From Candidatus Pacebacteria bacterium CG_4_9_14_0_2_um_filter_40_15 (GTDB lineage Bacteria; Patescibacteriota; Microgenomatia; UBA1400; PJMF01): 63,065 bases of DNA. The DNA lies in assembly GCA_002788675.1 (NCBI GenBank), contig PFRS01000002.1, positions 1 to 63,065 on the forward strand, written 5' to 3'. The position numbers were made by a program, and so were the translations under genes. The notes under the pieces are model-generated. The model did not search any database. It was not told the origin of the DNA and was given only the letters and a program-made list of their open reading frames with translations. This document shows, piece by piece, positions 1 through 63,065 of the stretch (positions within the stretch are counted from its first letter, which is position 1; each line of letters opens with the position of its first letter).

Positions 1-357
<357 letters not shown>

Positions 358-784
358 AGTTTGACCTGATCATAAATGATCAGATTTGGCCAATATTAGA
401 CATATGGCCAAATGTTTTGTTATCTTTTAGATTTATTGTATTTTGTTATTTCCTCGAAAGGAAATTAACGGATTGTACTTTGTCATCAAACATATAATGA
501 ATGATAGTAGGTACAACCCTTTTGCAGCTGCACTACCATCATGTCAATATTTGATAATTAGTCTATTAATTTGTTAACGAACAACAAAGGGTATTTTAGC
601 ACATAAAAACTCGGCGCCAAGTAGTGAAACTCGACACTGTTCAGATGTAAAAACTCTTTATTTTTTAAGAGTTCCTGAGATGAGTATCCAAAACGGACTT
701 TACCTTTAGGAAGAGATATATCTTATCATAGCTAGGGTCATTGTCAAAGAGTAAAAAGCACTCAAAACAGATAAAAACCAGAGC

Positions 785-1207
785 TTAGGGTAGATCTTCC
801 CAATTTGGCCAGTTATTTTCGGCTTGGTTATGCTGATATGCAGTTTTAACCGCTTCGATTGTTAGACCAGGATGAATTTCAGATAACTGAGTTAAAAGTG
901 TGTCTTTTTTCCACATAATTCCTCTTGGCAGCCATTTGCAGATATCTTGGATGTCTTTGACTGAAACTTTAGGAGGTAACGCTACTGAATCTGGAAGTGA
1001 AAAGGTTGCTGATTGACTCTCTGTATTTCTGAGGTTCGAATAGGTCCCGCTTCCGCCAGTTATATTTATTGTGCTGCGTGTGTCGACTCCACTAATGGTA
1101 ACATGAAGATTCTTACCATCTTTTCCCTTTTTATGAACAGTTAGGGTCTCTCCTTCTTCAGGTACTTTAAACTTTTCACCATCAACAGTAATCTCACCTT
1201 CTCTCAT
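785..1207 (-). CDS. hypothetical protein
   Basis: ORF track 785..1270. The internal ATG at 1207 (MREGEITVDG) follows a GAAGGGA SD-like motif and leaves room for the divergent promoter. No family recognised. Confidence 0.5.
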   Translation of the reverse strand: MREGEITVDGEKFKVPEEGETLTVHKKGKDGKNLHVTISGVDTRSTINITGGSGTYSNLRNTESQSATFSLPDSVALPPKVSVKDIQDICKWLPRGIMWKKDTLLTQLSEIHPGLTIEAVKTAYQHNQAENNWPNWEDLP

Positions 1208-1309
1208 ACATCCCTTCAACAAGTACTCAATACTAAAATAATACCTACTTTGATGCACACAGTATATCAAATACTCAGTATGCTAGAATAGCAATATAAA
1301 GGAGGTAGT

Positions 1310-1927
1310 GTGAAACAAACTCTGTTGTTACTACTCATGCTTTTCGGAGGCATCGCAGTTGCTGCGTACATTCTTATTTTTTCTCGTCAGGCTGAAATTG
1401 AGCAGCTGATTGATACGACAAATAATGATACATCAGTATCTGAAGTTACTCTTGTGGCATTGCCACAAGATGCATCTTCGCAACCAGTCGTTATTCAAGA
1501 TCCAAACACTTTTGAAACTACACGCTATTATAGTGCTGATGGAAACTTAAGTTTTGAGTACCCAAGTTATTTTTTGGTTAAGCAAAAGGATACCGAGTGT
1601 TCGTTCTGTCCTGAGTTAGTCCTAGAGAATGAGGATGATAGGCTGTGGTTTGGTACGTTACCTCCAGGTTCAGAAAATCACTGTGAAGATATTTTGCAAC
1701 ATAATGAATTGCCAGTGGGAGATATGACTGTTATTTGGTACGAGTACACAAATAGTCAAACTGAAGAATGCAACCAAGCAGGTGCTATTCATGGTTTTAA
1801 AGCCACTGCCGAGCTTGGCACGACAATCTACTATTTAGACTATTTACCTGTCTCAGATGCTGCTACAAACCAGCAAGAAGAGTTCTTGCAGATGGTTCGC
1901 TCAATTTCTTTACATTCAGAAAATTAG
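1310..1927 (+). CDS. hypothetical membrane-anchored/secreted protein
   Basis: GTG start 6 nt after AAGGAGG. N-terminal hydrophobic helix LLLLLMLFGGIAVAAYILIF. No family recognised. Confidence 0.6.
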   Translation: MKQTLLLLLMLFGGIAVAAYILIFSRQAEIEQLIDTTNNDTSVSEVTLVALPQDASSQPVVIQDPNTFETTRYYSADGNLSFEYPSYFLVKQKDTECSFCPELVLENEDDRLWFGTLPPGSENHCEDILQHNELPVGDMTVIWYEYTNSQTEECNQAGAIHGFKATAELGTTIYYLDYLPVSDAATNQQEEFLQMVRSISLHSEN

Positions 1928-3042
1928 TCTATGGTAATAATGCCTCCCCCGAGGCATAGTACGCCATTCGAGGTCTGCAGATAGAAAACAGCTGATTGTC
2001 CTTCGGCTATACCTTTGGTCGTATTTTCTAGGGATACCCTCTGTTCTGTGAGGGTACAGGGAAGAAGATCACCAGTATGTCGAATTCTAACCAGTAACTT
2101 TTGTGATTCAATAGATGTTGGTTCTCTAGTTATCCAATGAAGATTTGAAACCTCAAAATGTTGTTTCATTGTTTCACTGCCAAAGCCAACTACTAATTCA
2201 TTTTTTTCGGGATTTTTAGCGATAACATAGAATGGTGGAATGTTGTGTTTGGTGACTGAATTACCATCAGAATTCTTAACAATCGAGGTTTGATTAATGG
2301 TAAACCCACTTCTTTGGCCTATGGTATAGAACCAGAGCCCAGTGTGCTCACCAATTACCACTCCATTACTATCTACCACAGGACCTGGTTTTTCTCCCAG
2401 ACGTTCTTTTAGAAATTCGTGGACATTTATGTCCCCGATGAAACAAATTCCAACTGAGTCTTTCTTACTTGAAACATGCAATCCCCTTTTTTCTGCCTCT
2501 TCTCTGACCTGTGTTTTTTTTAGATCTTGCAGAGGAAACAATGTGTGGCTTAGTTGGTCTTCAGTGATCAGGTAAAGAAAATAGGTTTGATCTTTATGTG
2601 TATCAGCTGGAATGGTTAGGTAGGTCTTGTTATTTTCATGCAGTGTTTTTGCATAGTGGCCAGTGGCAACAAAGTCAAAATTTTCTTGCATTGCCCAGTC
2701 ATAAAAGAGGCCGAACTTGATTTCTTTGTTACACATCACATCTGGATTTGGAGTGACACCTCTCTCATATTCATCAAAAAAGTATTCAACTACTTTTTCA
2801 CGATAGGCATCTTTGAAATCCAATACTTTAAAGGGAATATCTAACCCAAGTGCAATCTTGAGGGCGTCTTTGCGATCTTCTTCACTTCTGCAGCCTGGTG
2901 CGCGCCAGCATTCAAGATAGACACCGGTCACGTCATAGCCTTGCTCAACGAGCATGTGGGCGCATACGGACGAGTCAACGCCGCCACTCATTCCAAGGGC
3001 AACGCGTTTTTTTGCTGGTGTACTTGTGGATTCTTTGTTCAT
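1924..3042 (-). CDS. mnmA: tRNA 2-thiouridine(34) synthase MnmA
   Basis: PP-loop motif ALGMSGGVDSSV, conserved Cys residues, typical length (372 aa). Confidence 0.9.
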   Translation of the reverse strand: MNKESTSTPAKKRVALGMSGGVDSSVCAHMLVEQGYDVTGVYLECWRAPGCRSEEDRKDALKIALGLDIPFKVLDFKDAYREKVVEYFFDEYERGVTPNPDVMCNKEIKFGLFYDWAMQENFDFVATGHYAKTLHENNKTYLTIPADTHKDQTYFLYLITEDQLSHTLFPLQDLKKTQVREEAEKRGLHVSSKKDSVGICFIGDINVHEFLKERLGEKPGPVVDSNGVVIGEHTGLWFYTIGQRSGFTINQTSIVKNSDGNSVTKHNIPPFYVIAKNPEKNELVVGFGSETMKQHFEVSNLHWITREPTSIESQKLLVRIRHTGDLLPCTLTEQRVSLENTTKGIAEGQSAVFYLQTSNGVLCLGGGIITID

Positions 3043-3064
3043 AGGCAGAAATTAAAATATCAGA

Positions 3065-3277
3065 CTACTCATCATTGGTAACAATAATGGCGTCGATATT
3101 TTCTTCGACAAGTTTGGCAGCAGCAGCTTGGTCTGTTTGTGAGTTGCGCTTTCCTCTTAGCAGAACCGAATAGATCATTTCAATTACTGGCATATCAAAA
3201 CCTTGCTCTTCTTCGACCACGGCAATTTCATCGGGTTTAAGTCCAATTCTTTGAGCCATTTCACGCATGCTTACCAT
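3065..3277 (-). CDS. small hypothetical protein (70 aa)
   Basis: ORF between mnmA and truB on the same strand. No family recognised. Confidence 0.35.
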   Translation of the reverse strand: MVSMREMAQRIGLKPDEIAVVEEEQGFDMPVIEMIYSVLLRGKRNSQTDQAAAAKLVEENIDAIIVTNDE

Positions 3278-3331
3278 AGTGTTCTTTCAGTCCAATGAGT
3301 ATTTTTCTTGGACAAATCAAGTAATAGTATA

Positions 3332-4090
3332 TCAAATACTCTCAATTTGTCTGCAGTCAGCCATACCAAAGCGACCATTTTGGGTGCGAATTATTGAGAA
3401 AGTTGTTGCTGGAATATCGATTGCGGTCGAAATATCTCTTACTAGCCCGCGAATGTACGTCCTTTTTGAGACCTCTGCAGTGAGCGTTGCAATGACAACT
3501 GTGCTAGGAAGAGCTGAGGTTATGTTATGCCAAGCGGCCAGAATTTCATCCTGTCGGAACTCGCCCAGTACGGTACCAATTTTTTTTGAGTGAAGTGTAA
3601 GTATTTTTTCTCTATTGATTCGTGCACATTTAGTTAACTCCAGAGAATATACAGTAATTTCGTTGGACTTTGGTGCTGGCAGCGCTTCTCCGCTCTTTCC
3701 ATACTCAAAAAAAGATTTTCCATTACTTCTTCCAGCTGAAAATATGGGTTGGAGTTGCTTTTGAGTTCCAAGGAAATCTGGAAGTTTTTTTGTCAGCGAT
3801 ACACGAATAGTATCTGGGTCAAGGATAGTGGATTCAATTTTTATGGGCAGTCCCAAGAGGTCAAGACTATCGGTACTTATACCAAAAAGCATTTCAAACG
3901 AGTATGTTTTTTTAGTATCAGAAAGTTGAGCTTTCTGAAAACGGTCCTCACCAGTCAGTACAACTAGGACTCCTTCAGCCATTGGGTCAAGCGTCCCAGT
4001 GTGTGTGGCTTTTTCGCCACTTTTAGCGCCAATAGCTGCCGCAAGTTGATGGCTTGATTGCCCAAGTGGTTTAAAGATGGGAATAATCAT
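3332..4090 (-). CDS. truB: tRNA pseudouridine(55) synthase TruB
   Basis: Motifs KPLGQSSHQL and HTGTLDPMAEGVLVV (catalytic Asp). Confidence 0.85.
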   Translation of the reverse strand: MIIPIFKPLGQSSHQLAAAIGAKSGEKATHTGTLDPMAEGVLVVLTGEDRFQKAQLSDTKKTYSFEMLFGISTDSLDLLGLPIKIESTILDPDTIRVSLTKKLPDFLGTQKQLQPIFSAGRSNGKSFFEYGKSGEALPAPKSNEITVYSLELTKCARINREKILTLHSKKIGTVLGEFRQDEILAAWHNITSALPSTVVIATLTAEVSKRTYIRGLVRDISTAIDIPATTFSIIRTQNGRFGMADCRQIESI

Positions 4091-4101
4091 ACAAGAATTT
4101 T

Positions 4102-5070
4102 TTAATTAAACTCAGTAAACAGGTTATATTCACCAATTTCGAGCATTTGTTTTCGGTAATTCTGGAAATCATGTGTATAGAAGGAAGGTAAGATGGGGTC
4201 AAACTCAGGATTCATGCTGACTGCTTTAGGAATATCCTTGAGAGCTAGTTTGCCATAGTACAGATCTGCGAGTGCGAAGTTTTGTGTGTGCATCCACTTC
4301 CACACATCAACTAATCCTTCAAAGTACACTAAATCTTTGGTGTAACCACCGGGCTGTGAGGTATCTTTCAAGCCCCTTTTTTGACGAAAGACAGCTGTCC
4401 ATCGACGTTCTGGATTTTCTATATAAGGTTCAAGTGCATTCCAAGTTTCAACGAAGGAGCCATGTACAGCAGTATCAACCGCTAAGTACCGAATAGCAGA
4501 GATAAAGGCAGATTTATAGCTGTGTGGGATAAGTGAGTGGAGTGAGGCAATACCTTCTTCAGTTTTAAGATATTCAGAAAAGCCATAGTGCTTTTTCTTT
4601 TTGAACCAAGGTTGCTTTTCATAGTTGATTCTTCGCAGCGCATGCGTGCCAACTTCGTGATACAACATTCCAAGTAAGTCCTCATTTCTAAAATCAGCTG
4701 GCAATCGAAGTTTAATCGTATCACTGCTGATGGTAGTTCTAGAAACAAATGAGTTTGACCAGATAAGAGAGTATCTGTCTTCTAACTTGTGCATTTTTAA
4801 GAATGACCTGATTCGACTTTCAACATCCTCTTTAGACAATTGTCTTCCTTTTGTCATGTATAAATCTTGTTCATTGCGACCAAAGTAGGTTTTTTTTAAG
4901 ATAGCCACGGCCAGGTCTAAATATTTTTTTTTAGGAACGCCATACGTTTGTAATTTTTCTGAAGAAATTTCTTCTTTGTATAAAAATTGTGGATTGTAGG
5001 TTTTGTTGGCAAAAAACTTTTCTTTTTCTTCAAGTAAGTTTATGGGAGTAATAGTTTGGAGAAAGGACAT
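4102..5070 (-). CDS. DUF1704 / QEGLA-motif protein (predicted metallo-carboxypeptidase-like)
   Basis: HEVGTHALR zinc-binding-like motif and EEGIASL (QEGLA-type motif). The ATG at 5070 avoids overlap with the upstream ATP-grasp stop at 5078. Confidence 0.7.
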   Translation of the reverse strand: MSFLQTITPINLLEEKEKFFANKTYNPQFLYKEEISSEKLQTYGVPKKKYLDLAVAILKKTYFGRNEQDLYMTKGRQLSKEDVESRIRSFLKMHKLEDRYSLIWSNSFVSRTTISSDTIKLRLPADFRNEDLLGMLYHEVGTHALRRINYEKQPWFKKKKHYGFSEYLKTEEGIASLHSLIPHSYKSAFISAIRYLAVDTAVHGSFVETWNALEPYIENPERRWTAVFRQKRGLKDTSQPGGYTKDLVYFEGLVDVWKWMHTQNFALADLYYGKLALKDIPKAVSMNPEFDPILPSFYTHDFQNYRKQMLEIGEYNLFTEFN

Positions 5071-5077
5071 ACAAATA

Positions 5078-6358
5078 TTATTCTGTGTCACCAATTAAGA
5101 AACCAGTGGTATCTTTTCGGCCCAGTTCAACCTTATGTTTGGATCGATCAAGTCTTCTGGTAACCACCATAGCAGTTTTATGTTTTTTATCTTTAACAGA
5201 GTAGGTAACTTCAACAACGGGGACTTTGCCTTCAACCTCTTTTTGTTGCCAGAGCAGGTCATCAAAATCAAGCAAACCAAGTTCCTCTGCAAGTTTCATA
5301 CTGATAGCAGAACGACTTCGTCCTGTATTGACTAACCCGGTGACAATTTGTTTTTCTTTATGATCACCGTAAACGGTTACGGTTGGTTCTGTCGGAATAA
5401 TGGTTATACCACCTTCAGCTTTTATGTTATCACTGAAGTGTTCAGCAAAAAGTGCTTGAGCAATTTTCACACCGTGTTCGGCATCGCGGACATCGAGCCC
5501 TTCTACTCTTTCGAGTCTGCGTTTAAGGCCAGATCTATTTGCAAGTTGGATGGAGAGGCCAGGAAAACCATTAAGTTCAACGATCATGGGGCCTTTTTCT
5601 GGGTGAATAAATAAGTCTGCTCCCATAAAGGTGTATCCAGCCACAGTTGCTGCTTCTACTGCTGTCTTAAGGACCTTTGACCATTCTGGGATCATGATGC
5701 CGTTTACCTTTTTATTATTGTGTGGAAATCGTGAAATATGCGTACTTTTGCCATAAAGGCCATAGGTTGAGATGCCAGTTGCTAGATCAATACCGAGTGC
5801 AATAGCTCCTTTATCAAGATTTGCTCTACCATGAGATTCTTTTGTGGGAATACGTGCCATGGCCATAATTGGCACTGAGTTGAAAACAATAACGCGAATA
5901 TCAGGAGTACCTCTATATGAATATTTGAGTAGAGCTGGGTGGGAAGGAATCATTTCCTCCACAATTGCTTTATGGGATGAACCCCAAGTGCTAAATTCAC
6001 CATCAAGAATATTACTCACGTGAAGGTCCATGTCGTCCTCCGAAAGGTGTTCATTATCTGAAGTAATCCAAGTGGATTGATTTGCGATTTTTTTGGTAAC
6101 AACAATAATTCCTTTGCCTGCACTGCCACTAGCTGGCTTGATAACAAAGGGTGCTGGAATAATTTCCCAATTTACATCATCCAAATCTTGAAGTGATGTG
6201 AAGACATGATACACCTGGGCGGTTGGTATATCATGGCTATTAAGTAATACTTTGGTCTGCAGTTTAGAAAAGCCGTAACTTTTACTCTTTGAGCTATTCA
6301 GACGGGTATACTTATACCGAGCGTTCATTCCCAAAATATGTGATGGAGTAACTGCCAT
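5078..6358 (-). CDS. alpha-L-glutamate-ligase-like ATP-grasp enzyme fused to a C-terminal RimK-associated retropepsin-like domain
   Basis: N-terminus ILGMNARYKYTRLNS and VIKPASGSAGKGI (ATP-grasp). C-terminus VNTGRSRSAISMKLAEELGL ... LGRKDTTGFLIG resembles the PF05618-type aspartyl protease fold. Confidence 0.75.
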   Translation of the reverse strand: MAVTPSHILGMNARYKYTRLNSSKSKSYGFSKLQTKVLLNSHDIPTAQVYHVFTSLQDLDDVNWEIIPAPFVIKPASGSAGKGIIVVTKKIANQSTWITSDNEHLSEDDMDLHVSNILDGEFSTWGSSHKAIVEEMIPSHPALLKYSYRGTPDIRVIVFNSVPIMAMARIPTKESHGRANLDKGAIALGIDLATGISTYGLYGKSTHISRFPHNNKKVNGIMIPEWSKVLKTAVEAATVAGYTFMGADLFIHPEKGPMIVELNGFPGLSIQLANRSGLKRRLERVEGLDVRDAEHGVKIAQALFAEHFSDNIKAEGGITIIPTEPTVTVYGDHKEKQIVTGLVNTGRSRSAISMKLAEELGLLDFDDLLWQQKEVEGKVPVVEVTYSVKDKKHKTAMVVTRRLDRSKHKVELGRKDTTGFLIGDTE

Positions 6359-6369
6359 GAAATTCCTTA

Positions 6370-7323
6370 TTACTCTTCGATTATCGATCTAAATCTAAGT
6401 CGCTCACTCAGTCTTAACCCCACAAATTTGCCAATCAGAGCATTTAGAAATGCCACAACTATGATGAGGAGTTCTGGCTCAGAAACGGCAAAAATTTGGA
6501 GTGGCTCCCATCGAAGGAAGAAGCTAGCTATGACTGCTAGACCAAGTGTTTCAAGAGTAAGCATTAATGCTTCAGATTGCTTAGTTCGTGCTTGAGCATC
6601 CAAGAAATTTTCAGCCAAGAGCACCAAAATCAAAATTGGAAAAATACTTACACTCATAAGGGTGACCAAGTTTATGTAGGGTGCCAAAACCATTAAGCCA
6701 AAAATACCCAAAGACACAGTCCAGAGCATTAATGCGGTACGTGGCAGGTATGGCAGATGTGTTTTCCTGACCAATTTTTTGGCTACCACAGCTGTAGCTG
6801 CAATTGCTAAAAAGAGTATCAACCCTTCAACTACTCCAGTTGAGGCTAGTGCAATTGAAAGCACTGCCGGAATATAGACACCAAAACCTCTAAGACCAAC
6901 AATATGACGTGAAGCAGCTATCATCGTCACAACGAGTGGGAACAGGAGTAAAAGCACCAAAACGTTTGGCTGTACCCCTCCACTCACAGCTTGACGCATG
7001 GCATGCTGCATAAAGTTATTCCAAGTTATTGGACCTGGAGGATTTTGGTCCATGTAGGCAACCAACTTGTTTGTCTGCTCACCTTTGGCTTCAGTAATGT
7101 CTTTGTCAATTTTTTCTTTGATTTCTTGATCGACCTCTGCCGAGCGTGATGCTACAGATCCAGATATAGTTGCTGCACCTTCTTTAGTAGCAGTTTCATC
7201 AATATTGAGATCAACAACCTCGATGGTTGCATCATCAAGATTTTGTGCAGAAACTTGTGTAGATGCACTAATACCTACTAACAGAAGGAGGGCAAAAAGG
7301 CTGGAGAAAATGACTTTTTTCAT
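6370..7323 (-). CDS. 7TM membrane protein of the family usually fused to an inactive transglutaminase (7TM_transglut-like)
   Basis: Signal peptide, about 7 TM helices, and a C-terminal PELLIIVVAFLNALIGKFVGLRLSERLRFR signature. Confidence 0.65.
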   Translation of the reverse strand: MKKVIFSSLFALLLLVGISASTQVSAQNLDDATIEVVDLNIDETATKEGAATISGSVASRSAEVDQEIKEKIDKDITEAKGEQTNKLVAYMDQNPPGPITWNNFMQHAMRQAVSGGVQPNVLVLLLLFPLVVTMIAASRHIVGLRGFGVYIPAVLSIALASTGVVEGLILFLAIAATAVVAKKLVRKTHLPYLPRTALMLWTVSLGIFGLMVLAPYINLVTLMSVSIFPILILVLLAENFLDAQARTKQSEALMLTLETLGLAVIASFFLRWEPLQIFAVSEPELLIIVVAFLNALIGKFVGLRLSERLRFRSIIEE

Positions 7324-7359
7324 AACGATAGTATACCTTACTCTCTTGTATATGTATCT

Positions 7360-7719
7360 TTAGATAAAGACGCCTACAAATGACTGCATGATGCTGATCA
7401 TAAATGCAGTTGCGACAAGAGTCCAGAATTGACTGAGCTGTGTCCCGAATAACACTAAATCGCCAATATGAAACCCCGGTACCAAGTAGGTAACCAGCCA
7501 CAGAAGGAAAATATTCAGAAAAGCAGAAAAGAGTCCCAGCGTAACAATGTTTATTGGCAAGAACAGCAGTTTGAGGATTGGTTTGATGACTGAAAATAAC
7601 AACTCAAAGACTATGGCCGAAAGGATGAGTGCGATAAGACTTGTAAACGTCACATGAGGCAGTAGCGTCAGCGAACCCAATACAATTCCTGTTCTGATCA
7701 GAGGTTTTAATAATTTCAT
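7360..7719 (-). CDS. DUF360 / phage-holin-4-family small membrane protein
   Basis: 119 aa, 3-4 TM helices, LVPGFHIGD motif typical of the family. Confidence 0.55.
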   Translation of the reverse strand: MKLLKPLIRTGIVLGSLTLLPHVTFTSLIALILSAIVFELLFSVIKPILKLLFLPINIVTLGLFSAFLNIFLLWLVTYLVPGFHIGDLVLFGTQLSQFWTLVATAFMISIMQSFVGVFI

Positions 7720-7749
7720 ATGGCTAGTATACCATTTTCTTATGTGTGA

Positions 7750-9099
7750 TTATTTGAAGGCCGCCTTCGTCCGAAGTCTCGTATGTTGCTTTTTCGAGAA
7801 TCGATGTGCTTCATCTCGAATTTGTTGAATAAGTTTTAAACTGGGGTGAGACTCAGGCAAAGAAATAACATGGTAGTTTAGGCCCTTTAGATCTTTATCT
7901 GGACCGGGTGTGATAATTGGAATTATGATTCGATCAGGATTTTTTGCGATACCGATAATCGGAATACTCCAGTCCCAAACACTCAATGCAGAACGAATTT
8001 GGCCTTTTCCTCCATCAACCACTACTAGATTTGGCATTCCCCATTCAGGATGATTTTGTCTGCGAATAATAGCTTCTTTCATCATGTGATAATCATTTGG
8101 TGTGTTAAGTGAGCGAATGTTAAAGAGTCGATATTCTTCGAGGGCAGATGAGCCATTTATAAAAACTACCATGCCAACTGCAGGATTGGTGCCTTGGGTG
8201 TTACTTACATCGTACCCCTCAATTCTTTCAAGTGGATAGGTTGCAGGAAGGTGCGCATAGGTTGTTAAAATCTTTCGCAAGTAGACAAGAGCATTTTTTG
8301 ATTCTGAAAGTTGTAGCGTGGGAGACATTAAATCTGGTTTTAAGCGGTAGTTATGTTGCGTTACTTCAGAGATTAGCTTGATTTGATCTCGAAAGAGTGC
8401 TGCTTTTTCAAAAGCCTCTTCTGTAACAGCCTCCTTCATTTCTAATTCTAAATTTTTAATGACGGTATTTTTTTTACCTTGAAGAAAAAGTGTGAGTTGT
8501 TTGATTGTGGCTTGGTACTCCTCTTTTGAACATTTACCCAAACAAGACCCAGGACATTGTTGAATGTGATAGAAAAAACATGCTGTGTGCTGTTTGGGAG
8601 TTGGTTCCCACTTTTTGTTGCACCAAGGAAAAATTTTTCGAGCAATCTTCAGTACTTCTGTAACTTTGTAAGCACTGGGAAAAGGCCCAAGAATTGTGCC
8701 ATCAAGCTGTTTCGTAATTATTTCTCTTTTGCGAACTTTTTCTACACGAGGAAAATCTTCTTTGGTGATTCTAATGTAGAGATTGCTTTTATCATCCTTG
8801 AGAAGCACATTGAAAGGAGGTTGATAGGTGCGGATTAATTCAGCTTCTACAAGTAAAGCCTCAAGTTCACTGTCAAGAACTCTATGTTTAAGTTGCACGG
8901 CAGTCGTAACCAGTTGCCCAATGCGAGAGCTCAGTCTTTTGAACTGAGTATACGATCTGACTCGGTTTAGTAAGTTTTTGGCTTTTCCAACGTACAGGAC
9001 ATTATCGTCGCTGTCTAAAAACCAGTATACTCCCGGCGATGAGGGCAAGGATGACACTGCTCCCTGCCAACGCAATGATGATTGTTTGGTCTGTGACAT
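7750..9099 (-). CDS. uvrC: excinuclease ABC subunit C, short form (449 aa)
   Basis: GIY-YIG motif GVYWFLDSDDNVLYVGKAKNLLNRVRSY, UVR domain, RNase H-like endonuclease domain. It ends before the usual C-terminal (HhH)2 region. The start is uncertain (ATG 9099, TTG 9075 or GTG 9057). Confidence 0.85.
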   Translation of the reverse strand: MSQTKQSSLRWQGAVSSLPSSPGVYWFLDSDDNVLYVGKAKNLLNRVRSYTQFKRLSSRIGQLVTTAVQLKHRVLDSELEALLVEAELIRTYQPPFNVLLKDDKSNLYIRITKEDFPRVEKVRKREIITKQLDGTILGPFPSAYKVTEVLKIARKIFPWCNKKWEPTPKQHTACFFYHIQQCPGSCLGKCSKEEYQATIKQLTLFLQGKKNTVIKNLELEMKEAVTEEAFEKAALFRDQIKLISEVTQHNYRLKPDLMSPTLQLSESKNALVYLRKILTTYAHLPATYPLERIEGYDVSNTQGTNPAVGMVVFINGSSALEEYRLFNIRSLNTPNDYHMMKEAIIRRQNHPEWGMPNLVVVDGGKGQIRSALSVWDWSIPIIGIAKNPDRIIIPIITPGPDKDLKGLNYHVISLPESHPSLKLIQQIRDEAHRFSKKQHTRLRTKAAFK

Positions 9100-10870
9100 A
9101 TTCTACTATCTGTGGTCCTGCAGTCCCTTGAACTGTGGTTGCTTCAAACGTACTCGTTCCATTTGAGAAGGTAAACACTGGCTGAATTGCAACCGTTTTT
9201 GGTAGCGCAATTGCTTTTTGATATGCTGTAACGGTACTATTTTTTCGCTCGTAAGGTAGAAGCACTGGTAACGAGTCGATAGCTGATGAAATAGTTACGT
9301 CAGCATCATCAGAAGTAAGTTTGAGTGATACATTATACCAGGCTTGACCAGTCTTGTTTATGATGTGAGCAGTCATGATACCTGGCAGAGGGATACCAAA
9401 TACTCTTTTAGGCTCAAGTGTTACTTCAACAGCTGGTTGAATTTCAGGGAAATCTGTTGCAAATGTCACCTCTACATCCTGAGCATTTTCGTTTCCTGTG
9501 GCTTTATAACTCCCTGCTGGGTATGGTGTTGAGCTCGACTCTCCATTAATAGCAAAAACAATATGGTTTAAGTCAAAGAGTGTAAAATAATCAATTCCTC
9601 GGGTGGTATTTCCCCAAGTTGGGTCAACCGGTATCCAAAGCTGCTTTTGATCATTCCAGTATTCAGGCCATGCATGCAGCAAATCACCTTGAAAACTGGA
9701 TGGTCTGAGAGAACTATTTTCAGCATAGCCATATCCAACATTTCTACGTGCCGGTATTCCTGCTGCTCGGGCGACTGTGATAAATGTGTCGCTGAATTCT
9801 TGGCACACAGCAGCTGTAGGATTTTCAAATGCTTTTACCGCTCCCATGCGAGCACTGCCTGCACTTAAATCCCCTTTGCTGTAACTAAGTGTTTCAACAA
9901 TGTAGTCGTATATATCTTGAGGTGTTTTATATTTTCTAACCAGATCCTGAATGACGGGGGCATCAGTGTTCCAATACTCAGCTTTATCTTTCATTTTTTT
10001 TGTGGGAACGGGTACTGGAACAGAAGTATTTGGATCGATAGAAACACGAGCCAGAGCTGATACGTACACATTTGTAGCTGACGTTGGGGAAATTTGGTAG
10101 GTTGCAATCCAGTTCCCATCAGCATCTACTTTTAAATCTTCGGGATAGGGATCAATATCACGAATATGGATTTTTTGGAAAGCTGTGTCGGGAGGCAACG
10201 CAATTTGGGCAAGCGCTGTACCACTTGTCGAGTTTTCTAATTGATAGCGAAGTGTCAATGAATATATCTGACTATTTCCAAAGAGCGCAGTGATAGCTGA
10301 ATCCTTATGATCTTCAAAGGTAAGTACAAAGGCATTGTCTTTTGTTTCAACTATTTTTGGTTCAGGGCTGACTCTGGAAGGGTAGCCAAATTTTTCAGGA
10401 ACAGAGATGATCGATTTGTGTGAGCTGTAGGCGGCTGCTTCAGGTGATTGCGGAACATGCATTTCAAGTACAGCACCAGCTAAAGTCGAGAGATTTGTGT
10501 TAACGTACTCGATCGAGAAAGTTCTGGTTTTCCCCTCACCCACGACCTCATCAGGAAAATCAATGGCGATGCTCGTGCCGTCACCATCTTGCACAACATT
10601 GGGAATAAGTATGTCGTTATTATAGCGAACAATGACGTTTTTGAGTTCGGGGTAACTGGTTTTCAGAGCATACTGTGTGAGAAAAATTGTGGGCTCTTTG
10701 TTGGTAATTTCAAACTTGTGTGAAACTTTTGTCACTCCTACAGCATCAACGGTGTATGTGGAGGTCAGACGAGTATCAAAATTTTCATTCGCAAATACTT
10801 TTGTAGCACTTACAGCTAAAAAGCAGAAAAGCACCGCAAAGCTAAGAGTGATTTTTTGAAATATCTTCAT
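9002..10870 (-). CDS. membrane-anchored transglutaminase-like cysteine protease/crosslinking enzyme
   Basis: Signal peptide from the ATG at 10870 (MKIFQKITLSFAVLFCFLAVSA). Core motifs CQEF, LLHAWPEYW and IPVDPTWG give an intact Cys-His-Asp triad. C-terminal TM helix. Confidence 0.8.
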   Translation of the reverse strand: MKIFQKITLSFAVLFCFLAVSATKVFANENFDTRLTSTYTVDAVGVTKVSHKFEITNKEPTIFLTQYALKTSYPELKNVIVRYNNDILIPNVVQDGDGTSIAIDFPDEVVGEGKTRTFSIEYVNTNLSTLAGAVLEMHVPQSPEAAAYSSHKSIISVPEKFGYPSRVSPEPKIVETKDNAFVLTFEDHKDSAITALFGNSQIYSLTLRYQLENSTSGTALAQIALPPDTAFQKIHIRDIDPYPEDLKVDADGNWIATYQISPTSATNVYVSALARVSIDPNTSVPVPVPTKKMKDKAEYWNTDAPVIQDLVRKYKTPQDIYDYIVETLSYSKGDLSAGSARMGAVKAFENPTAAVCQEFSDTFITVARAAGIPARRNVGYGYAENSSLRPSSFQGDLLHAWPEYWNDQKQLWIPVDPTWGNTTRGIDYFTLFDLNHIVFAINGESSSTPYPAGSYKATGNENAQDVEVTFATDFPEIQPAVEVTLEPKRVFGIPLPGIMTAHIINKTGQAWYNVSLKLTSDDADVTISSAIDSLPVLLPYERKNSTVTAYQKAIALPKTVAIQPVFTFSNGTSTFEATTVQGTAGPQIVEYVTDQTIIIALAGSSVILALIAGSILVFRQRR

Positions 10871-10931
10871 AGTATCTACAGGATGTATATATACCCTATT
10901 GTAGCGCATTCTCTCTATGAATGTGTTGGGG

Positions 10932-13904
10932 TTATTTCATTGCTTCAAACTCTGTAACCAGGTATGAACCGGTTGCAGAATTTGGGTTTTCAGCCAGATC
11001 TCTTGGTGTGCCTGTGGCTATGATTTCGCCTCCGTATGCACCCCCTTCTGGTCCTAAATCGATTACCCAGTCAGCATTTTTGATGACATCAAGATTATGC
11101 TCTATAGTGATGACTGTATTATTTTGTTCAACGAGTTTGTCGAGAACTTCAAGAAGTTTCTGTGTATCTTCAAAGTGTAATCCAGTAGTTGGTTCGTCCA
11201 GTAAGTACACTACATGATCGTATGTTTTTGTGGAAAGTTCTTTGGCAAGTTTTACTCTTTGCGCTTCCCCTCCACTTAGGGTGGGTGCTGGCTGGCCGAG
11301 TTCAATGTAGCCAAGTCCAACTGCTTGAAGCGTTTTAAGTTTTTTCCGTACAGTGCCATGTGAAGCAAAGAAGTCTACGCCATCATCAACACTCATGTGT
11401 AATACTTCACTAATATTTTTATCTTTATACTTAATTTCTAAAGTATCTTCGTTATATCGTGAACCATGACAGACATCACAAGTAACATACACATCTGGTA
11501 AAAACTGCATTTCAATCTTAATTTGGCCATCTCCAGAACAGGCTTCACAACGACCACCCTTTACGTTAAAGCTGAATCTACCTGGATCAAAACCATGCAT
11601 CTGAGCATCTTTTGTATTTGCAAAAACTTTGCGAATGTAGTCGAAAATCTTTGTATACGTTGCTGGATTTGAACGAGGTGTTTTCCCAATAGGACTTTGA
11701 TCAATCATGGTTACGCGTTTAACGATATCTGGAATAGTAATATTTTCAATTTTTCCTGGTAGTCCATCGGTTGTTTTACCAAGATGTTTGCGAAGGTGCT
11801 GATACAGTGTGTCGTGCAGAAGCGTTGATTTTCCTGAACCAGAAATACCAGAAATACACACAAATTTTCCCAGTGGAAATTCAACGTCAACATTCTTTAA
11901 GTTATGATGTGAAGCTCCCGTAATGCGGATACTTCTACCTTCACTTCTGGGAATAGCATCGTCTGAAACGAGTATGCGCTCCTCATTTTTTTTGTTTTTG
12001 AGACTTTTTCGTATCACGTCTTTTTTACGAGCAAGGTACTTTCCGGTTAATGAGTTTTTATTTTCAAGTATTTCTTGAGGTGTGCCTTCGGCAACCACTT
12101 CACCACCGAGAATTCCAGCTTTTGGACCAAAGTCAAAAATATAGTCTGCAGCAAGCATGATGTCTCGATCATGTTCAACAACAATAACAGTGTTACCTTT
12201 TTCTTGTAAGTTTTTGAGTGTTTCGATCAGCCGATGGTTATCACGCTGGTGGAGTCCAATGGTTGGTTCGTCTAAGATATAAAGCACGCCAGTCAAGCCG
12301 GTACCAATTTGTGAAGCTAATCTAATACGTTGTGCCTCTCCTCCTGCTAATGTTGATGCTTCGCGGTTTAGACTCAAGTAATTAAGGCCGACTGAAGTCA
12401 AAAAATGGAGTCGTGCACTAATTTCCTTGATGATTGATTCAGCAATATGGCTTTCCTTCTTATTTAAGATTTCATTTTCTTTAAGTGAATTAGTCCATGT
12501 TAAACATTTATCAATTGGAAGAGACGTGATTTCTGAGATATTTTTCCCAGCAATGTGCACGCTTGTGGCTTCCTCTTTAAGTCGTGTGCCATTACAGAGC
12601 GCACATGTTTGTTTGAGCATGTAGGCTTGGATTTCTTTGCGAATATAGTCGCTGTCGGTTTCTTGATATCTGCGCTCTAAATTTGTGATGAATCCTTCGA
12701 ATTGTTCATGAATAACTGTTTGTCTACCAAAGCGATTTTCACCTTCGACCTTATAAATTTTGTCACTGCCATTTAGGAGTATGTTTTGGAATTCTTCTGG
12801 AAACTCATCCCATGGAGTTTTTCTAAAGTCATACCCAGCTTCTTCAACAACTGTGGTGACAAGTCGTGCCCACCAGGTATCATTACTGAGCATACGTGCA
12901 AAGGGAATAATAGCGCCTTCGCTAAGCGTGAGACTCGATGCAATTATTTTTTCTTGATTTATTTTAAGCAGTGTACCCAGTCCATTACATTCAGGACAGG
13001 CACCTTGAGGTGAGTTGAACGAAAAGAGTCGAGGTTCAAGTTCTGAAACAGATATGCCGCAGTCACTACAAGCTCTTTTTTCACTAAACAGCGTGTCACG
13101 AAATGCTTTTGGTTTTTCTGGAAAATTGAGTGAGGCATCATCAACCAAACTAAATACAACAAGACCGTCAGCTAATTTAAGTGAGTCTTCAATGTTTACT
13201 GCAATTCGATGGCGGAGGTTTTTACGAGATTCATCATCTTTGAGTTGCTGTTTACTAATAACTCCTCTATCAATGACGACTTCAATGCTATGTTTATTAT
13301 TTTTAAGTAAGTTTAAGTCTTCATCTAGATCGTACATTTGTCCATCGATGCGAATACGACGATATCCTTTTTGTTGCAGAGTCTCAAATAGACCTGAGAA
13401 TTCTCCTTTTTTGTCTCTAACCACAGGTGAGAGAACCATGAAGCGTGTTGGTTGAGCGCTACTCTCTCGTTCAAAAATATCAAAGATATGTGAAACAATT
13501 TGGTCAATACTTTGTGAAGCTACTTCTTTACCACAATTTGGGCAGTGTGGATGTCCGACGCGTGCAAAAAGTAAACGAAGGTAATCATAAATTTCAGTAA
13601 TGGTTCCAACTGTCGAACGAGGATTATGCGAGGTTGTTTTTTGATCGATTGAAATGGCAGGAGAAAGACCTTCAATGTGGTCAACATCTGGCTTCTGCAT
13701 TACACCTAAGAATTGACGCGCATATGAGCTTAAACTCTCGACATAGCGACGTTGTCCCTCGGCATACAAGGTATCGAATGCGAGAGAACTTTTTCCACTA
13801 CCAGAAAGTCCGGTAAAGACTACAAGTTTATTTTTAGGAATAGTTAAATCAATGTTTTTGAGGTTGTGTTCGCGCGCGCCTGTGATGGTAATATATTGTT
13901 CCAT
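10932..13904 (-). CDS. uvrA: excinuclease ABC subunit A
   Basis: Two ABC ATPase modules ([18 protein letters not shown]), zinc-finger Cys clusters, LSGGE signatures. The ATG at 13904 ([17 protein letters not shown]) is the likely start. Confidence 0.95.
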
Positions 13905-13920
13905 AGGAATTTTCACTTTT

Positions 13921-13947
13921 TTTTCGGAAATGCTATTATACCGAAAA
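13921..13947. promoter_or_regulatory. 27-bp palindromic element overlapping a TATAAT -10 box upstream of uvrA (candidate operator)
   Basis: Plus strand reads TTTTCGG-aaatgctattata-CCGAAAA. On the uvrA strand the spacer contains TATAAT. The element lies 17 nt upstream of the uvrA ATG. Confidence 0.45.
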
Positions 13948-14031
13948 TAACAGGAAATGAGTAGTGTTGGTATACCTTTAAGTAATATCTAGTAGCTTGA
14001 AACTTTTCTTAATATATGAGATATATAAAAT

Positions 14032-14481
14032 ATGTTAGAAAACCAACCAAAACAAACAGGAATGCTTGCTAAATGGCATGAGATCACTTCTAAGCAAGTG
14101 GATGGCAGTAATAATGATGCAACCCAGCCAGAAGAGTACACGGGAATGTTGTCACACATAAATGACGTACTCGCTCCTGAAGTTCAAGAAGTCCTAGAAA
14201 AATATTTTAACGATGCAGCATTAAAAGCATCATTTGGTGTAGGTCTTGCAGAACAGTCTAAAGCAATCACTGGTACTGAACCTAGAGAAGTACTGGCATC
14301 CTTGCTTGATACAATGACAGCAGTTGGGATGGATTTAAATAATCTTGAACATCGGCTTTTTGCATTGCAGTATATAAAAACAAAAGTTGATATGACTATT
14401 TGGACTCGTTTTGTTGCAAATGCCCTAGCAAGTCTTAATGAGCAGCGTATGCGAGCAAATATAGGTTTAGACAAGAAATAA
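14032..14481 (+). CDS. hypothetical protein (149 aa)
   Basis: Clean ORF between uvrA and uvrB. No family recognised. Confidence 0.5.
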   Translation: MLENQPKQTGMLAKWHEITSKQVDGSNNDATQPEEYTGMLSHINDVLAPEVQEVLEKYFNDAALKASFGVGLAEQSKAITGTEPREVLASLLDTMTAVGMDLNNLEHRLFALQYIKTKVDMTIWTRFVANALASLNEQRMRANIGLDKK

Positions 14482-14483
14482 AA

Positions 14484-16751
14484 TTAACTTAATTCCTTAA
14501 TCACATCTCTCAAAATAGCTGCCAGTTCGAAGTCCATATCCTTGGCTGCCTGATTCATTCGTCGTTTAAGTTTGGCAGAAACAGAACGTTTGTCATACGG
14601 CGTCATATCTGCAGGATTAATTTTAGCAATATCGATTTGTTCATTTTTATTTAGGTCGACAATTACGTGACCTGCTTTTTTTTGCTCTTCAGCCTCTTTT
14701 TTCTTTTCTTCTTTTTTCTTGAGCACTCTTTTTCTAATTGGTTTAGAAATTGTCTCAGCAGTAATGCCATGTTTTTTGTTGTACTCTACCTGAATAGTTC
14801 TACGGCGTAGTGTTTCTTGAATTGCTGCAGTCATAGATTTAGTTAAGCGATCGGCATAGAGAATGGCATGGCCTTCCACATGGCGTGCTGCTCTTCCTAT
14901 AGTTTGAATCAATGCTGTACGAGAACGCAAAAAGCCTTCCTTATCGGCATCTAGAATTGCAACAAGGGTAACCTCAGGTAAATCAAGACCTTCACGGAGT
15001 AAGTTAATACCAACAACAACGTCATACACGCCCCGGCGGAGGTCATCCAAAATATCTGATCTTTCAAGTGTTTCGATGTCGGAGTGGAGGTAAGCTACTT
15101 TGGGGTACTCGTATTCTTCTGAAATGGTGTGGCTTGTATTTAAGTGATTGTAGTATTTAGGGTCAATGGGTCCAATTTCCATTTGATCGATTGGTAGTTC
15201 AGAGTCATTCCAGATAATGCGTTCACTGTCGATGTGGTCCGAGGTCTGTTTTGCTCGCCAGCTTTCCACCAGATCATCAATTTTTTTCGTGTCATTCAAA
15301 AATTCGGTCAATGCTTCTGCCATTTTTTTGGTTAGTGTCGTAACAAGTGTCCTCTGCCCTAGTTGTTTACGAGCAATAATTTCAATGACTAGGTTTTCAA
15401 TTTGGTCATCGATTGGTCGCAGTTCAATATTTGGGTCGACAAGACCTGTTGGGCGGATAAGTTGTTCGACAGGATCACCTGATAGTGACAATTCGAGCGT
15501 TTCAGGTGTTGCGGAGACGTAGACCATTTTGTCGGTTCGCTCAGCAAATTCTTCAAACTTAAGTGGTCGATTATCGAGTGCACTAGGAAGTCTAAAGCCA
15601 TACTCAATCAAATTTTGTTTACGAGCTTGGTCCCCATTATGCATGCCACGTACTTGAGGAAGCGAGATATGACTCTCATCAACAATAGTTAAAAAACTGC
15701 CATCACCGTAGAGTTTTGCATTCTCTATGAAGTAATCAATTAAGGTAAATGGTGCTTGTCCTGGCTCTCGGCCGTCAAAGTACCGTGAGTAGTTTTCAAT
15801 GCCATTGACAAAGCCAAACTCGCGAATCATGTCTAAGTCGTAATTTACTTTTTGTTCTAGGCGATGTGCTTCAATTATTTTTTCTTGTAGTCGCAGGTCG
15901 TGGAGCCGTAGAGCAAGGTCTCTTTCAATTTCTTTAACACCTTCAATTTGAGATTGTTTATTGATCATGTAGTGTTTTGCAGGAAAAATTATGAACTCAT
16001 TTTCGGCTGCATGTGTTTGGCCAGCTGCCATATTTGATGGCACCACACTTGTGCCACTAATGGGATCAATCCAGGTGATATTTTCGATTGTGTCTTCAAA
16101 CATATCAATGCGCAGGCCTTTATCTTCGTTGGCAGGCCAGACTTGAATGCTATCGCCGCGTACTCTAAAACTTCCACGATTAAAATCTGTTGTGCTGCGA
16201 TCATACTGTAAATTAGTGAGTTGCAAGAGCAATGTTTCTCTAGAAATCACTTCTCCAATGGCAATGCGGAGCATGGATTTACCATACTCAACTGGAGAAC
16301 CTAAGTTATAGATACAGGACACAGATGCAATAACGATTGAGTCGGGCCGTGTTAACAAATTTGTAGTTGAAGCAAGACGAAGTTTATCAATTTCGTCATT
16401 TATGGTTGCTTCTTTTTCGATATAGGTATCAGTTGTTGGGATGTAGGCCTCTGGCTGATAGTAATCATAAAAAGAGACAAAGTAACTCACGGCATTTTCT
16501 GGAAAGAAGTCTCTGAATTCTTGGTATAGCTGGGCAGCAAGTGTTTTGTTATGAGCTAGGATAAGGGTTGGTTTCTGAACTCTCTCAATTACATTTGCCA
16601 TAGTAAAGGTTTTACCAGACCCAGTTACACCCAAAAGCGTTTGGTGCTGTTTGCCTTTTTCCAGGCCTTCAACAAGCGCTTCAATAGCCGCTGGTTGATC
16701 TCCTGTTGGTTGAAATGGTGAGCGCAGTTTAAACTGCAAAGATTTTGACAC
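14484..16751 (-). CDS. uvrB: excinuclease ABC subunit B
   Basis: PTGDQPAAIEAL, Walker A GVTGSGKTF, DESH box, helicase C motifs, C-terminal UVR domain. The GTG at 16751 (VSKSLQFKL) is preferred; the upstream 23 codons of the track ORF look like AT-rich read-through. Confidence 0.92.
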   Translation of the reverse strand: MSKSLQFKLRSPFQPTGDQPAAIEALVEGLEKGKQHQTLLGVTGSGKTFTMANVIERVQKPTLILAHNKTLAAQLYQEFRDFFPENAVSYFVSFYDYYQPEAYIPTTDTYIEKEATINDEIDKLRLASTTNLLTRPDSIVIASVSCIYNLGSPVEYGKSMLRIAIGEVISRETLLLQLTNLQYDRSTTDFNRGSFRVRGDSIQVWPANEDKGLRIDMFEDTIENITWIDPISGTSVVPSNMAAGQTHAAENEFIIFPAKHYMINKQSQIEGVKEIERDLALRLHDLRLQEKIIEAHRLEQKVNYDLDMIREFGFVNGIENYSRYFDGREPGQAPFTLIDYFIENAKLYGDGSFLTIVDESHISLPQVRGMHNGDQARKQNLIEYGFRLPSALDNRPLKFEEFAERTDKMVYVSATPETLELSLSGDPVEQLIRPTGLVDPNIELRPIDDQIENLVIEIIARKQLGQRTLVTTLTKKMAEALTEFLNDTKKIDDLVESWRAKQTSDHIDSERIIWNDSELPIDQMEIGPIDPKYYNHLNTSHTISEEYEYPKVAYLHSDIETLERSDILDDLRRGVYDVVVGINLLREGLDLPEVTLVAILDADKEGFLRSRTALIQTIGRAARHVEGHAILYADRLTKSMTAAIQETLRRRTIQVEYNKKHGITAETISKPIRKRVLKKKEEKKKEAEEQKKAGHVIVDLNKNEQIDIAKINPADMTPYDKRSVSAKLKRRMNQAAKDMDFELAAILRDVIKELS

Positions 16752-16809
16752 GCACGTATTATAGCTTGAAACTGGTATAATTGCGAAAAAGATATACAAG
16801 AAATCAAAA

Positions 16810-17562
16810 ATGAAAGTCACTGCAATTAAAACCCCTACCCTCTATGCCGGAGATAACCTTTTAGGTGTGTTAGCTACCTCTATTGACACTATTCCTGAAA
16901 AAAGTGTTTTGGTAGTTACTTCAAAAGTAGTTGCTTTGTGGGAAAATGCTGTAGTAGATATTCCCCGTACCAAAGAAAATAAACTTGCGTTAGTTAGAGC
17001 TGAGTCAGAACGCTACACCGATCCAGATTCATCTCAATATGAATTGTCATTGAGTATTCGTGACGGTGTTATTGGGGTAAATGCAGGTATTGATGAGTCA
17101 AATGTCGAAGAAGGCTTTGTGTTGTTACCGAAAGATTCGTATCAGTCAGCAAAAAATATTTGGCAGTTTGTGCGTGATGAGTATGGGGTAAAAGACGTTG
17201 GTGTGATCATTACTGATAGTGTATCAATGCCACTTAAATGGGGTGTTTTGGGTCGATGCATAGGCCATTGTGGCTTCGATGCAGTAAAGAGCCGAATTGG
17301 TGAAAGTGACTTGTTTGGTCGTGAAATGATGATGTGTACTGTTGCTGTTGCAGAGGCACTAGCTTCAGCAGCTGTTTTCGAGATGGGTGAAGTAGCTGAG
17401 TCCACTCCCCTAGCATTAGTCACAGATATTCCACATATTACGTTTAAAGATTCACCGCCGACAGCAGAAGAAATTGCTTCTATTTTTATTGCACCAGAAG
17501 ATGATGTATTTGCTCCGATGATTACTAAAGCCCTTTGGAAAAAAGGAGAAAGAACACAGTAA
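16810..17562 (+). CDS. CofE-like gamma-glutamyl ligase family protein (F420-0:L-glutamate ligase fold)
   Basis: VVTSKVVALWEN and NAGIDESN motifs typical of PF01996. Confidence 0.6.
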   Translation: MKVTAIKTPTLYAGDNLLGVLATSIDTIPEKSVLVVTSKVVALWENAVVDIPRTKENKLALVRAESERYTDPDSSQYELSLSIRDGVIGVNAGIDESNVEEGFVLLPKDSYQSAKNIWQFVRDEYGVKDVGVIITDSVSMPLKWGVLGRCIGHCGFDAVKSRIGESDLFGREMMMCTVAVAEALASAAVFEMGEVAESTPLALVTDIPHITFKDSPPTAEEIASIFIAPEDDVFAPMITKALWKKGERTQ

Positions 17563-17563
17563 T

Positions 17564-18130
17564 ATGTCAAAAGCTAAATCGGTTATAAACGTTTCAACTA
17601 AGGCAGGAGATACGGGAGAATCTGGGTTAATTGATGGAGTTCGCTTACCAAAGTCCAGTCAAATTTTTGCGGTTTTAGGTGATATTGATGAATTAAATAC
17701 CTGGATTGGGTATTCGTTAGTCATGCTTTCTCAAAAGCTACCTGAACAAAGTGCAGCACTTCGTCATGCGCAAAAGAACCTCTATTTGCTTTCTGCACTC
17801 ATTGCAAAAGCAGACGCCAAAAAAGTTTCTGTAGCAGAAGAAGAATTAGCTACATTAGAAAAAAATTCACTCTATCTGCAAAAATCAATGCAACAAGATT
17901 GGACTCGATCATTCCTCTATCCAGGTGGAACTGAAACTGCAGCTCGAATAGATGTAACCCGCGCGGTATGTCGTCGCGCTGAACGATCACTTGTTGCGTT
18001 GAGTCAACAACAACAGGTATCCGATATTGCTTTGCGATACTTAAACCGCCTATCAGATTACCTGTATGTTTTGCGTTGTTTTGTGAACTTCAAAGAAGGA
18101 TATCAAGAAGCTCAGTTTGATACTAAATAA
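17564..18130 (+). CDS. PduO-type ATP:cob(I)alamin adenosyltransferase family protein
   Basis: GDTGESGLIDG ... VLGDIDELNTWIG ... RAVCRRAER motifs. Separated from the upstream stop by 1 nt. Confidence 0.7.
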   Translation: MSKAKSVINVSTKAGDTGESGLIDGVRLPKSSQIFAVLGDIDELNTWIGYSLVMLSQKLPEQSAALRHAQKNLYLLSALIAKADAKKVSVAEEELATLEKNSLYLQKSMQQDWTRSFLYPGGTETAARIDVTRAVCRRAERSLVALSQQQQVSDIALRYLNRLSDYLYVLRCFVNFKEGYQEAQFDTK

Positions 18131-18133
18131 TTC

Positions 18134-18754
18134 TTAGTATCTAAATTTTCGAATTAAACCTACAACCCGACCTTGAATTTGAACGTTAGTTGCATAGATA
18201 GGGCTCATGGATGAGTTTGCTGGCTCTAAACGTACACGAGTGACTTCTTTGTAGTAGCGTTTAAGAGTTGCGAGTCCATTATCGAGTAAAGCAACAACGA
18301 TATCGCCATCGTTTACCTCGTTAGTTTCTTCTACAACTACATAATCATCTTCTTGAATGTGGTCCTCAATCATTGAGGTTCCTTTCACTTGAAGAACATA
18401 TGATCGCTTTTTACCACTAATCATTTCAGGTGAAACTTTAAAAGTTGCGCCTTCTTCACTGTAGGGTTCAATTGGAGCACCAGCTTGAATAAATCCCATT
18501 AGAGGCAGGTCAACACTATCAGAAAGCTTAACGTAGGTTCTGTCAATCAGTTCAATACCGCGGACGGCACCTTCATGTTTCTTAATGATTTTTTTACGGT
18601 GCAGTGCTTGCAAATGCTCATGCACAGTTGCCAAAGACGAAACTCCTATAGCTCCGGCAATTTCTTTTAAGGTTGGTGAGTATCCGTGCCGTTGAATATA
18701 TTGTCCAATATAATCTACTATTTGCCGTTGGCGTTTGTAGAGTGTGACTGCCAT
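18134..18754 (-). CDS. lexA: LexA repressor (autocleavage residues intact)
   Basis: Winged-HTH SPTLKEIAGAIGVSSLATVHEHL, cleavage site IQAGAP, Ser in VKGTSM, Lys in ATLKRY. Confidence 0.9.
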   Translation of the reverse strand: MAVTLYKRQRQIVDYIGQYIQRHGYSPTLKEIAGAIGVSSLATVHEHLQALHRKKIIKKHEGAVRGIELIDRTYVKLSDSVDLPLMGFIQAGAPIEPYSEEGATFKVSPEMISGKKRSYVLQVKGTSMIEDHIQEDDYVVVEETNEVNDGDIVVALLDNGLATLKRYYKEVTRVRLEPANSSMSPIYATNVQIQGRVVGLIRKFRY

Positions 18755-18789
18755 AAGTATTCCTTTTGGGGTACGTTGCTTGGGTTATT

Positions 18790-18840
18790 GTTTCGGGCGT
18801 ACCTTACCCGAATTGACAACAGCATAACCGAAACGAAACC
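18790..18840. promoter_or_regulatory. nested inverted repeats in the lexA 5' region (candidate operator or leader structure)
   Basis: GTTTCGG (18790-18796) pairs with CCGAAAC (18828-18834). The inner pair is TTCGGG (18792-18797) and CCCGAA (18807-18812). A tandem CGAAA-CGAAA follows. Confidence 0.35.
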
Positions 18841-18919
18841 GTATCTTCAAGCGGATCTTTAGATAGCAAACTATATCAAAGTATGTTATTTGAACAAAAA
18901 CCGAAGTTTTGGGGCGAAA

Positions 18920-20611
18920 CTATATCAATGCCCTACCCGTCATAGTGTCAGGTTTGGGAATACCAATGATTTTAAGCATCGTGGGAGCTACGTCTGCAAG
19001 AATGCCGGTTGGGAGCATAATTGGCTTGTTGGCAAATTGTGGACCGATGATCATAAGTGGCACAGGATAAATTGAATGTTCTGTATCGACTTCACCAGTC
19101 TGATTGTTTATTAACTCTTCGGCATTACCATGGTCAGCAGTGATGAGCACCGTTCCACCTTGAGAATAGACTTCATTGACTATCTTGCCAACGTGTTCAT
19201 CGAGTATTTCACAGGCGGTGATGGTTGCTTCAAGATTTCCTGTGTGTCCCACCATATCGCCATTACATAAGTTTGAAATAATGACGTCATACTTTTTTTG
19301 TCGGATGCGTTCAATCATTTTTTCAGTTATTTCAGGTGTACTCATTTCTGGCGCCATATCGTACGATTTTACTCCTTTAGAGGGTATAATTACGCGGTCT
19401 TCACCCGGATAAATAACATCTTGCTGACCATTCATGTAGAACGTAACGAAGCGCTCTTTTTCAGTTTCGGACATTCGTAGCGAACTCAGACCGTTCATGG
19501 AAATCACTTTACACAGAGGGTTTTTAATATTTTGAGGTGGGAAAGCTACATCTGTTGGCAGGTTTTCTTCGTACCGAGTCATGGTTACAAAATAAAGATT
19601 ATTTATTTTTTTCTGTCGACTAAATGTTTCAATCTTTTCTTGTTTTTGAATATTCGTTTTTTCATACTTTTCTGTGTATGGGTCAAACGCTTCATGCACG
19701 ATTCCACCTTCAAAGTCTGGCATAACAAATGCACGAGTTAACTCACGTGGACGGTCAATGCGATAGTTGAAAAATATAGCTGCATCATTATCATTTATTG
19801 TTGTGATCTGACCATTGCTATTAACGATATTGGTAGGCTCGATAAATTCGTCAGTTACTCCATTTTGGTATTGTTCTTGGAGGTATGCAACTGGATCATT
19901 GGTTTGTTTGCCATTGCCGATAGTAAGTGCATTATATGCAGCTTCAATTCTTTCCCATCTCTTGTCACGATCCATTGCATAAAAACGTCCCATTATTGTA
20001 GCTAGTTGCCCAATACCTAGTGATTTACAGGTATCATTAATTTGTTGCACATAGGTTATTGCTGAAGTTGGTGGTGAATCTCGACCATCAGTGAATCCAT
20101 GTATAAAGACATTTTTAACATCTTGGATTTTGCAAAAGTTTAAAAGTGCATAGAGGTGTTCAATATTTGAGTGCACTCCGCCTGCTCCTATAAGCCCCAT
20201 AATATGCAGGTTAGAGTTATTTTTTTTTGCGTGATTCACAGCATTAATAAAAGCAAAAGTATTATTAAATGAACCATCTGCGATAGACATGTTAATACGT
20301 GGTAAATCTTGGTAAACGATATGACCAGCACCAATGTTTAAATGGCCAGTTTCAGTATTACCGTCTTCACCACGGGGAAGCCCGACTGCTTCGCCGCTGG
20401 CAGTAAGTTGTGTGTGTGGAAAGGATAGCCAATACTTATCCATGTTGGGTGTTTTGGCTCTCATGATGGCATTTCCAGCATTGTTTGGTCCAATACCCCA
20501 TCCATCTAAAATAAGCAAAACTACTGGCTTAGGTCCACTGTATTCTCTCTTTTGATAGGTTGCATTAAACGGCATGCCGCTAATAATTGGTTCGGTAGAT
20601 CTATCGGCCAT
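18920..20611 (-). CDS. gpmI: 2,3-bisphosphoglycerate-independent phosphoglycerate mutase
   Basis: VLLILDGWGI, metal-binding and catalytic Ser region, 563 aa. Confidence 0.9.
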   Translation of the reverse strand: MADRSTEPIISGMPFNATYQKREYSGPKPVVLLILDGWGIGPNNAGNAIMRAKTPNMDKYWLSFPHTQLTASGEAVGLPRGEDGNTETGHLNIGAGHIVYQDLPRINMSIADGSFNNTFAFINAVNHAKKNNSNLHIMGLIGAGGVHSNIEHLYALLNFCKIQDVKNVFIHGFTDGRDSPPTSAITYVQQINDTCKSLGIGQLATIMGRFYAMDRDKRWERIEAAYNALTIGNGKQTNDPVAYLQEQYQNGVTDEFIEPTNIVNSNGQITTINDNDAAIFFNYRIDRPRELTRAFVMPDFEGGIVHEAFDPYTEKYEKTNIQKQEKIETFSRQKKINNLYFVTMTRYEENLPTDVAFPPQNIKNPLCKVISMNGLSSLRMSETEKERFVTFYMNGQQDVIYPGEDRVIIPSKGVKSYDMAPEMSTPEITEKMIERIRQKKYDVIISNLCNGDMVGHTGNLEATITACEILDEHVGKIVNEVYSQGGTVLITADHGNAEELINNQTGEVDTEHSIYPVPLMIIGPQFANKPIMLPTGILADVAPTMLKIIGIPKPDTMTGRALI

Positions 20612-20665
20612 ATATATTCAAATTTCTAGTTAAGATATCTCATAGTAGCATAATTGCTTGGTAGG

Positions 20666-22090
20666 TTACGTTGTTGTTTCTTCAGTAGGTGGTGGTGGAG
20701 GTGGTGCAGCATCTGGTGTTTCGTCTACCACAGGTGGATTAACTGGTGCAGTAGTAGCTATCGGTTGTTGTGTGACATGAGATTCATCTGAGTGCACTGT
20801 TTCTTGAGTTGTTTGTTCAGCAGCGCCAACTTGGCTATGGATAATTTCTTGATGGATCTGAAGCAGCCGATTATACTTTGCTACACGCTCTCCTCTGTTG
20901 GGAGGACCAAACTTTGTGTAATCGGCACCAACACCTACTGCAAAGTCAGCAATAAAGTCATCATTGGTTTCACCACTACGATGCGAAATGATGACTTGCC
21001 ATTGGGCTTCTTTAGCAATGCGAATAACTTCGATTGTTTCAGAAATTGTTCCGGTCTGATTTGGTTTAACTAAGACGGCATTACAGGTTTTGTTCTTGAT
21101 AGCTGCGGCAGTTTTTTCTTTATTAGTTACCAAGAAACTATCGCCAACAATTTTGGTTGTTTCACCAAGTTCAGCTGTAATGGCTTTCCATGAGTCCTCA
21201 TCATCTTCCTGGAACGGATCTTCAATGTAAAACACATGGTAGAGATCACGTAATTTTTTGTAGTATGCAATCATTTCTTTTGCAGTGTATGGTTCTGATC
21301 TGTCTTTAAGTTCATATTTTCCACCTTTGTAGAGCTCACTTGCTGCAGCATCAATGCCAAAGAAGACATCTTGTGCAAAGGTGTAGGGACTGGCTTTAAT
21401 TGTTTCGACTAAAATTTCGAACACATCTGTATTGCTATATAGGTTTGGAGTAAAACCACCCACAATACCCGTCGAGTGAATGGCACCTTTTATGGAAAGT
21501 ACTTCTTCAATTTTATGGAAGAGCGTTACCGCCATATTAAGTGAAGTTTCGTAATCGATATGGCTGGCTGGAATAATTTCAAACTCTTGTAGATCTAGAT
21601 TATCAGCGCCGTGTTCTCCTCCGTTTACCATGGTGTAGATGCAGGATGGCATATTGAGTTCTGGAACGAGTTGGTATTTTTGTTGAATGTAGTAGTACAG
21701 TGGTACATTCAGACTGAGTGCACCTGCTTTGAGCACACATTGACTCACGGCGAGGATTGAGTTAGAGCCGAGTTTTGACTTATTACTGGTTCCATCCATA
21801 TCGACCAGAAGCTGATCGATTTCAAACTGCTTGGTTGGGTCTTTGCCAATCAGTGACTGCGCGATAGTAGTATTTAAAAATTCAACAGCACTGAGAACTC
21901 CTTTGCCAATCATGTGTTCAGGATCTTTATCTCTGAGTTCGTGGGCTTCATATTTGCCCACTGATGTGCCAGTTGGCACACTCGTTGCTACTATGGCTCC
22001 ATTGTCCAGCCAGAGTGTACACTCAATGGTTGGAATTCCTCTGGAGTCTAAAATTTCTCTAGCGTATAGTCCTTGAATTGTGGCAGGCAT
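20666..22090 (-). CDS. eno: enolase with a ~55-aa Pro/Thr-rich C-terminal extension
   Basis: Full enolase core (ILDSRG ... SHRSGETND ... KYNRLLQI) followed by the tail ...PVNPPVVDETPDAAPPPPPPTEETTT. Confidence 0.92.
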   Translation of the reverse strand: MPATIQGLYAREILDSRGIPTIECTLWLDNGAIVATSVPTGTSVGKYEAHELRDKDPEHMIGKGVLSAVEFLNTTIAQSLIGKDPTKQFEIDQLLVDMDGTSNKSKLGSNSILAVSQCVLKAGALSLNVPLYYYIQQKYQLVPELNMPSCIYTMVNGGEHGADNLDLQEFEIIPASHIDYETSLNMAVTLFHKIEEVLSIKGAIHSTGIVGGFTPNLYSNTDVFEILVETIKASPYTFAQDVFFGIDAAASELYKGGKYELKDRSEPYTAKEMIAYYKKLRDLYHVFYIEDPFQEDDEDSWKAITAELGETTKIVGDSFLVTNKEKTAAAIKNKTCNAVLVKPNQTGTISETIEVIRIAKEAQWQVIISHRSGETNDDFIADFAVGVGADYTKFGPPNRGERVAKYNRLLQIHQEIIHSQVGAAEQTTQETVHSDESHVTQQPIATTAPVNPPVVDETPDAAPPPPPPTEETTT

Positions 22091-22092
22091 AG

Positions 22093-23889
22093 TTAGATAT
22101 ATATAGTTTTTGAACTACTTTCTGATGACGCACGGAAAGGTGCAGCCTCTGTATCTATGATACATGCTTTGGCGAGTGGTGCAACAGTGGGACGAACGGT
22201 GATTGCATCGACACCAAGTTGAATAGCAAGTTTGGCAAAGTCTGGATTATAGTGTTCCATTTGAATATGAATAGGCACGTCTTTATGAGAGCTTTTCTGC
22301 ACAGCTGTGCAAAAAGGTTGCAGTACTGCTTTGAGAACTTTGGGATCAAGTTGATACTCATCGTGGTATGCATGAGTTGGAGAAATTCCTAATAGTAGTT
22401 GTACTACTGTATCAAGTTGAATGCTTATGCCTCCCAAATGTTCAAGTGGGTACTCTAAAATATTTAGCAGAGGTTCAAGTGTGGCAATCTGCATCCAGGT
22501 TTCAATACCAGCACGGTCCAAACTTCGTGACTGAGCTAGTCTGAGTAGCCGGTGGAGTTCGGTTGCTGAGCGGACGAATGGAAATAAGAGTGAAATATGC
22601 GTGGTATTTTTTTTAGAGAATGAAATGAGTGATTCAATCTCTGTTTCAAGTAGTGCAGGTTGGAGTAATGCTTTTCCTGCGCCACGAACACCTAACCATG
22701 AATTTTGTTCATCTGATTCATACACAGTTGCATGATCTAGTTTTACTAAGTCCTCAGAAGGAACATCAAATGCTTTATAGATAATATGTGAAATGTTTGG
22801 TATTGCCGAAAAGGTTGATAACGTTCGAACAATGGCACGTTCGATTAAGTTTTTTCGACCACTTTGAATGACTGCATGTGGGTGTAAGCCAAGTGAAAGC
22901 AGAGCATATTCACTTTTAAGATACCCAATACCACTAATAGGCAGCTCTGCAAACTCCTGAGCATGTTGTGGGTTCCCAGCAGAGATGTAGAGTTGAGTAA
23001 TTGTTTTATGATGCTGTTTATGTGCCTCAGAAAGATCAAAATCCTCGAAGTCCAAGACAATCACCTTATTATGGCTGAGTGCCCAGTGGATACATTTATG
23101 TTCAAGGTGTAGTTTTTTGATGGTGTTAGCAATTTTTGCAATTTCAAGTATCCGATTATCATTGAGGATCGAGCTATCTTTTCGGTTTCTGTGTGAGCGA
23201 TAGATAATATTCCACGTCCGGACATCAACCTCAAATTCTTCATTCTGATTAGATGAATGGCTGTTTTTTGTGATCATATCACAGACAATATATGCTGAAG
23301 TTTTAACTCCTGTTTTTGGATTTCTAGTGTATGCTAGTCCCTGAAAAGTTGGGCTAAGTACCTCACGAATCACAAGACAGTGCGATAATAGCGGTGGATG
23401 AATATGGCGAGTATTTGATCGGAACAATGAATGTACCGTACTCTCAGCCCATACAGAGAGTAATTCTTTGATGACAGTCGCGTCTCCAGAATGTTTGCGT
23501 TCAGCTGATTTTCTGTATGAATCACTTGAAAAAATGGTGACGGCGCTTCCAGTAAAGTATTCGTGATACATTTCACCTAATTCTTGGAGAATCTCTTTGG
23601 GAATCTTGGCAGAGTTAATGCTTTCTGTAATCACTTTTTTAAGTTTTGTACACGCCACGGGATCATTGAAATTAGTGGTTACTAACACTTTTGAAATTTT
23701 CTCTGGAATAGAGTTTGCTGCTGCTATAGACTTAAGTGTCTTTAAGGGAATAATGGCGCACTTTGGTATTGAAATACCTCTGGAAACAAGTTTTTTTTGT
23801 TCGCCACCGAACACACCAAGTTCACGATCGGGCGTGTTAGAAAAATCTCTGGGCAGGAGAATAAAACGATTTTTCATTGCTATCATCAT
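22093..23889 (-). CDS. PEP synthase/PPDK-like protein with an N-terminal nucleotide-binding domain and C-terminal PEP-utilizer TIM barrel; no phosphohistidine swivel domain
   Basis: N-terminus GGEQKKLVSRGISIPKCAIIP resembles PPDK_N. C-terminus GIGYLKSEYALL ... WLGVRGAGKAL resembles PEP-utilizers_C. No GGxTSH motif is present. The start may be the ATG at 23874. Confidence 0.55.
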   Translation of the reverse strand: MMIAMKNRFILLPRDFSNTPDRELGVFGGEQKKLVSRGISIPKCAIIPLKTLKSIAAANSIPEKISKVLVTTNFNDPVACTKLKKVITESINSAKIPKEILQELGEMYHEYFTGSAVTIFSSDSYRKSAERKHSGDATVIKELLSVWAESTVHSLFRSNTRHIHPPLLSHCLVIREVLSPTFQGLAYTRNPKTGVKTSAYIVCDMITKNSHSSNQNEEFEVDVRTWNIIYRSHRNRKDSSILNDNRILEIAKIANTIKKLHLEHKCIHWALSHNKVIVLDFEDFDLSEAHKQHHKTITQLYISAGNPQHAQEFAELPISGIGYLKSEYALLSLGLHPHAVIQSGRKNLIERAIVRTLSTFSAIPNISHIIYKAFDVPSEDLVKLDHATVYESDEQNSWLGVRGAGKALLQPALLETEIESLISFSKKNTTHISLLFPFVRSATELHRLLRLAQSRSLDRAGIETWMQIATLEPLLNILEYPLEHLGGISIQLDTVVQLLLGISPTHAYHDEYQLDPKVLKAVLQPFCTAVQKSSHKDVPIHIQMEHYNPDFAKLAIQLGVDAITVRPTVAPLAKACIIDTEAAPFRASSESSSKTIYI

Positions 23890-23960
23890 ACCCCAGTTCC
23901 GCGTTGGGGGAAAGTGCCCTGCGGACTGGAGTATGTGACTTTATTATTCCGTATTAGATA

Positions 23961-25052
23961 TTATGAGTACTCTTGACTGAGTTTTTTTAGTTCATCTTTA
24001 AATTCATCGACAAATGGAATTGGACTTGGGTCTATTCCCTCAAGCATTGCAAGATAGAAGCTACAGAAACTGAAAAGTGAGATCATTTCAAAAACCTGTT
24101 CGAGTTTGCTTGCTGCTTGTAGAGGAACAGCAGTTGTGTGAATCTCATTACTTTCAACTATTTGTTGGGTAAGTTTCATGCGTAAACTGATCTTTGGAGG
24201 ATAGAGTACTGAAGTCACGAACACAAAAAAGTGTGTTGATGCATTACTTTTTGGAAAGCGGAGCCCTTCCATGAGATGATGATTAATTTCTGGCACTACT
24301 TTATAGTTTACGTAGACTTTGCCGTTTTCATTGTGCTGGTTGGCACTTACATGGGCAGCTCCCTCCAAGAATTCTGCTGCAGTGATAACTGGTTGATGAT
24401 CTATCATAAGGTATGCAAGCACTTTAGCTGGGTTTGATTCTCCCAGAACTTCAACAGTACAAGCCTCAACTTGCTTATGAATAGTTGCTACAACGGCAGC
24501 AACATCTGCATCTGAAATGCTGAGCAAGCCAGCTTTTTCAAGCAAACCTATGGTTCCAAACACCGAGTATCCGATTGCCATTCGAGGTTGATTTGATGGG
24601 TTATGTACTGGGTCTATAACAAAATGAGTGTACCCTTTTGCCTGAGCAAGTTCGAGCAATGCCCCACCAGCACAGATAACCATTATTTGGGCGTTCCTGC
24701 TCTCTGCCTCGGTAGCTGCGGCAAGTACTTCTTCAGTGGTGCCAGAATAGCTTGAGAGTACTACTAACGTGTGTTCATCAACAAAGTTTGGTAAAAAGTA
24801 GGTTTTGTTAATATACAGAGGAACGGTGAGTTCTTCTTTAAATAGGTGCAAGATTACATCAGCACCGAGTGCTGAGCCGCCCATACCCGCAACAACTACA
24901 TTTCTAATCTCATTCTTTGAGGTGAACTTAATTTTTTTAAGGTCTTCCCAAGCGTGTTCAATTTGATGGCCTAATGCTTCAATCGAACCAATCATATTTG
25001 ATTTGTCGAGCTTTGCAATTTCATCACGCGAGTCAATGATACTTACTGGCAT
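23961..25052 (-). CDS. bifunctional phosphoglucose/phosphomannose isomerase family (SIS domains)
   Basis: VVAGMGGSALGADV and SYSGTTEE SIS motifs. The size and architecture match the archaeal-type PGI/PMI family. Confidence 0.75.
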   Translation of the reverse strand: MPVSIIDSRDEIAKLDKSNMIGSIEALGHQIEHAWEDLKKIKFTSKNEIRNVVVAGMGGSALGADVILHLFKEELTVPLYINKTYFLPNFVDEHTLVVLSSYSGTTEEVLAAATEAESRNAQIMVICAGGALLELAQAKGYTHFVIDPVHNPSNQPRMAIGYSVFGTIGLLEKAGLLSISDADVAAVVATIHKQVEACTVEVLGESNPAKVLAYLMIDHQPVITAAEFLEGAAHVSANQHNENGKVYVNYKVVPEINHHLMEGLRFPKSNASTHFFVFVTSVLYPPKISLRMKLTQQIVESNEIHTTAVPLQAASKLEQVFEMISLFSFCSFYLAMLEGIDPSPIPFVDEFKDELKKLSQEYS

Positions 25053-25061
25053 ACTTCTCCT

Positions 25062-26339
25062 TTATTCTTTTAATACTGATGATGTTTCTTCATTGTGAGG
25101 TACATTTTTTTGTACCACGCTTCCTGGAGCAATCTTGTTCTTGGCTCCGATGAGAATTCCTGGCATGGTTTTAGTTCCAATTCCAAGATGTGAATGGGCC
25201 CCAACGATAACGCCTTGAGTGTTGCTACCTACATCAACGAGTTTGTCTTTTAGAAGTGTTTGAACATTTTTTCGATCAAATCGCTTATTAGCTGTTATGA
25301 GTCCTGCTCCAACTTTTACTCCCTGACCTAAAATAGAGTCTGCAACATAGCCGGAGTGGACACTAGCTCCTTCTAAAATAATGGATCTGACTACTTCAGT
25401 CTTCGCTCCCACAGATGCATTCGCTTCAATAGAGCTTTGTCTGACAAAAGAGTAGTCACCAACTAAACTATTTTGGCCAACGTAGCAAGGACCTACAATT
25501 TTAACGAAATCACCTATTCGAGCGCCTTTTTCAATACTCACAGGACCATCTGAGTCATCAATAATTGCAGTTTTGGCGATAGTTGCTTCTGAACTTATGT
25601 GAGTACTTATTTCAGAAAAGAGATATTTTTGCATAGAAAAAAGATGCCAAGCGTATTTAAGACTGGGGAGATTTTCAGTGTTTTCTATCCATGAAACAGC
25701 GTGATTCTGTGTGTATTCTGTTAAGGCCGCTTCTAATGAATATTCTTCTTGAGGCACTTGACTCAAATGAGTGAGAAAATCTTTTGAGAGTAGGTAGATA
25801 CTGTTAACTTTATAGTCTGAGGGAGCATTTTCAATTGGTTTTTCAACTATTCCTATAACTTGGGAAGCATCATCTTGGTTAAACTCTAACATGCCATACA
25901 GTGATGGAGTATCAACTTTTGTTCCGAGTAACACACACTCACTTTGAGTTGCTTGTTGGGTGTTCCAGAGCTTTTCTGCGAGTTTGCCAGCTTGTGTGTA
26001 GTAAGGAGACATACTAATAAAGTGAGTCTCCACTTTGTCGGCAGCTACTAGGAGTGCATGACCTTGTCCTTCTGCCTCAGGTTGAAGCACCCATGTGATG
26101 TCTAAATCTAAGTTATATTCAGGGAGAATTTTGCTTAGGCCATTACCATCCATATCTTTGGCAGAAACCACAAGGATAATTTTGGTAAATCCATGTTTTT
26201 GGAGGTTCTGTAAAGCGCGTACGACGAGAGGTATTCCTAAAAGAGAGATAAAGCCTTTATGTGTTTCTGTATTTATGGGAAAGAAACGACTGTTTTTACC
26301 ACCTGCATGGATAAGAATGGTTGGCATTTGAGTATTCAT
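25062..26339 (-). CDS. sugar-1-phosphate nucleotidyltransferase with a C-terminal left-handed beta-helix domain
   Basis: N-terminus ILIHAGGKNSRFFPI (NTP_transferase). C-terminal hexapeptide-like repeats. Confidence 0.7.
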   Translation of the reverse strand: MNTQMPTILIHAGGKNSRFFPINTETHKGFISLLGIPLVVRALQNLQKHGFTKIILVVSAKDMDGNGLSKILPEYNLDLDITWVLQPEAEGQGHALLVAADKVETHFISMSPYYTQAGKLAEKLWNTQQATQSECVLLGTKVDTPSLYGMLEFNQDDASQVIGIVEKPIENAPSDYKVNSIYLLSKDFLTHLSQVPQEEYSLEAALTEYTQNHAVSWIENTENLPSLKYAWHLFSMQKYLFSEISTHISSEATIAKTAIIDDSDGPVSIEKGARIGDFVKIVGPCYVGQNSLVGDYSFVRQSSIEANASVGAKTEVVRSIILEGASVHSGYVADSILGQGVKVGAGLITANKRFDRKNVQTLLKDKLVDVGSNTQGVIVGAHSHLGIGTKTMPGILIGAKNKIAPGSVVQKNVPHNEETSSVLKE

Positions 26340-26369
26340 ACACTTACTATATCATTGAGACCTTATTTG

Positions 26370-26405
26370 CTACAGGGCAGCCTGCATCCGCAGGCTGCCC
26401 TGTAG
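26370..26405. promoter_or_regulatory. perfect 16-bp GC-rich hairpin between the PMM/PGM and nucleotidyltransferase genes
   Basis: CTACAGGGCAGCCTGC-atcc-GCAGGCTGCCCTGTAG. There is no adjacent U-tract on either strand. Confidence 0.6.
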
Positions 26406-26415
26406 AGTGCTTATT

Positions 26416-27837
26416 CTAATCAAGTGCGTGTGTATTTACACCCTCATCCCAGTTGATTTCACTATAGGCGCTCAAAATTTCTTTGAGTGTCTTTTTCATG
26501 TTGTCGTACTGAGCCTGTGTTTTACCTTCAAACTTAACAGTAATGTAAGGTCCATTCTGAGAAGCTCGAATGATAGCCATTTCTTCAGCCGTATCCATGC
26601 GGATTCCATCGATATCAATGTACTTTGCATTGGGCCATCTCTTCATAAATTCTTCGCGAATTTTGGTGTCAATAAATGTAAATTTAATGGCATCGGCCAG
26701 ACCAAATTTAATTTCAGGACTACTCACATAGTGAGCTAATTTTCCAGCAGCTTCTGAAAGTTGTTGATTAGTTCTCTCTAAGTATTGAAGCAGTCGTAAA
26801 CTTGCGTAGGCACCATCATCATGGCCATAGAAGTTGTCCATAAAGAAGATGTGGCCAGAAAGTTCTCCTCCAAACGGAGCCCGAACCTCTTTAAGTTTTG
26901 ATTTAATAAATGAGTGACCGGTCATCCAGACAACTGGTTCTCCACCTGCTTCTTCGATTGCCTCAGTTACTTGGCGTGAGCAGAGGGTGTTATAGACAAT
27001 TTTTGATCCTGGCATGAAATCTAAGACATCTTTAGAAAAGAGTGCCACAATTGAGTCCATCCAGAGAACTTGTCCTTTATCATCAACAACTGCCATTCTG
27101 TCACCATCTGTGTCGTACGCAAATCCAATGTCGGCGCCGGCTTTTTTGACACCATCTGCCAGACGATCTAGCACTTCAATTTCTGTTGGATCCGGAACTC
27201 CCATGGGGAAGTTTCCATCCAGTTCAGTATTTTGCTCTATAACTTCACAGCCGGCAGCTCTCAGAATTTCTGGGTAGAACATTCCTGATGTAGTATTGCA
27301 GGCTTCAACCACGACTTTCCACTTTTTCCCCAGTGAAAAATGTTTCAGGATATCAGCTTTGTATGCTGGAAAGATATCATGCTTGCGATTCGAGCCTTTG
27401 CCTTCTGAGAACTCACCTGTTGCAGCAATTTCACGTAGCAGTTGGATTTCTTCAGTAATCATGGTGTCGGAGTAACCTACACCTAATTTAAGACCGTTAT
27501 ATTCTTTTGGATTATGGGAAGCAGTCACCATTGCACTCCCTTTTGTTTTAAACTCGTATGAAGAAAAGTAAACGATCTGACTGAGTGACAGTCCCATGTC
27601 GATAGTGTCGATACCACCATCGTTGAGTCCTGCAATAAATGCTGCCATGTACTCTTCTCCAGTGAGTCGATTGTCACGGCCAACAGCAGCTTCTTTAATT
27701 CTGCGTCGACTTAAAAAAGTTGCGTATGCTCTTCCTAACGTATAGTACACATCGGCAGAAAGATCTTCGCCGGCAACGCCGCGCAGATCATATCCACGAA
27801 AAATCTTTGGATTTATGTTGGAAACTAGTTTGTACAT
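26416..27837 (-). CDS. phosphomannomutase/phosphoglucomutase
   Basis: Active-site TASHNPKEYNG, metal loop DTDGDR. The ATG at 27837 follows GAAAGGAGAGT. Confidence 0.9.
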   Translation of the reverse strand: MYKLVSNINPKIFRGYDLRGVAGEDLSADVYYTLGRAYATFLSRRRIKEAAVGRDNRLTGEEYMAAFIAGLNDGGIDTIDMGLSLSQIVYFSSYEFKTKGSAMVTASHNPKEYNGLKLGVGYSDTMITEEIQLLREIAATGEFSEGKGSNRKHDIFPAYKADILKHFSLGKKWKVVVEACNTTSGMFYPEILRAAGCEVIEQNTELDGNFPMGVPDPTEIEVLDRLADGVKKAGADIGFAYDTDGDRMAVVDDKGQVLWMDSIVALFSKDVLDFMPGSKIVYNTLCSRQVTEAIEEAGGEPVVWMTGHSFIKSKLKEVRAPFGGELSGHIFFMDNFYGHDDGAYASLRLLQYLERTNQQLSEAAGKLAHYVSSPEIKFGLADAIKFTFIDTKIREEFMKRWPNAKYIDIDGIRMDTAEEMAIIRASQNGPYITVKFEGKTQAQYDNMKKTLKEILSAYSEINWDEGVNTHALD

Positions 27838-27907
27838 ACTCTCCTTTCGCTTCAATATTTTTGTGTCAAAACATTAGCAGAAGCACTTTGTATGATAAAG
27901 TATGATA

Positions 27908-28594
27908 CTAAATGTACACTCCTAGTGTTAAAAGATCAAGCTGAGATTGTAGTGTGAGTGTTGTTTGCGAAACTTTTGTTTTTTCGTCTAATTCAGTTAA
28001 GTGTGTGTGCAAAGCAAGCAGCTGCTCGGTTGAAAAGCGTCGTGCTTGTGAAGAATATTTTGTGACCATAAACGGTGGTCCCTTTATTGTTCCGCCTGTT
28101 TTAGCAAGCAAGAGCAATCTAATTTGGCGGATCAGCATGATAAAACAGAGATACTCCCCGTCTTTTTTAAAGGCTTTATGTAAATTTTGAAGAGCACTAT
28201 TTTTTTGATCAGTAGCACCAAATGCGTCTAACCAGTTGAACAACAGATTACTCATTTTGAATTCGGTCGCACGTGCTGAAGGAAATTGATTCAGCATAGC
28301 CTTTGTAAGTGAGCGTTTTTCCCAGAGAATTATGGAGTGATCACTGGGTTGGGTTAAAAGTGCAATCAGTTCATTCTTTTTTTTCGATTTTGGTAAAGAA
28401 TGGAGTCCTTCTATAACTATAGTTTTATTGGTGCCAAATAAGTCGGTTTCACCAAGAACTGTTTCTAATTCTGCTTGGGTTAGTTTTTTTGCTTCAAGCC
28501 TGATAACTTCATGACCTTCGGCTTTTGAAGCAGTAAGGAGTTTAGTAAGTTCATCGCGGGAGGCAACGGTATTTTCGCCATATAAAAGTATCAT
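27908..28594 (-). CDS. probable DNA polymerase III delta subunit (HolA-like)
   Basis: N-terminus ILLYGENTVASRDELTKLL and helical C-terminal domains typical of delta. The ATG at 28594 avoids overlap with the upstream gene. Confidence 0.5.
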   Translation of the reverse strand: MILLYGENTVASRDELTKLLTASKAEGHEVIRLEAKKLTQAELETVLGETDLFGTNKTIVIEGLHSLPKSKKKNELIALLTQPSDHSIILWEKRSLTKAMLNQFPSARATEFKMSNLLFNWLDAFGATDQKNSALQNLHKAFKKDGEYLCFIMLIRQIRLLLLAKTGGTIKGPPFMVTKYSSQARRFSTEQLLALHTHLTELDEKTKVSQTTLTLQSQLDLLTLGVYI

Positions 28595-28629
28595 ACGTCT
28601 GTATCCTATCACGACTGATTTATTGATTG

Positions 28630-29325
28630 CTACGAAACTGAAAGCCCATTCCGTTTTAGCCAACCTCGTTTGAGTGTATATTCTGGATCATACTTTTCTA
28701 CTAATTTCCAAAAATTTGTTGAGTGGTCCATGTAAGTTCTATGAGCAAGTTCATGGATGATGACATAGTCAATGATAGGTGGTTCAAAGTGAACTAACCG
28801 CCAGTTAAAGTTGAGATTTCCTTGAGAACTACAACTACCCCACCGAGTTTTTTGTTCTTTAAGTGAAATGGCATTATACGAAATGCCCATTTTTTTTGCG
28901 AGCAGTTGAGTTCTGGGTAGAATAAAGCTACGGGCAGTCTTTTTTAAGAACATTCTAGTATGTTGATGAAATGATTCGGTTATCTTTGCGTCTGAATCGA
29001 TGCCTGAAACGTAGGGAGCGTTGAATAAAAATTGGTTTTCTTTAATATGTATACCAATTGAGAGTGAGGCTGAGTAGATGTCTTTTCTTGTGTATGTTTT
29101 GCCAAAGACAGCAACGGTGGTGTCTGTAACTGTAAAGGCTTTTTTCGATTCAATTTTACGTTGTTGTAGCTCAATCCAGTGACTATTTGTTTGTACAAAT
29201 CGGTCAACCAAGAGTTTAGGTGTATATGGAGGTGTAGTCACTAAGACTTCACCGGTGCCTGAAACACTTATTTTAAGCGACTTTGAGCGCGAATTTTTTT
29301 TATGTGTATAAGTTATATTTGCCAT
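28630..29325 (-). CDS. YgjP-like (DUF45) M48-family metal-dependent hydrolase
   Basis: HELAHRTYMDHSTNFW motif near the C-terminus. Confidence 0.7.
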   Translation of the reverse strand: MANITYTHKKNSRSKSLKISVSGTGEVLVTTPPYTPKLLVDRFVQTNSHWIELQQRKIESKKAFTVTDTTVAVFGKTYTRKDIYSASLSIGIHIKENQFLFNAPYVSGIDSDAKITESFHQHTRMFLKKTARSFILPRTQLLAKKMGISYNAISLKEQKTRWGSCSSQGNLNFNWRLVHFEPPIIDYVIIHELAHRTYMDHSTNFWKLVEKYDPEYTLKRGWLKRNGLSVS

Positions 29326-29335
29326 GCAAGAATGA

Positions 29336-29830
29336 TTAGAACAGTATACCAACGAGTGATACAAAGTCTATCATACTTACCAGTGATTCAATTACTGTGG
29401 TTAGTGCCAAAAAGATCATTGCTAGAATGAGATCAAGTGTTGGACCAGTTTCTCGACGAACATTATGGAGACGAACAGCCAAAACTACAGAAACAACTGT
29501 GGTTATCACTAAGGTTATTGCCATGACACTGAGGTCATTTACTTCCTGACTGGTCACAATCCCTTGTGTTAGTTTTTCGTTAAGGGCTGGATTGGTTACG
29601 AGAATAAACTCGATGGAACTCCAAACACCATTCACAGCATACAATGTGAGTAATACCGTTAAGATTCTGTTCCAAATATAGAGTCCTTTTGAAAAATAAT
29701 GGACAAATTGTTGCTTATTCCGTTCAGTCTCTATTTCATGTTTAAGTTCAATCACCTCTGGGGTTTCTTGAGTTTGAAGTTGAACAGCTGCTTGTGGTTC
29801 TTGGGTGGCTAAAATCATACATCCGATCAA
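29336..29830 (-). CDS. hypothetical membrane protein
   Basis: Three predicted TM helices. No family recognised. Confidence 0.45.
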   Translation of the reverse strand: MIGCMILATQEPQAAVQLQTQETPEVIELKHEIETERNKQQFVHYFSKGLYIWNRILTVLLTLYAVNGVWSSIEFILVTNPALNEKLTQGIVTSQEVNDLSVMAITLVITTVVSVVLAVRLHNVRRETGPTLDLILAMIFLALTTVIESLVSMIDFVSLVGILF

Positions 29831-29909
29831 CTATAACAAAGATTCCTTTTAGTGTACAATATGCCTGTTCATATTGGCAGTACTTCGTATTAGAATAGCC
29901 AACAAGCAA

Positions 29910-29990
29910 GCCGAAGTGGCGGAATGGTAGACGCGCACGGTTTAGGACCGTGTAGAGTAATCTGTGGAGGTTCAAGTCCTCTCTTCGGCA
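29910..29990 (+). tRNA. tRNA-Leu (anticodon TAG)
   Basis: Manual fold: acceptor GCCGAAG/CTTCGGC, anticodon stem CACGG/CCGTG, loop TTTAGGA, long variable arm, T-arm GGAGG-TTCAAGT-CCTCT. CCA is not encoded. Confidence 0.9.
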
Positions 29991-30032
29991 CCTTTATTTT
30001 GAATATGCCATTTGGCATATTCAAAATAAAGG
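29991..30032. repeat. perfect 20-bp inverted repeat directly abutting the tRNA-Leu 3' end
   Basis: CCTTTATTTTGAATATGCCA-tt-TGGCATATTCAAAATAAAGG. Confidence 0.9.
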
Positions 30033-30129
30033 TTACATAAGCATAGAACTTTTGCCGCAGGCGAGAGTCTGCACTTCGAGTCACGAAGTGACACGAGAAA
30101 TGTATCCAGACACGAAGTAGTCTGGGATA

Positions 30130-30143
30130 CCTCTCTTCGGCAC
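30130..30143 (+). repeat. 14-nt exact copy of the tRNA-Leu(TAG) 3' end (pseudo-3'-end)
   Basis: CCTCTCTTCGGCAC matches 29978-29991 (T-stem 3' half, acceptor 3' strand, discriminator and one more base). Confidence 0.85.
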
Positions 30144-30152
30144 ATATAAAGA

Positions 30153-30177
30153 AAAAAGCGCCCTCTCGGGCGCTTTT
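30153..30177. terminator. bidirectional rho-independent terminator
   Basis: AAAAAA-GCGCCC-tctc-GGGCGC-TTTT. Confidence 0.8.
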
Positions 30178-30199
30178 GTAATACACACTTCAATTTTGA

Positions 30200-30556
30200 T
30201 TATGGGTATTGAGCTGAAATAACGTAACTGATTGTAAACATTTCTGGCTTAACGCCCAATCTTTCACAAAAATCAGCATAACTAGCAATTAGATCATATG
30301 CCCACTTTGGCATTTTCGTTACCTGATAATCATGTGGATTTTTTATTTCAACTTCAACAAAGGTCACATTGGCACCATTTTTTTTGTAGACCCGAATGCA
30401 ACCTTGATCTGTACTTTGAAATATTTGTCCACCTTGGTTCGGAACAATGCTTGGAACCTTTGTTAATTTTCTTACTGCTTCACAGTAACTTCTGAAGCTG
30501 ACATCCAAACTTTGTTTGAAGGTCACCTTTATACCATTGATATCTTGGTTCTCCAT
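30200..30556 (-). CDS. hypothetical protein (118 aa)
   Basis: The ATG at 30556 (MENQDING) is preceded by AAGGGG. No family recognised. Confidence 0.5.
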   Translation of the reverse strand: MENQDINGIKVTFKQSLDVSFRSYCEAVRKLTKVPSIVPNQGGQIFQSTDQGCIRVYKKNGANVTFVEVEIKNPHDYQVTKMPKWAYDLIASYADFCERLGVKPEMFTISYVISAQYP

Positions 30557-30654
30557 TGTTTTATAACCCCTTTTTTGAATGTGCAAGCCTGGAAATCCCA
30601 GACTTTATGACATCTATTATCCCATAATAAATAAATATTGTCAATAATTAGCCA

Positions 30655-30686
30655 CAAAAAAATCCGCCTTGAAAGCGGATTCTTTT
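30655..30686. terminator. bidirectional rho-independent terminator
   Basis: AAAAAA-AATCCGC-cttgaaa-GCGGATT-CTTTTG. The minus-strand version ends in T7. Confidence 0.75.
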
Positions 30687-30843
30687 GTCTCAGAACGTTA
30701 ATCCCGGTGAGGATAGACCTTCTGAGGTATGTGTATAGTATCAAAATATTATAAGACTGTCAATAGCAGTATTATTATATCAAAATAATCTTAAAACGGT
30801 CATTCCAATAAAAAGTTATTAAGAACCCATATACTTGGGGAAA

Positions 30844-31551
30844 CTACCGATTTTGAGCGGCGGTAGTGGCTTCAGCAGACCCTGAGCCCTCAGAGGTGAA
30901 CTCGAGAAGATAAGCATCAGTTCTCTTCTCTTTTCCCAGCACTCGGTCATCGTAGCGCATTTCAGACATCCATTGATTAACCGATCGTGCCCATGAACCA
31001 TCACTGCTGGGAGTATATTTCTTCATAATGAGTTCCGGAGTGACTCTGCCTTGATCAATATAGTAGGCTTTAAGTTCTCTAGCTGCACGTTCAAAATTGG
31101 CTTCATAATTCTCGAAACCTAATGTACCACGCTCATGTATACCAAACCCAAGACAGTTGTAAGAACCTTCGGGGATACGTTTACAGAGATTACTCTCTTG
31201 CATTGCAATGGCAGGTAGTAATCTGAAATCAATATCGTACTTATCGGCAATTTCAACAATGACTACGCCATAATAATCATACGGTTTAAGTGGAGAGTCG
31301 TATCGTTCAAGGAAGTTAGCAATAATAAGTGGTCGTGCATCTCCAGCTTCAAGGTATGTTTTAAAATCTAAATTATTTTCGTAGTTCTCTTTTTCGTCTA
31401 AAGATGTTTCAACTACAGTAATGCCATTCAGTTCGCTACTAAATGAAAAAAGCTCTGGATTAAGCGAATAAAAGTGCCAGCCAGCAATAATAGTTAATAT
31501 GCTACCAGTGGCTAGAAATATCCAGGAAAACGCGTAAAATAATGACTTCAT
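30844..31551 (-). CDS. membrane-anchored lytic-transglycosylase-like protein
   Basis: N-terminal TM helix. LLPAIAMQESNLC resembles the SLT catalytic Glu-Ser motif. Confidence 0.5.
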   Translation of the reverse strand: MKSLFYAFSWIFLATGSILTIIAGWHFYSLNPELFSFSSELNGITVVETSLDEKENYENNLDFKTYLEAGDARPLIIANFLERYDSPLKPYDYYGVVIVEIADKYDIDFRLLPAIAMQESNLCKRIPEGSYNCLGFGIHERGTLGFENYEANFERAARELKAYYIDQGRVTPELIMKKYTPSSDGSWARSVNQWMSEMRYDDRVLGKEKRTDAYLLEFTSEGSGSAEATTAAQNR

Positions 31552-31650
31552 AAAGATTTAGGTGTTCACTCTTCTTTCGTATTCTTTGGTAGTATACCAG
31601 GTGAATGAGTCTAGACAAATACACATGTTTTTGATATCCTATAACGTAGA

Positions 31651-32682
31651 ATGACACAACTAAGATTACTCCAACCAGTCGTTTGCTTTTTACTTCTCTG
31701 TTTGACTTTTTTTGTTCCTACCCCTGCTGAGGCAATTACCTCAATTCCGGCTGGCATTCACATACTATCCATTAATGAAGTTGCAAAAGCTGGAGAACTT
31801 ACTGAGGTTGCTGAGTCTGATACTTGGAGATATGTGACGGTTCCTTTTACTCTTGCTGATATATCGAAAAAAGAAGAGTGGCAACTTTTCTTTGATACTG
31901 CCAAGGAGCAACACTTGATTCCTCTAGTTCGCTTAACTACTTCGTTTTCGGATACGTCTTGGCAAGTGCCCACAAAGAAAAATATTGTTGAGATGATCAC
32001 CGTTTTGTCAGCTCTAGATTGGCCAACAGATCAACGTCACATTATTGTGTTTAACGAGGTTAATCATGCCAAAGAATGGGGAGGCAGGGTTAATCCTGAA
32101 GAATATGTCGATCTTTTTACCTTTACAGCCCAGTGGGCTCACACAGAAGATAAAAACTATATCGTTTTGCCAGCGGCACTTGATTTAGCAGCTCCAAATG
32201 GCAGTGCTACTATGGAAGCTTTCACCTATTTAGAAAAAATGTATGAACTTGATTCAAACGTGTTTGCTCATGCTGATGCATGGAACTCTCACTCGTATCC
32301 AAATCCAGGGTTTTCTTCGTCTCCAGAACGTATTGGGAAGAATTCATTACGTGGTTTTCAAGTTGAACTTGCATGGCTAAAAGAAAAGACTGACAAAGAC
32401 TATTTAGTTTACATTACAGAAACTGGATGGGATGTTTCAGGTAGATTGAGTAGATGGATGCCTTCGTACTATGAGTATGCTGTGCAACATATCTGGAGTG
32501 ACCCTTCTGTTGTGGCGGTGACCCCATTTTTACTCCAAGGAGCTCCTGGACCTTTTGAAGGCTTTAGTTTTATTGATGAGGGTGGTAAACCGACATCACA
32601 ATATATTTCATATAAAAATGCATTGAAAAAACAATATTCAGATATCGACTTACTCAGTGCGAAAATAGACATAATTGAGTAA
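31651..32682 (+). CDS. secreted clan GH-A-like glycoside hydrolase (TIM barrel)
   Basis: Signal peptide. VFNEVNH (acid/base Glu) and YITETGWD (nucleophile Glu) at the expected spacing. Confidence 0.6.
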   Translation: MTQLRLLQPVVCFLLLCLTFFVPTPAEAITSIPAGIHILSINEVAKAGELTEVAESDTWRYVTVPFTLADISKKEEWQLFFDTAKEQHLIPLVRLTTSFSDTSWQVPTKKNIVEMITVLSALDWPTDQRHIIVFNEVNHAKEWGGRVNPEEYVDLFTFTAQWAHTEDKNYIVLPAALDLAAPNGSATMEAFTYLEKMYELDSNVFAHADAWNSHSYPNPGFSSSPERIGKNSLRGFQVELAWLKEKTDKDYLVYITETGWDVSGRLSRWMPSYYEYAVQHIWSDPSVVAVTPFLLQGAPGPFEGFSFIDEGGKPTSQYISYKNALKKQYSDIDLLSAKIDIIE

Positions 32683-32707
32683 ATAGTTTACACACATTGA
32701 CATTAGT

Positions 32708-33553
32708 GTGAAAAAATCATATAGTGACGCTACTATGGGAAAACAACGACTCACTATTACTCTTTCCGAAACAATTTTAAAGAAGGTTGATAAGTATATT
32801 GACGGTGTGCAAATTCGCAATCGTTCTCATGCTATTGAAAGTTTATTGGAAAATAGTTTGTCACCCTCAATTGACACAGCTGTGATTTTGGCTGGCGGTA
32901 ATAAAGTTAGTAATGACATTCCGGCATTACGCAAAATTGGTGATAGACCCGTGTTAGCGATTACCCTTGATAAGCTCCGCGAAGCTGGTATAGATAGAGT
33001 GATTATTTGTGCAGGTGCCGTTACCGCAACTATTCAATCAGAGTTTGGAGATGGCAGCTCATATGGTCTTTCAGTTGTATATGCAGATGAACCTAAAGAA
33101 CTGGGTACTGCAGGAGCACTTAAACTTGCTGAAAGCTACTTATCTGAAGATCCATTTTTAGTAATCCATGCAGATGTACTCAGTGATCTTGATTTAGGAG
33201 ATTTATTTGAATTTCACCTACAAGAACATGCAGAAGCAACAATTGCAGTAAAGCCTGCTATGGGAACAAAAGAGCTCGGTCATGTACATCTGAGCGGCAA
33301 TCGCATTGACGCTTTCTTAGATTCTAGTGAGCAGCGCGGTATTAGTATTATTAATACTGGTATCTATATTTTAAATCCTGAAGTTTTATTACTGATAAAA
33401 CCACACACAAAACTCTTTTTGGAGCACGATATTTTCCCTAAGCTTGCTAAGCAAGGCGAATTGAGTGCCTTTGTTTTTCAAGGAAATTGGTTTGATGTTA
33501 CCAAAGATGAGCGCTTACATGAAGCTGCTGAAGCCTGGAATTCAGGTAGATAA
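32708..33553 (+). CDS. ribbon-helix-helix (CopG-like) domain fused to a nucleotidyltransferase-fold domain
   Basis: N-terminus RLTITLSETILKKVDKYI ... RNRSHAIESLL (RHH), then AVILAGGNKVS ... DRVIICAG. The start may be the ATG at 32735. Confidence 0.6.
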   Translation: MKKSYSDATMGKQRLTITLSETILKKVDKYIDGVQIRNRSHAIESLLENSLSPSIDTAVILAGGNKVSNDIPALRKIGDRPVLAITLDKLREAGIDRVIICAGAVTATIQSEFGDGSSYGLSVVYADEPKELGTAGALKLAESYLSEDPFLVIHADVLSDLDLGDLFEFHLQEHAEATIAVKPAMGTKELGHVHLSGNRIDAFLDSSEQRGISIINTGIYILNPEVLLLIKPHTKLFLEHDIFPKLAKQGELSAFVFQGNWFDVTKDERLHEAAEAWNSGR

Positions 33554-33646
33554 TTGGTTTTTATTGATTGGCAAACGAAATAATTTTTTTGTGATATACT
33601 TCCTTAATTTAATTACTATAACCTTAAAAGGTATAGAAAGGTTGAT

Positions 33647-33814
33647 ATGTCTGGAAAAGAACGAGTGAGAGCTGCTCGCATAGATGCTTTTGGATTACTG
33701 ATTTCTCAAGAAATTATAGCAAATTTGGCAGGCAAAAAGGAAAAGAAAGAAGTTAAGCTTCCTGCGCAAGGTGTTCAGAGTAGCACCCCCACTACCACAA
33801 AAAATGAACGATAG
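33647..33814 (+). CDS. possible small protein (55 aa)
   Basis: ATG preceded by GAAAGG. Not in the ORF track (below 60 aa). Lys/Thr-rich, no family recognised. Confidence 0.25.
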   Translation: MSGKERVRAARIDAFGLLISQEIIANLAGKKEKKEVKLPAQGVQSSTPTTTKNER

Positions 33815-33827
33815 ATTTTTTAAATAA

Positions 33828-34082
33828 TTACTTTTTTAAGATCATTTCCATATCAAATGCAATTCGCTGATGTTGCTCTTTGGCATAGTGAATTGCGTCT
33901 TCAACTCCTTTATTATAAAGCGAGTTTCCAATCCGATCTAAAAACATATCAAGAATGTCTTCAGCTGCAATAAGGCCAATTTCATCATCCATCTCGGTAG
34001 AAAAGAAGTTAATAATTTCTCTGGTTGCAGCTGAACGCTGGTGTTCGCTAAGCAGACTTAGTTTTGGATTTTTATTTTTCAT
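33828..34082 (-). CDS. DUF2164-like small protein
   Basis: REIINFFSTEMDDEIGLIAAEDILDMFLDRIGNSLYNKGVEDA matches the DUF2164 pattern. The ATG at 34082 is the likely start. Confidence 0.5.
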   Translation of the reverse strand: MKNKNPKLSLLSEHQRSAATREIINFFSTEMDDEIGLIAAEDILDMFLDRIGNSLYNKGVEDAIHYAKEQHQRIAFDMEMILKK

Positions 34083-34124
34083 AAGTAATAGTATACAAAA
34101 AAACACGCTGATGCGTGTCTTTTA

Positions 34125-34147
34125 TTTTATGAGCGGGAAACGGGGCT
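34125..34147 (-). repeat. exact 23-nt copy of the tRNA-Gly 3' end plus trailer (pseudo-3'-end 2)
   Basis: TTTTATGAGCGGGAAACGGGGCT is identical to 34385-34407. Confidence 0.9.
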
Positions 34148-34222
34148 TACCCTCGTCAGGCTCAAACTATAAATACTGTGAGAATTCGCTTGATCGGGCA
34201 CAAGCCGCCCCTTTTTATATAA

Positions 34223-34241
34223 ATGAGCACGAAACGGGGCT
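34223..34241 (-). repeat. degenerate copy (17/19) of the tRNA-Gly 3' end (pseudo-3'-end 1)
   Basis: ATGAGCACGAAACGGGGCT versus ATGAGCGGGAAACGGGGCT at 34389-34407. Confidence 0.8.
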
Positions 34242-34291
34242 TACGACTCGCTGCTATCTGTACCTACTTAGGGAAGCTCACATGCACTAGG
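34241..34291 (-). repeat. 51-nt conserved module shared with the tRNA-Gln locus
   Basis: Ungapped alignment to 54935-54985 gives 44/51 identities, including GGAAGCTCACATGCACTA. Confidence 0.85.
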
Positions 34292-34391
34292 GTGACTCGC
34301 ACAGTGTGCTCGTGTGCCCGTCGCGAACCATGTGATCTAGCTCAATGGCTCCAGTCATAAAAAAAACACACCGTAGTGTGCATTTTTTATG

Positions 34392-34464
34392 AGCGGGAAA
34401 CGGGGCTCGAACCCGCGACCTTCTCCTTGGCAAGGAGACACTCTAGCCACTGAGCTATTCCCGC
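34392..34464 (-). tRNA. tRNA-Gly (anticodon GCC)
   Basis: Manual fold: acceptor GCGGGAA/TTCCCGC, anticodon stem TCTCC/GGAGA, loop TTGCCAA, T-arm GCGGG-TTCGAGC-CCCGT. Confidence 0.9.
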
Positions 34465-34537
34465 GCGTGTAACATCCTGGATTATACTATCTCATTCCTG
34501 TCTTGTGAATACTGGTTTAAGGTCGTATCATTGATGT

Positions 34538-34687
34538 ATGACAACATTTAACACTCAAGATAGAAATCGTATGGTTGGAAAAGCTACCGATTCTGGGTTA
34601 AAGTTTTTTTTCAAATGGTTTGGTATTGCTATTGTTGGGTTAGTTAACGCAATTAAGATGCTTGTTTCTTCTGCTGTTGGAAAGTAG
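34538..34687 (+). CDS. possible 49-aa single-TM peptide
   Basis: ATG..TAG ORF MTTFNTQDRNRMVGKATDSGLKFFFKWFGIAIVGLVNAIKMLVSSAVGK. No SD and no family recognised. Confidence 0.2.
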   Translation: MTTFNTQDRNRMVGKATDSGLKFFFKWFGIAIVGLVNAIKMLVSSAVGK

Positions 34688-34910
34688 TTTTTATCCAAGA
34701 TAATTTAGGTAACCACATAGGCATAAATAGTATATTCAAGGTGTTAATATTTAGAATTTCTCTAAATAAAATTAAATAAAGTGTTATTCCAATTATGAAC
34801 ACAGGAATATAATTTTTGGATATCAAGCTAACAAATTTTTTTGAAGGCACAACATTACAATTTGAACTTTCAGTCTGTTTTTTTGGGGGGATAATTAGAA
34901 TTTTTTGCAT
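34653..34910 (-). CDS. possible small membrane protein (85 aa)
   Basis: ORF track entry with one clear TM helix. Very AT-rich, no family recognised. Confidence 0.3.
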   Translation of the reverse strand: MQKILIIPPKKQTESSNCNVVPSKKFVSLISKNYIPVFIIGITLYLILFREILNINTLNILFMPMWLPKLSWIKTTFQQQKKQAS

Positions 34911-35054
34911 TGCTATTTAATCTGCTTTCCGCAGACTTTGTTCACAACGCTGACTCCCACTATACTAAAGTCATATTACCCTGTCAACCTACTTGATTTA
35001 GTCTAGTAAACGAGGAGTACTTAAGATTGAAAAAGTAATATTTTGAATGGAAAG

Positions 35055-35127
35055 TGCCAAGCTGAGGAGTCGAACCTCAATCTCATGTTTTTCAGACATG
35101 CGCCGTGACCACCTTGGCTAGCTTGGC
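35055..35127 (-). tRNA. tRNA-Phe (anticodon GAA)
   Basis: Manual fold: acceptor GCCAAGC/GCTTGGC, anticodon stem CATGT/ACATG, loop CTGAAAA, T-arm TGAGG-TTCGACT-CCTCA. Confidence 0.85.
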
Positions 35128-35146
35128 TCGATTAAAACGAGTACTG

Positions 35147-35219
35147 TGGAATGTAAGGGACTCGAACCCCTGACCCTTCGGATGTAAGCCGAATGCTCTA
35201 CCAACTGAGCTAACATTCC
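35147..35219 (-). tRNA. tRNA-Val (anticodon TAC)
   Basis: Manual fold: acceptor GGAATGT/ACATTCC, anticodon stem TTCGG/CCGAA, loop CTTACAT. Confidence 0.88.
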
Positions 35220-35259
35220 TTTTTTTAATTTTGTTTGCAACTTTTTATTACAAACTTTG

Positions 35260-35340
35260 TGCCCAGGAGAGGAGTTGAACCTCCACACCTTTCGGCATAC
35301 GCACCTCAAGCGTACGTGTATACCATTTCACCACCTGGGC
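35260..35340 (-). tRNA. tRNA-Leu (anticodon GAG)
   Basis: Manual fold: acceptor GCCCAGG/CCTGGGC, anticodon stem TACGC/GCGTA, loop TTGAGGT, long variable arm. Confidence 0.85.
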
Positions 35341-35440
35341 ATGTAAAGAGCAAGAATCGTAGTCAATACGACTCAAGGCATACATTATAAAATACAATTG
35401 CCTTTTTCGGAAGTGCAATTTCTTTCATGCTCGGTAGTTG

Positions 35441-35524
35441 TGCCAGAGGAGGGAGTCGAACCCTCACGCCCGTAATGGACACTAGTTCCTGAAACTAGCC
35501 TGTCTACCATTCCAGCACTCTGGC
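35441..35524 (-). tRNA. tRNA-Leu (anticodon CAG)
   Basis: Manual fold: acceptor GCCAGAG/CTCTGGC, anticodon stem CTAGT/ACTAG, loop TTCAGGA, long variable arm. Confidence 0.85.
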
Positions 35525-35593
35525 ATCTTGTGGGACACTAACATCTTGTATTGTATCTTTTTTTTAGTATTTTGCCAGGTAGAGGCGAAGGTA

Positions 35594-36286
35594 TTATCGT
35601 TTAATTGAGTGACTAAACTTTTGGTAAAACGCTTCAATAATAATATCTCGAGCTTGATCAAATTGAAAGTATGTTGTATTTATTGTTAAATCGTATGAAT
35701 TAACCTTCTTTGGATCTTTCTTAAAGTATTGTTTAACGAACTCTGTTCGCTCCTTTTCGACCTTTGCAATGATTTCTTTAGCCTTTGCAAGATTATGCCC
35801 TTCATAGTCGATAGCACGTTGTACACGGACTTTGTATGGAGCTGTGACGTTAACATGCAGACCTTTTGCAAAAGGAGTAATAAAATTGGCTCCTCTACCA
35901 AGGATAACGCAGTTTCCTTGGTATGCATACGCAAGGATAACTTTTATAAGTTCAGTTACATATGCGGCATCGTCAATATACTCTAGGTTTAGCACTGAGT
36001 GAACGATATCTTCAATTTTTGAACGATTTTTTTCGTCAATTGCTTGAATAATTGCTTTTCTTCGTTTTGTTGAAGAAGCAATTTGTTCAATAATCTGTTC
36101 GTCAACTAATTCAAATCCCAATTTTTGTGCAACTGCTTCAGCTATAGGAGCCCCGCCACTACCAGGTTCACGAGCAATGGTAATGAATGGTTTTGTGAAG
36201 GAGTTCTCGGGAAGAATGACTACATCCTCTTTTAAACGAAAGAATGTAAGTGCTTTATTGATGAAGGGGTAATAACGTGTGTCCAT
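35594..36286 (-). CDS. cytidylate-kinase-like family protein
   Basis: ITIAREPGSGGAPIAEAVAQKLGF P-loop region. The ATG at 36286 (MDTRYYP) is the likely start; the longer track ORF runs antisense through tRNA-Arg. Confidence 0.6.
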   Translation of the reverse strand: MDTRYYPFINKALTFFRLKEDVVILPENSFTKPFITIAREPGSGGAPIAEAVAQKLGFELVDEQIIEQIASSTKRRKAIIQAIDEKNRSKIEDIVHSVLNLEYIDDAAYVTELIKVILAYAYQGNCVILGRGANFITPFAKGLHVNVTAPYKVRVQRAIDYEGHNLAKAKEIIAKVEKERTEFVKQYFKKDPKKVNSYDLTINTTYFQFDQARDIIIEAFYQKFSHSIKR

Positions 36287-36406
36287 ACGTATTATATAAC
36301 CATAAATAGCGCAAATGTCTATGAGGAGTTCGGTACTGTTTCGGAGCTTGTTACAGGTGGTATAATAGCGGTTGCGAGTGAAAAATTCGCATATTCTTAC
36401 AGAGCT

Positions 36407-36480
36407 GCGCCAGTAGCTCAGCGGATTAGAGCACCGGTCTTCGGAACCGGGTGTCGGGGGTTCGAATCCCTCCTGGCGCA
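36407..36480 (+). tRNA. tRNA-Arg (anticodon TCG)
   Basis: Manual fold: acceptor GCGCCAG/CTGGCGC, anticodon stem CCGGT/ACCGG, loop CTTCGGA, T-arm GGGGG-TTCGAAT-CCCTC. Confidence 0.9.
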
Positions 36481-36485
36481 CAAAT

Positions 36486-36512
36486 AAAAAACTAGCTTAT
36501 GCTAGTTTTTTT
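36486..36512 (+). terminator. rho-independent terminator after tRNA-Arg
   Basis: AAAAA-AACTAGC-ttat-GCTAGTT-TTTTT. Confidence 0.7.
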
Positions 36513-36542
36513 ATTTGTTGGGTCGGTGAGTTATTTGAAAGT

Positions 36543-36586
36543 GTTCGCACCAGCAAGAAGTGAGCACCTGCGAACTTCCTGCTTAG
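36543..36586 (+). repeat. 44-nt conserved module shared with the tRNA-Gln locus
   Basis: GTTCGCACCAGCAAGAAGTGAGCACCTGCGAACTTCCTGCTTAG matches the reverse complement of 54981-55024 at 41/44. It has the same orientation and nearly the same distance from the tRNA terminator (35 versus 34 nt). Confidence 0.85.
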
Positions 36587-36618
36587 AGCAATATTTATCA
36601 AGACTCGGATGCTTTGTT

Positions 36619-36652
36619 TAAAAAAATGGGCCTGGCTGGCAGCCAAGCCCAT
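36619..36652 (-). terminator. rho-independent terminator of the pilin gene
   Basis: Minus strand reads ATGGGCTTGGC-tgcca-GCCAGGCCCAT followed by TTTTTTT. Confidence 0.75.
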
Positions 36653-36673
36653 ACGGTATCCGATTATTATTTT

Positions 36674-37150
36674 TTATCGTGAAACTTCAACGGTAACACT
36701 ATTCTCTGCTCCACATGCCTTGATGGTAACCAAGTTATTGGCATCTACAGAAATTGAGTAGCCAGTCGTTGCTGCAGTTCCATCAGCTGGATCTTGAGGC
36801 ATGGATTTTAGATAGGTTGCGAGAGGGGTGGATAAATCAACACAAGCAGCAGCAGCTCCGGCACAGAGTGTTGCTCCACCACTTGTACATGATCCAAGTT
36901 GAGTTTCTGCCATGCTGGTAGTTACCCCGGATGGAAGATCACCTCCATTATCAACAATATATTGATGAGTTGCTGTCAACAAACTATTAACATCATTCCA
37001 GCGACGAGAATTTCGTGCATCTGCAAAACGTTTAACTGGATCCAGAGCTACGAAGACTACAGTAGCCAAGATTGCAATAATTGCAATGACAACGAGTAAC
37101 TCAATAAGGGTAAAACCTTGAGTTTTTTTTTGCAGCTGTTTTTTTTGCAT
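36674..37150 (-). CDS. type IV pilin (probable major pilin)
   Basis: Prepilin signal ...KKTQG/FTLIELLVVIAIIAILA. Last gene of the pilus block, with its own terminator. Confidence 0.85.
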   Translation of the reverse strand: MQKKQLQKKTQGFTLIELLVVIAIIAILATVVFVALDPVKRFADARNSRRWNDVNSLLTATHQYIVDNGGDLPSGVTTSMAETQLGSCTSGGATLCAGAAAACVDLSTPLATYLKSMPQDPADGTAATTGYSISVDANNLVTIKACGAENSVTVEVSR

Positions 37151-37235
37151 TCTTTCTTTCTTGTAACATACTAGCTTTTATAGTATATAAGTACGAAATA
37201 AAACGCAAGATGCGGCAATAGCAGCGAGGAGAAAG

Positions 37236-38120
37236 TTACTTACTATTTAGGTAAAGCATGGTCCCTGAAATGGCAAGGGCCAGTAAAAATATACTGATAA
37301 TGAGTAGTATCCAGTTGTGTTTTTTTTCAACCTCGTAACTTAAAGTCAAAATATCAGCATCGTTGCCCGATTCAATCGTGCTCTGGGCCAAAATATGAAG
37401 TGGGTGCGGGATGGTGCTTCTTTTTTTTATAATTTCTAGAAATGGTAGTGCCATTTCGACATCTTTTTGTTTTTTTGGAAGCAAAAGTAATTGTGGAGTA
37501 ATTTTGTAGCGTTGCTTCATTAATTCTAGCAGTTGGGTTATTTTTTCAATACTTTTTTGTTGTTGATTAGCATCAATTGAAACAATCCCAAAAACATGAT
37601 TTTGAACCAAGAAGGCTGCAAATGATTCTTCTCGTGAAACATAAAGTAGTAGTGAGGGTGGATGTCCTTCTGGCAGATGATGGGCAACTGTATATGATGT
37701 TGGTAATACCATTGATATGGAAATAGCATGTTTTTTTGCAGCAGCTTGTAAAAGCTGCCATATAGTTGTCTCAACTGCAAACACCTGTAATAGTGATACG
37801 GTGCCAATTGTGGTTATGACTTTGTAATCCCAAGCAGCTTCTAGAATGGTATCGGGGACACTTTCTCTGAAGTGTTTTGCAATCATGTCGCGATCAAGAT
37901 TTTCTGTATTGGAAATAAAACTAGTGGTGTATGAAATTTCTTCAGATATGAGAATTTTAACTTTTTTAATACTAAACTCTTTTTTGAGAAGACCAAAAAT
38001 ATCTACGAGAGTTCCTTCATCCCATACAAAGGGTTTTACGTGTAGCAGTTTATTTTTTTGTGGTACGACGAAATAGAGCTTCTGTGGAGTTAAATAAATG
38101 GTGGAAATGTTTGTACCCAT
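37236..38120 (-). CDS. hypothetical pilus-assembly protein (possibly PilM/PilN-like) with a C-terminal TM anchor
   Basis: Position within the pilus operon and the C-terminal helix WILLIISIFLLALAISGTMLYL. Similarity to PilM is only tentative. Confidence 0.35.
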   Translation of the reverse strand: MGTNISTIYLTPQKLYFVVPQKNKLLHVKPFVWDEGTLVDIFGLLKKEFSIKKVKILISEEISYTTSFISNTENLDRDMIAKHFRESVPDTILEAAWDYKVITTIGTVSLLQVFAVETTIWQLLQAAAKKHAISISMVLPTSYTVAHHLPEGHPPSLLLYVSREESFAAFLVQNHVFGIVSIDANQQQKSIEKITQLLELMKQRYKITPQLLLLPKKQKDVEMALPFLEIIKKRSTIPHPLHILAQSTIESGNDADILTLSYEVEKKHNWILLIISIFLLALAISGTMLYLNSK

Positions 38121-38131
38121 AAGTACTCTTA

Positions 38132-38503
38132 TTATGGCAGATGCTGCCAACTTTGTATAATAACAGTCGTTGATCTATTAGTCGCAATTTGAATTCTGTG
38201 CGTATAACTATCTCGAATTGCTGTAACGGTAAAGGATATTTCTGAACCTGATTGGGTGTCAATAGTAATGGAACAGTTTCCTTCGGGGAGAGTTACAGAA
38301 GGTGGTAGGGTGCCATTAGTATTGAGAGACAACAACGCATCTTCGGCACAGGATTCTGCTAGGTAAAAAACTTCCTTGGATTGACCATGAGAAAAACTTG
38401 TTTGGAGGTAGTTTAGACTGACTAACGAAACAGATAAGCCCACCACTAAAAGTAATGTGGTAATGACTAAAGTAGTACTAATTGCGATAAAGCCATTGTT
38501 CAT
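38132..38503 (-). CDS. pilin-like small protein (non-canonical N-terminus)
   Basis: N-terminal hydrophobic helix MNNGFIAISTTLVITTLLLVVGLS. Lies within the operon and overlaps the upstream stop by 4 nt. Confidence 0.45.
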   Translation of the reverse strand: MNNGFIAISTTLVITTLLLVVGLSVSLVSLNYLQTSFSHGQSKEVFYLAESCAEDALLSLNTNGTLPPSVTLPEGNCSITIDTQSGSEISFTVTAIRDSYTHRIQIATNRSTTVIIQSWQHLP

Positions 38504-39036
38504 AAACCCGTATATCCTCTAATTGTTGCAGTTGACTGTGTAGAGTGTGCGTAGTTCCATTCTTTTCTAGTAGATTGGCTTTCGATGGTCATGTTAAATG
38601 AAACCGATTGTGTATCTGGTGCCAGCGAGCGATCACTGAAAGCGAACGCGGTTACCACTAAATCAGCTGGGGTTAGTGCGCAAGGATTATTTGGTTTGCA
38701 TGTGCCTTGATTTGATTCAAAATACCAGAGTTGAGCACCATCATACTCGATCGTCATGCCGTTTTTATTAGTGTCAGTATATTCTAGTTCAATAAGGTTT
38801 GGGGTAATGGTGGTGATTTGGACTGCATTTTGAATTGCGTCAGTGATTTTTTTGTTTGCATACAGCGAGTTGGCAAGAACCTGTTGTTGAACTTCGGACT
38901 GTACTCGAGCATAGATAATATTCCAAGCAAAGAGGATGGCGCCACCAAGAAAAATGGTTGAAATAGAAATGTATACCAGGAGTTCAATTAAGGTGAAGCC
39001 GTTTTGATGGTGTTGGTTAGAAGTTGATGTACGCAT
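38500..39036 (-). CDS. prepilin-type pseudopilin
   Basis: ...HHQNG/FTLIELLVYISISTIFLGGA. The ATG at 39036 avoids overlap with the upstream gene. Confidence 0.7.
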   Translation of the reverse strand: MRTSTSNQHHQNGFTLIELLVYISISTIFLGGAILFAWNIIYARVQSEVQQQVLANSLYANKKITDAIQNAVQITTITPNLIELEYTDTNKNGMTIEYDGAQLWYFESNQGTCKPNNPCALTPADLVVTAFAFSDRSLAPDTQSVSFNMTIESQSTRKEWNYAHSTQSTATIRGYTGL

Positions 39037-39046
39037 TGGTTGATGA

Positions 39047-40516
39047 TTATGGGGAAATAATTTGGAACTCTGCTCCGTTATCAGTACTGACGGCGACGAT
39101 GTGCTCGGAGGTTGGATCAAAGGCAATACCAGTGTAACTTTCATTGTTGGGAGTGTCAAAGAGACTGAGTTGTATTGGCGCTGTTAAGGTACTGATTGAA
39201 ACCACTTCCAGTTCTCCCGAAGAATTATCCGATCCAATAAAAAGTAAAGACATATCGCTATTCATTGCTAACGCTTGGGCTGCACCCTGTGCTGCATAAC
39301 TAGCAACACTGGTTGGACTGGTCGGAGTTGAAATACTCAATATTTCAACAGTATCAGTACTGGTGCCTGCAAAAAGCGTGGTGCCAAAATGAACGATATC
39401 GAGCACGCTGGAATTGCCAACAACATTGTAAGTAGATGCGAGCGTTGGTGAGGCCGGTGATGTCACATTTACCATGAGGAGTTCTTGTGCAGAGTTTCCG
39501 GTACCGATATAGGCAGTTGCATTGGTGACATAGGTGGCAAGGCCGGTATCAGCTAAGTTAAGTGAACCTAGTAGTGATGGTGAGGCTGGTGTGGCAGCGG
39601 AGATAATAAAGAACTCATCTGCTTGATTATTAGTCTGTTGGGTGATGTAGACTGTTGTTCCCACCACGTCTAGGCTGGTGGCATCAGTGTTTTGGGGAAG
39701 GTTGTAGGTTCCGAGTTGTGTGGGTGCTGTTGGATTAGTAACAGAGACAATGATTAGTTCGTTGGCATTGTCTGTTGAGGCGATATAGGCAAGACCATTC
39801 TCGTATGCAAGATCACGAGGATTACCAGGTATGGTTAACGAACCTGTTACGGTTGGTGTTGTTACCGTTGAGATATCAACGATATAAAAGTTTGGCGAGC
39901 CGGAAGACCTGATTACATATGCATAATTACCAGATACAATGACTCGATAGCCATCTCCATTGCCGGGTAAATCAAGTGATCCGACAATGGTCGGGTTTAC
40001 CCAGTCCCCTCCAATACTTTTCATCCAGTTAGAAAAGTATTCGACAAAACGAATGGTATTCGTTTGACTGGGGATAAAGTTCCATTGTGTTTGGCTGATG
40101 ACTCGATAGGTGTCTGGATCAACAGTACCGCCGGAAAGCACGACGGCTCCAGACCCATCCCGTTGGACTGCTTCGATAATGATTTCTCTGGTGTAGTCGT
40201 CAATGGTGTTGTTGCTGCCTGATAATGTCCAGTTCCCTCCAGAAGCATCAATGCCATAGGTTCCTGGAGTCAAGGAGTTCCAGTCCTGATCGCGAATAGA
40301 TCGTACTGCTTCGAGTCCTTCTTGGCTCAGCAAGACTGCTCCCGTTTCTTCCACACTACGTCGATTAATGGTGAAACTATAGATTACCGTTGTTAAGCCT
40401 GTTACCACCACAATTAAAAACAGGGACATCGCAACCAAGAGCTCGATAATACTAAATCCAAGAGTTAGCTTTGTGTTACGACTTGGTTGTTTAGGAAAAT
40501 ATAGGCATTTCATCAT
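39047..40516 (-). CDS. prepilin-type N-terminus fused to an LVIVD-repeat beta-propeller-like domain
   Basis: LTLG/FSIIELLVAMSLFLIVV, followed by at least six repeats of the form xAY(I/V)...(I/V)(I/V)(D/S)(I/V)(S/T)xPxxP (for example YAYVIRSSGSPNFYIVDISTVTTPTVTGS). Confidence 0.7.
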   Translation of the reverse strand: MMKCLYFPKQPSRNTKLTLGFSIIELLVAMSLFLIVVVTGLTTVIYSFTINRRSVEETGAVLLSQEGLEAVRSIRDQDWNSLTPGTYGIDASGGNWTLSGSNNTIDDYTREIIIEAVQRDGSGAVVLSGGTVDPDTYRVISQTQWNFIPSQTNTIRFVEYFSNWMKSIGGDWVNPTIVGSLDLPGNGDGYRVIVSGNYAYVIRSSGSPNFYIVDISTVTTPTVTGSLTIPGNPRDLAYENGLAYIASTDNANELIIVSVTNPTAPTQLGTYNLPQNTDATSLDVVGTTVYITQQTNNQADEFFIISAATPASPSLLGSLNLADTGLATYVTNATAYIGTGNSAQELLMVNVTSPASPTLASTYNVVGNSSVLDIVHFGTTLFAGTSTDTVEILSISTPTSPTSVASYAAQGAAQALAMNSDMSLLFIGSDNSSGELEVVSISTLTAPIQLSLFDTPNNESYTGIAFDPTSEHIVAVSTDNGAEFQIISP

Positions 40517-40965
40517 TCAATTTGTCCCAGCTGGTTGACAGTATAGGTAGTGTCGGAGATCGATGAAGAAACAGAAACGGTAAGAGCGTCTGGAAGGGTG
40601 CCATCTAAAGAGAAAGCTATATTGGTAAATCCGGTGACACTTATTGATGATGGAATACTGTACTCTTCAGAGTAACTAGGTGAGTCACAGCTGCCAGAAT
40701 ACATGCGTAACTCTGTTCCAGAAATACATACTCCCCAAGTAGTATCATTCTTGTTATCTAGACTATAATTTTGGGCTTTACTAATGTTGCTTTTAATTCT
40801 AGTAACTGTCGATTCAGTGTAAATTTGCAGGATAAATCGAGATAAGAATGGTGCTGAAGAGACAGCAATAACAGAAATGATCCCGATGGTGAGTAGGAGC
40901 TCAACCAGAGTGAAGCCTGATGATTGTGGTTTTTTATTGTCCACGAATTGATCCAGTAAGTTCAT
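40513..40965 (-). CDS. prepilin-type pseudopilin
   Basis: ...KKPQSSG/FTLVELLLTIGIISVIA. The start is uncertain (ATG 40965 or GTG 40944). Confidence 0.7.
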   Translation of the reverse strand: MNLLDQFVDNKKPQSSGFTLVELLLTIGIISVIAVSSAPFLSRFILQIYTESTVTRIKSNISKAQNYSLDNKNDTTWGVCISGTELRMYSGSCDSPSYSEEYSIPSSISVTGFTNIAFSLDGTLPDALTVSVSSSISDTTYTVNQLGQIE

Positions 40966-42016
40966 AAATGGGTGAAATAATTGCAATTGCTACGAAGCCA
41001 ACCAAAAGTCCGATGCCCAGAAGTAAGAATGGCTCCAGAATTGTTGAGAAACTTTTTGATACGGTGTCAATTTCTTCTTCATAATAATTAGCAAGATAGG
41101 TAAGTGTCTCATCAAGTTTTCCTGTCTTTTCACCGACGGCAATCATCTTGGTTACGAGTGGCGGAAAGAGCGAGTTATTTTTTTGCGAGAGTATGTCTCC
41201 AATGCTCTTCCCCGCCTCAAGTTTTTGGGTAATGTCTAGAATTATTGTTTGGAAAGTGATGCTGGAGAGTGTTTGAGTAGTTACTTTTAAACTTTTGTTA
41301 ATGGGTACGCCACTTTTTAAGAGTATGCCCAGGTTGCGTCCAAAACGGGTCAGTTGACCATACATCAGTAATGTTCCAACCAAAGGTATCTTTAATAAAA
41401 AAGCATGCCAGAGTGGCTTAATTCCTGGAAGAGTGATCAAAAATCTTAAAAAGGCTAGTAACCCCAAAAGTGAGAGCAAAATAACTACTCCCCAATCTTT
41501 CATGAGTTGAGCAAAGGCTAACAAGATTCTGGTTGGAAGTGGCAGCGGGATATTGAGGTTGGTGAAAAAATCTACCAGCGAAGGCAAAACGAAAAAAGAC
41601 AGAAATCCACTCATGATGAGGGTGGCAAATAGGACCAGCCCTGGATACAGCATGGCACCTTGGATTTTTTTCTTCAGGGCAAGATCTTTTGTGAGCTGTT
41701 CCGACAGAAAAACGAGATTATCGTCGAGGGTGCCAGCTTCTTCTCCCACTTCGATCATACTAATATAAAACTGATTAAATGCTTTTGGGTGCTTTTTGAG
41801 CGAAGTTGCTAATGCCGAACCATTACTGATATCTGCTGAAACTGCTTTGAGAATTTTTTGAAAGACTGGATGTTTGGTTTGTTCGTTGAGTGTTTCAAAC
41901 GCTTCATGAATAGGTATGCCAGCTTTGAGCATGATTGACAAGTGTTTGGTGAAGAGCACAACTTCGACGACATTTACGCTTGAGTTAAGTGTGATTGTGA
42001 GGGCAGGTAATTTCAT
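40934..42016 (-). CDS. pilC: type IV pilus platform protein PilC (GspF family)
   Basis: Two GspF-type repeats (LSIMLKAGIPI..., LGILLKSGVPI...) and three TM segments. The ATG at 42016 lies 1 nt after the pilB stop. Confidence 0.85.
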   Translation of the reverse strand: MKLPALTITLNSSVNVVEVVLFTKHLSIMLKAGIPIHEAFETLNEQTKHPVFQKILKAVSADISNGSALATSLKKHPKAFNQFYISMIEVGEEAGTLDDNLVFLSEQLTKDLALKKKIQGAMLYPGLVLFATLIMSGFLSFFVLPSLVDFFTNLNIPLPLPTRILLAFAQLMKDWGVVILLSLLGLLAFLRFLITLPGIKPLWHAFLLKIPLVGTLLMYGQLTRFGRNLGILLKSGVPINKSLKVTTQTLSSITFQTIILDITQKLEAGKSIGDILSQKNNSLFPPLVTKMIAVGEKTGKLDETLTYLANYYEEEIDTVSKSFSTILEPFLLLGIGLLVGFVAIAIISPIYELTGSIRGQ

Positions 42017-42017
42017 T

Positions 42018-43694
42018 TTATTCTTTGGTGACGCGAAGAATTTCGTCAATAGTAGTGACTCCTTGTAACACTTTTTGTATGCCATCTTCTACCATTGAGA
42101 TCATGCCATGTTTGAGGGCAATAGCTTTAATTTCAGAGGCATTTTTCTTTGCTGTGATGGCATCGCGAATCTCATCGGTGATAATCATAATTTCAAATAT
42201 GCCAATTCGACCTTCGTATCCGGTATCATGACAGACTTCACAGCCTTTGCCTTTATAGAGACGAATCTTTTCCTTACCATTATTGAGTTTTTTGATAATT
42301 TCTGGGTCAATCTGAGTCGAGATGTCGTTCCAGTCCTTTTCAATACTCATACGGCAGCCAGCGTGTATTTTTCGAACCAGTCGTTGAGCAATAATGATGT
42401 TAACTGTTGACGCAACTAAGAAAGGTTCAATGCCCATATCGATGAGCCGTGGTAGTGTAGTGGCTGCGTCATTGGTGTGCAGGGTCGAAAGAACTAAGTG
42501 CCCAGTCATTGCAGAGTTTACCGCAATGTTAGCTGTTTCTTCATCACGAATTTCACCTACCAAAATCACATCTGGATCTTGCCGAACGATCGACCGTAGT
42601 CCTGCCGCAAAAGTGAGATTGGTTTTGTTATTGACTTGGATTTGATTGACTCCAGTTAAATCATACTCGACTGGATCTTCAATAGTCATGATATTGATTG
42701 AACGTTGATTGAGCTGTTTAAGAATGGAATAAAGGGTGGTAGTTTTTCCTGATCCGGTCGGACCTGTGGAGAGAATCATACCATGTGGATGAGAGTAAGC
42801 CTCGGTGACTTTAGCAGAGTTTTCGATGTTTAATCCTAGGCTTTCGAGTGAATGTTGACGTGATTTTTCGGATAAAATACGCATCACAACTTTCTCACCT
42901 CCAGTAATGGGCACAAGTGAGACACGGATGTCCAAGTTGTCTCCATCGACAGAAATTTGAAACTTTCCGTCTTGGCTTGCTTGGTGTTCGTCTGTTCGAA
43001 GTTTTGACATCACTTTAATACGAGTGACAATTTTGTTATGAAGATCAATCGGCAAGGACACCACGTCATGGAGGATGCCATCAATTCTAAAGCGAATCAG
43101 TGATTTGTTTTCAAGCGGTTCAATATGAATATCTGAGGTTCCATTTCGTTGGGCATGGGTCAGTATTTGTTCAACGATGGTGATGACGGGGGGTTCCTCA
43201 GAAGTTGAATTATTGGCACTGGAGATGTTTTTGCTTATGATGTCGTTAAATGACTCTTCAATATTTTTGTTATAAAGCAAAAATGCTTTTTCAATATCTC
43301 GAGGTGTGGCATAGTATGGAATCACTGTTGCACCAGCACGTTTGCTCAAGAAGTCTCTGAAAATAACATTTTCGGGATGACTCATAGCTACATGTAATCC
43401 CTTGCTGTCTTTTTTGAATGAAATAGCGTATTGTTTTTTGGCAACAATCTCGGGAATAAGTCTGAGAACATTTTCGGGAATTGAAACTTGGTTTAACTGT
43501 ATAAGTTGAATAGAGTAGATTTCTGCAATGATTTTTCCAAGTTGATCGTCAGGTACCAGACCTTTTTCGAGCAAAGACCAATAAAACGAACCACTGCTTT
43601 TGCTATCAGCAAAGGCAAGTTCGAGGGTTCTTTCAGGGATGAGTTGTAAGTCGGTGATAAATTCTAGTAGTTTGGTATCGTTAAACTGGTTCAT
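42018..43694 (-). CDS. pilB: type IV pilus assembly ATPase PilB (GspE family)
   Basis: Walker A GPTGSGKTTT, Asp and His boxes, tetra-Cys motif CRMS...CEVC. Confidence 0.9.
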   Translation of the reverse strand: MNQFNDTKLLEFITDLQLIPERTLELAFADSKSSGSFYWSLLEKGLVPDDQLGKIIAEIYSIQLIQLNQVSIPENVLRLIPEIVAKKQYAISFKKDSKGLHVAMSHPENVIFRDFLSKRAGATVIPYYATPRDIEKAFLLYNKNIEESFNDIISKNISSANNSTSEEPPVITIVEQILTHAQRNGTSDIHIEPLENKSLIRFRIDGILHDVVSLPIDLHNKIVTRIKVMSKLRTDEHQASQDGKFQISVDGDNLDIRVSLVPITGGEKVVMRILSEKSRQHSLESLGLNIENSAKVTEAYSHPHGMILSTGPTGSGKTTTLYSILKQLNQRSINIMTIEDPVEYDLTGVNQIQVNNKTNLTFAAGLRSIVRQDPDVILVGEIRDEETANIAVNSAMTGHLVLSTLHTNDAATTLPRLIDMGIEPFLVASTVNIIIAQRLVRKIHAGCRMSIEKDWNDISTQIDPEIIKKLNNGKEKIRLYKGKGCEVCHDTGYEGRIGIFEIMIITDEIRDAITAKKNASEIKAIALKHGMISMVEDGIQKVLQGVTTIDEILRVTKE

Positions 43695-43716
43695 TAGGTT
43701 TCATTCTATGTAGTAG

Positions 43717-44082
43717 TTATCTAGAGAGGTGCTGGTTGATCTTTCCAATAATTTCTTCAAGTGAAACATCACTTTTAATAATAAAATCCACAGCACCTAG
43801 TTTTTTTGCAGTTTCAAAATCTTCTTTTTGACCTAGATTTGAAGCAACAATAACTGGAATGTCAGAGTGAACGGTCTGTTTTTTTGCCTCTAGAAAGGCA
43901 AAACCATCCATATCTGGCATGATTAAATCCAAAAGGATTATATCTGGGACAAAGCTTGAAAGCTCGGTCAGACCTTCGTTTCCATCTTTTGCTACTTTGA
44001 CTTCAAATCCAGCTTTACTGAGCTTGAGATTATAGGCATTTCCCAAAAACTGATCGTCTTCGATTACAAGTATTTTAAGCAT
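43717..44082 (-). CDS. single-domain response regulator (CheY-like)
   Basis: Receiver motifs EDD...DLIMPDMDG...SN...K. No output domain. Confidence 0.85.
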   Translation of the reverse strand: MLKILVIEDDQFLGNAYNLKLSKAGFEVKVAKDGNEGLTELSSFVPDIILLDLIMPDMDGFAFLEAKKQTVHSDIPVIVASNLGQKEDFETAKKLGAVDFIIKSDVSLEEIIGKINQHLSR

Positions 44083-44482
44083 TGGTTAAACCTTCCTTTT
44101 CGACTTCAATAAACTCTTTGACTATGTTGATAATGTCTTCGATCCGATGTTCTGCCTTTACCATATATCGTGCGGCACCTAAGGCTAACATTTGAGTGAT
44201 TTTATCGTCACTCCCCGAGTTACTGACAACAAAGATCGGAACGGTGCTCATAACTGGATGACTTTTTACATACTCAAGCACATCAAGGCCTGACCCATCA
44301 CCAAGCAGAAAATCAAGCCATATCGCATCCGGAGGAGATGACGTTGTATCAATAAATTGTTTTGCTTCAGCAACTGATGACGCAGAGATACAGGAAATAT
44401 TTAAAAATGATAATTTTTTTTTAATGGCTTCAAGGAGTAATTTTTCGTCTTCGACAACCAGTATGGTAAGTGAATTATTCAT
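44075..44482 (-). CDS. single-domain response regulator (CheY-like)
   Basis: Receiver fold with VEDE ... WLDFLLGDGSG ... SN. No output domain. Overlaps the downstream receiver gene by 8 nt. Confidence 0.8.
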   Translation of the reverse strand: MNNSLTILVVEDEKLLLEAIKKKLSFLNISCISASSVAEAKQFIDTTSSPPDAIWLDFLLGDGSGLDVLEYVKSHPVMSTVPIFVVSNSGSDDKITQMLALGAARYMVKAEHRIEDIINIVKEFIEVEKEGLTNA

Positions 44483-44506
44483 GAGTACTTTCTAATCTTT
44501 TTTTGG

Positions 44507-46783
44507 TTAAGTATCAAGGGTGACTTCTCCTGTTTTTGCTACCGAACCTGAAAGTGGGAGTGTAAAGAAGAAGGAGGTGCCTTGATTTTCTATGCTCTCG
44601 AACCATATTTTCCCTTGTGACGATTCTATGATGGCTTTTACCAAATAGAGACCAAGCCCATTGCCTTCAGTTTCTTTGCTGATTACATTTTTTGCTCTGA
44701 AGAACTTATCAAAGATTTTATCTTGATCTTGTTGCGGTATGCCCAAACCTTCATCGGCAACTTGTACTACTATGTCCGTTTTGTTTTGAGAAAGCAAGAC
44801 AATAATCTCGGAACCATTAGGAGAGTACTTAATAGCATTAGTCAGTAAGTTCATGAATGCATTTCTGATAAGTTTATCATCTATTGAAATAGTTGGTAGC
44901 TCATTGTGTGAACTGATAATGAGCTTTTGTTCTTTTTCGGTTAGCTTTGGTTGCAGTTCTGAGACAACTCCATCAAGTAGTTCTCTGATATTAGTTGGTT
45001 TTGGATCGATAATAATCCTACCTGACTCAATTCGAGAAATGTTGAGAAGTGAATTAACCAGATCAATCATTCGTTCGTTTGAAGTGTCAATGTTGGTAAT
45101 GATTTCTTTTTGTTCACTCGTCAGTTCTCCGGTGTCTCCTCCAAGCAACATTTCAAGGAACCACTTGATTGCAGACAGAGGCGTACGTAATTGGTGTGAA
45201 GCTAATGAAATAAACTCAGTCTTCATTCGATCAACATTTTTGGCTTTGGTAATATCTCTCTCTAGTGCAACAAATAACACCACGTCATTATTTTCATTTA
45301 AGATTGGGGTGATGCTCACATCTGCGTAGTATAGGTCTCCAGACTTATGTCGATTTTTTAGTTCTCCCTGAAAGGTTTGTTTTTCTACCTTGATAGTAGC
45401 CCACATTTTTTGATAGAAGCCTTTATCCATCTGCCCACCCCAAAGATGAGGGGCACCTGCTTTTTGTCCTATGATTTCATTTTTTGTATAACCAGTTATT
45501 ACTTCGGCAGCATGATTTGCGTAGAGAATAATTCCATTGGTGTCGGTAATTACAATTTGATCTGAAGTGTTTTCAACGGCGAGTTGATATTTCTTGAGAT
45601 CTATGGTTCTCTCTTTAATTTCTGCCTCAATGTTTTTACGAGTTTCGTAGAGGGCTTTAGCCATTCTGTTGAATGATTCTGCTAACTCATCAAACTCGGA
45701 GTTAGTATGAAGCGTGATTGTTTGGTGCAGGTTTCCCTTGGAAATTTCATGAGCGAATTTTCGAAGAGATGAGATGGGTTTAAATATTTGAGATAAAATT
45801 AAGGGTAATAGAATAACAGTTAAAAGAATTGCGGCAATGACTCCGCTGGTAATAATAAGTGCTTGCTGGGAATTTAGCATAGATAGCTCTGATCCATGTC
45901 GTTGAATCACGACAAAAAAATTAAAGTCATCTACCTGGTGAATACTAAAATAGTCTTTGCGATTTATTTGAGAATCAATTTCAATTATGGAAGAAAAATC
46001 AGTTTCTATTATTGCTTGTTTAATTTCTGGGTATCCAAGTGATACAAAAGAAACATTAGGAAATGAACGATCTTGAATGATTTCATTTTGATCCTGAGAT
46101 GTGAGAATGCCAAAAGTTTTATAGATCGACTTTGGAGCACTTGAAAAGATAACAACACCCTGATGGTTGACTAAATAAAAGGTGACATTATCAATGTTGC
46201 GATTTTTGAAGTAGCGAAAAATTATACTGGGTGTTTCTTTGATTACGGCTACACCAATAATTTGTAGTTGAGAATTTCTTACCGGTACTGAAGTGTAAAA
46301 TCCAGCTTCTCTTGAGGTGGTACCAATTGCGACTGAAGTGGTTATTCTCCCACTTAGTGCTTGGAGAAAATAACTTCTAAAACCATAATTATTGCCTTCA
46401 AAGGTTGTATCTGTTGATGCAAGAGTCAGTCCTTCAAGGTTCATAATGTAAATACTGCTGTAAGTATCTCGAACACTATATCTTTCCAGTATTTGTTTAG
46501 ATTTTATGTGTTGATAGTGAGAATCAATTTCTGCTGAGCCTGATGCATTAAGCAATGATATGACTTCTGGATCGACTGCGACGTGTTCAACTACAGACTT
46601 TGTTTGATCTAGATGATTGCTAATTGTTTCAGCGCGTTCTTCACTGATGACGGTAGTGAGTGTGTCAATAAAGTTTCTTTGTGTATGTTGGGTAGCAAAG
46701 TACACTGCCAAAACCGTTCCAGATCCTACCATAAAAATCAGCAGCGCCACCCAGGAAGTGATTTTTGTTTTTAGTGTCATCAT
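44507..46783 (-). CDS. sensor histidine kinase (extracytoplasmic Cache-like domain, HAMP, PAS, HisKA, HATPase_c)
   Basis: H-box SLASHQLRTPL, N-box LLTNAIKYSP, G-boxes DEGLGIP and GNGLGLYLV, PAS ITDTNGIILYANHAAEVITGY. Confidence 0.9.
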   Translation of the reverse strand: MMTLKTKITSWVALLIFMVGSGTVLAVYFATQHTQRNFIDTLTTVISEERAETISNHLDQTKSVVEHVAVDPEVISLLNASGSAEIDSHYQHIKSKQILERYSVRDTYSSIYIMNLEGLTLASTDTTFEGNNYGFRSYFLQALSGRITTSVAIGTTSREAGFYTSVPVRNSQLQIIGVAVIKETPSIIFRYFKNRNIDNVTFYLVNHQGVVIFSSAPKSIYKTFGILTSQDQNEIIQDRSFPNVSFVSLGYPEIKQAIIETDFSSIIEIDSQINRKDYFSIHQVDDFNFFVVIQRHGSELSMLNSQQALIITSGVIAAILLTVILLPLILSQIFKPISSLRKFAHEISKGNLHQTITLHTNSEFDELAESFNRMAKALYETRKNIEAEIKERTIDLKKYQLAVENTSDQIVITDTNGIILYANHAAEVITGYTKNEIIGQKAGAPHLWGGQMDKGFYQKMWATIKVEKQTFQGELKNRHKSGDLYYADVSITPILNENNDVVLFVALERDITKAKNVDRMKTEFISLASHQLRTPLSAIKWFLEMLLGGDTGELTSEQKEIITNIDTSNERMIDLVNSLLNISRIESGRIIIDPKPTNIRELLDGVVSELQPKLTEKEQKLIISSHNELPTISIDDKLIRNAFMNLLTNAIKYSPNGSEIIVLLSQNKTDIVVQVADEGLGIPQQDQDKIFDKFFRAKNVISKETEGNGLGLYLVKAIIESSQGKIWFESIENQGTSFFFTLPLSGSVAKTGEVTLDT

Positions 46784-48439
46784 CTATAATCCACTGATAT
46801 TAATTCTTATTGAGATGTGCGTTTTAGTTTGTGAGACGAGAATCTCACCACCATATGTTGAAAGTGTGTGATGAGCGAACTCTAGTTCTTGGGGAACTGG
46901 TGCAGTCTCTTGCTGTTCCTGATTAGAATTGTTTAGCGGTTTTATGATGCCTGAAATCAGCATATCAATTCCTTTTTCTGTTTGATTAATAGATACGCTG
47001 ACATCATGTGCGTCTGTAAAGACATAGATATAGGAAATAATGTGCACAAATGATGCTTCAATTTGATCGTTGGAAGCAATCAGGGCATCTCCTTTGATAG
47101 TAAAGTGTGGTGAATAACTGGCAAGTATATCTCTTAGAAAGCTTCTCAGACTTAGTTCGTGTGATGCATCAGAATCTAATACTCCCTGTTTTAAAGTGAT
47201 GTTTATGGTGTGGTTAATCAATTGGAGTCCATAGTTTGTTTCTTCCTGAATCTTTTTTGTCCAAGTATTAACTAGGCCGTTTTCATGTAGTTGCTGAACT
47301 ATCTTTTTCGTATCATTTAGTACCCGATTAAGACTTGTAAAGAGGACAGAAAGGTGTTGCTGATGTAACTCCTGTGAGTGATCACTCATTCTTTTAAGCA
47401 TTAGATTATCTGAATACACTCTGATGAAACTGAGAAAGAGAAAACTTAAACCGATAGATAAGAAGATGAGAATTAAAATGATTAGGGTCTTTATATAAGA
47501 AATGTAATTGGTATATGTTTCATCTGAAACATATGAAATTAGGAAAAGCTCCTCTGCATTTTTTGTGCCAGCGATTTGTGTGTTGTACAGTGGTAGTGAA
47601 GCATACACGCCGTTGTTGTCTGAAAAGGATGCATATGTCTGACTCTGGGAGATATTTGACCACAGCTCAGGGAGAGTTGAGGCGATAGATTTTTTTGTCA
47701 AATCACCTTCAAACATGAAGACCCATTCGGCAGAATGATCTTTGAATTTGAGCCAATAGCCTTGATCATTAGCAAGGTACATCTGCGTAGTATTCCCCTC
47801 TGTTTGGGAAATGGTTGTGAGCAAAGAATTGCCATCAATATTAACTATGAGGATACCAACCAATTGTTCATCGATAAAAATAGGTGATGAGTACCTAACA
47901 GTTGGTCTTTGGGGGAGTTCCACGTAGCTGTGTTCAATATTTAGGTCAAATCGTGAAATATAAACTTGATTTTTTTGAAGTGAGATTGTGTCAGTAAAAT
48001 AGTAACGATTTTTTTTATTTTGGAGCTGCTCATCTGGGACTATGTGAAAATTTCCTTCTTTTGAGTCTACTCGAATAAGTTCTTCACCTTGTAAATCTAT
48101 GATACGGATGGATTCAAAATGGTGAATTTGTTCTGTGATTGAACCAAAATAATCTTGGATATCTTTCTTGTTTTCTGGATTTTGTTGAGTGAAAAATTTT
48201 TTAACTGTTTGATTTTCTAGAAAAAGAGTGGTGTGTTTGATGTCTGACTTAATTTGAGAACGCACTAAATCTCTTACTAGGTAGAGGTGTCTTTTTTGGT
48301 CCTCTTTAACAACAGATTCGAGACTATTTTGCTGATAGAAGAGTACCGCGACAATCAGTGTAATAATGGCAAAAATGAACCCCAAGTAAAGTAACTGAAA
48401 ACTAAGTATGGATCGGTTTTTGGGTTGTTGTTTTGGCAT
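46784..48439 (-). CDS. two-TM sensor-like protein with a degenerate kinase-like C-terminus
   Basis: Two TM helices flank a ~290-aa extracytoplasmic domain. The C-terminal ~200 aa lacks clear N/G boxes. Its stop abuts the histidine kinase start codon. Confidence 0.5.
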   Translation of the reverse strand: MPKQQPKNRSILSFQLLYLGFIFAIITLIVAVLFYQQNSLESVVKEDQKRHLYLVRDLVRSQIKSDIKHTTLFLENQTVKKFFTQQNPENKKDIQDYFGSITEQIHHFESIRIIDLQGEELIRVDSKEGNFHIVPDEQLQNKKNRYYFTDTISLQKNQVYISRFDLNIEHSYVELPQRPTVRYSSPIFIDEQLVGILIVNIDGNSLLTTISQTEGNTTQMYLANDQGYWLKFKDHSAEWVFMFEGDLTKKSIASTLPELWSNISQSQTYASFSDNNGVYASLPLYNTQIAGTKNAEELFLISYVSDETYTNYISYIKTLIILILIFLSIGLSFLFLSFIRVYSDNLMLKRMSDHSQELHQQHLSVLFTSLNRVLNDTKKIVQQLHENGLVNTWTKKIQEETNYGLQLINHTINITLKQGVLDSDASHELSLRSFLRDILASYSPHFTIKGDALIASNDQIEASFVHIISYIYVFTDAHDVSVSINQTEKGIDMLISGIIKPLNNSNQEQQETAPVPQELEFAHHTLSTYGGEILVSQTKTHISIRINISGL

Positions 48440-48841
48440 GGGCAGTTCACCTATGAGTATATATTGATTTGCAGCTCTATATCAATGGTGAAAGGCTTTG
48501 AGTCATGGTTTAGATGAAGTCTAAACAAATGACATTAGCGCCAATATATATACTTACACTCAATTTTTAAAGTTCTTTGGATTTGTTGCCTGACAGTCTT
48601 CAGCTTTCAACAATTCTAAAATAAGATTTGTGGAGGATTTTTTTGGCAAAGGGATTTTTTAGAGATGAATCTGATTGGAGTTGCTCGTGAGTCGACTGGA
48701 ACTTACATCTAGCCTTCAGCTTAGTTCGGGCTGTTAGAAGTTTTGGAAGAAGTTATTTTTATCAAAGGGACGAACTGACCGCTCAATTTAAACATTTATT
48801 TTACACACATAAAAAATAGCTGGTTGCTAGTTTTTTTTGTG

Positions 48842-48915
48842 TGGGTCAAGTGGGACTCGAACCCACGACACCCTGCTTAAGAGGCAGGTGCTCTAACCGA
48901 CTGAGCTATTGACCC
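48842..48915 (-). tRNA. tRNA-Lys (anticodon CTT)
   Basis: Manual fold: acceptor GGGTCAA/TTGACCC, anticodon stem CCTGC/GCAGG, loop CTCTTAA, T-arm GTGGG-TTCGAGT-CCCAC. Confidence 0.9.
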
Positions 48916-48985
48916 ATTACTGTAATGAACAGACAACTATTATATCAAATTTCGCCTGAAATGGCTATAACTTTTTCTTTACCTG

Positions 48986-49726
48986 TTATCTGCAGCTTCT
49001 CGAACTCTTGGCCCCATCACAACAGTATGGTTTTGGATCCATTTTTCTGTATTTTTGCCAAAATTCTTCGTACCAATACGTTGTGTGTACTGCGTACCTT
49101 CCTAACTCATCTGAGTAACAACCACAAGGAACATTCTCAAGTATATTGCCGTTTGGGCATATAGGAGCAACTTCTTCCCAGCAGGATTTTTGGAGATCTT
49201 TGAGTCTTGCAGATCGCGAAGCAGCGTCTTCGCCCTTTAGAGACAACCGCTCAACATCGGAAGTTGTAACACTTTCTACTTGAATGTAGTCACACACCTT
49301 GATCTTACATTTTGCATTTTCGGGGGTAAGATCACAGATAGCAAACGGTTTTTCGAAAGCTACATCTGCAAGCTGTTCTTGCTGTGCTGAAGAAACTGCG
49401 GCAAAGGCATAACACTCACTTGGTGCAGATAACAAAATACACTTAGTGACGTTAGAAGTAAAAGGTACATTTTGTTGCGCCAAAATGAGTTGTAACATTG
49501 CAATTGGTGAAAAAAGTAAAAATGAGAAAATGATGCCGAATGTTATTACTGGATGGTATTTACGACGTTTCTTTTTAAGAAATGGAACAGCAATTACTGC
49601 TAGCAGTGCAGTGACTAAGCAAAGTAGCACAAAAATAATTATAGTAGCAGAATAGTGAGTAAACAAAATTCTAGGGAGTGACAAACACACCCAAGGTTGT
49701 TCTTGGCAGATGGAATACTCTAGCAT
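48986..49726 (-). CDS. hypothetical two-TM protein with a Cys-rich C-terminal domain
   Basis: Two TM helices, then about 13 Cys in ~150 aa (…CPNGNILENVPCGCY…PYCCDG…). The ATG at 49726 is the likely start. Confidence 0.45.
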   Translation of the reverse strand: MLEYSICQEQPWVCLSLPRILFTHYSATIIIFVLLCLVTALLAVIAVPFLKKKRRKYHPVITFGIIFSFLLFSPIAMLQLILAQQNVPFTSNVTKCILLSAPSECYAFAAVSSAQQEQLADVAFEKPFAICDLTPENAKCKIKVCDYIQVESVTTSDVERLSLKGEDAASRSARLKDLQKSCWEEVAPICPNGNILENVPCGCYSDELGRYAVHTTYWYEEFWQKYRKMDPKPYCCDGAKSSRSCR

Positions 49727-49815
49727 TGTTTCAGTATAGAATAACTCGCGATAAAATACTATTTCCATGTGGACTGTGGCTTTTGCATCTCAGACCTGGG
49801 TGTTAGTATGCATAT

Positions 49816-50964
49816 ATGGAAAAGCTTGCCGAACTTCTCGTTATTTTGAAAGCTAAGAAGAATATTCTTGTTCTGTGTGGCATTGGAGCACTGGTTGTAG
49901 CGTTTTTTACCTTTTCATTTATGCAGTTTAGATCTGTTTTTGTTGCTGATAGTAATAAAACAGTGACTCGTGATGAGCCAAGTGATGAAGTTGCATCCCC
50001 TACTCCGCCGCCAGATCCACTTAGACCATATAGCGTTTTATTGCTTGGCTATGGTGGAGGTGCTCATGCAGGGGGAAGTTTAACTGATACCATGTTGCTA
50101 GCATACATAGTTCCTCGAGAGCAAAAAGCGACACTTTTTTCAATTCCACGAGATCTTTGGGTTGAGGTACCAGTGAGCCCAGAAAAGAAAGAATGGACAA
50201 AAATTAACGCTGCTTTCGCAATTGGAAATGATGATAGACAGTATCCCAATAAAGCTACGGAGTTTTCTGGAACAGCGGGTGGTGGCCATTTAGCAAAGTA
50301 TGTTGTCTCAGATATTCTTGGAATAGATGTAGATTATTTTGCCGTGATTAATTTTGCAGGCTTTGTATCAGCTTTTGATTCTCTCGGCGACATTAAGGTG
50401 AATGTCCCAGTTACTTTTGATGACGAATTCTATCCAATTGAAGGCAAAGAAACAGAAACTTGTGACAAATCAGAAGAAGACATAGCAGCACTTACAGCAA
50501 CCATGAGTGGTTATACACTTGAACAGCAATTTACTTGCCGGTATGAAGCACTGCATTTTGATGCGGGTCCACAAATTATGGACGCTGAGACAGCTTTAAA
50601 GTTTGTGCGTTCTCGCCATTCAGCTCAACATGGTGGCGACTTTGGTCGTTCTGAGCGACAACAAGCGTTGATTACTGCGGTTATGAATAAAGTTCTAACG
50701 CCAACAGGATTGCTCAAGCTAGTACCTACTGCTCTACAGCTAACAAAGTATGTGCAAACCGATATTACACCAGATAAAATTCGGGAAATTGTTACCACGC
50801 ATGAAGGATTAAGTGAGTACACACTCACAACTGTTCGACTCACAGATAAAAACGCTCTTAAGCAGACGTATAGTGCGGATAGACAGTATATTCTTGTGCC
50901 TACATCAGGTCAGGGAGATTGGACGAGTGTGCGTGAGCTTTTTAAATCTGAAGTTATTCAGTAG
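49816..50964 (+). CDS. LytR-CpsA-Psr (LCP) family cell-envelope phosphotransferase
   Basis: N-terminal TM helix. LLLGYGGGAHAGGSLTDTMLLAYIVP and FVRSRH motifs. Confidence 0.8.
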   Translation: MEKLAELLVILKAKKNILVLCGIGALVVAFFTFSFMQFRSVFVADSNKTVTRDEPSDEVASPTPPPDPLRPYSVLLLGYGGGAHAGGSLTDTMLLAYIVPREQKATLFSIPRDLWVEVPVSPEKKEWTKINAAFAIGNDDRQYPNKATEFSGTAGGGHLAKYVVSDILGIDVDYFAVINFAGFVSAFDSLGDIKVNVPVTFDDEFYPIEGKETETCDKSEEDIAALTATMSGYTLEQQFTCRYEALHFDAGPQIMDAETALKFVRSRHSAQHGGDFGRSERQQALITAVMNKVLTPTGLLKLVPTALQLTKYVQTDITPDKIREIVTTHEGLSEYTLTTVRLTDKNALKQTYSADRQYILVPTSGQGDWTSVRELFKSEVIQ

Positions 50965-51235
50965 CTTTTTTGATCAGTCTTTTTTCTCCAGATTCGGTGA
51001 GCCAAGCATCACTGAGCACTACACCACCTTCAACAGCTCTTAAAAAACCTAGTTTGGCTAATTTTTGAGCCATATCATGCTGGGAAGCTTCGCTTATTGA
51101 AAACGGGTTATTACCAGAACTGATGCAGTCTTGTGTTATCTGGGCTAGAAACACTCCTTCAGTTTCTAAGTCAAGCTGAGCAAATTCATCCGCTAAGGTA
51201 TCAGCTGGGTTTATTCCAATTTTACTTTCTGACAT
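50954..51235 (-). CDS. hypothetical protein (93 aa)
   Basis: Clean ORF. No family recognised. Confidence 0.4.
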   Translation of the reverse strand: MSESKIGINPADTLADEFAQLDLETEGVFLAQITQDCISSGNNPFSISEASQHDMAQKLAKLGFLRAVEGGVVLSDAWLTESGEKRLIKKATE

Positions 51236-51261
51236 ATTTTCCTTCCAGTTTATAGCTGAGG

Positions 51262-51732
51262 CTATTTATATTCTGTTATTTCACCAAATTTGTAGTAATT
51301 ATTTTTATCTTGGTATATTGCTCTACCAACTGAATGAAACGTTTTTGGATCAGCACCCTGAATTTCTTTGGTACGAGCATCATCTAAATAATATACCGAC
51401 TTTTTATCTTTAGCATACCAGTAATCAATAAATTCAAAACTATCAGTATCCGATCCTTCTATGATATATGCCTTGTAAATTACTTGATTTGAATTAGTAG
51501 CTAGACAGTAGGCAGGGCAATTATTGTTAACTACTCGAAAGTCTTTACCTTTTACGTTTTTTAGTTTTGTATAAAATTTTGCACCTTCAAAATCTGACTG
51601 GTAATAGACCGTATCAAATAAGCCCTTGTAATAATTTCCATCTATATGTTGTAAAGTCACTCTATAAAACAGAAGAATAGCTCCCATCGCGAGAAGTGTG
51701 AAGAGACCAAAAATAGATTTAATAAATAACAT
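51262..51732 (-). CDS. DKNYY-family protein with an N-terminal TM anchor
   Basis: Repeats ending in KSVYYLDD ... GADPKTFHSVG ... QDKNNYYKFGE. Confidence 0.6.
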   Translation of the reverse strand: MLFIKSIFGLFTLLAMGAILLFYRVTLQHIDGNYYKGLFDTVYYQSDFEGAKFYTKLKNVKGKDFRVVNNNCPAYCLATNSNQVIYKAYIIEGSDTDSFEFIDYWYAKDKKSVYYLDDARTKEIQGADPKTFHSVGRAIYQDKNNYYKFGEITEYK

Positions 51733-51839
51733 GTGCTTATCGTATCAGAGCAGGTATTTTGAAAATAGTATAAAAATGTACATTTCTGATTTTCGAGTCC
51801 TCTACTGATATACTACCTTAATAATAGAGTTAGACAATT

Positions 51840-53126
51840 ATGATTAAAGAACTAGAACAGAAACCTCCTCAAGCAGAAACTGATTTTTCGGTTGAAAAAC
51901 AACAAAACATTGAGGAAGCAAGACTCCACGTGTTAATTGAGCAGTACAAGGATAGATTAGGCGATTTTGAACTTGTGAGAGTTAACAACAATGTTGGGTA
52001 TGTTTTGCAGTCAAAAAATCATCTTCCAATGGCAGGTAACGATTGGCTGTTCTTCGACTATGATGATACCTTAGTTGGAACAACTGAGGTTAAAGAACTC
52101 AGGCTAGCTCAATATTTAGAGTATGTATCGGAACAGAATCTTTCTCTTTCAGAACAGCAAGCAACTCGAATTATGGATGAAACTGATAGGTTTTCCAGAT
52201 GGGAAGAAAATCCTGGTGAAGGTGACCTGTATCATGCTAATGCGCATATGACCGTGTTAAGTTGGGCAACTCAACAATTTAAAGTTAATCCAGATACAAT
52301 TTCTCAAACCATTGAAACAATTATTTCTACACTTGAAAGAATCAAGCTTCAGATATTAAATACTGACTCAGCCAAGAGTTCAGATCCATTTTCACTGAAG
52401 AACAAGAAGCTAGTACTTAAAGAAAGCAAACGGCCTTGGTCTGAAAGTATTGAAAAAATTTTCATGAGTACAATTATGAATCCCCCACATTTTAATGAGA
52501 CAATTCAAGCAGGCGTAGTTGCCGGCAGTCCCATGGATTCAATCCATAGAACAAATGTAGGTATTTTTACCTACGGTGATCCTTATTTTCAACTTCTCAA
52601 GACTTTTGAGTTACTTATGCAACATCCTGATTTACCGATCTCTCAAATATGGTTAACAAGAACGCCTAAAGGTGAGTTTATTACTGCGGTATCTCAAACT
52701 GCTGAACTGAGTACTCTTGATCAAGAGTACGTTCCGCCAGAATTATGTGAGTATGATGGTGACGGGGCATCTGCTGGTTCGGGACACGTTTTAAGCAATT
52801 ATCCTCATACAATTGTAATGATTGATGATGATCCCAAACAGTTAACTTCAATTTTTAATACAAACGAATTTCTTGCGCAAAATACCGGAGCGCAGTTTGT
52901 TGTGATTAGAACCATTAGACCAAAAACAAAAGCAGAAAAACGAGAGTGGCAAATTGAAACAAAGAACGGTATTTTGGATTTTTCGAGTAATTCATTTCAA
53001 GAAAGTGATGTCTCAAAAATCATTTTACTTAATCGATATATTGTGACTAAAACTAATCTCGGTGAAACGCATCAAAATACTCTGAGGCTGCAGGAGCAAC
53101 TTGAAAGACTTGGGATTACATTATAA
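51840..53126 (+). CDS. HAD-superfamily-like hydrolase with a large insert (hypothetical)
   Basis: Motif I LFFDYDDTLV (DxDxT) and motif IV-like IVMIDDDP. Confidence 0.4.
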   Translation: MIKELEQKPPQAETDFSVEKQQNIEEARLHVLIEQYKDRLGDFELVRVNNNVGYVLQSKNHLPMAGNDWLFFDYDDTLVGTTEVKELRLAQYLEYVSEQNLSLSEQQATRIMDETDRFSRWEENPGEGDLYHANAHMTVLSWATQQFKVNPDTISQTIETIISTLERIKLQILNTDSAKSSDPFSLKNKKLVLKESKRPWSESIEKIFMSTIMNPPHFNETIQAGVVAGSPMDSIHRTNVGIFTYGDPYFQLLKTFELLMQHPDLPISQIWLTRTPKGEFITAVSQTAELSTLDQEYVPPELCEYDGDGASAGSGHVLSNYPHTIVMIDDDPKQLTSIFNTNEFLAQNTGAQFVVIRTIRPKTKAEKREWQIETKNGILDFSSNSFQESDVSKIILLNRYIVTKTNLGETHQNTLRLQEQLERLGITL

Positions 53127-53702
53127 GGAGATTTGTTTTTCAAGAAATAATTCACTCATAGATTTAAATGATATTTGTTCTTGAGTTAATTCTAATAACT
53201 GTACAATTCGCTCGATTTCTTGTTTAGTTTTTTTCTGCTCTAGTCCACTTACTTCTAGCTCACCACTCCAACCAAAATCTGACACATGTTCTAAAATAAT
53301 TTCGAAGTTAAGATTGGGCAAATTCCATACTTGTCCATTTCTTTTTTCTAAAGTGATAGTTTTTATATATTCTAAGTCATCCAAGATAGAAAAGCAGGTT
53401 TTTAAATCCCCTTCAAAAAGTTTTATTTTGCCATCGGCATATACCGATTTTTTGAAAGCTATACAGTCAATAGTTTCAGTAGTATTTTTTGAAAAGTAAA
53501 TCGCGGTGGGTCTATTTGGTTTTAACCATTGCCTGACTCTAATATTTTTTGAAGTGTTCCATGTGGAATTTTTTGGTTCAAAATAATAGTCGTCAAAGTC
53601 ATACTCAAGTTTTTTTTCTCCGCCCAGCGCTTTTATTTTTGCAAGCAAAGAATCGAAATCGTAGTTAAGTAATCTTACTTCACACTCGTAGGCATTTTTC
53701 AT
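53121..53702 (-). CDS. CYTH-domain protein (CyaB/ThTPase-like)
   Basis: N-terminal ECEVRLL (ExExK-type), IRVRQ, and C-terminal FEIILEHVSDFGWSGELEV pattern. Confidence 0.5.
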   Translation of the reverse strand: MKNAYECEVRLLNYDFDSLLAKIKALGGEKKLEYDFDDYYFEPKNSTWNTSKNIRVRQWLKPNRPTAIYFSKNTTETIDCIAFKKSVYADGKIKLFEGDLKTCFSILDDLEYIKTITLEKRNGQVWNLPNLNFEIILEHVSDFGWSGELEVSGLEQKKTKQEIERIVQLLELTQEQISFKSMSELFLEKQISL

Positions 53703-53860
53703 ATGGGTAAAGTATAGCAGGCATTACACTATTTCTGTGATTTTCAATAGTATCCCAATAGTATCTTATATATGATATACTATGTGTAGTTATGTTATGT
53801 TTAGAGGCATTTAGCGCCTTTGAGCCTGACACTGATATTTAATTTTTTCAACATATTCAG

Positions 53861-54214
53861 ATGGAGGCATCAATGAATAAGAAATGGTCTTTTTTCCCAG
53901 ACCCAGCAGAAAGTGGTTCCCTTGAAGAGGGATCAGCATACGATATTTTTGTACCCTTGCTTATCAGCGGGGAAAAATTCGCTGAAGAGCCTGGTGGAGT
54001 GAGGTTTTTGCTCCGGGCAGTTTGGCATCTTGCTTTAGTTGTCGATCAAGAAGAAAAGGCGAAGAAGCTGTTGATTGCTATAGTTGCCCTGGTTGGTAAA
54101 GAAGAAGTAATCGATACTTTAGCGAGTGAATTGAGCAATGCACTCATTGTAGGTGCACCCGATAACATGATCGACTCGTTCCGCGATTTTGTTATGGATC
54201 AGGTGGAAAAATAA
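53861..54214 (+). CDS. hypothetical protein (113-117 aa)
   Basis: Clean ORF followed by a strong terminator. No family recognised. Confidence 0.45.
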   Translation: MEASMNKKWSFFPDPAESGSLEEGSAYDIFVPLLISGEKFAEEPGGVRFLLRAVWHLALVVDQEEKAKKLLIAIVALVGKEEVIDTLASELSNALIVGAPDNMIDSFRDFVMDQVEK

Positions 54215-54235
54215 GTTTTGTTGAAAGAGTTTGTA

Positions 54236-54265
54236 ATGTGCGTGGGTAACCACGCACATTTTTGT
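54236..54265 (+). terminator. rho-independent terminator
   Basis: ATGTGCGTGG-gtaa-CCACGCACAT-TTTTG. Confidence 0.85.
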
Positions 54266-54312
54266 TGTTTCCTATTAAAAAGTAACATGTCTATGTTACA
54301 ATTTGCCTCACA

Positions 54313-54861
54313 ATGAGACCAAGCCTTGCAGAAATAAATTTACTAGACTTAGATAAAGAGGGTGTGGGTAGATCAAATTTGGGAAAATCTGTGAAACAAG
54401 CTGTCTTCCCAACTTTAGAAAAAAATGCTGCTGGTGTACATCCGCCTGAGTCAGGAAGAACAGATATTCATCCTTCAGTGATTTCTGTGGCAGAAAAGAG
54501 ACACGGATCAGATATTGCAGGTTGGCCGGTTCAAGTTCTTACACCAGAAATGGTAAATGCACTTACCATTGTTATTGTATATTGTGATCCCAAATTAATT
54601 CCTGATTTTGTGCTTGAACAAGCTTTTGATGTCTTACTTGCGCCGATCCAAGATCCCTTTGGAAATCTTGAATCTAAGCTTGAAAATACTGCAACACAAA
54701 TAGCTTTTTTTAATTGGTTACTGTATGTAACACTCACAAGCAGATTTGATGAAATAGGTACTCACCGTGATGAAAATGGATACGTTATTCCTCGGTATCT
54801 GGTTCAGTTTGAACCAAAAAATATTGAACCTGAGTATTCATTTGATGGTTTTACTGCCTGA
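54313..54861 (+). CDS. hypothetical protein (182 aa)
   Basis: Clean ORF. No family recognised. Confidence 0.45.
   Translation: MRPSLAEINLLDLDKEGVGRSNLGKSVKQAVFPTLEKNAAGVHPPESGRTDIHPSVISVAEKRHGSDIAGWPVQVLTPEMVNALTIVIVYCDPKLIPDFVLEQAFDVLLAPIQDPFGNLESKLENTATQIAFFNWLLYVTLTSRFDEIGTHRDENGYVIPRYLVQFEPKNIEPEYSFDGFTA

Positions 54862-63065: not shown

Follow-up and report, generated by a model that had tools for sequence, protein, structure and literature searches.

The pseudo-3′ ends that follow the tRNA-Gly(GCC) gene in the window, the whole stretch of 63,065 nt analysed here, are the tails of two tandem copies of a structured module of ~130 nt, and this module trails many tRNA genes in the Patescibacteria, a group of ultra-small bacteria. 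A complete unit begins with a short locus-specific leader, continues with a conserved core of ~90–105 nt and ends with a tail that copies the preceding tRNA gene. Mobile DNA classically lands at the 3′ ends of tRNA genes, and partial tRNA copies are usually taken for dead scars. Here, the partial copy ends a defined structured unit, which is found behind different tRNA genes and always agrees with the tRNA that it follows. If the module is mobile, it would be a minimal element that retargets by copying its target, and it would imply a T-loop-directed enzyme not previously known, in organisms whose genomes are very small. Should it be an RNA gene, it would represent a new tRNA-coupled RNA class with a built-in address. 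Tools that map islands by tRNA fragments will mistake these units for island boundaries.

Two tandem modules behind tRNA-Gly(GCC)

Both ARAGORN and Rfam (tRNA, 68 bits) place an intact tRNA-Gly(GCC) at 34391–34464 on the minus strand. The repeated segment is the 3′ part of this gene from A58 onward (34385–34407), which spans A58-G59-C60 of the T-loop, the 3′ strands of the T stem and the acceptor stem, the U73 discriminator, and a 7-nt trailer; CCA is not encoded. The 23-mer TTTTATGAGCGGGAAACGGGGCT has two exact occurrences, at 34125–34147 and 34385–34407, while 0 chance matches are expected from 100 dinucleotide shuffles with 3 mismatches permitted. A third, degenerate copy of the segment lies at 34219–34241 and agrees at 18 of 23 positions, or at 17 of 19 over 34223–34241. 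Both copies run on into TTAC on the plus strand (in tRNA sense, GTAA precedes the copy), and two elements made of a hairpin and a T-run are present at the locus, at 34366–34381 and 34103–34118. An earlier note on this DNA had described a tRNA-Gly(GCC) with an exact 23-nt copy and a 17/19 copy, which is borne out by ARAGORN, Rfam, the exact search, and the shuffles. Its account of a repeat running from part of the T-loop to the 7-nt trailer, of a common TTAC junction, and of two hairpin and T-run elements agrees with the sequence and with a terminator scan. No ORF was found between tRNA-Gly and its repeats. Plus-strand ORFs starting MSGKRG or MSTKRG were rejected as coding, with an immediate stop in the module behind tRNA-Gln; they exist only because CAT in the trailer reads as ATG on the opposite strand. 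The 721-nt tRNA-Gly region is found at 100% identity in nine independent public assemblies from this population, and therefore the repeat array is not an assembly artefact. A tenth assembly of this population covers 503 nt of the region, also at 100%; being identical, the 10 assemblies offer no filled/empty pair for fixing the insertion boundaries.

The tRNA is directly followed by its trailer and a bidirectional terminator A (34359–34390, minus strand), which was detected by the terminator scan and as inverted repeat I4 and forms an extended palindrome of an A-run, the hairpin at 34366–34381, and a T-run. Terminator A is nearly identical to CATAAAAAACACACAGTAGTGTGTTTTTTT, the terminator after tRNA-Gly at the empty site of the relative L029, and the added DNA is placed downstream of it because of this match. 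By its sequence, terminator A looks native to the tRNA-Gly locus; this, and the place of the copy at the 3′ terminus of a defined unit, lay beyond the sight of the earlier reader. Terminator C, with the hairpin at 34103–34118 and a T-run (34097–34124, minus strand; terminator scan), lies directly upstream of a DUF2164 gene (33828–34082, minus strand; Pfam PF09932). It resembles terminator A at 74% over 27 nt (repeat family D2), and its stem differs by one compensatory pair. The minus strand of 34095–34392 folds with z = −4.5.

Between the two terminators lie the two units, an intact module B and a degenerate module C, both on the minus strand. The 29-nt leader of module B (34330–34358), delimited by coordinates and alignment, has first bases, ACTGGAGC, in common with a module of L018 (L018x). 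The 88-nt core (34242–34329; nhmmer E = 2e-34, and pair counts) is arranged in the order GGTTCGCGAC, hairpin a, CCTAGTGCATGTGAGC, a variable AT-rich stretch, and AGCGAGTCGTA. Its identity is 90% to L018x, 81–84% to three type-1 Arg cores and one Ser(GGA) core, 72% to the Gln core of the window, and 66% to the Gln core of L035. Module B is completed by the degenerate tRNA-Gly copy as its tail, from A58 to the trailer (34219–34241), with two changes in the acceptor 3′ strand. Module C is a short unit (34148–34218) in which a weak hairpin, GGGC..GCCC, is followed by sequence with the end GACGAGGGTA, resembling the end GAAGGGTA of the Lys module of L041; it has no significant similarity to the type-1 core. 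Its tail is the exact 23-nt tRNA-Gly copy, from A58 to trailer position +7 (34125–34147).

Five of the nine tRNAs in the window bear a module or its remnant; besides tRNA-Gly, these are tRNA-Gln, -Leu(TAG), -Lys, and -Arg. A second full module (54918–55052, minus strand) lies behind tRNA-Gln(TTG) (55087–55158). It comprises a leader at 55026–55052, a core at 54936–55025 with a different 10-bp hairpin in place of hairpin a, and a tail at 54918–54935 that equals tRNA-Gln from A58 to +2 at 18/18 positions. Behind tRNA-Arg(TCG) (36407–36481), a truncated module (36517–36586, plus strand; nhmmer E = 0.029) combines an Arg-type leader with the replacement hairpin that is also seen in the Gln module, and it is without the central block, the 3′ block, and the tail. 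The other two modules have divergent cores and the same layout as the core family. The module behind tRNA-Leu(TAG) (29910–29992) occupies 30031–30144 on the plus strand, where 98 nt of structured sequence lead to the tail ACCTCTCTTCGGCACA (30129–30144, 14/16), and terminators flank it at 29993–30030 and 30152–30179. The module behind tRNA-Lys(CTT) (48841–48915) is decayed (48687–48804, minus strand), with a degenerate tail AGTTCCAGTCGACTCAC (48687–48703) and a retained ATTGAGC/GTTCG motif, as in other Lys modules.

Architecture and spread of the module family

In every complete module, the tail reproduces the local tRNA from T-loop A58 through the discriminator and 0–7 nt of trailer. The left boundary of the repeat is fixed at A58, while the right boundary is variable, and the longest exact run within the tail is 11–23 nt. 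A complete unit is always in tRNA sense and follows directly on the terminator that belongs to the tRNA, and in 10 distinct complete units, the copy starts 134–156 nt after the end of the tRNA. The target is preceded by GGTTCR, and the core ends in CGTR immediately before the tail. The conserved blocks of the core are ..GAAGA..GTTCGCGAC, CCTAGTGCATGTGAGC, and AGCGARTCGTR. The core is closed by a helix of the GGUUCGCGAC block with the GUCGUGAAUC end, its internal hairpins are exchangeable, and its ends are imperfect inverted repeats, GGTTCGCGAC and GTCGTGAATC. A consistent 3′ terminator after the tail was not found across the modules. Of 105 non-redundant tRNA loci, 17 have their last 15 nt copied (≤2 mismatches) 60–260 nt downstream on the same strand, and these represent 13 modules and 4 neighbouring real tRNAs. 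The controls with the first 15 nt, the middle 15 nt, the upstream regions, and the antisense strand gave 0–3 matches each in the same 105 loci.

In the type-1/2 alignment, 74.8% of the cells pair, compared with 24–51% in slid controls, and three pairs change on both sides, which was reached by 7 of 500 shuffles. A G-U pair is found in the closing helix in seven of eight sequences (A-U in the eighth), and the sense strand is therefore favoured. Stems of the modules are retained while their sequences are replaced, and three Lys modules with a common leader have three different 7–8-bp stems at one place. The RNAalifold consensus on eight sequences is weak because the replaced hairpins misalign. 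In addition, the leader pairs with the tail at 6–7 of 7 positions in the Arg and Lys modules and in the Gln module of the window, and this pairing co-varies with the tRNA at 7:66 (L030 versus L040) and 6:67 (L041 versus L035/L047), which is suggestive of a leader-to-tail acceptor stem in the Arg, Lys, and Gln modules. For the whole family, such a stem gives p = 0.12–0.15 (own-versus-cross duplex energies; ungapped 7-mer pairing), and a T stem is absent from the modules.

At 61–91% identity, the core recurs behind tRNA-Gln and, truncated, behind tRNA-Arg in the window, and behind tRNA-Arg, -Ser, and -Gln in relatives. It is present behind at least four tRNA species (Gly, Gln, Arg, and Ser), carried by tRNA-Gly and -Gln in the window, tRNA-Arg in three related species, tRNA-Ser(GGA) in L017, and tRNA-Gln in L035. 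The search of relatives for further copies and empty sites, which the earlier note had proposed, yielded both. In L001 and L029, an identical tRNA-Gly is followed by nothing more than a terminator, slightly different tRNA-Gly genes in L002/L019 and others are likewise without a copy, and tRNA-Arg, -Gln, and -Lys lack modules in several relatives. The cores are not grouped by tRNA identity: module B (wGlyB) and L018x are 90% identical and the L017 Ser and L030 Arg cores are 91% identical, whereas pairs at the same tRNA are lower (L002 Arg versus L040 Arg, 77–78%; Gln of the window versus L035 Gln, 62%). Unlike the cores, the tails always match the local tRNA. Module B has its leader start and core in common with L018x, yet it ends in a Gly tail, while the L018x tail is not Gly and matches none of the tRNAs examined; therefore, the tail is made from the local tRNA. 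Arg modules occupy the same position in four species, and their tails follow each species' own tRNA, including U66 of L040 and its trailer. Architecture and spacing are kept across genomes in which the neighbouring protein is only 66–90% identical. In the right-hand copies, the tRNA part is perfect (Gly C, 23/23; Gln, 18/18), whereas the adjoining trailer- or terminator-like bases are ~65–70% alike. States of decay include the truncated Arg and decayed Lys modules of the window and a drifting Gln tail in L035.

Pfam scans of 50 of the 56 window ORFs of ≥110 aa revealed no integrase, transposase, reverse transcriptase, or TnpB, and for these ORFs, the earlier statement that the 63 kb contain no recombinase holds. 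Pfam matches to IscB, Cas12k, Cascade, or Tn7 genes were also absent from these ORFs, and none of the module loci examined, the gene tables of relatives included, has an integrase separating its tRNA and core. Only tRNAs and a 16S fragment passed the Rfam gathering-score scan of the window, and Rfam 15 scans of three modules at E-value thresholds of 1–10 gave nothing above chance level, HEARO (IscB-associated) included. The core was not found in viral contigs (two pattern scans) or in phage and plasmid records (blastn), no autonomous copy was seen, and a metagenome scan returned only two exact matches to a 20-nt core stretch. Overall, the module family has no counterpart in Rfam, the phage and plasmid collections, or the literature searches.

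Several other identities were considered and rejected. ARAGORN at relaxed thresholds gave no credible call of a tRNA, tmRNA, or intron-containing tRNA. No core motifs of a hammerhead or other small ribozyme were recognized on reading the sequence, and none were reported by Rfam. The leader is not a decayed 5′ half of the cognate tRNA, as its local alignment to that tRNA is no better than to other tRNAs. Copying from a mature tRNA by reverse transcription, following the logic of a primer-binding site, was rejected because the tails have genomic trailer bases instead of CCA; the sole CCA exception among the tails is L017 Ser (..CCGCCA).

Origin and function of the module

The explanation that we favour, although tentatively, is a small non-autonomous module aimed at the tRNA T-loop, whose tail would be copied from the target tRNA and which would persist as a structured sense-strand RNA. 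The core would have moved or been copied between tRNA loci and between genomes. The tail would not be carried along; installation of the module would generate it from the local tRNA gene, giving a direct repeat of target origin, much like a target-site duplication or the tRNA end displaced at attR. The enzyme would act in trans and be encoded outside this window. Once installed, the unit could persist for long, apparently as structured sense-strand RNA (or single-stranded DNA), and its tail would stay identical to the tRNA while the neighbouring sequence drifts. Judging from the sequences compared, we count in favour of the mobile module the same core at different tRNAs, the local tails, the empty sites, and the regular spacing, as well as the tandem array at Gly, the decay states, the non-clustering cores, the fixed A58 boundary, the empty-site type of terminator next to tRNA-Gly, the use of tRNA 3′ ends by integrating DNA at tRNA-Arg of L039, and the persistence and structure of the units. 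The miniature non-autonomous element proposed in the earlier note is upheld in part, by the core at at least four tRNA species, the empty sites, and the absence of grouping by tRNA; against a mobile module, we count the absence of an enzyme among 50 of the 56 long ORFs, of an autonomous copy, and of a filled/empty pair. Moreover, the native terminator sits between the left repeat and the module, whereas a plain target-site duplication would directly flank the insert, and therefore the duplication would be ~60 bp long or the mechanism a different one. The perfect tRNA part of the tails, set against adjoining bases that are only ~65–70% alike, points to a constraint on the tail, which would not be expected of a purely selfish scar. 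A host-beneficial RNA would account as well or better for units that are long retained at the same tRNA and undergo compensatory changes.

It is possible, with a lower probability, that the modules are a resident family of functional small RNAs, each a structured scaffold with a 3′ tail of ~11–23 nt that, from A58 into the trailer, is kept the same as the coding strand of the tRNA gene to which it belongs. Such a tail might serve as an address or guide by pairing with the template strand of the DNA (or with an antisense RNA) beside the invariant T-loop GGTTCR, it might mimic the pre-tRNA 3′ end, or leader and tail might together form a tRNA-like acceptor stem that is processed by tRNA maturation enzymes. 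New copies would arise by duplication, with tails reset by conversion from the neighbouring tRNA. The conserved architecture and spacing beside a diverging protein, the stems that outlast their sequences, the minus-strand fold, and the leader-to-tail pairing that covaries with the tRNA in the Arg, Lys, and Gln modules are all consistent with an RNA. So are the tails themselves: a perfect tail follows lineage-specific changes of tRNA and trailer while adjacent bases drift, its trailer bases indicate a match to the gene or precursor and not to the mature tRNA, and the CGTR that closes the core is unlike the T-loop TTCR before the target. However, there is no partner protein, no promoter evidence, no consistent terminator past the tail, and no Rfam family match, the leader-to-tail pairing is not significant family-wide, the cores do not group by tRNA identity, and the modules are dispensable, being absent, truncated, or decayed at many loci. 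The suggestion in the earlier note of an RNA module kept next to tRNAs is partly sustained, in that some units occupy the same tRNA in more than one species and their stems survive through compensatory changes. We consider it rather doubtful that the modules are expressed scaffold-plus-tail RNAs whose tail addresses the 3′ end of their own tRNA gene via the universal GGTTCR and that they form a new tRNA-coupled RNA class in the Patescibacteria. A tail of this kind could guide a trans-acting protein (for homing, attB occlusion, or regulation), or it could be part of a tRNA-like RNA handled by the tRNA maturation machinery.

It is unlikely that the units are ordinary tyrosine-integrase scars or CIME-like remnants, that is, leftover attL/attR arms in which the tail is the displaced original tRNA 3′ end and the core is the arm of attP to which the integrase binds. 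Direct repeats of the 3′ part of a tRNA, starting in the T-loop and lying behind the intact gene, are the textbook footprint of island and prophage integration (Islander paper, PMC4383910), and tandem islands with arrays of these repeats have been described at ssrA of Dehalococcoides (PMC3146451). Integrating DNA makes active use of tRNA 3′ ends in this clade: a fresh insertion at tRNA-Arg of L039 brought a foreign Arg 3′ end that is mismatched with the tRNA's own acceptor 5′ strand, and in L038, a split integrase lies immediately 3′ of a module tail. However, this core is lacking at the far ends of both the L038 integrase element and a 3.8-kb island in L018, no integrase separates tRNA and core in the module loci examined, and the terminator adjoining tRNA-Gly appears to be the native one. 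The left edge of module B carries no Ser-type repeat, although its core and leader start are closest to the L018 module, whose tail is not Gly. One core family at at least four different tRNAs would need integrase re-targeting each time, and neither constant unit size nor compensatory stem changes are expected of deletion remnants. Serial integrations that decayed almost completely, as the earlier note had considered, are not supported by a filler that is a conserved core at 61–91% identity; random deletion remnants would not be expected to show the regular spacing of 134–156 nt seen in 10 units.

The least probable explanation, which we regard as improbable, is a disrupted duplicate tRNA, with leader and tail as a second tRNA copy and the core as a small mobile insert in its T-loop, C56/R57 | A58 (MITE-like, an IS91- or IS200/605-like single-strand element targeting GTTC, or intron-like): GGTTCG/GTTC-like bases before the core and RA(N)NCC after it would restore a T-loop on core removal, the core ends are inverted repeats, a second T-loop-like CGAATC at the core end gives a GAATC-GT-GAATC junction, and the Lys leaders contain GGTYRGTAG, like tRNA-Lys positions 2–10. 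However, the leaders do not significantly resemble the 5′ portions of their tRNAs, complementarity between the T stem 5′ strand and the T-stem strand of the tail does not go beyond GG/CC, none of the modules has an anticodon arm, no core-less leader-plus-tail frame occurs among the 105 tRNA loci, and in a decaying pseudogene, the 3′ and 5′ portions should be lost equally fast.

Comparison with known systems

The modules and the tRNA/tmRNA islands of tyrosine integrases share an intact tRNA, same-orientation 3′ direct repeats from the T-loop, tandem accretion, and variable presence, and the intact tRNA with a displaced 3′ direct repeat that marks islands and prophages is found at the modules. 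Unlike such islands, the modules have no integrase or cargo, the unit is only ~130–170 bp, one structured core serves several different tRNAs, and the terminator next to the tRNA appears native and not element-borne. Neither an integrase inside the element nor an element-supplied tRNA 3′ end or adjacent DNA was found, terminator A being of the L029 empty-site type.

CIMEs and MITE-type elements are small, gene-less, and repeat-bounded, depend on an enzyme in trans, and occur in several copies per genome. The modules are likewise small, gene-less, repeat-bounded, and present in several copies per genome. The repeats and the absence of genes fit a CIME (a term used in PMC5704250), while scans of viral, phage, plasmid, and metagenome sequences gave no parent ICE/IME with this core. 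In contrast to CIMEs and MITEs, the several modules of one genome are not near-identical copies, the repeat on the right consists of tRNA sequence specific to the locus, and some modules are kept at the same tRNA across species with compensatory stem changes. A MITE is further disfavoured in that the exact run of 11–23 nt is tRNA sequence that does not directly flank the core and the window copies are at most 72% alike.

In transposon guide RNAs, a conserved scaffold abuts a variable guide equal to chromosomal DNA, and the target lies beside an invariant short motif. As in the omega RNAs of TnpB/IscB and in the tRNA-gene-targeting homing guides of CRISPR-associated transposons (PMC13565253, PMC11406308), the module scaffold abuts a stretch of roughly guide length equal to DNA at its own site, an invariant motif lies beside the target, and the unit sits at a roughly fixed distance downstream of the target tRNA. 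Unlike in these systems, TnpB, IscB, Cas, and Tn7 genes, transposon ends, and an Rfam omega or HEARO match are absent, the scaffold is only ~100 nt, and the matching target is an essential gene 45 nt upstream. The scaffold with a variable, guide-like stretch equal to DNA beside an invariant motif is a resemblance only.

The primer-binding sites of LTR retroelements copy a tRNA 3′ end up to A58. The module tail differs from these sites and from tRNA-like RNAs in its sense orientation, in having trailer instead of CCA in all but one case, and in the absence of a T stem. With the primer-binding sites, it shares the same boundary at T-loop position 58, and with tmRNA and viral tRNA-like 3′ ends, it shares the fusion of a tRNA 3′ strand to a larger structured domain.

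A tandem array of tRNA 3′-end copies behind tRNA-Gly

The tRNA-Gly(GCC) gene (34391-34464, minus strand) is followed by two partial copies of its own 3′ end. The exact 23-mer repeat of the earlier note was borne out, with two occurrences (34385-34407 and 34125-34147) against zero expected by chance, and it comprises T-loop residues A58-G59-C60, the 3′ strands of the T and acceptor stems, the discriminator U73, and seven trailer bases. The degenerate copy was recovered at 34219-34241 (18/23, or 17/19 within 34223-34241), as were the common junction, at which TTAC continues both copies on the plus strand, and the hairpins with T-runs at 34366-34381 and 34103-34118. Nine independent assemblies from the same population are 100% identical across 721 nt and a tenth is 100% identical over its 503 nt, which rules out an assembly artefact.

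Two units on the minus strand form a tandem array here. Unit B consists of a leader (34330-34358), a core (34242-34329), and a tail (34219-34241), and unit C of 34148-34218 with its tail at 34125-34147, followed by a terminator. The intervening DNA had been taken for non-coding filler; it has no conserved ORF, but the stretch before the degenerate copy is a conserved core, as 34241-34326 (minus strand) is 82.6% identical to positions 9166-9248 of L002, a contig from a related genome. The plus-strand ORFs 34129-34290, 34223-34360, and 34389-34472, which start with MSGKRG or MSTKRG, were rejected as repeat artefacts, since the tRNA trailer and acceptor give ATGAGCGGGAAACGGGGC when complemented; some such ORFs have been annotated by gene callers in public assemblies, for example a 59-aa ORF in L012.

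The adjoining DUF2164 gene (33828-34082, minus strand) has no counterpart in the corresponding syntenic stretch of the relative L001, in which the tRNA-Gly terminator is directly followed by a homologue of the 55-aa ORF at 33647-33814 (plus strand). The DUF2164 gene could be an insertion at tRNA-Gly in its own right, specific to this lineage.

A family of units with locus-matched tails

In L002, about 60 nt separate tRNA-Arg(TCG) from the downstream core, after which come a CGTA junction, common to this unit and the window Gly unit, and then a copy of the tRNA-Arg 3′ end. Scanning metagenomes with 20 nt of core yielded at least two further contigs: L017, with the 3′ end of tRNA-Ser(GGA) as its tail, and L018, whose tail matches none of the tRNAs compared. 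Each also matched a second window site, behind tRNA-Gln. In addition, a profile search located the core downstream of tRNA-Arg in three related species and, in a less closely related genome, downstream of tRNA-Gln. A scan for tRNA 3′ copies, which is independent of the scaffold and finds units irrespective of core, revealed units with other cores behind the window tRNA-Leu(TAG) and tRNA-Lys, the latter decayed, as well as tRNA-Lys units in three other genomes and a tRNA-Leu(CAG) unit in one. A unit or remnant thus accompanies 5 of the 9 window tRNAs. With about 0.6 Mb of related sequence as comparison material, 17 of 105 non-redundant tRNA loci had their last 15 nt copied downstream on the same strand (13 of the 17 being modules), compared with 0-3 matches for control segments, strands, and sides.

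Each unit lies after the extended palindromic terminator of its tRNA, in tRNA sense without exception. A short, locus-specific leader precedes a core with the conserved blocks ..GAAGA..GTTCGCGAC, CCTAGTGCATGTGAGC, and AGCGARTCGTR, and the tail runs from A58 through the discriminator and 0-7 trailer bases, with a longest exact run of 11-23 nt. The repeats are 149-171 nt apart from start to start, and 134-156 nt separate the tRNA end from the copy. At L017 150-175, the Ser tail ends in ..CCTCCGCCA, CCA included, while the tRNA 3′ end at the contig start reads ..CCTCCGCAT; this is the sole tail that could originate in a mature tRNA or a CCA-encoding gene. The tRNA terminators of the clade are long perfect palindromes of A-run, hairpin, and T-run with 17-19-nt arms that include the first trailer bases (window 34355-34392, 55053-55086, 36482-36516, and 29993-30030; L001 7215-7250). 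They also occur at empty sites and should stop transcription in both directions.

The core ends pair, GUUCGCGAC with GUCGUGAAU, in a helix that includes the first tail bases. On an alignment of eight sequences, 74.8% of the cells pair, versus 24-51% with the partners slid, and three pairs have both partners changed, a count that 7 of 500 shuffles attained. The sense strand is favoured by a closing-helix G-U pair, which seven of the eight sequences have (the eighth has A-U). The minus-strand fold of the whole Gly region is better than shuffles (z = -4.5), the plus strand being weaker (z = -2.4). Moreover, unrelated hairpins replace hairpin a in the window Gln and Arg units and the L035 Gln unit, and three Lys units with a common leader carry three different 7-8-bp stems at one position. 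Structure was therefore kept while sequence was replaced, which, with eight and three sequences respectively, is support rather than proof of retention.

Empty sites, core clustering, and apparent exchange

L001 and L029 have the identical tRNA-Gly with nothing but a terminator after it, and slightly different tRNA-Gly genes in L002, L019, and others likewise lack a copy. Several relatives have tRNA-Arg, -Gln, and -Lys without units. The window terminator next to tRNA-Gly is nearly identical to that of the empty L029 site; the added DNA therefore lies downstream of an apparently native terminator.

The cores group independently of tRNA identity. Across different tRNAs, the module B core is 90% identical to the L018 module and the L017 Ser core 91% identical to the L030 Arg core; behind the same tRNA, the L002 and L040 Arg cores share 77-78% and the window and L035 Gln cores 62%. 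Module B has the leader start of the L018 module yet a Gly tail, so its tail would derive from the local tRNA instead of being carried along. The window Arg and Gln units have one common replacement hairpin, whereas Arg units elsewhere have the hairpin of the module B core type, which points to an exchange within this genome.

We tentatively favour a small, non-autonomous module with the tRNA T-loop as its target. The core would be moved or copied from one tRNA locus to another, presumably by an enzyme acting in trans, and the tail would be produced from the target tRNA at installation, after which the module might persist in the form of a structured RNA of the sense strand or of single-stranded DNA. 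A purely selfish picture is countered by several features: Arg units occupy one common position in four species, their tails follow the tRNA and trailer of the respective species, U66 of L040 included, and the right-hand copies match without error over their tRNA part (23/23 and 18/18), the adjoining trailer/terminator-like bases being only about 65-70% alike. The main rival, a somewhat less probable one, is a resident small RNA of scaffold and tail, guide-like or tRNA-like, which explains the tail constraint and long retention better than a mobile module does but has no partner protein and presumes expression. Decay is visible as well, in the truncated window Arg unit, the decayed window Lys unit, and the drifting L035 Gln tail.

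Other elements at tRNA ends and known systems

The modules match no Rfam family, gave no call as tRNA, tmRNA, or intron-containing tRNA, and had no relatives in the phage, plasmid, and viral-contig records scanned. The reported lack of a recombinase in the window held for 50 of its 56 long ORFs, a search of which turned up no integrase, transposase, reverse transcriptase, or TnpB. In this clade, integrases are active at tRNA 3′ ends (L039 and L038), and the core is not present at the far ends of these elements. That the copies are classic att scars is improbable, and a duplicate tRNA disrupted by a T-loop insert is slightly more so; each of the two readings is at odds with at least one tested feature.

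Between two contigs of the closest relative, the tRNA-Arg region differs (L039 2380-2815 and L040 150-492). L039 has extra DNA, broken by an N run, right after the tRNA, whose 3′ end, CTCCTGG, is mismatched with the acceptor 5′ strand (GCGCCAA) of the same tRNA; CTCTTGG stands there in L040 and in both module tails. L039 looks like a fresh integration that brought in a foreign tRNA-Arg 3′ end. In L038 (10903-14600), different elements form a composite array at a single tRNA. About 480 nt with a small membrane-protein ORF follow tRNA-Leu(CAG); then come a 47-nt three-way-junction-like insert and a tail copy, and directly thereafter a split tyrosine integrase (141 aa + 75 aa), with a partial tRNA-Leu (variable arm onward) about 3 kb beyond. 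In L018 (5020-8929), 3.8 kb with five ORFs, one cytidine-deaminase-like and four without a Pfam match, separates tRNA-Ser(GGA) from a pseudo 3′ end, CACCTCCGCA, ahead of the module, and may be an island without integrase.

Elsewhere in the window, a minus-strand cluster (4102-10909) encodes a MATCAP-like carboxypeptidase, an ATP-grasp protein associated with sugar transfer, a 7TM protein (a type that mostly occurs as a fusion with an inactive transglutaminase), a holin-like protein, and a transglutaminase-core protein of 635 aa; this cluster has no connection with the tRNA modules. The 5′ end of a 16S rRNA gene (1-357, minus strand) is cut by the window edge.

The closest known systems are tRNA-integrating islands and tandem arrays (PMC4383910, PMC3146451), non-autonomous elements of the CIME/MITE type, and transposon-associated guide RNAs (PMC13565253, PMC11406308), each of which the modules resemble in part without clearly fitting its full definition.
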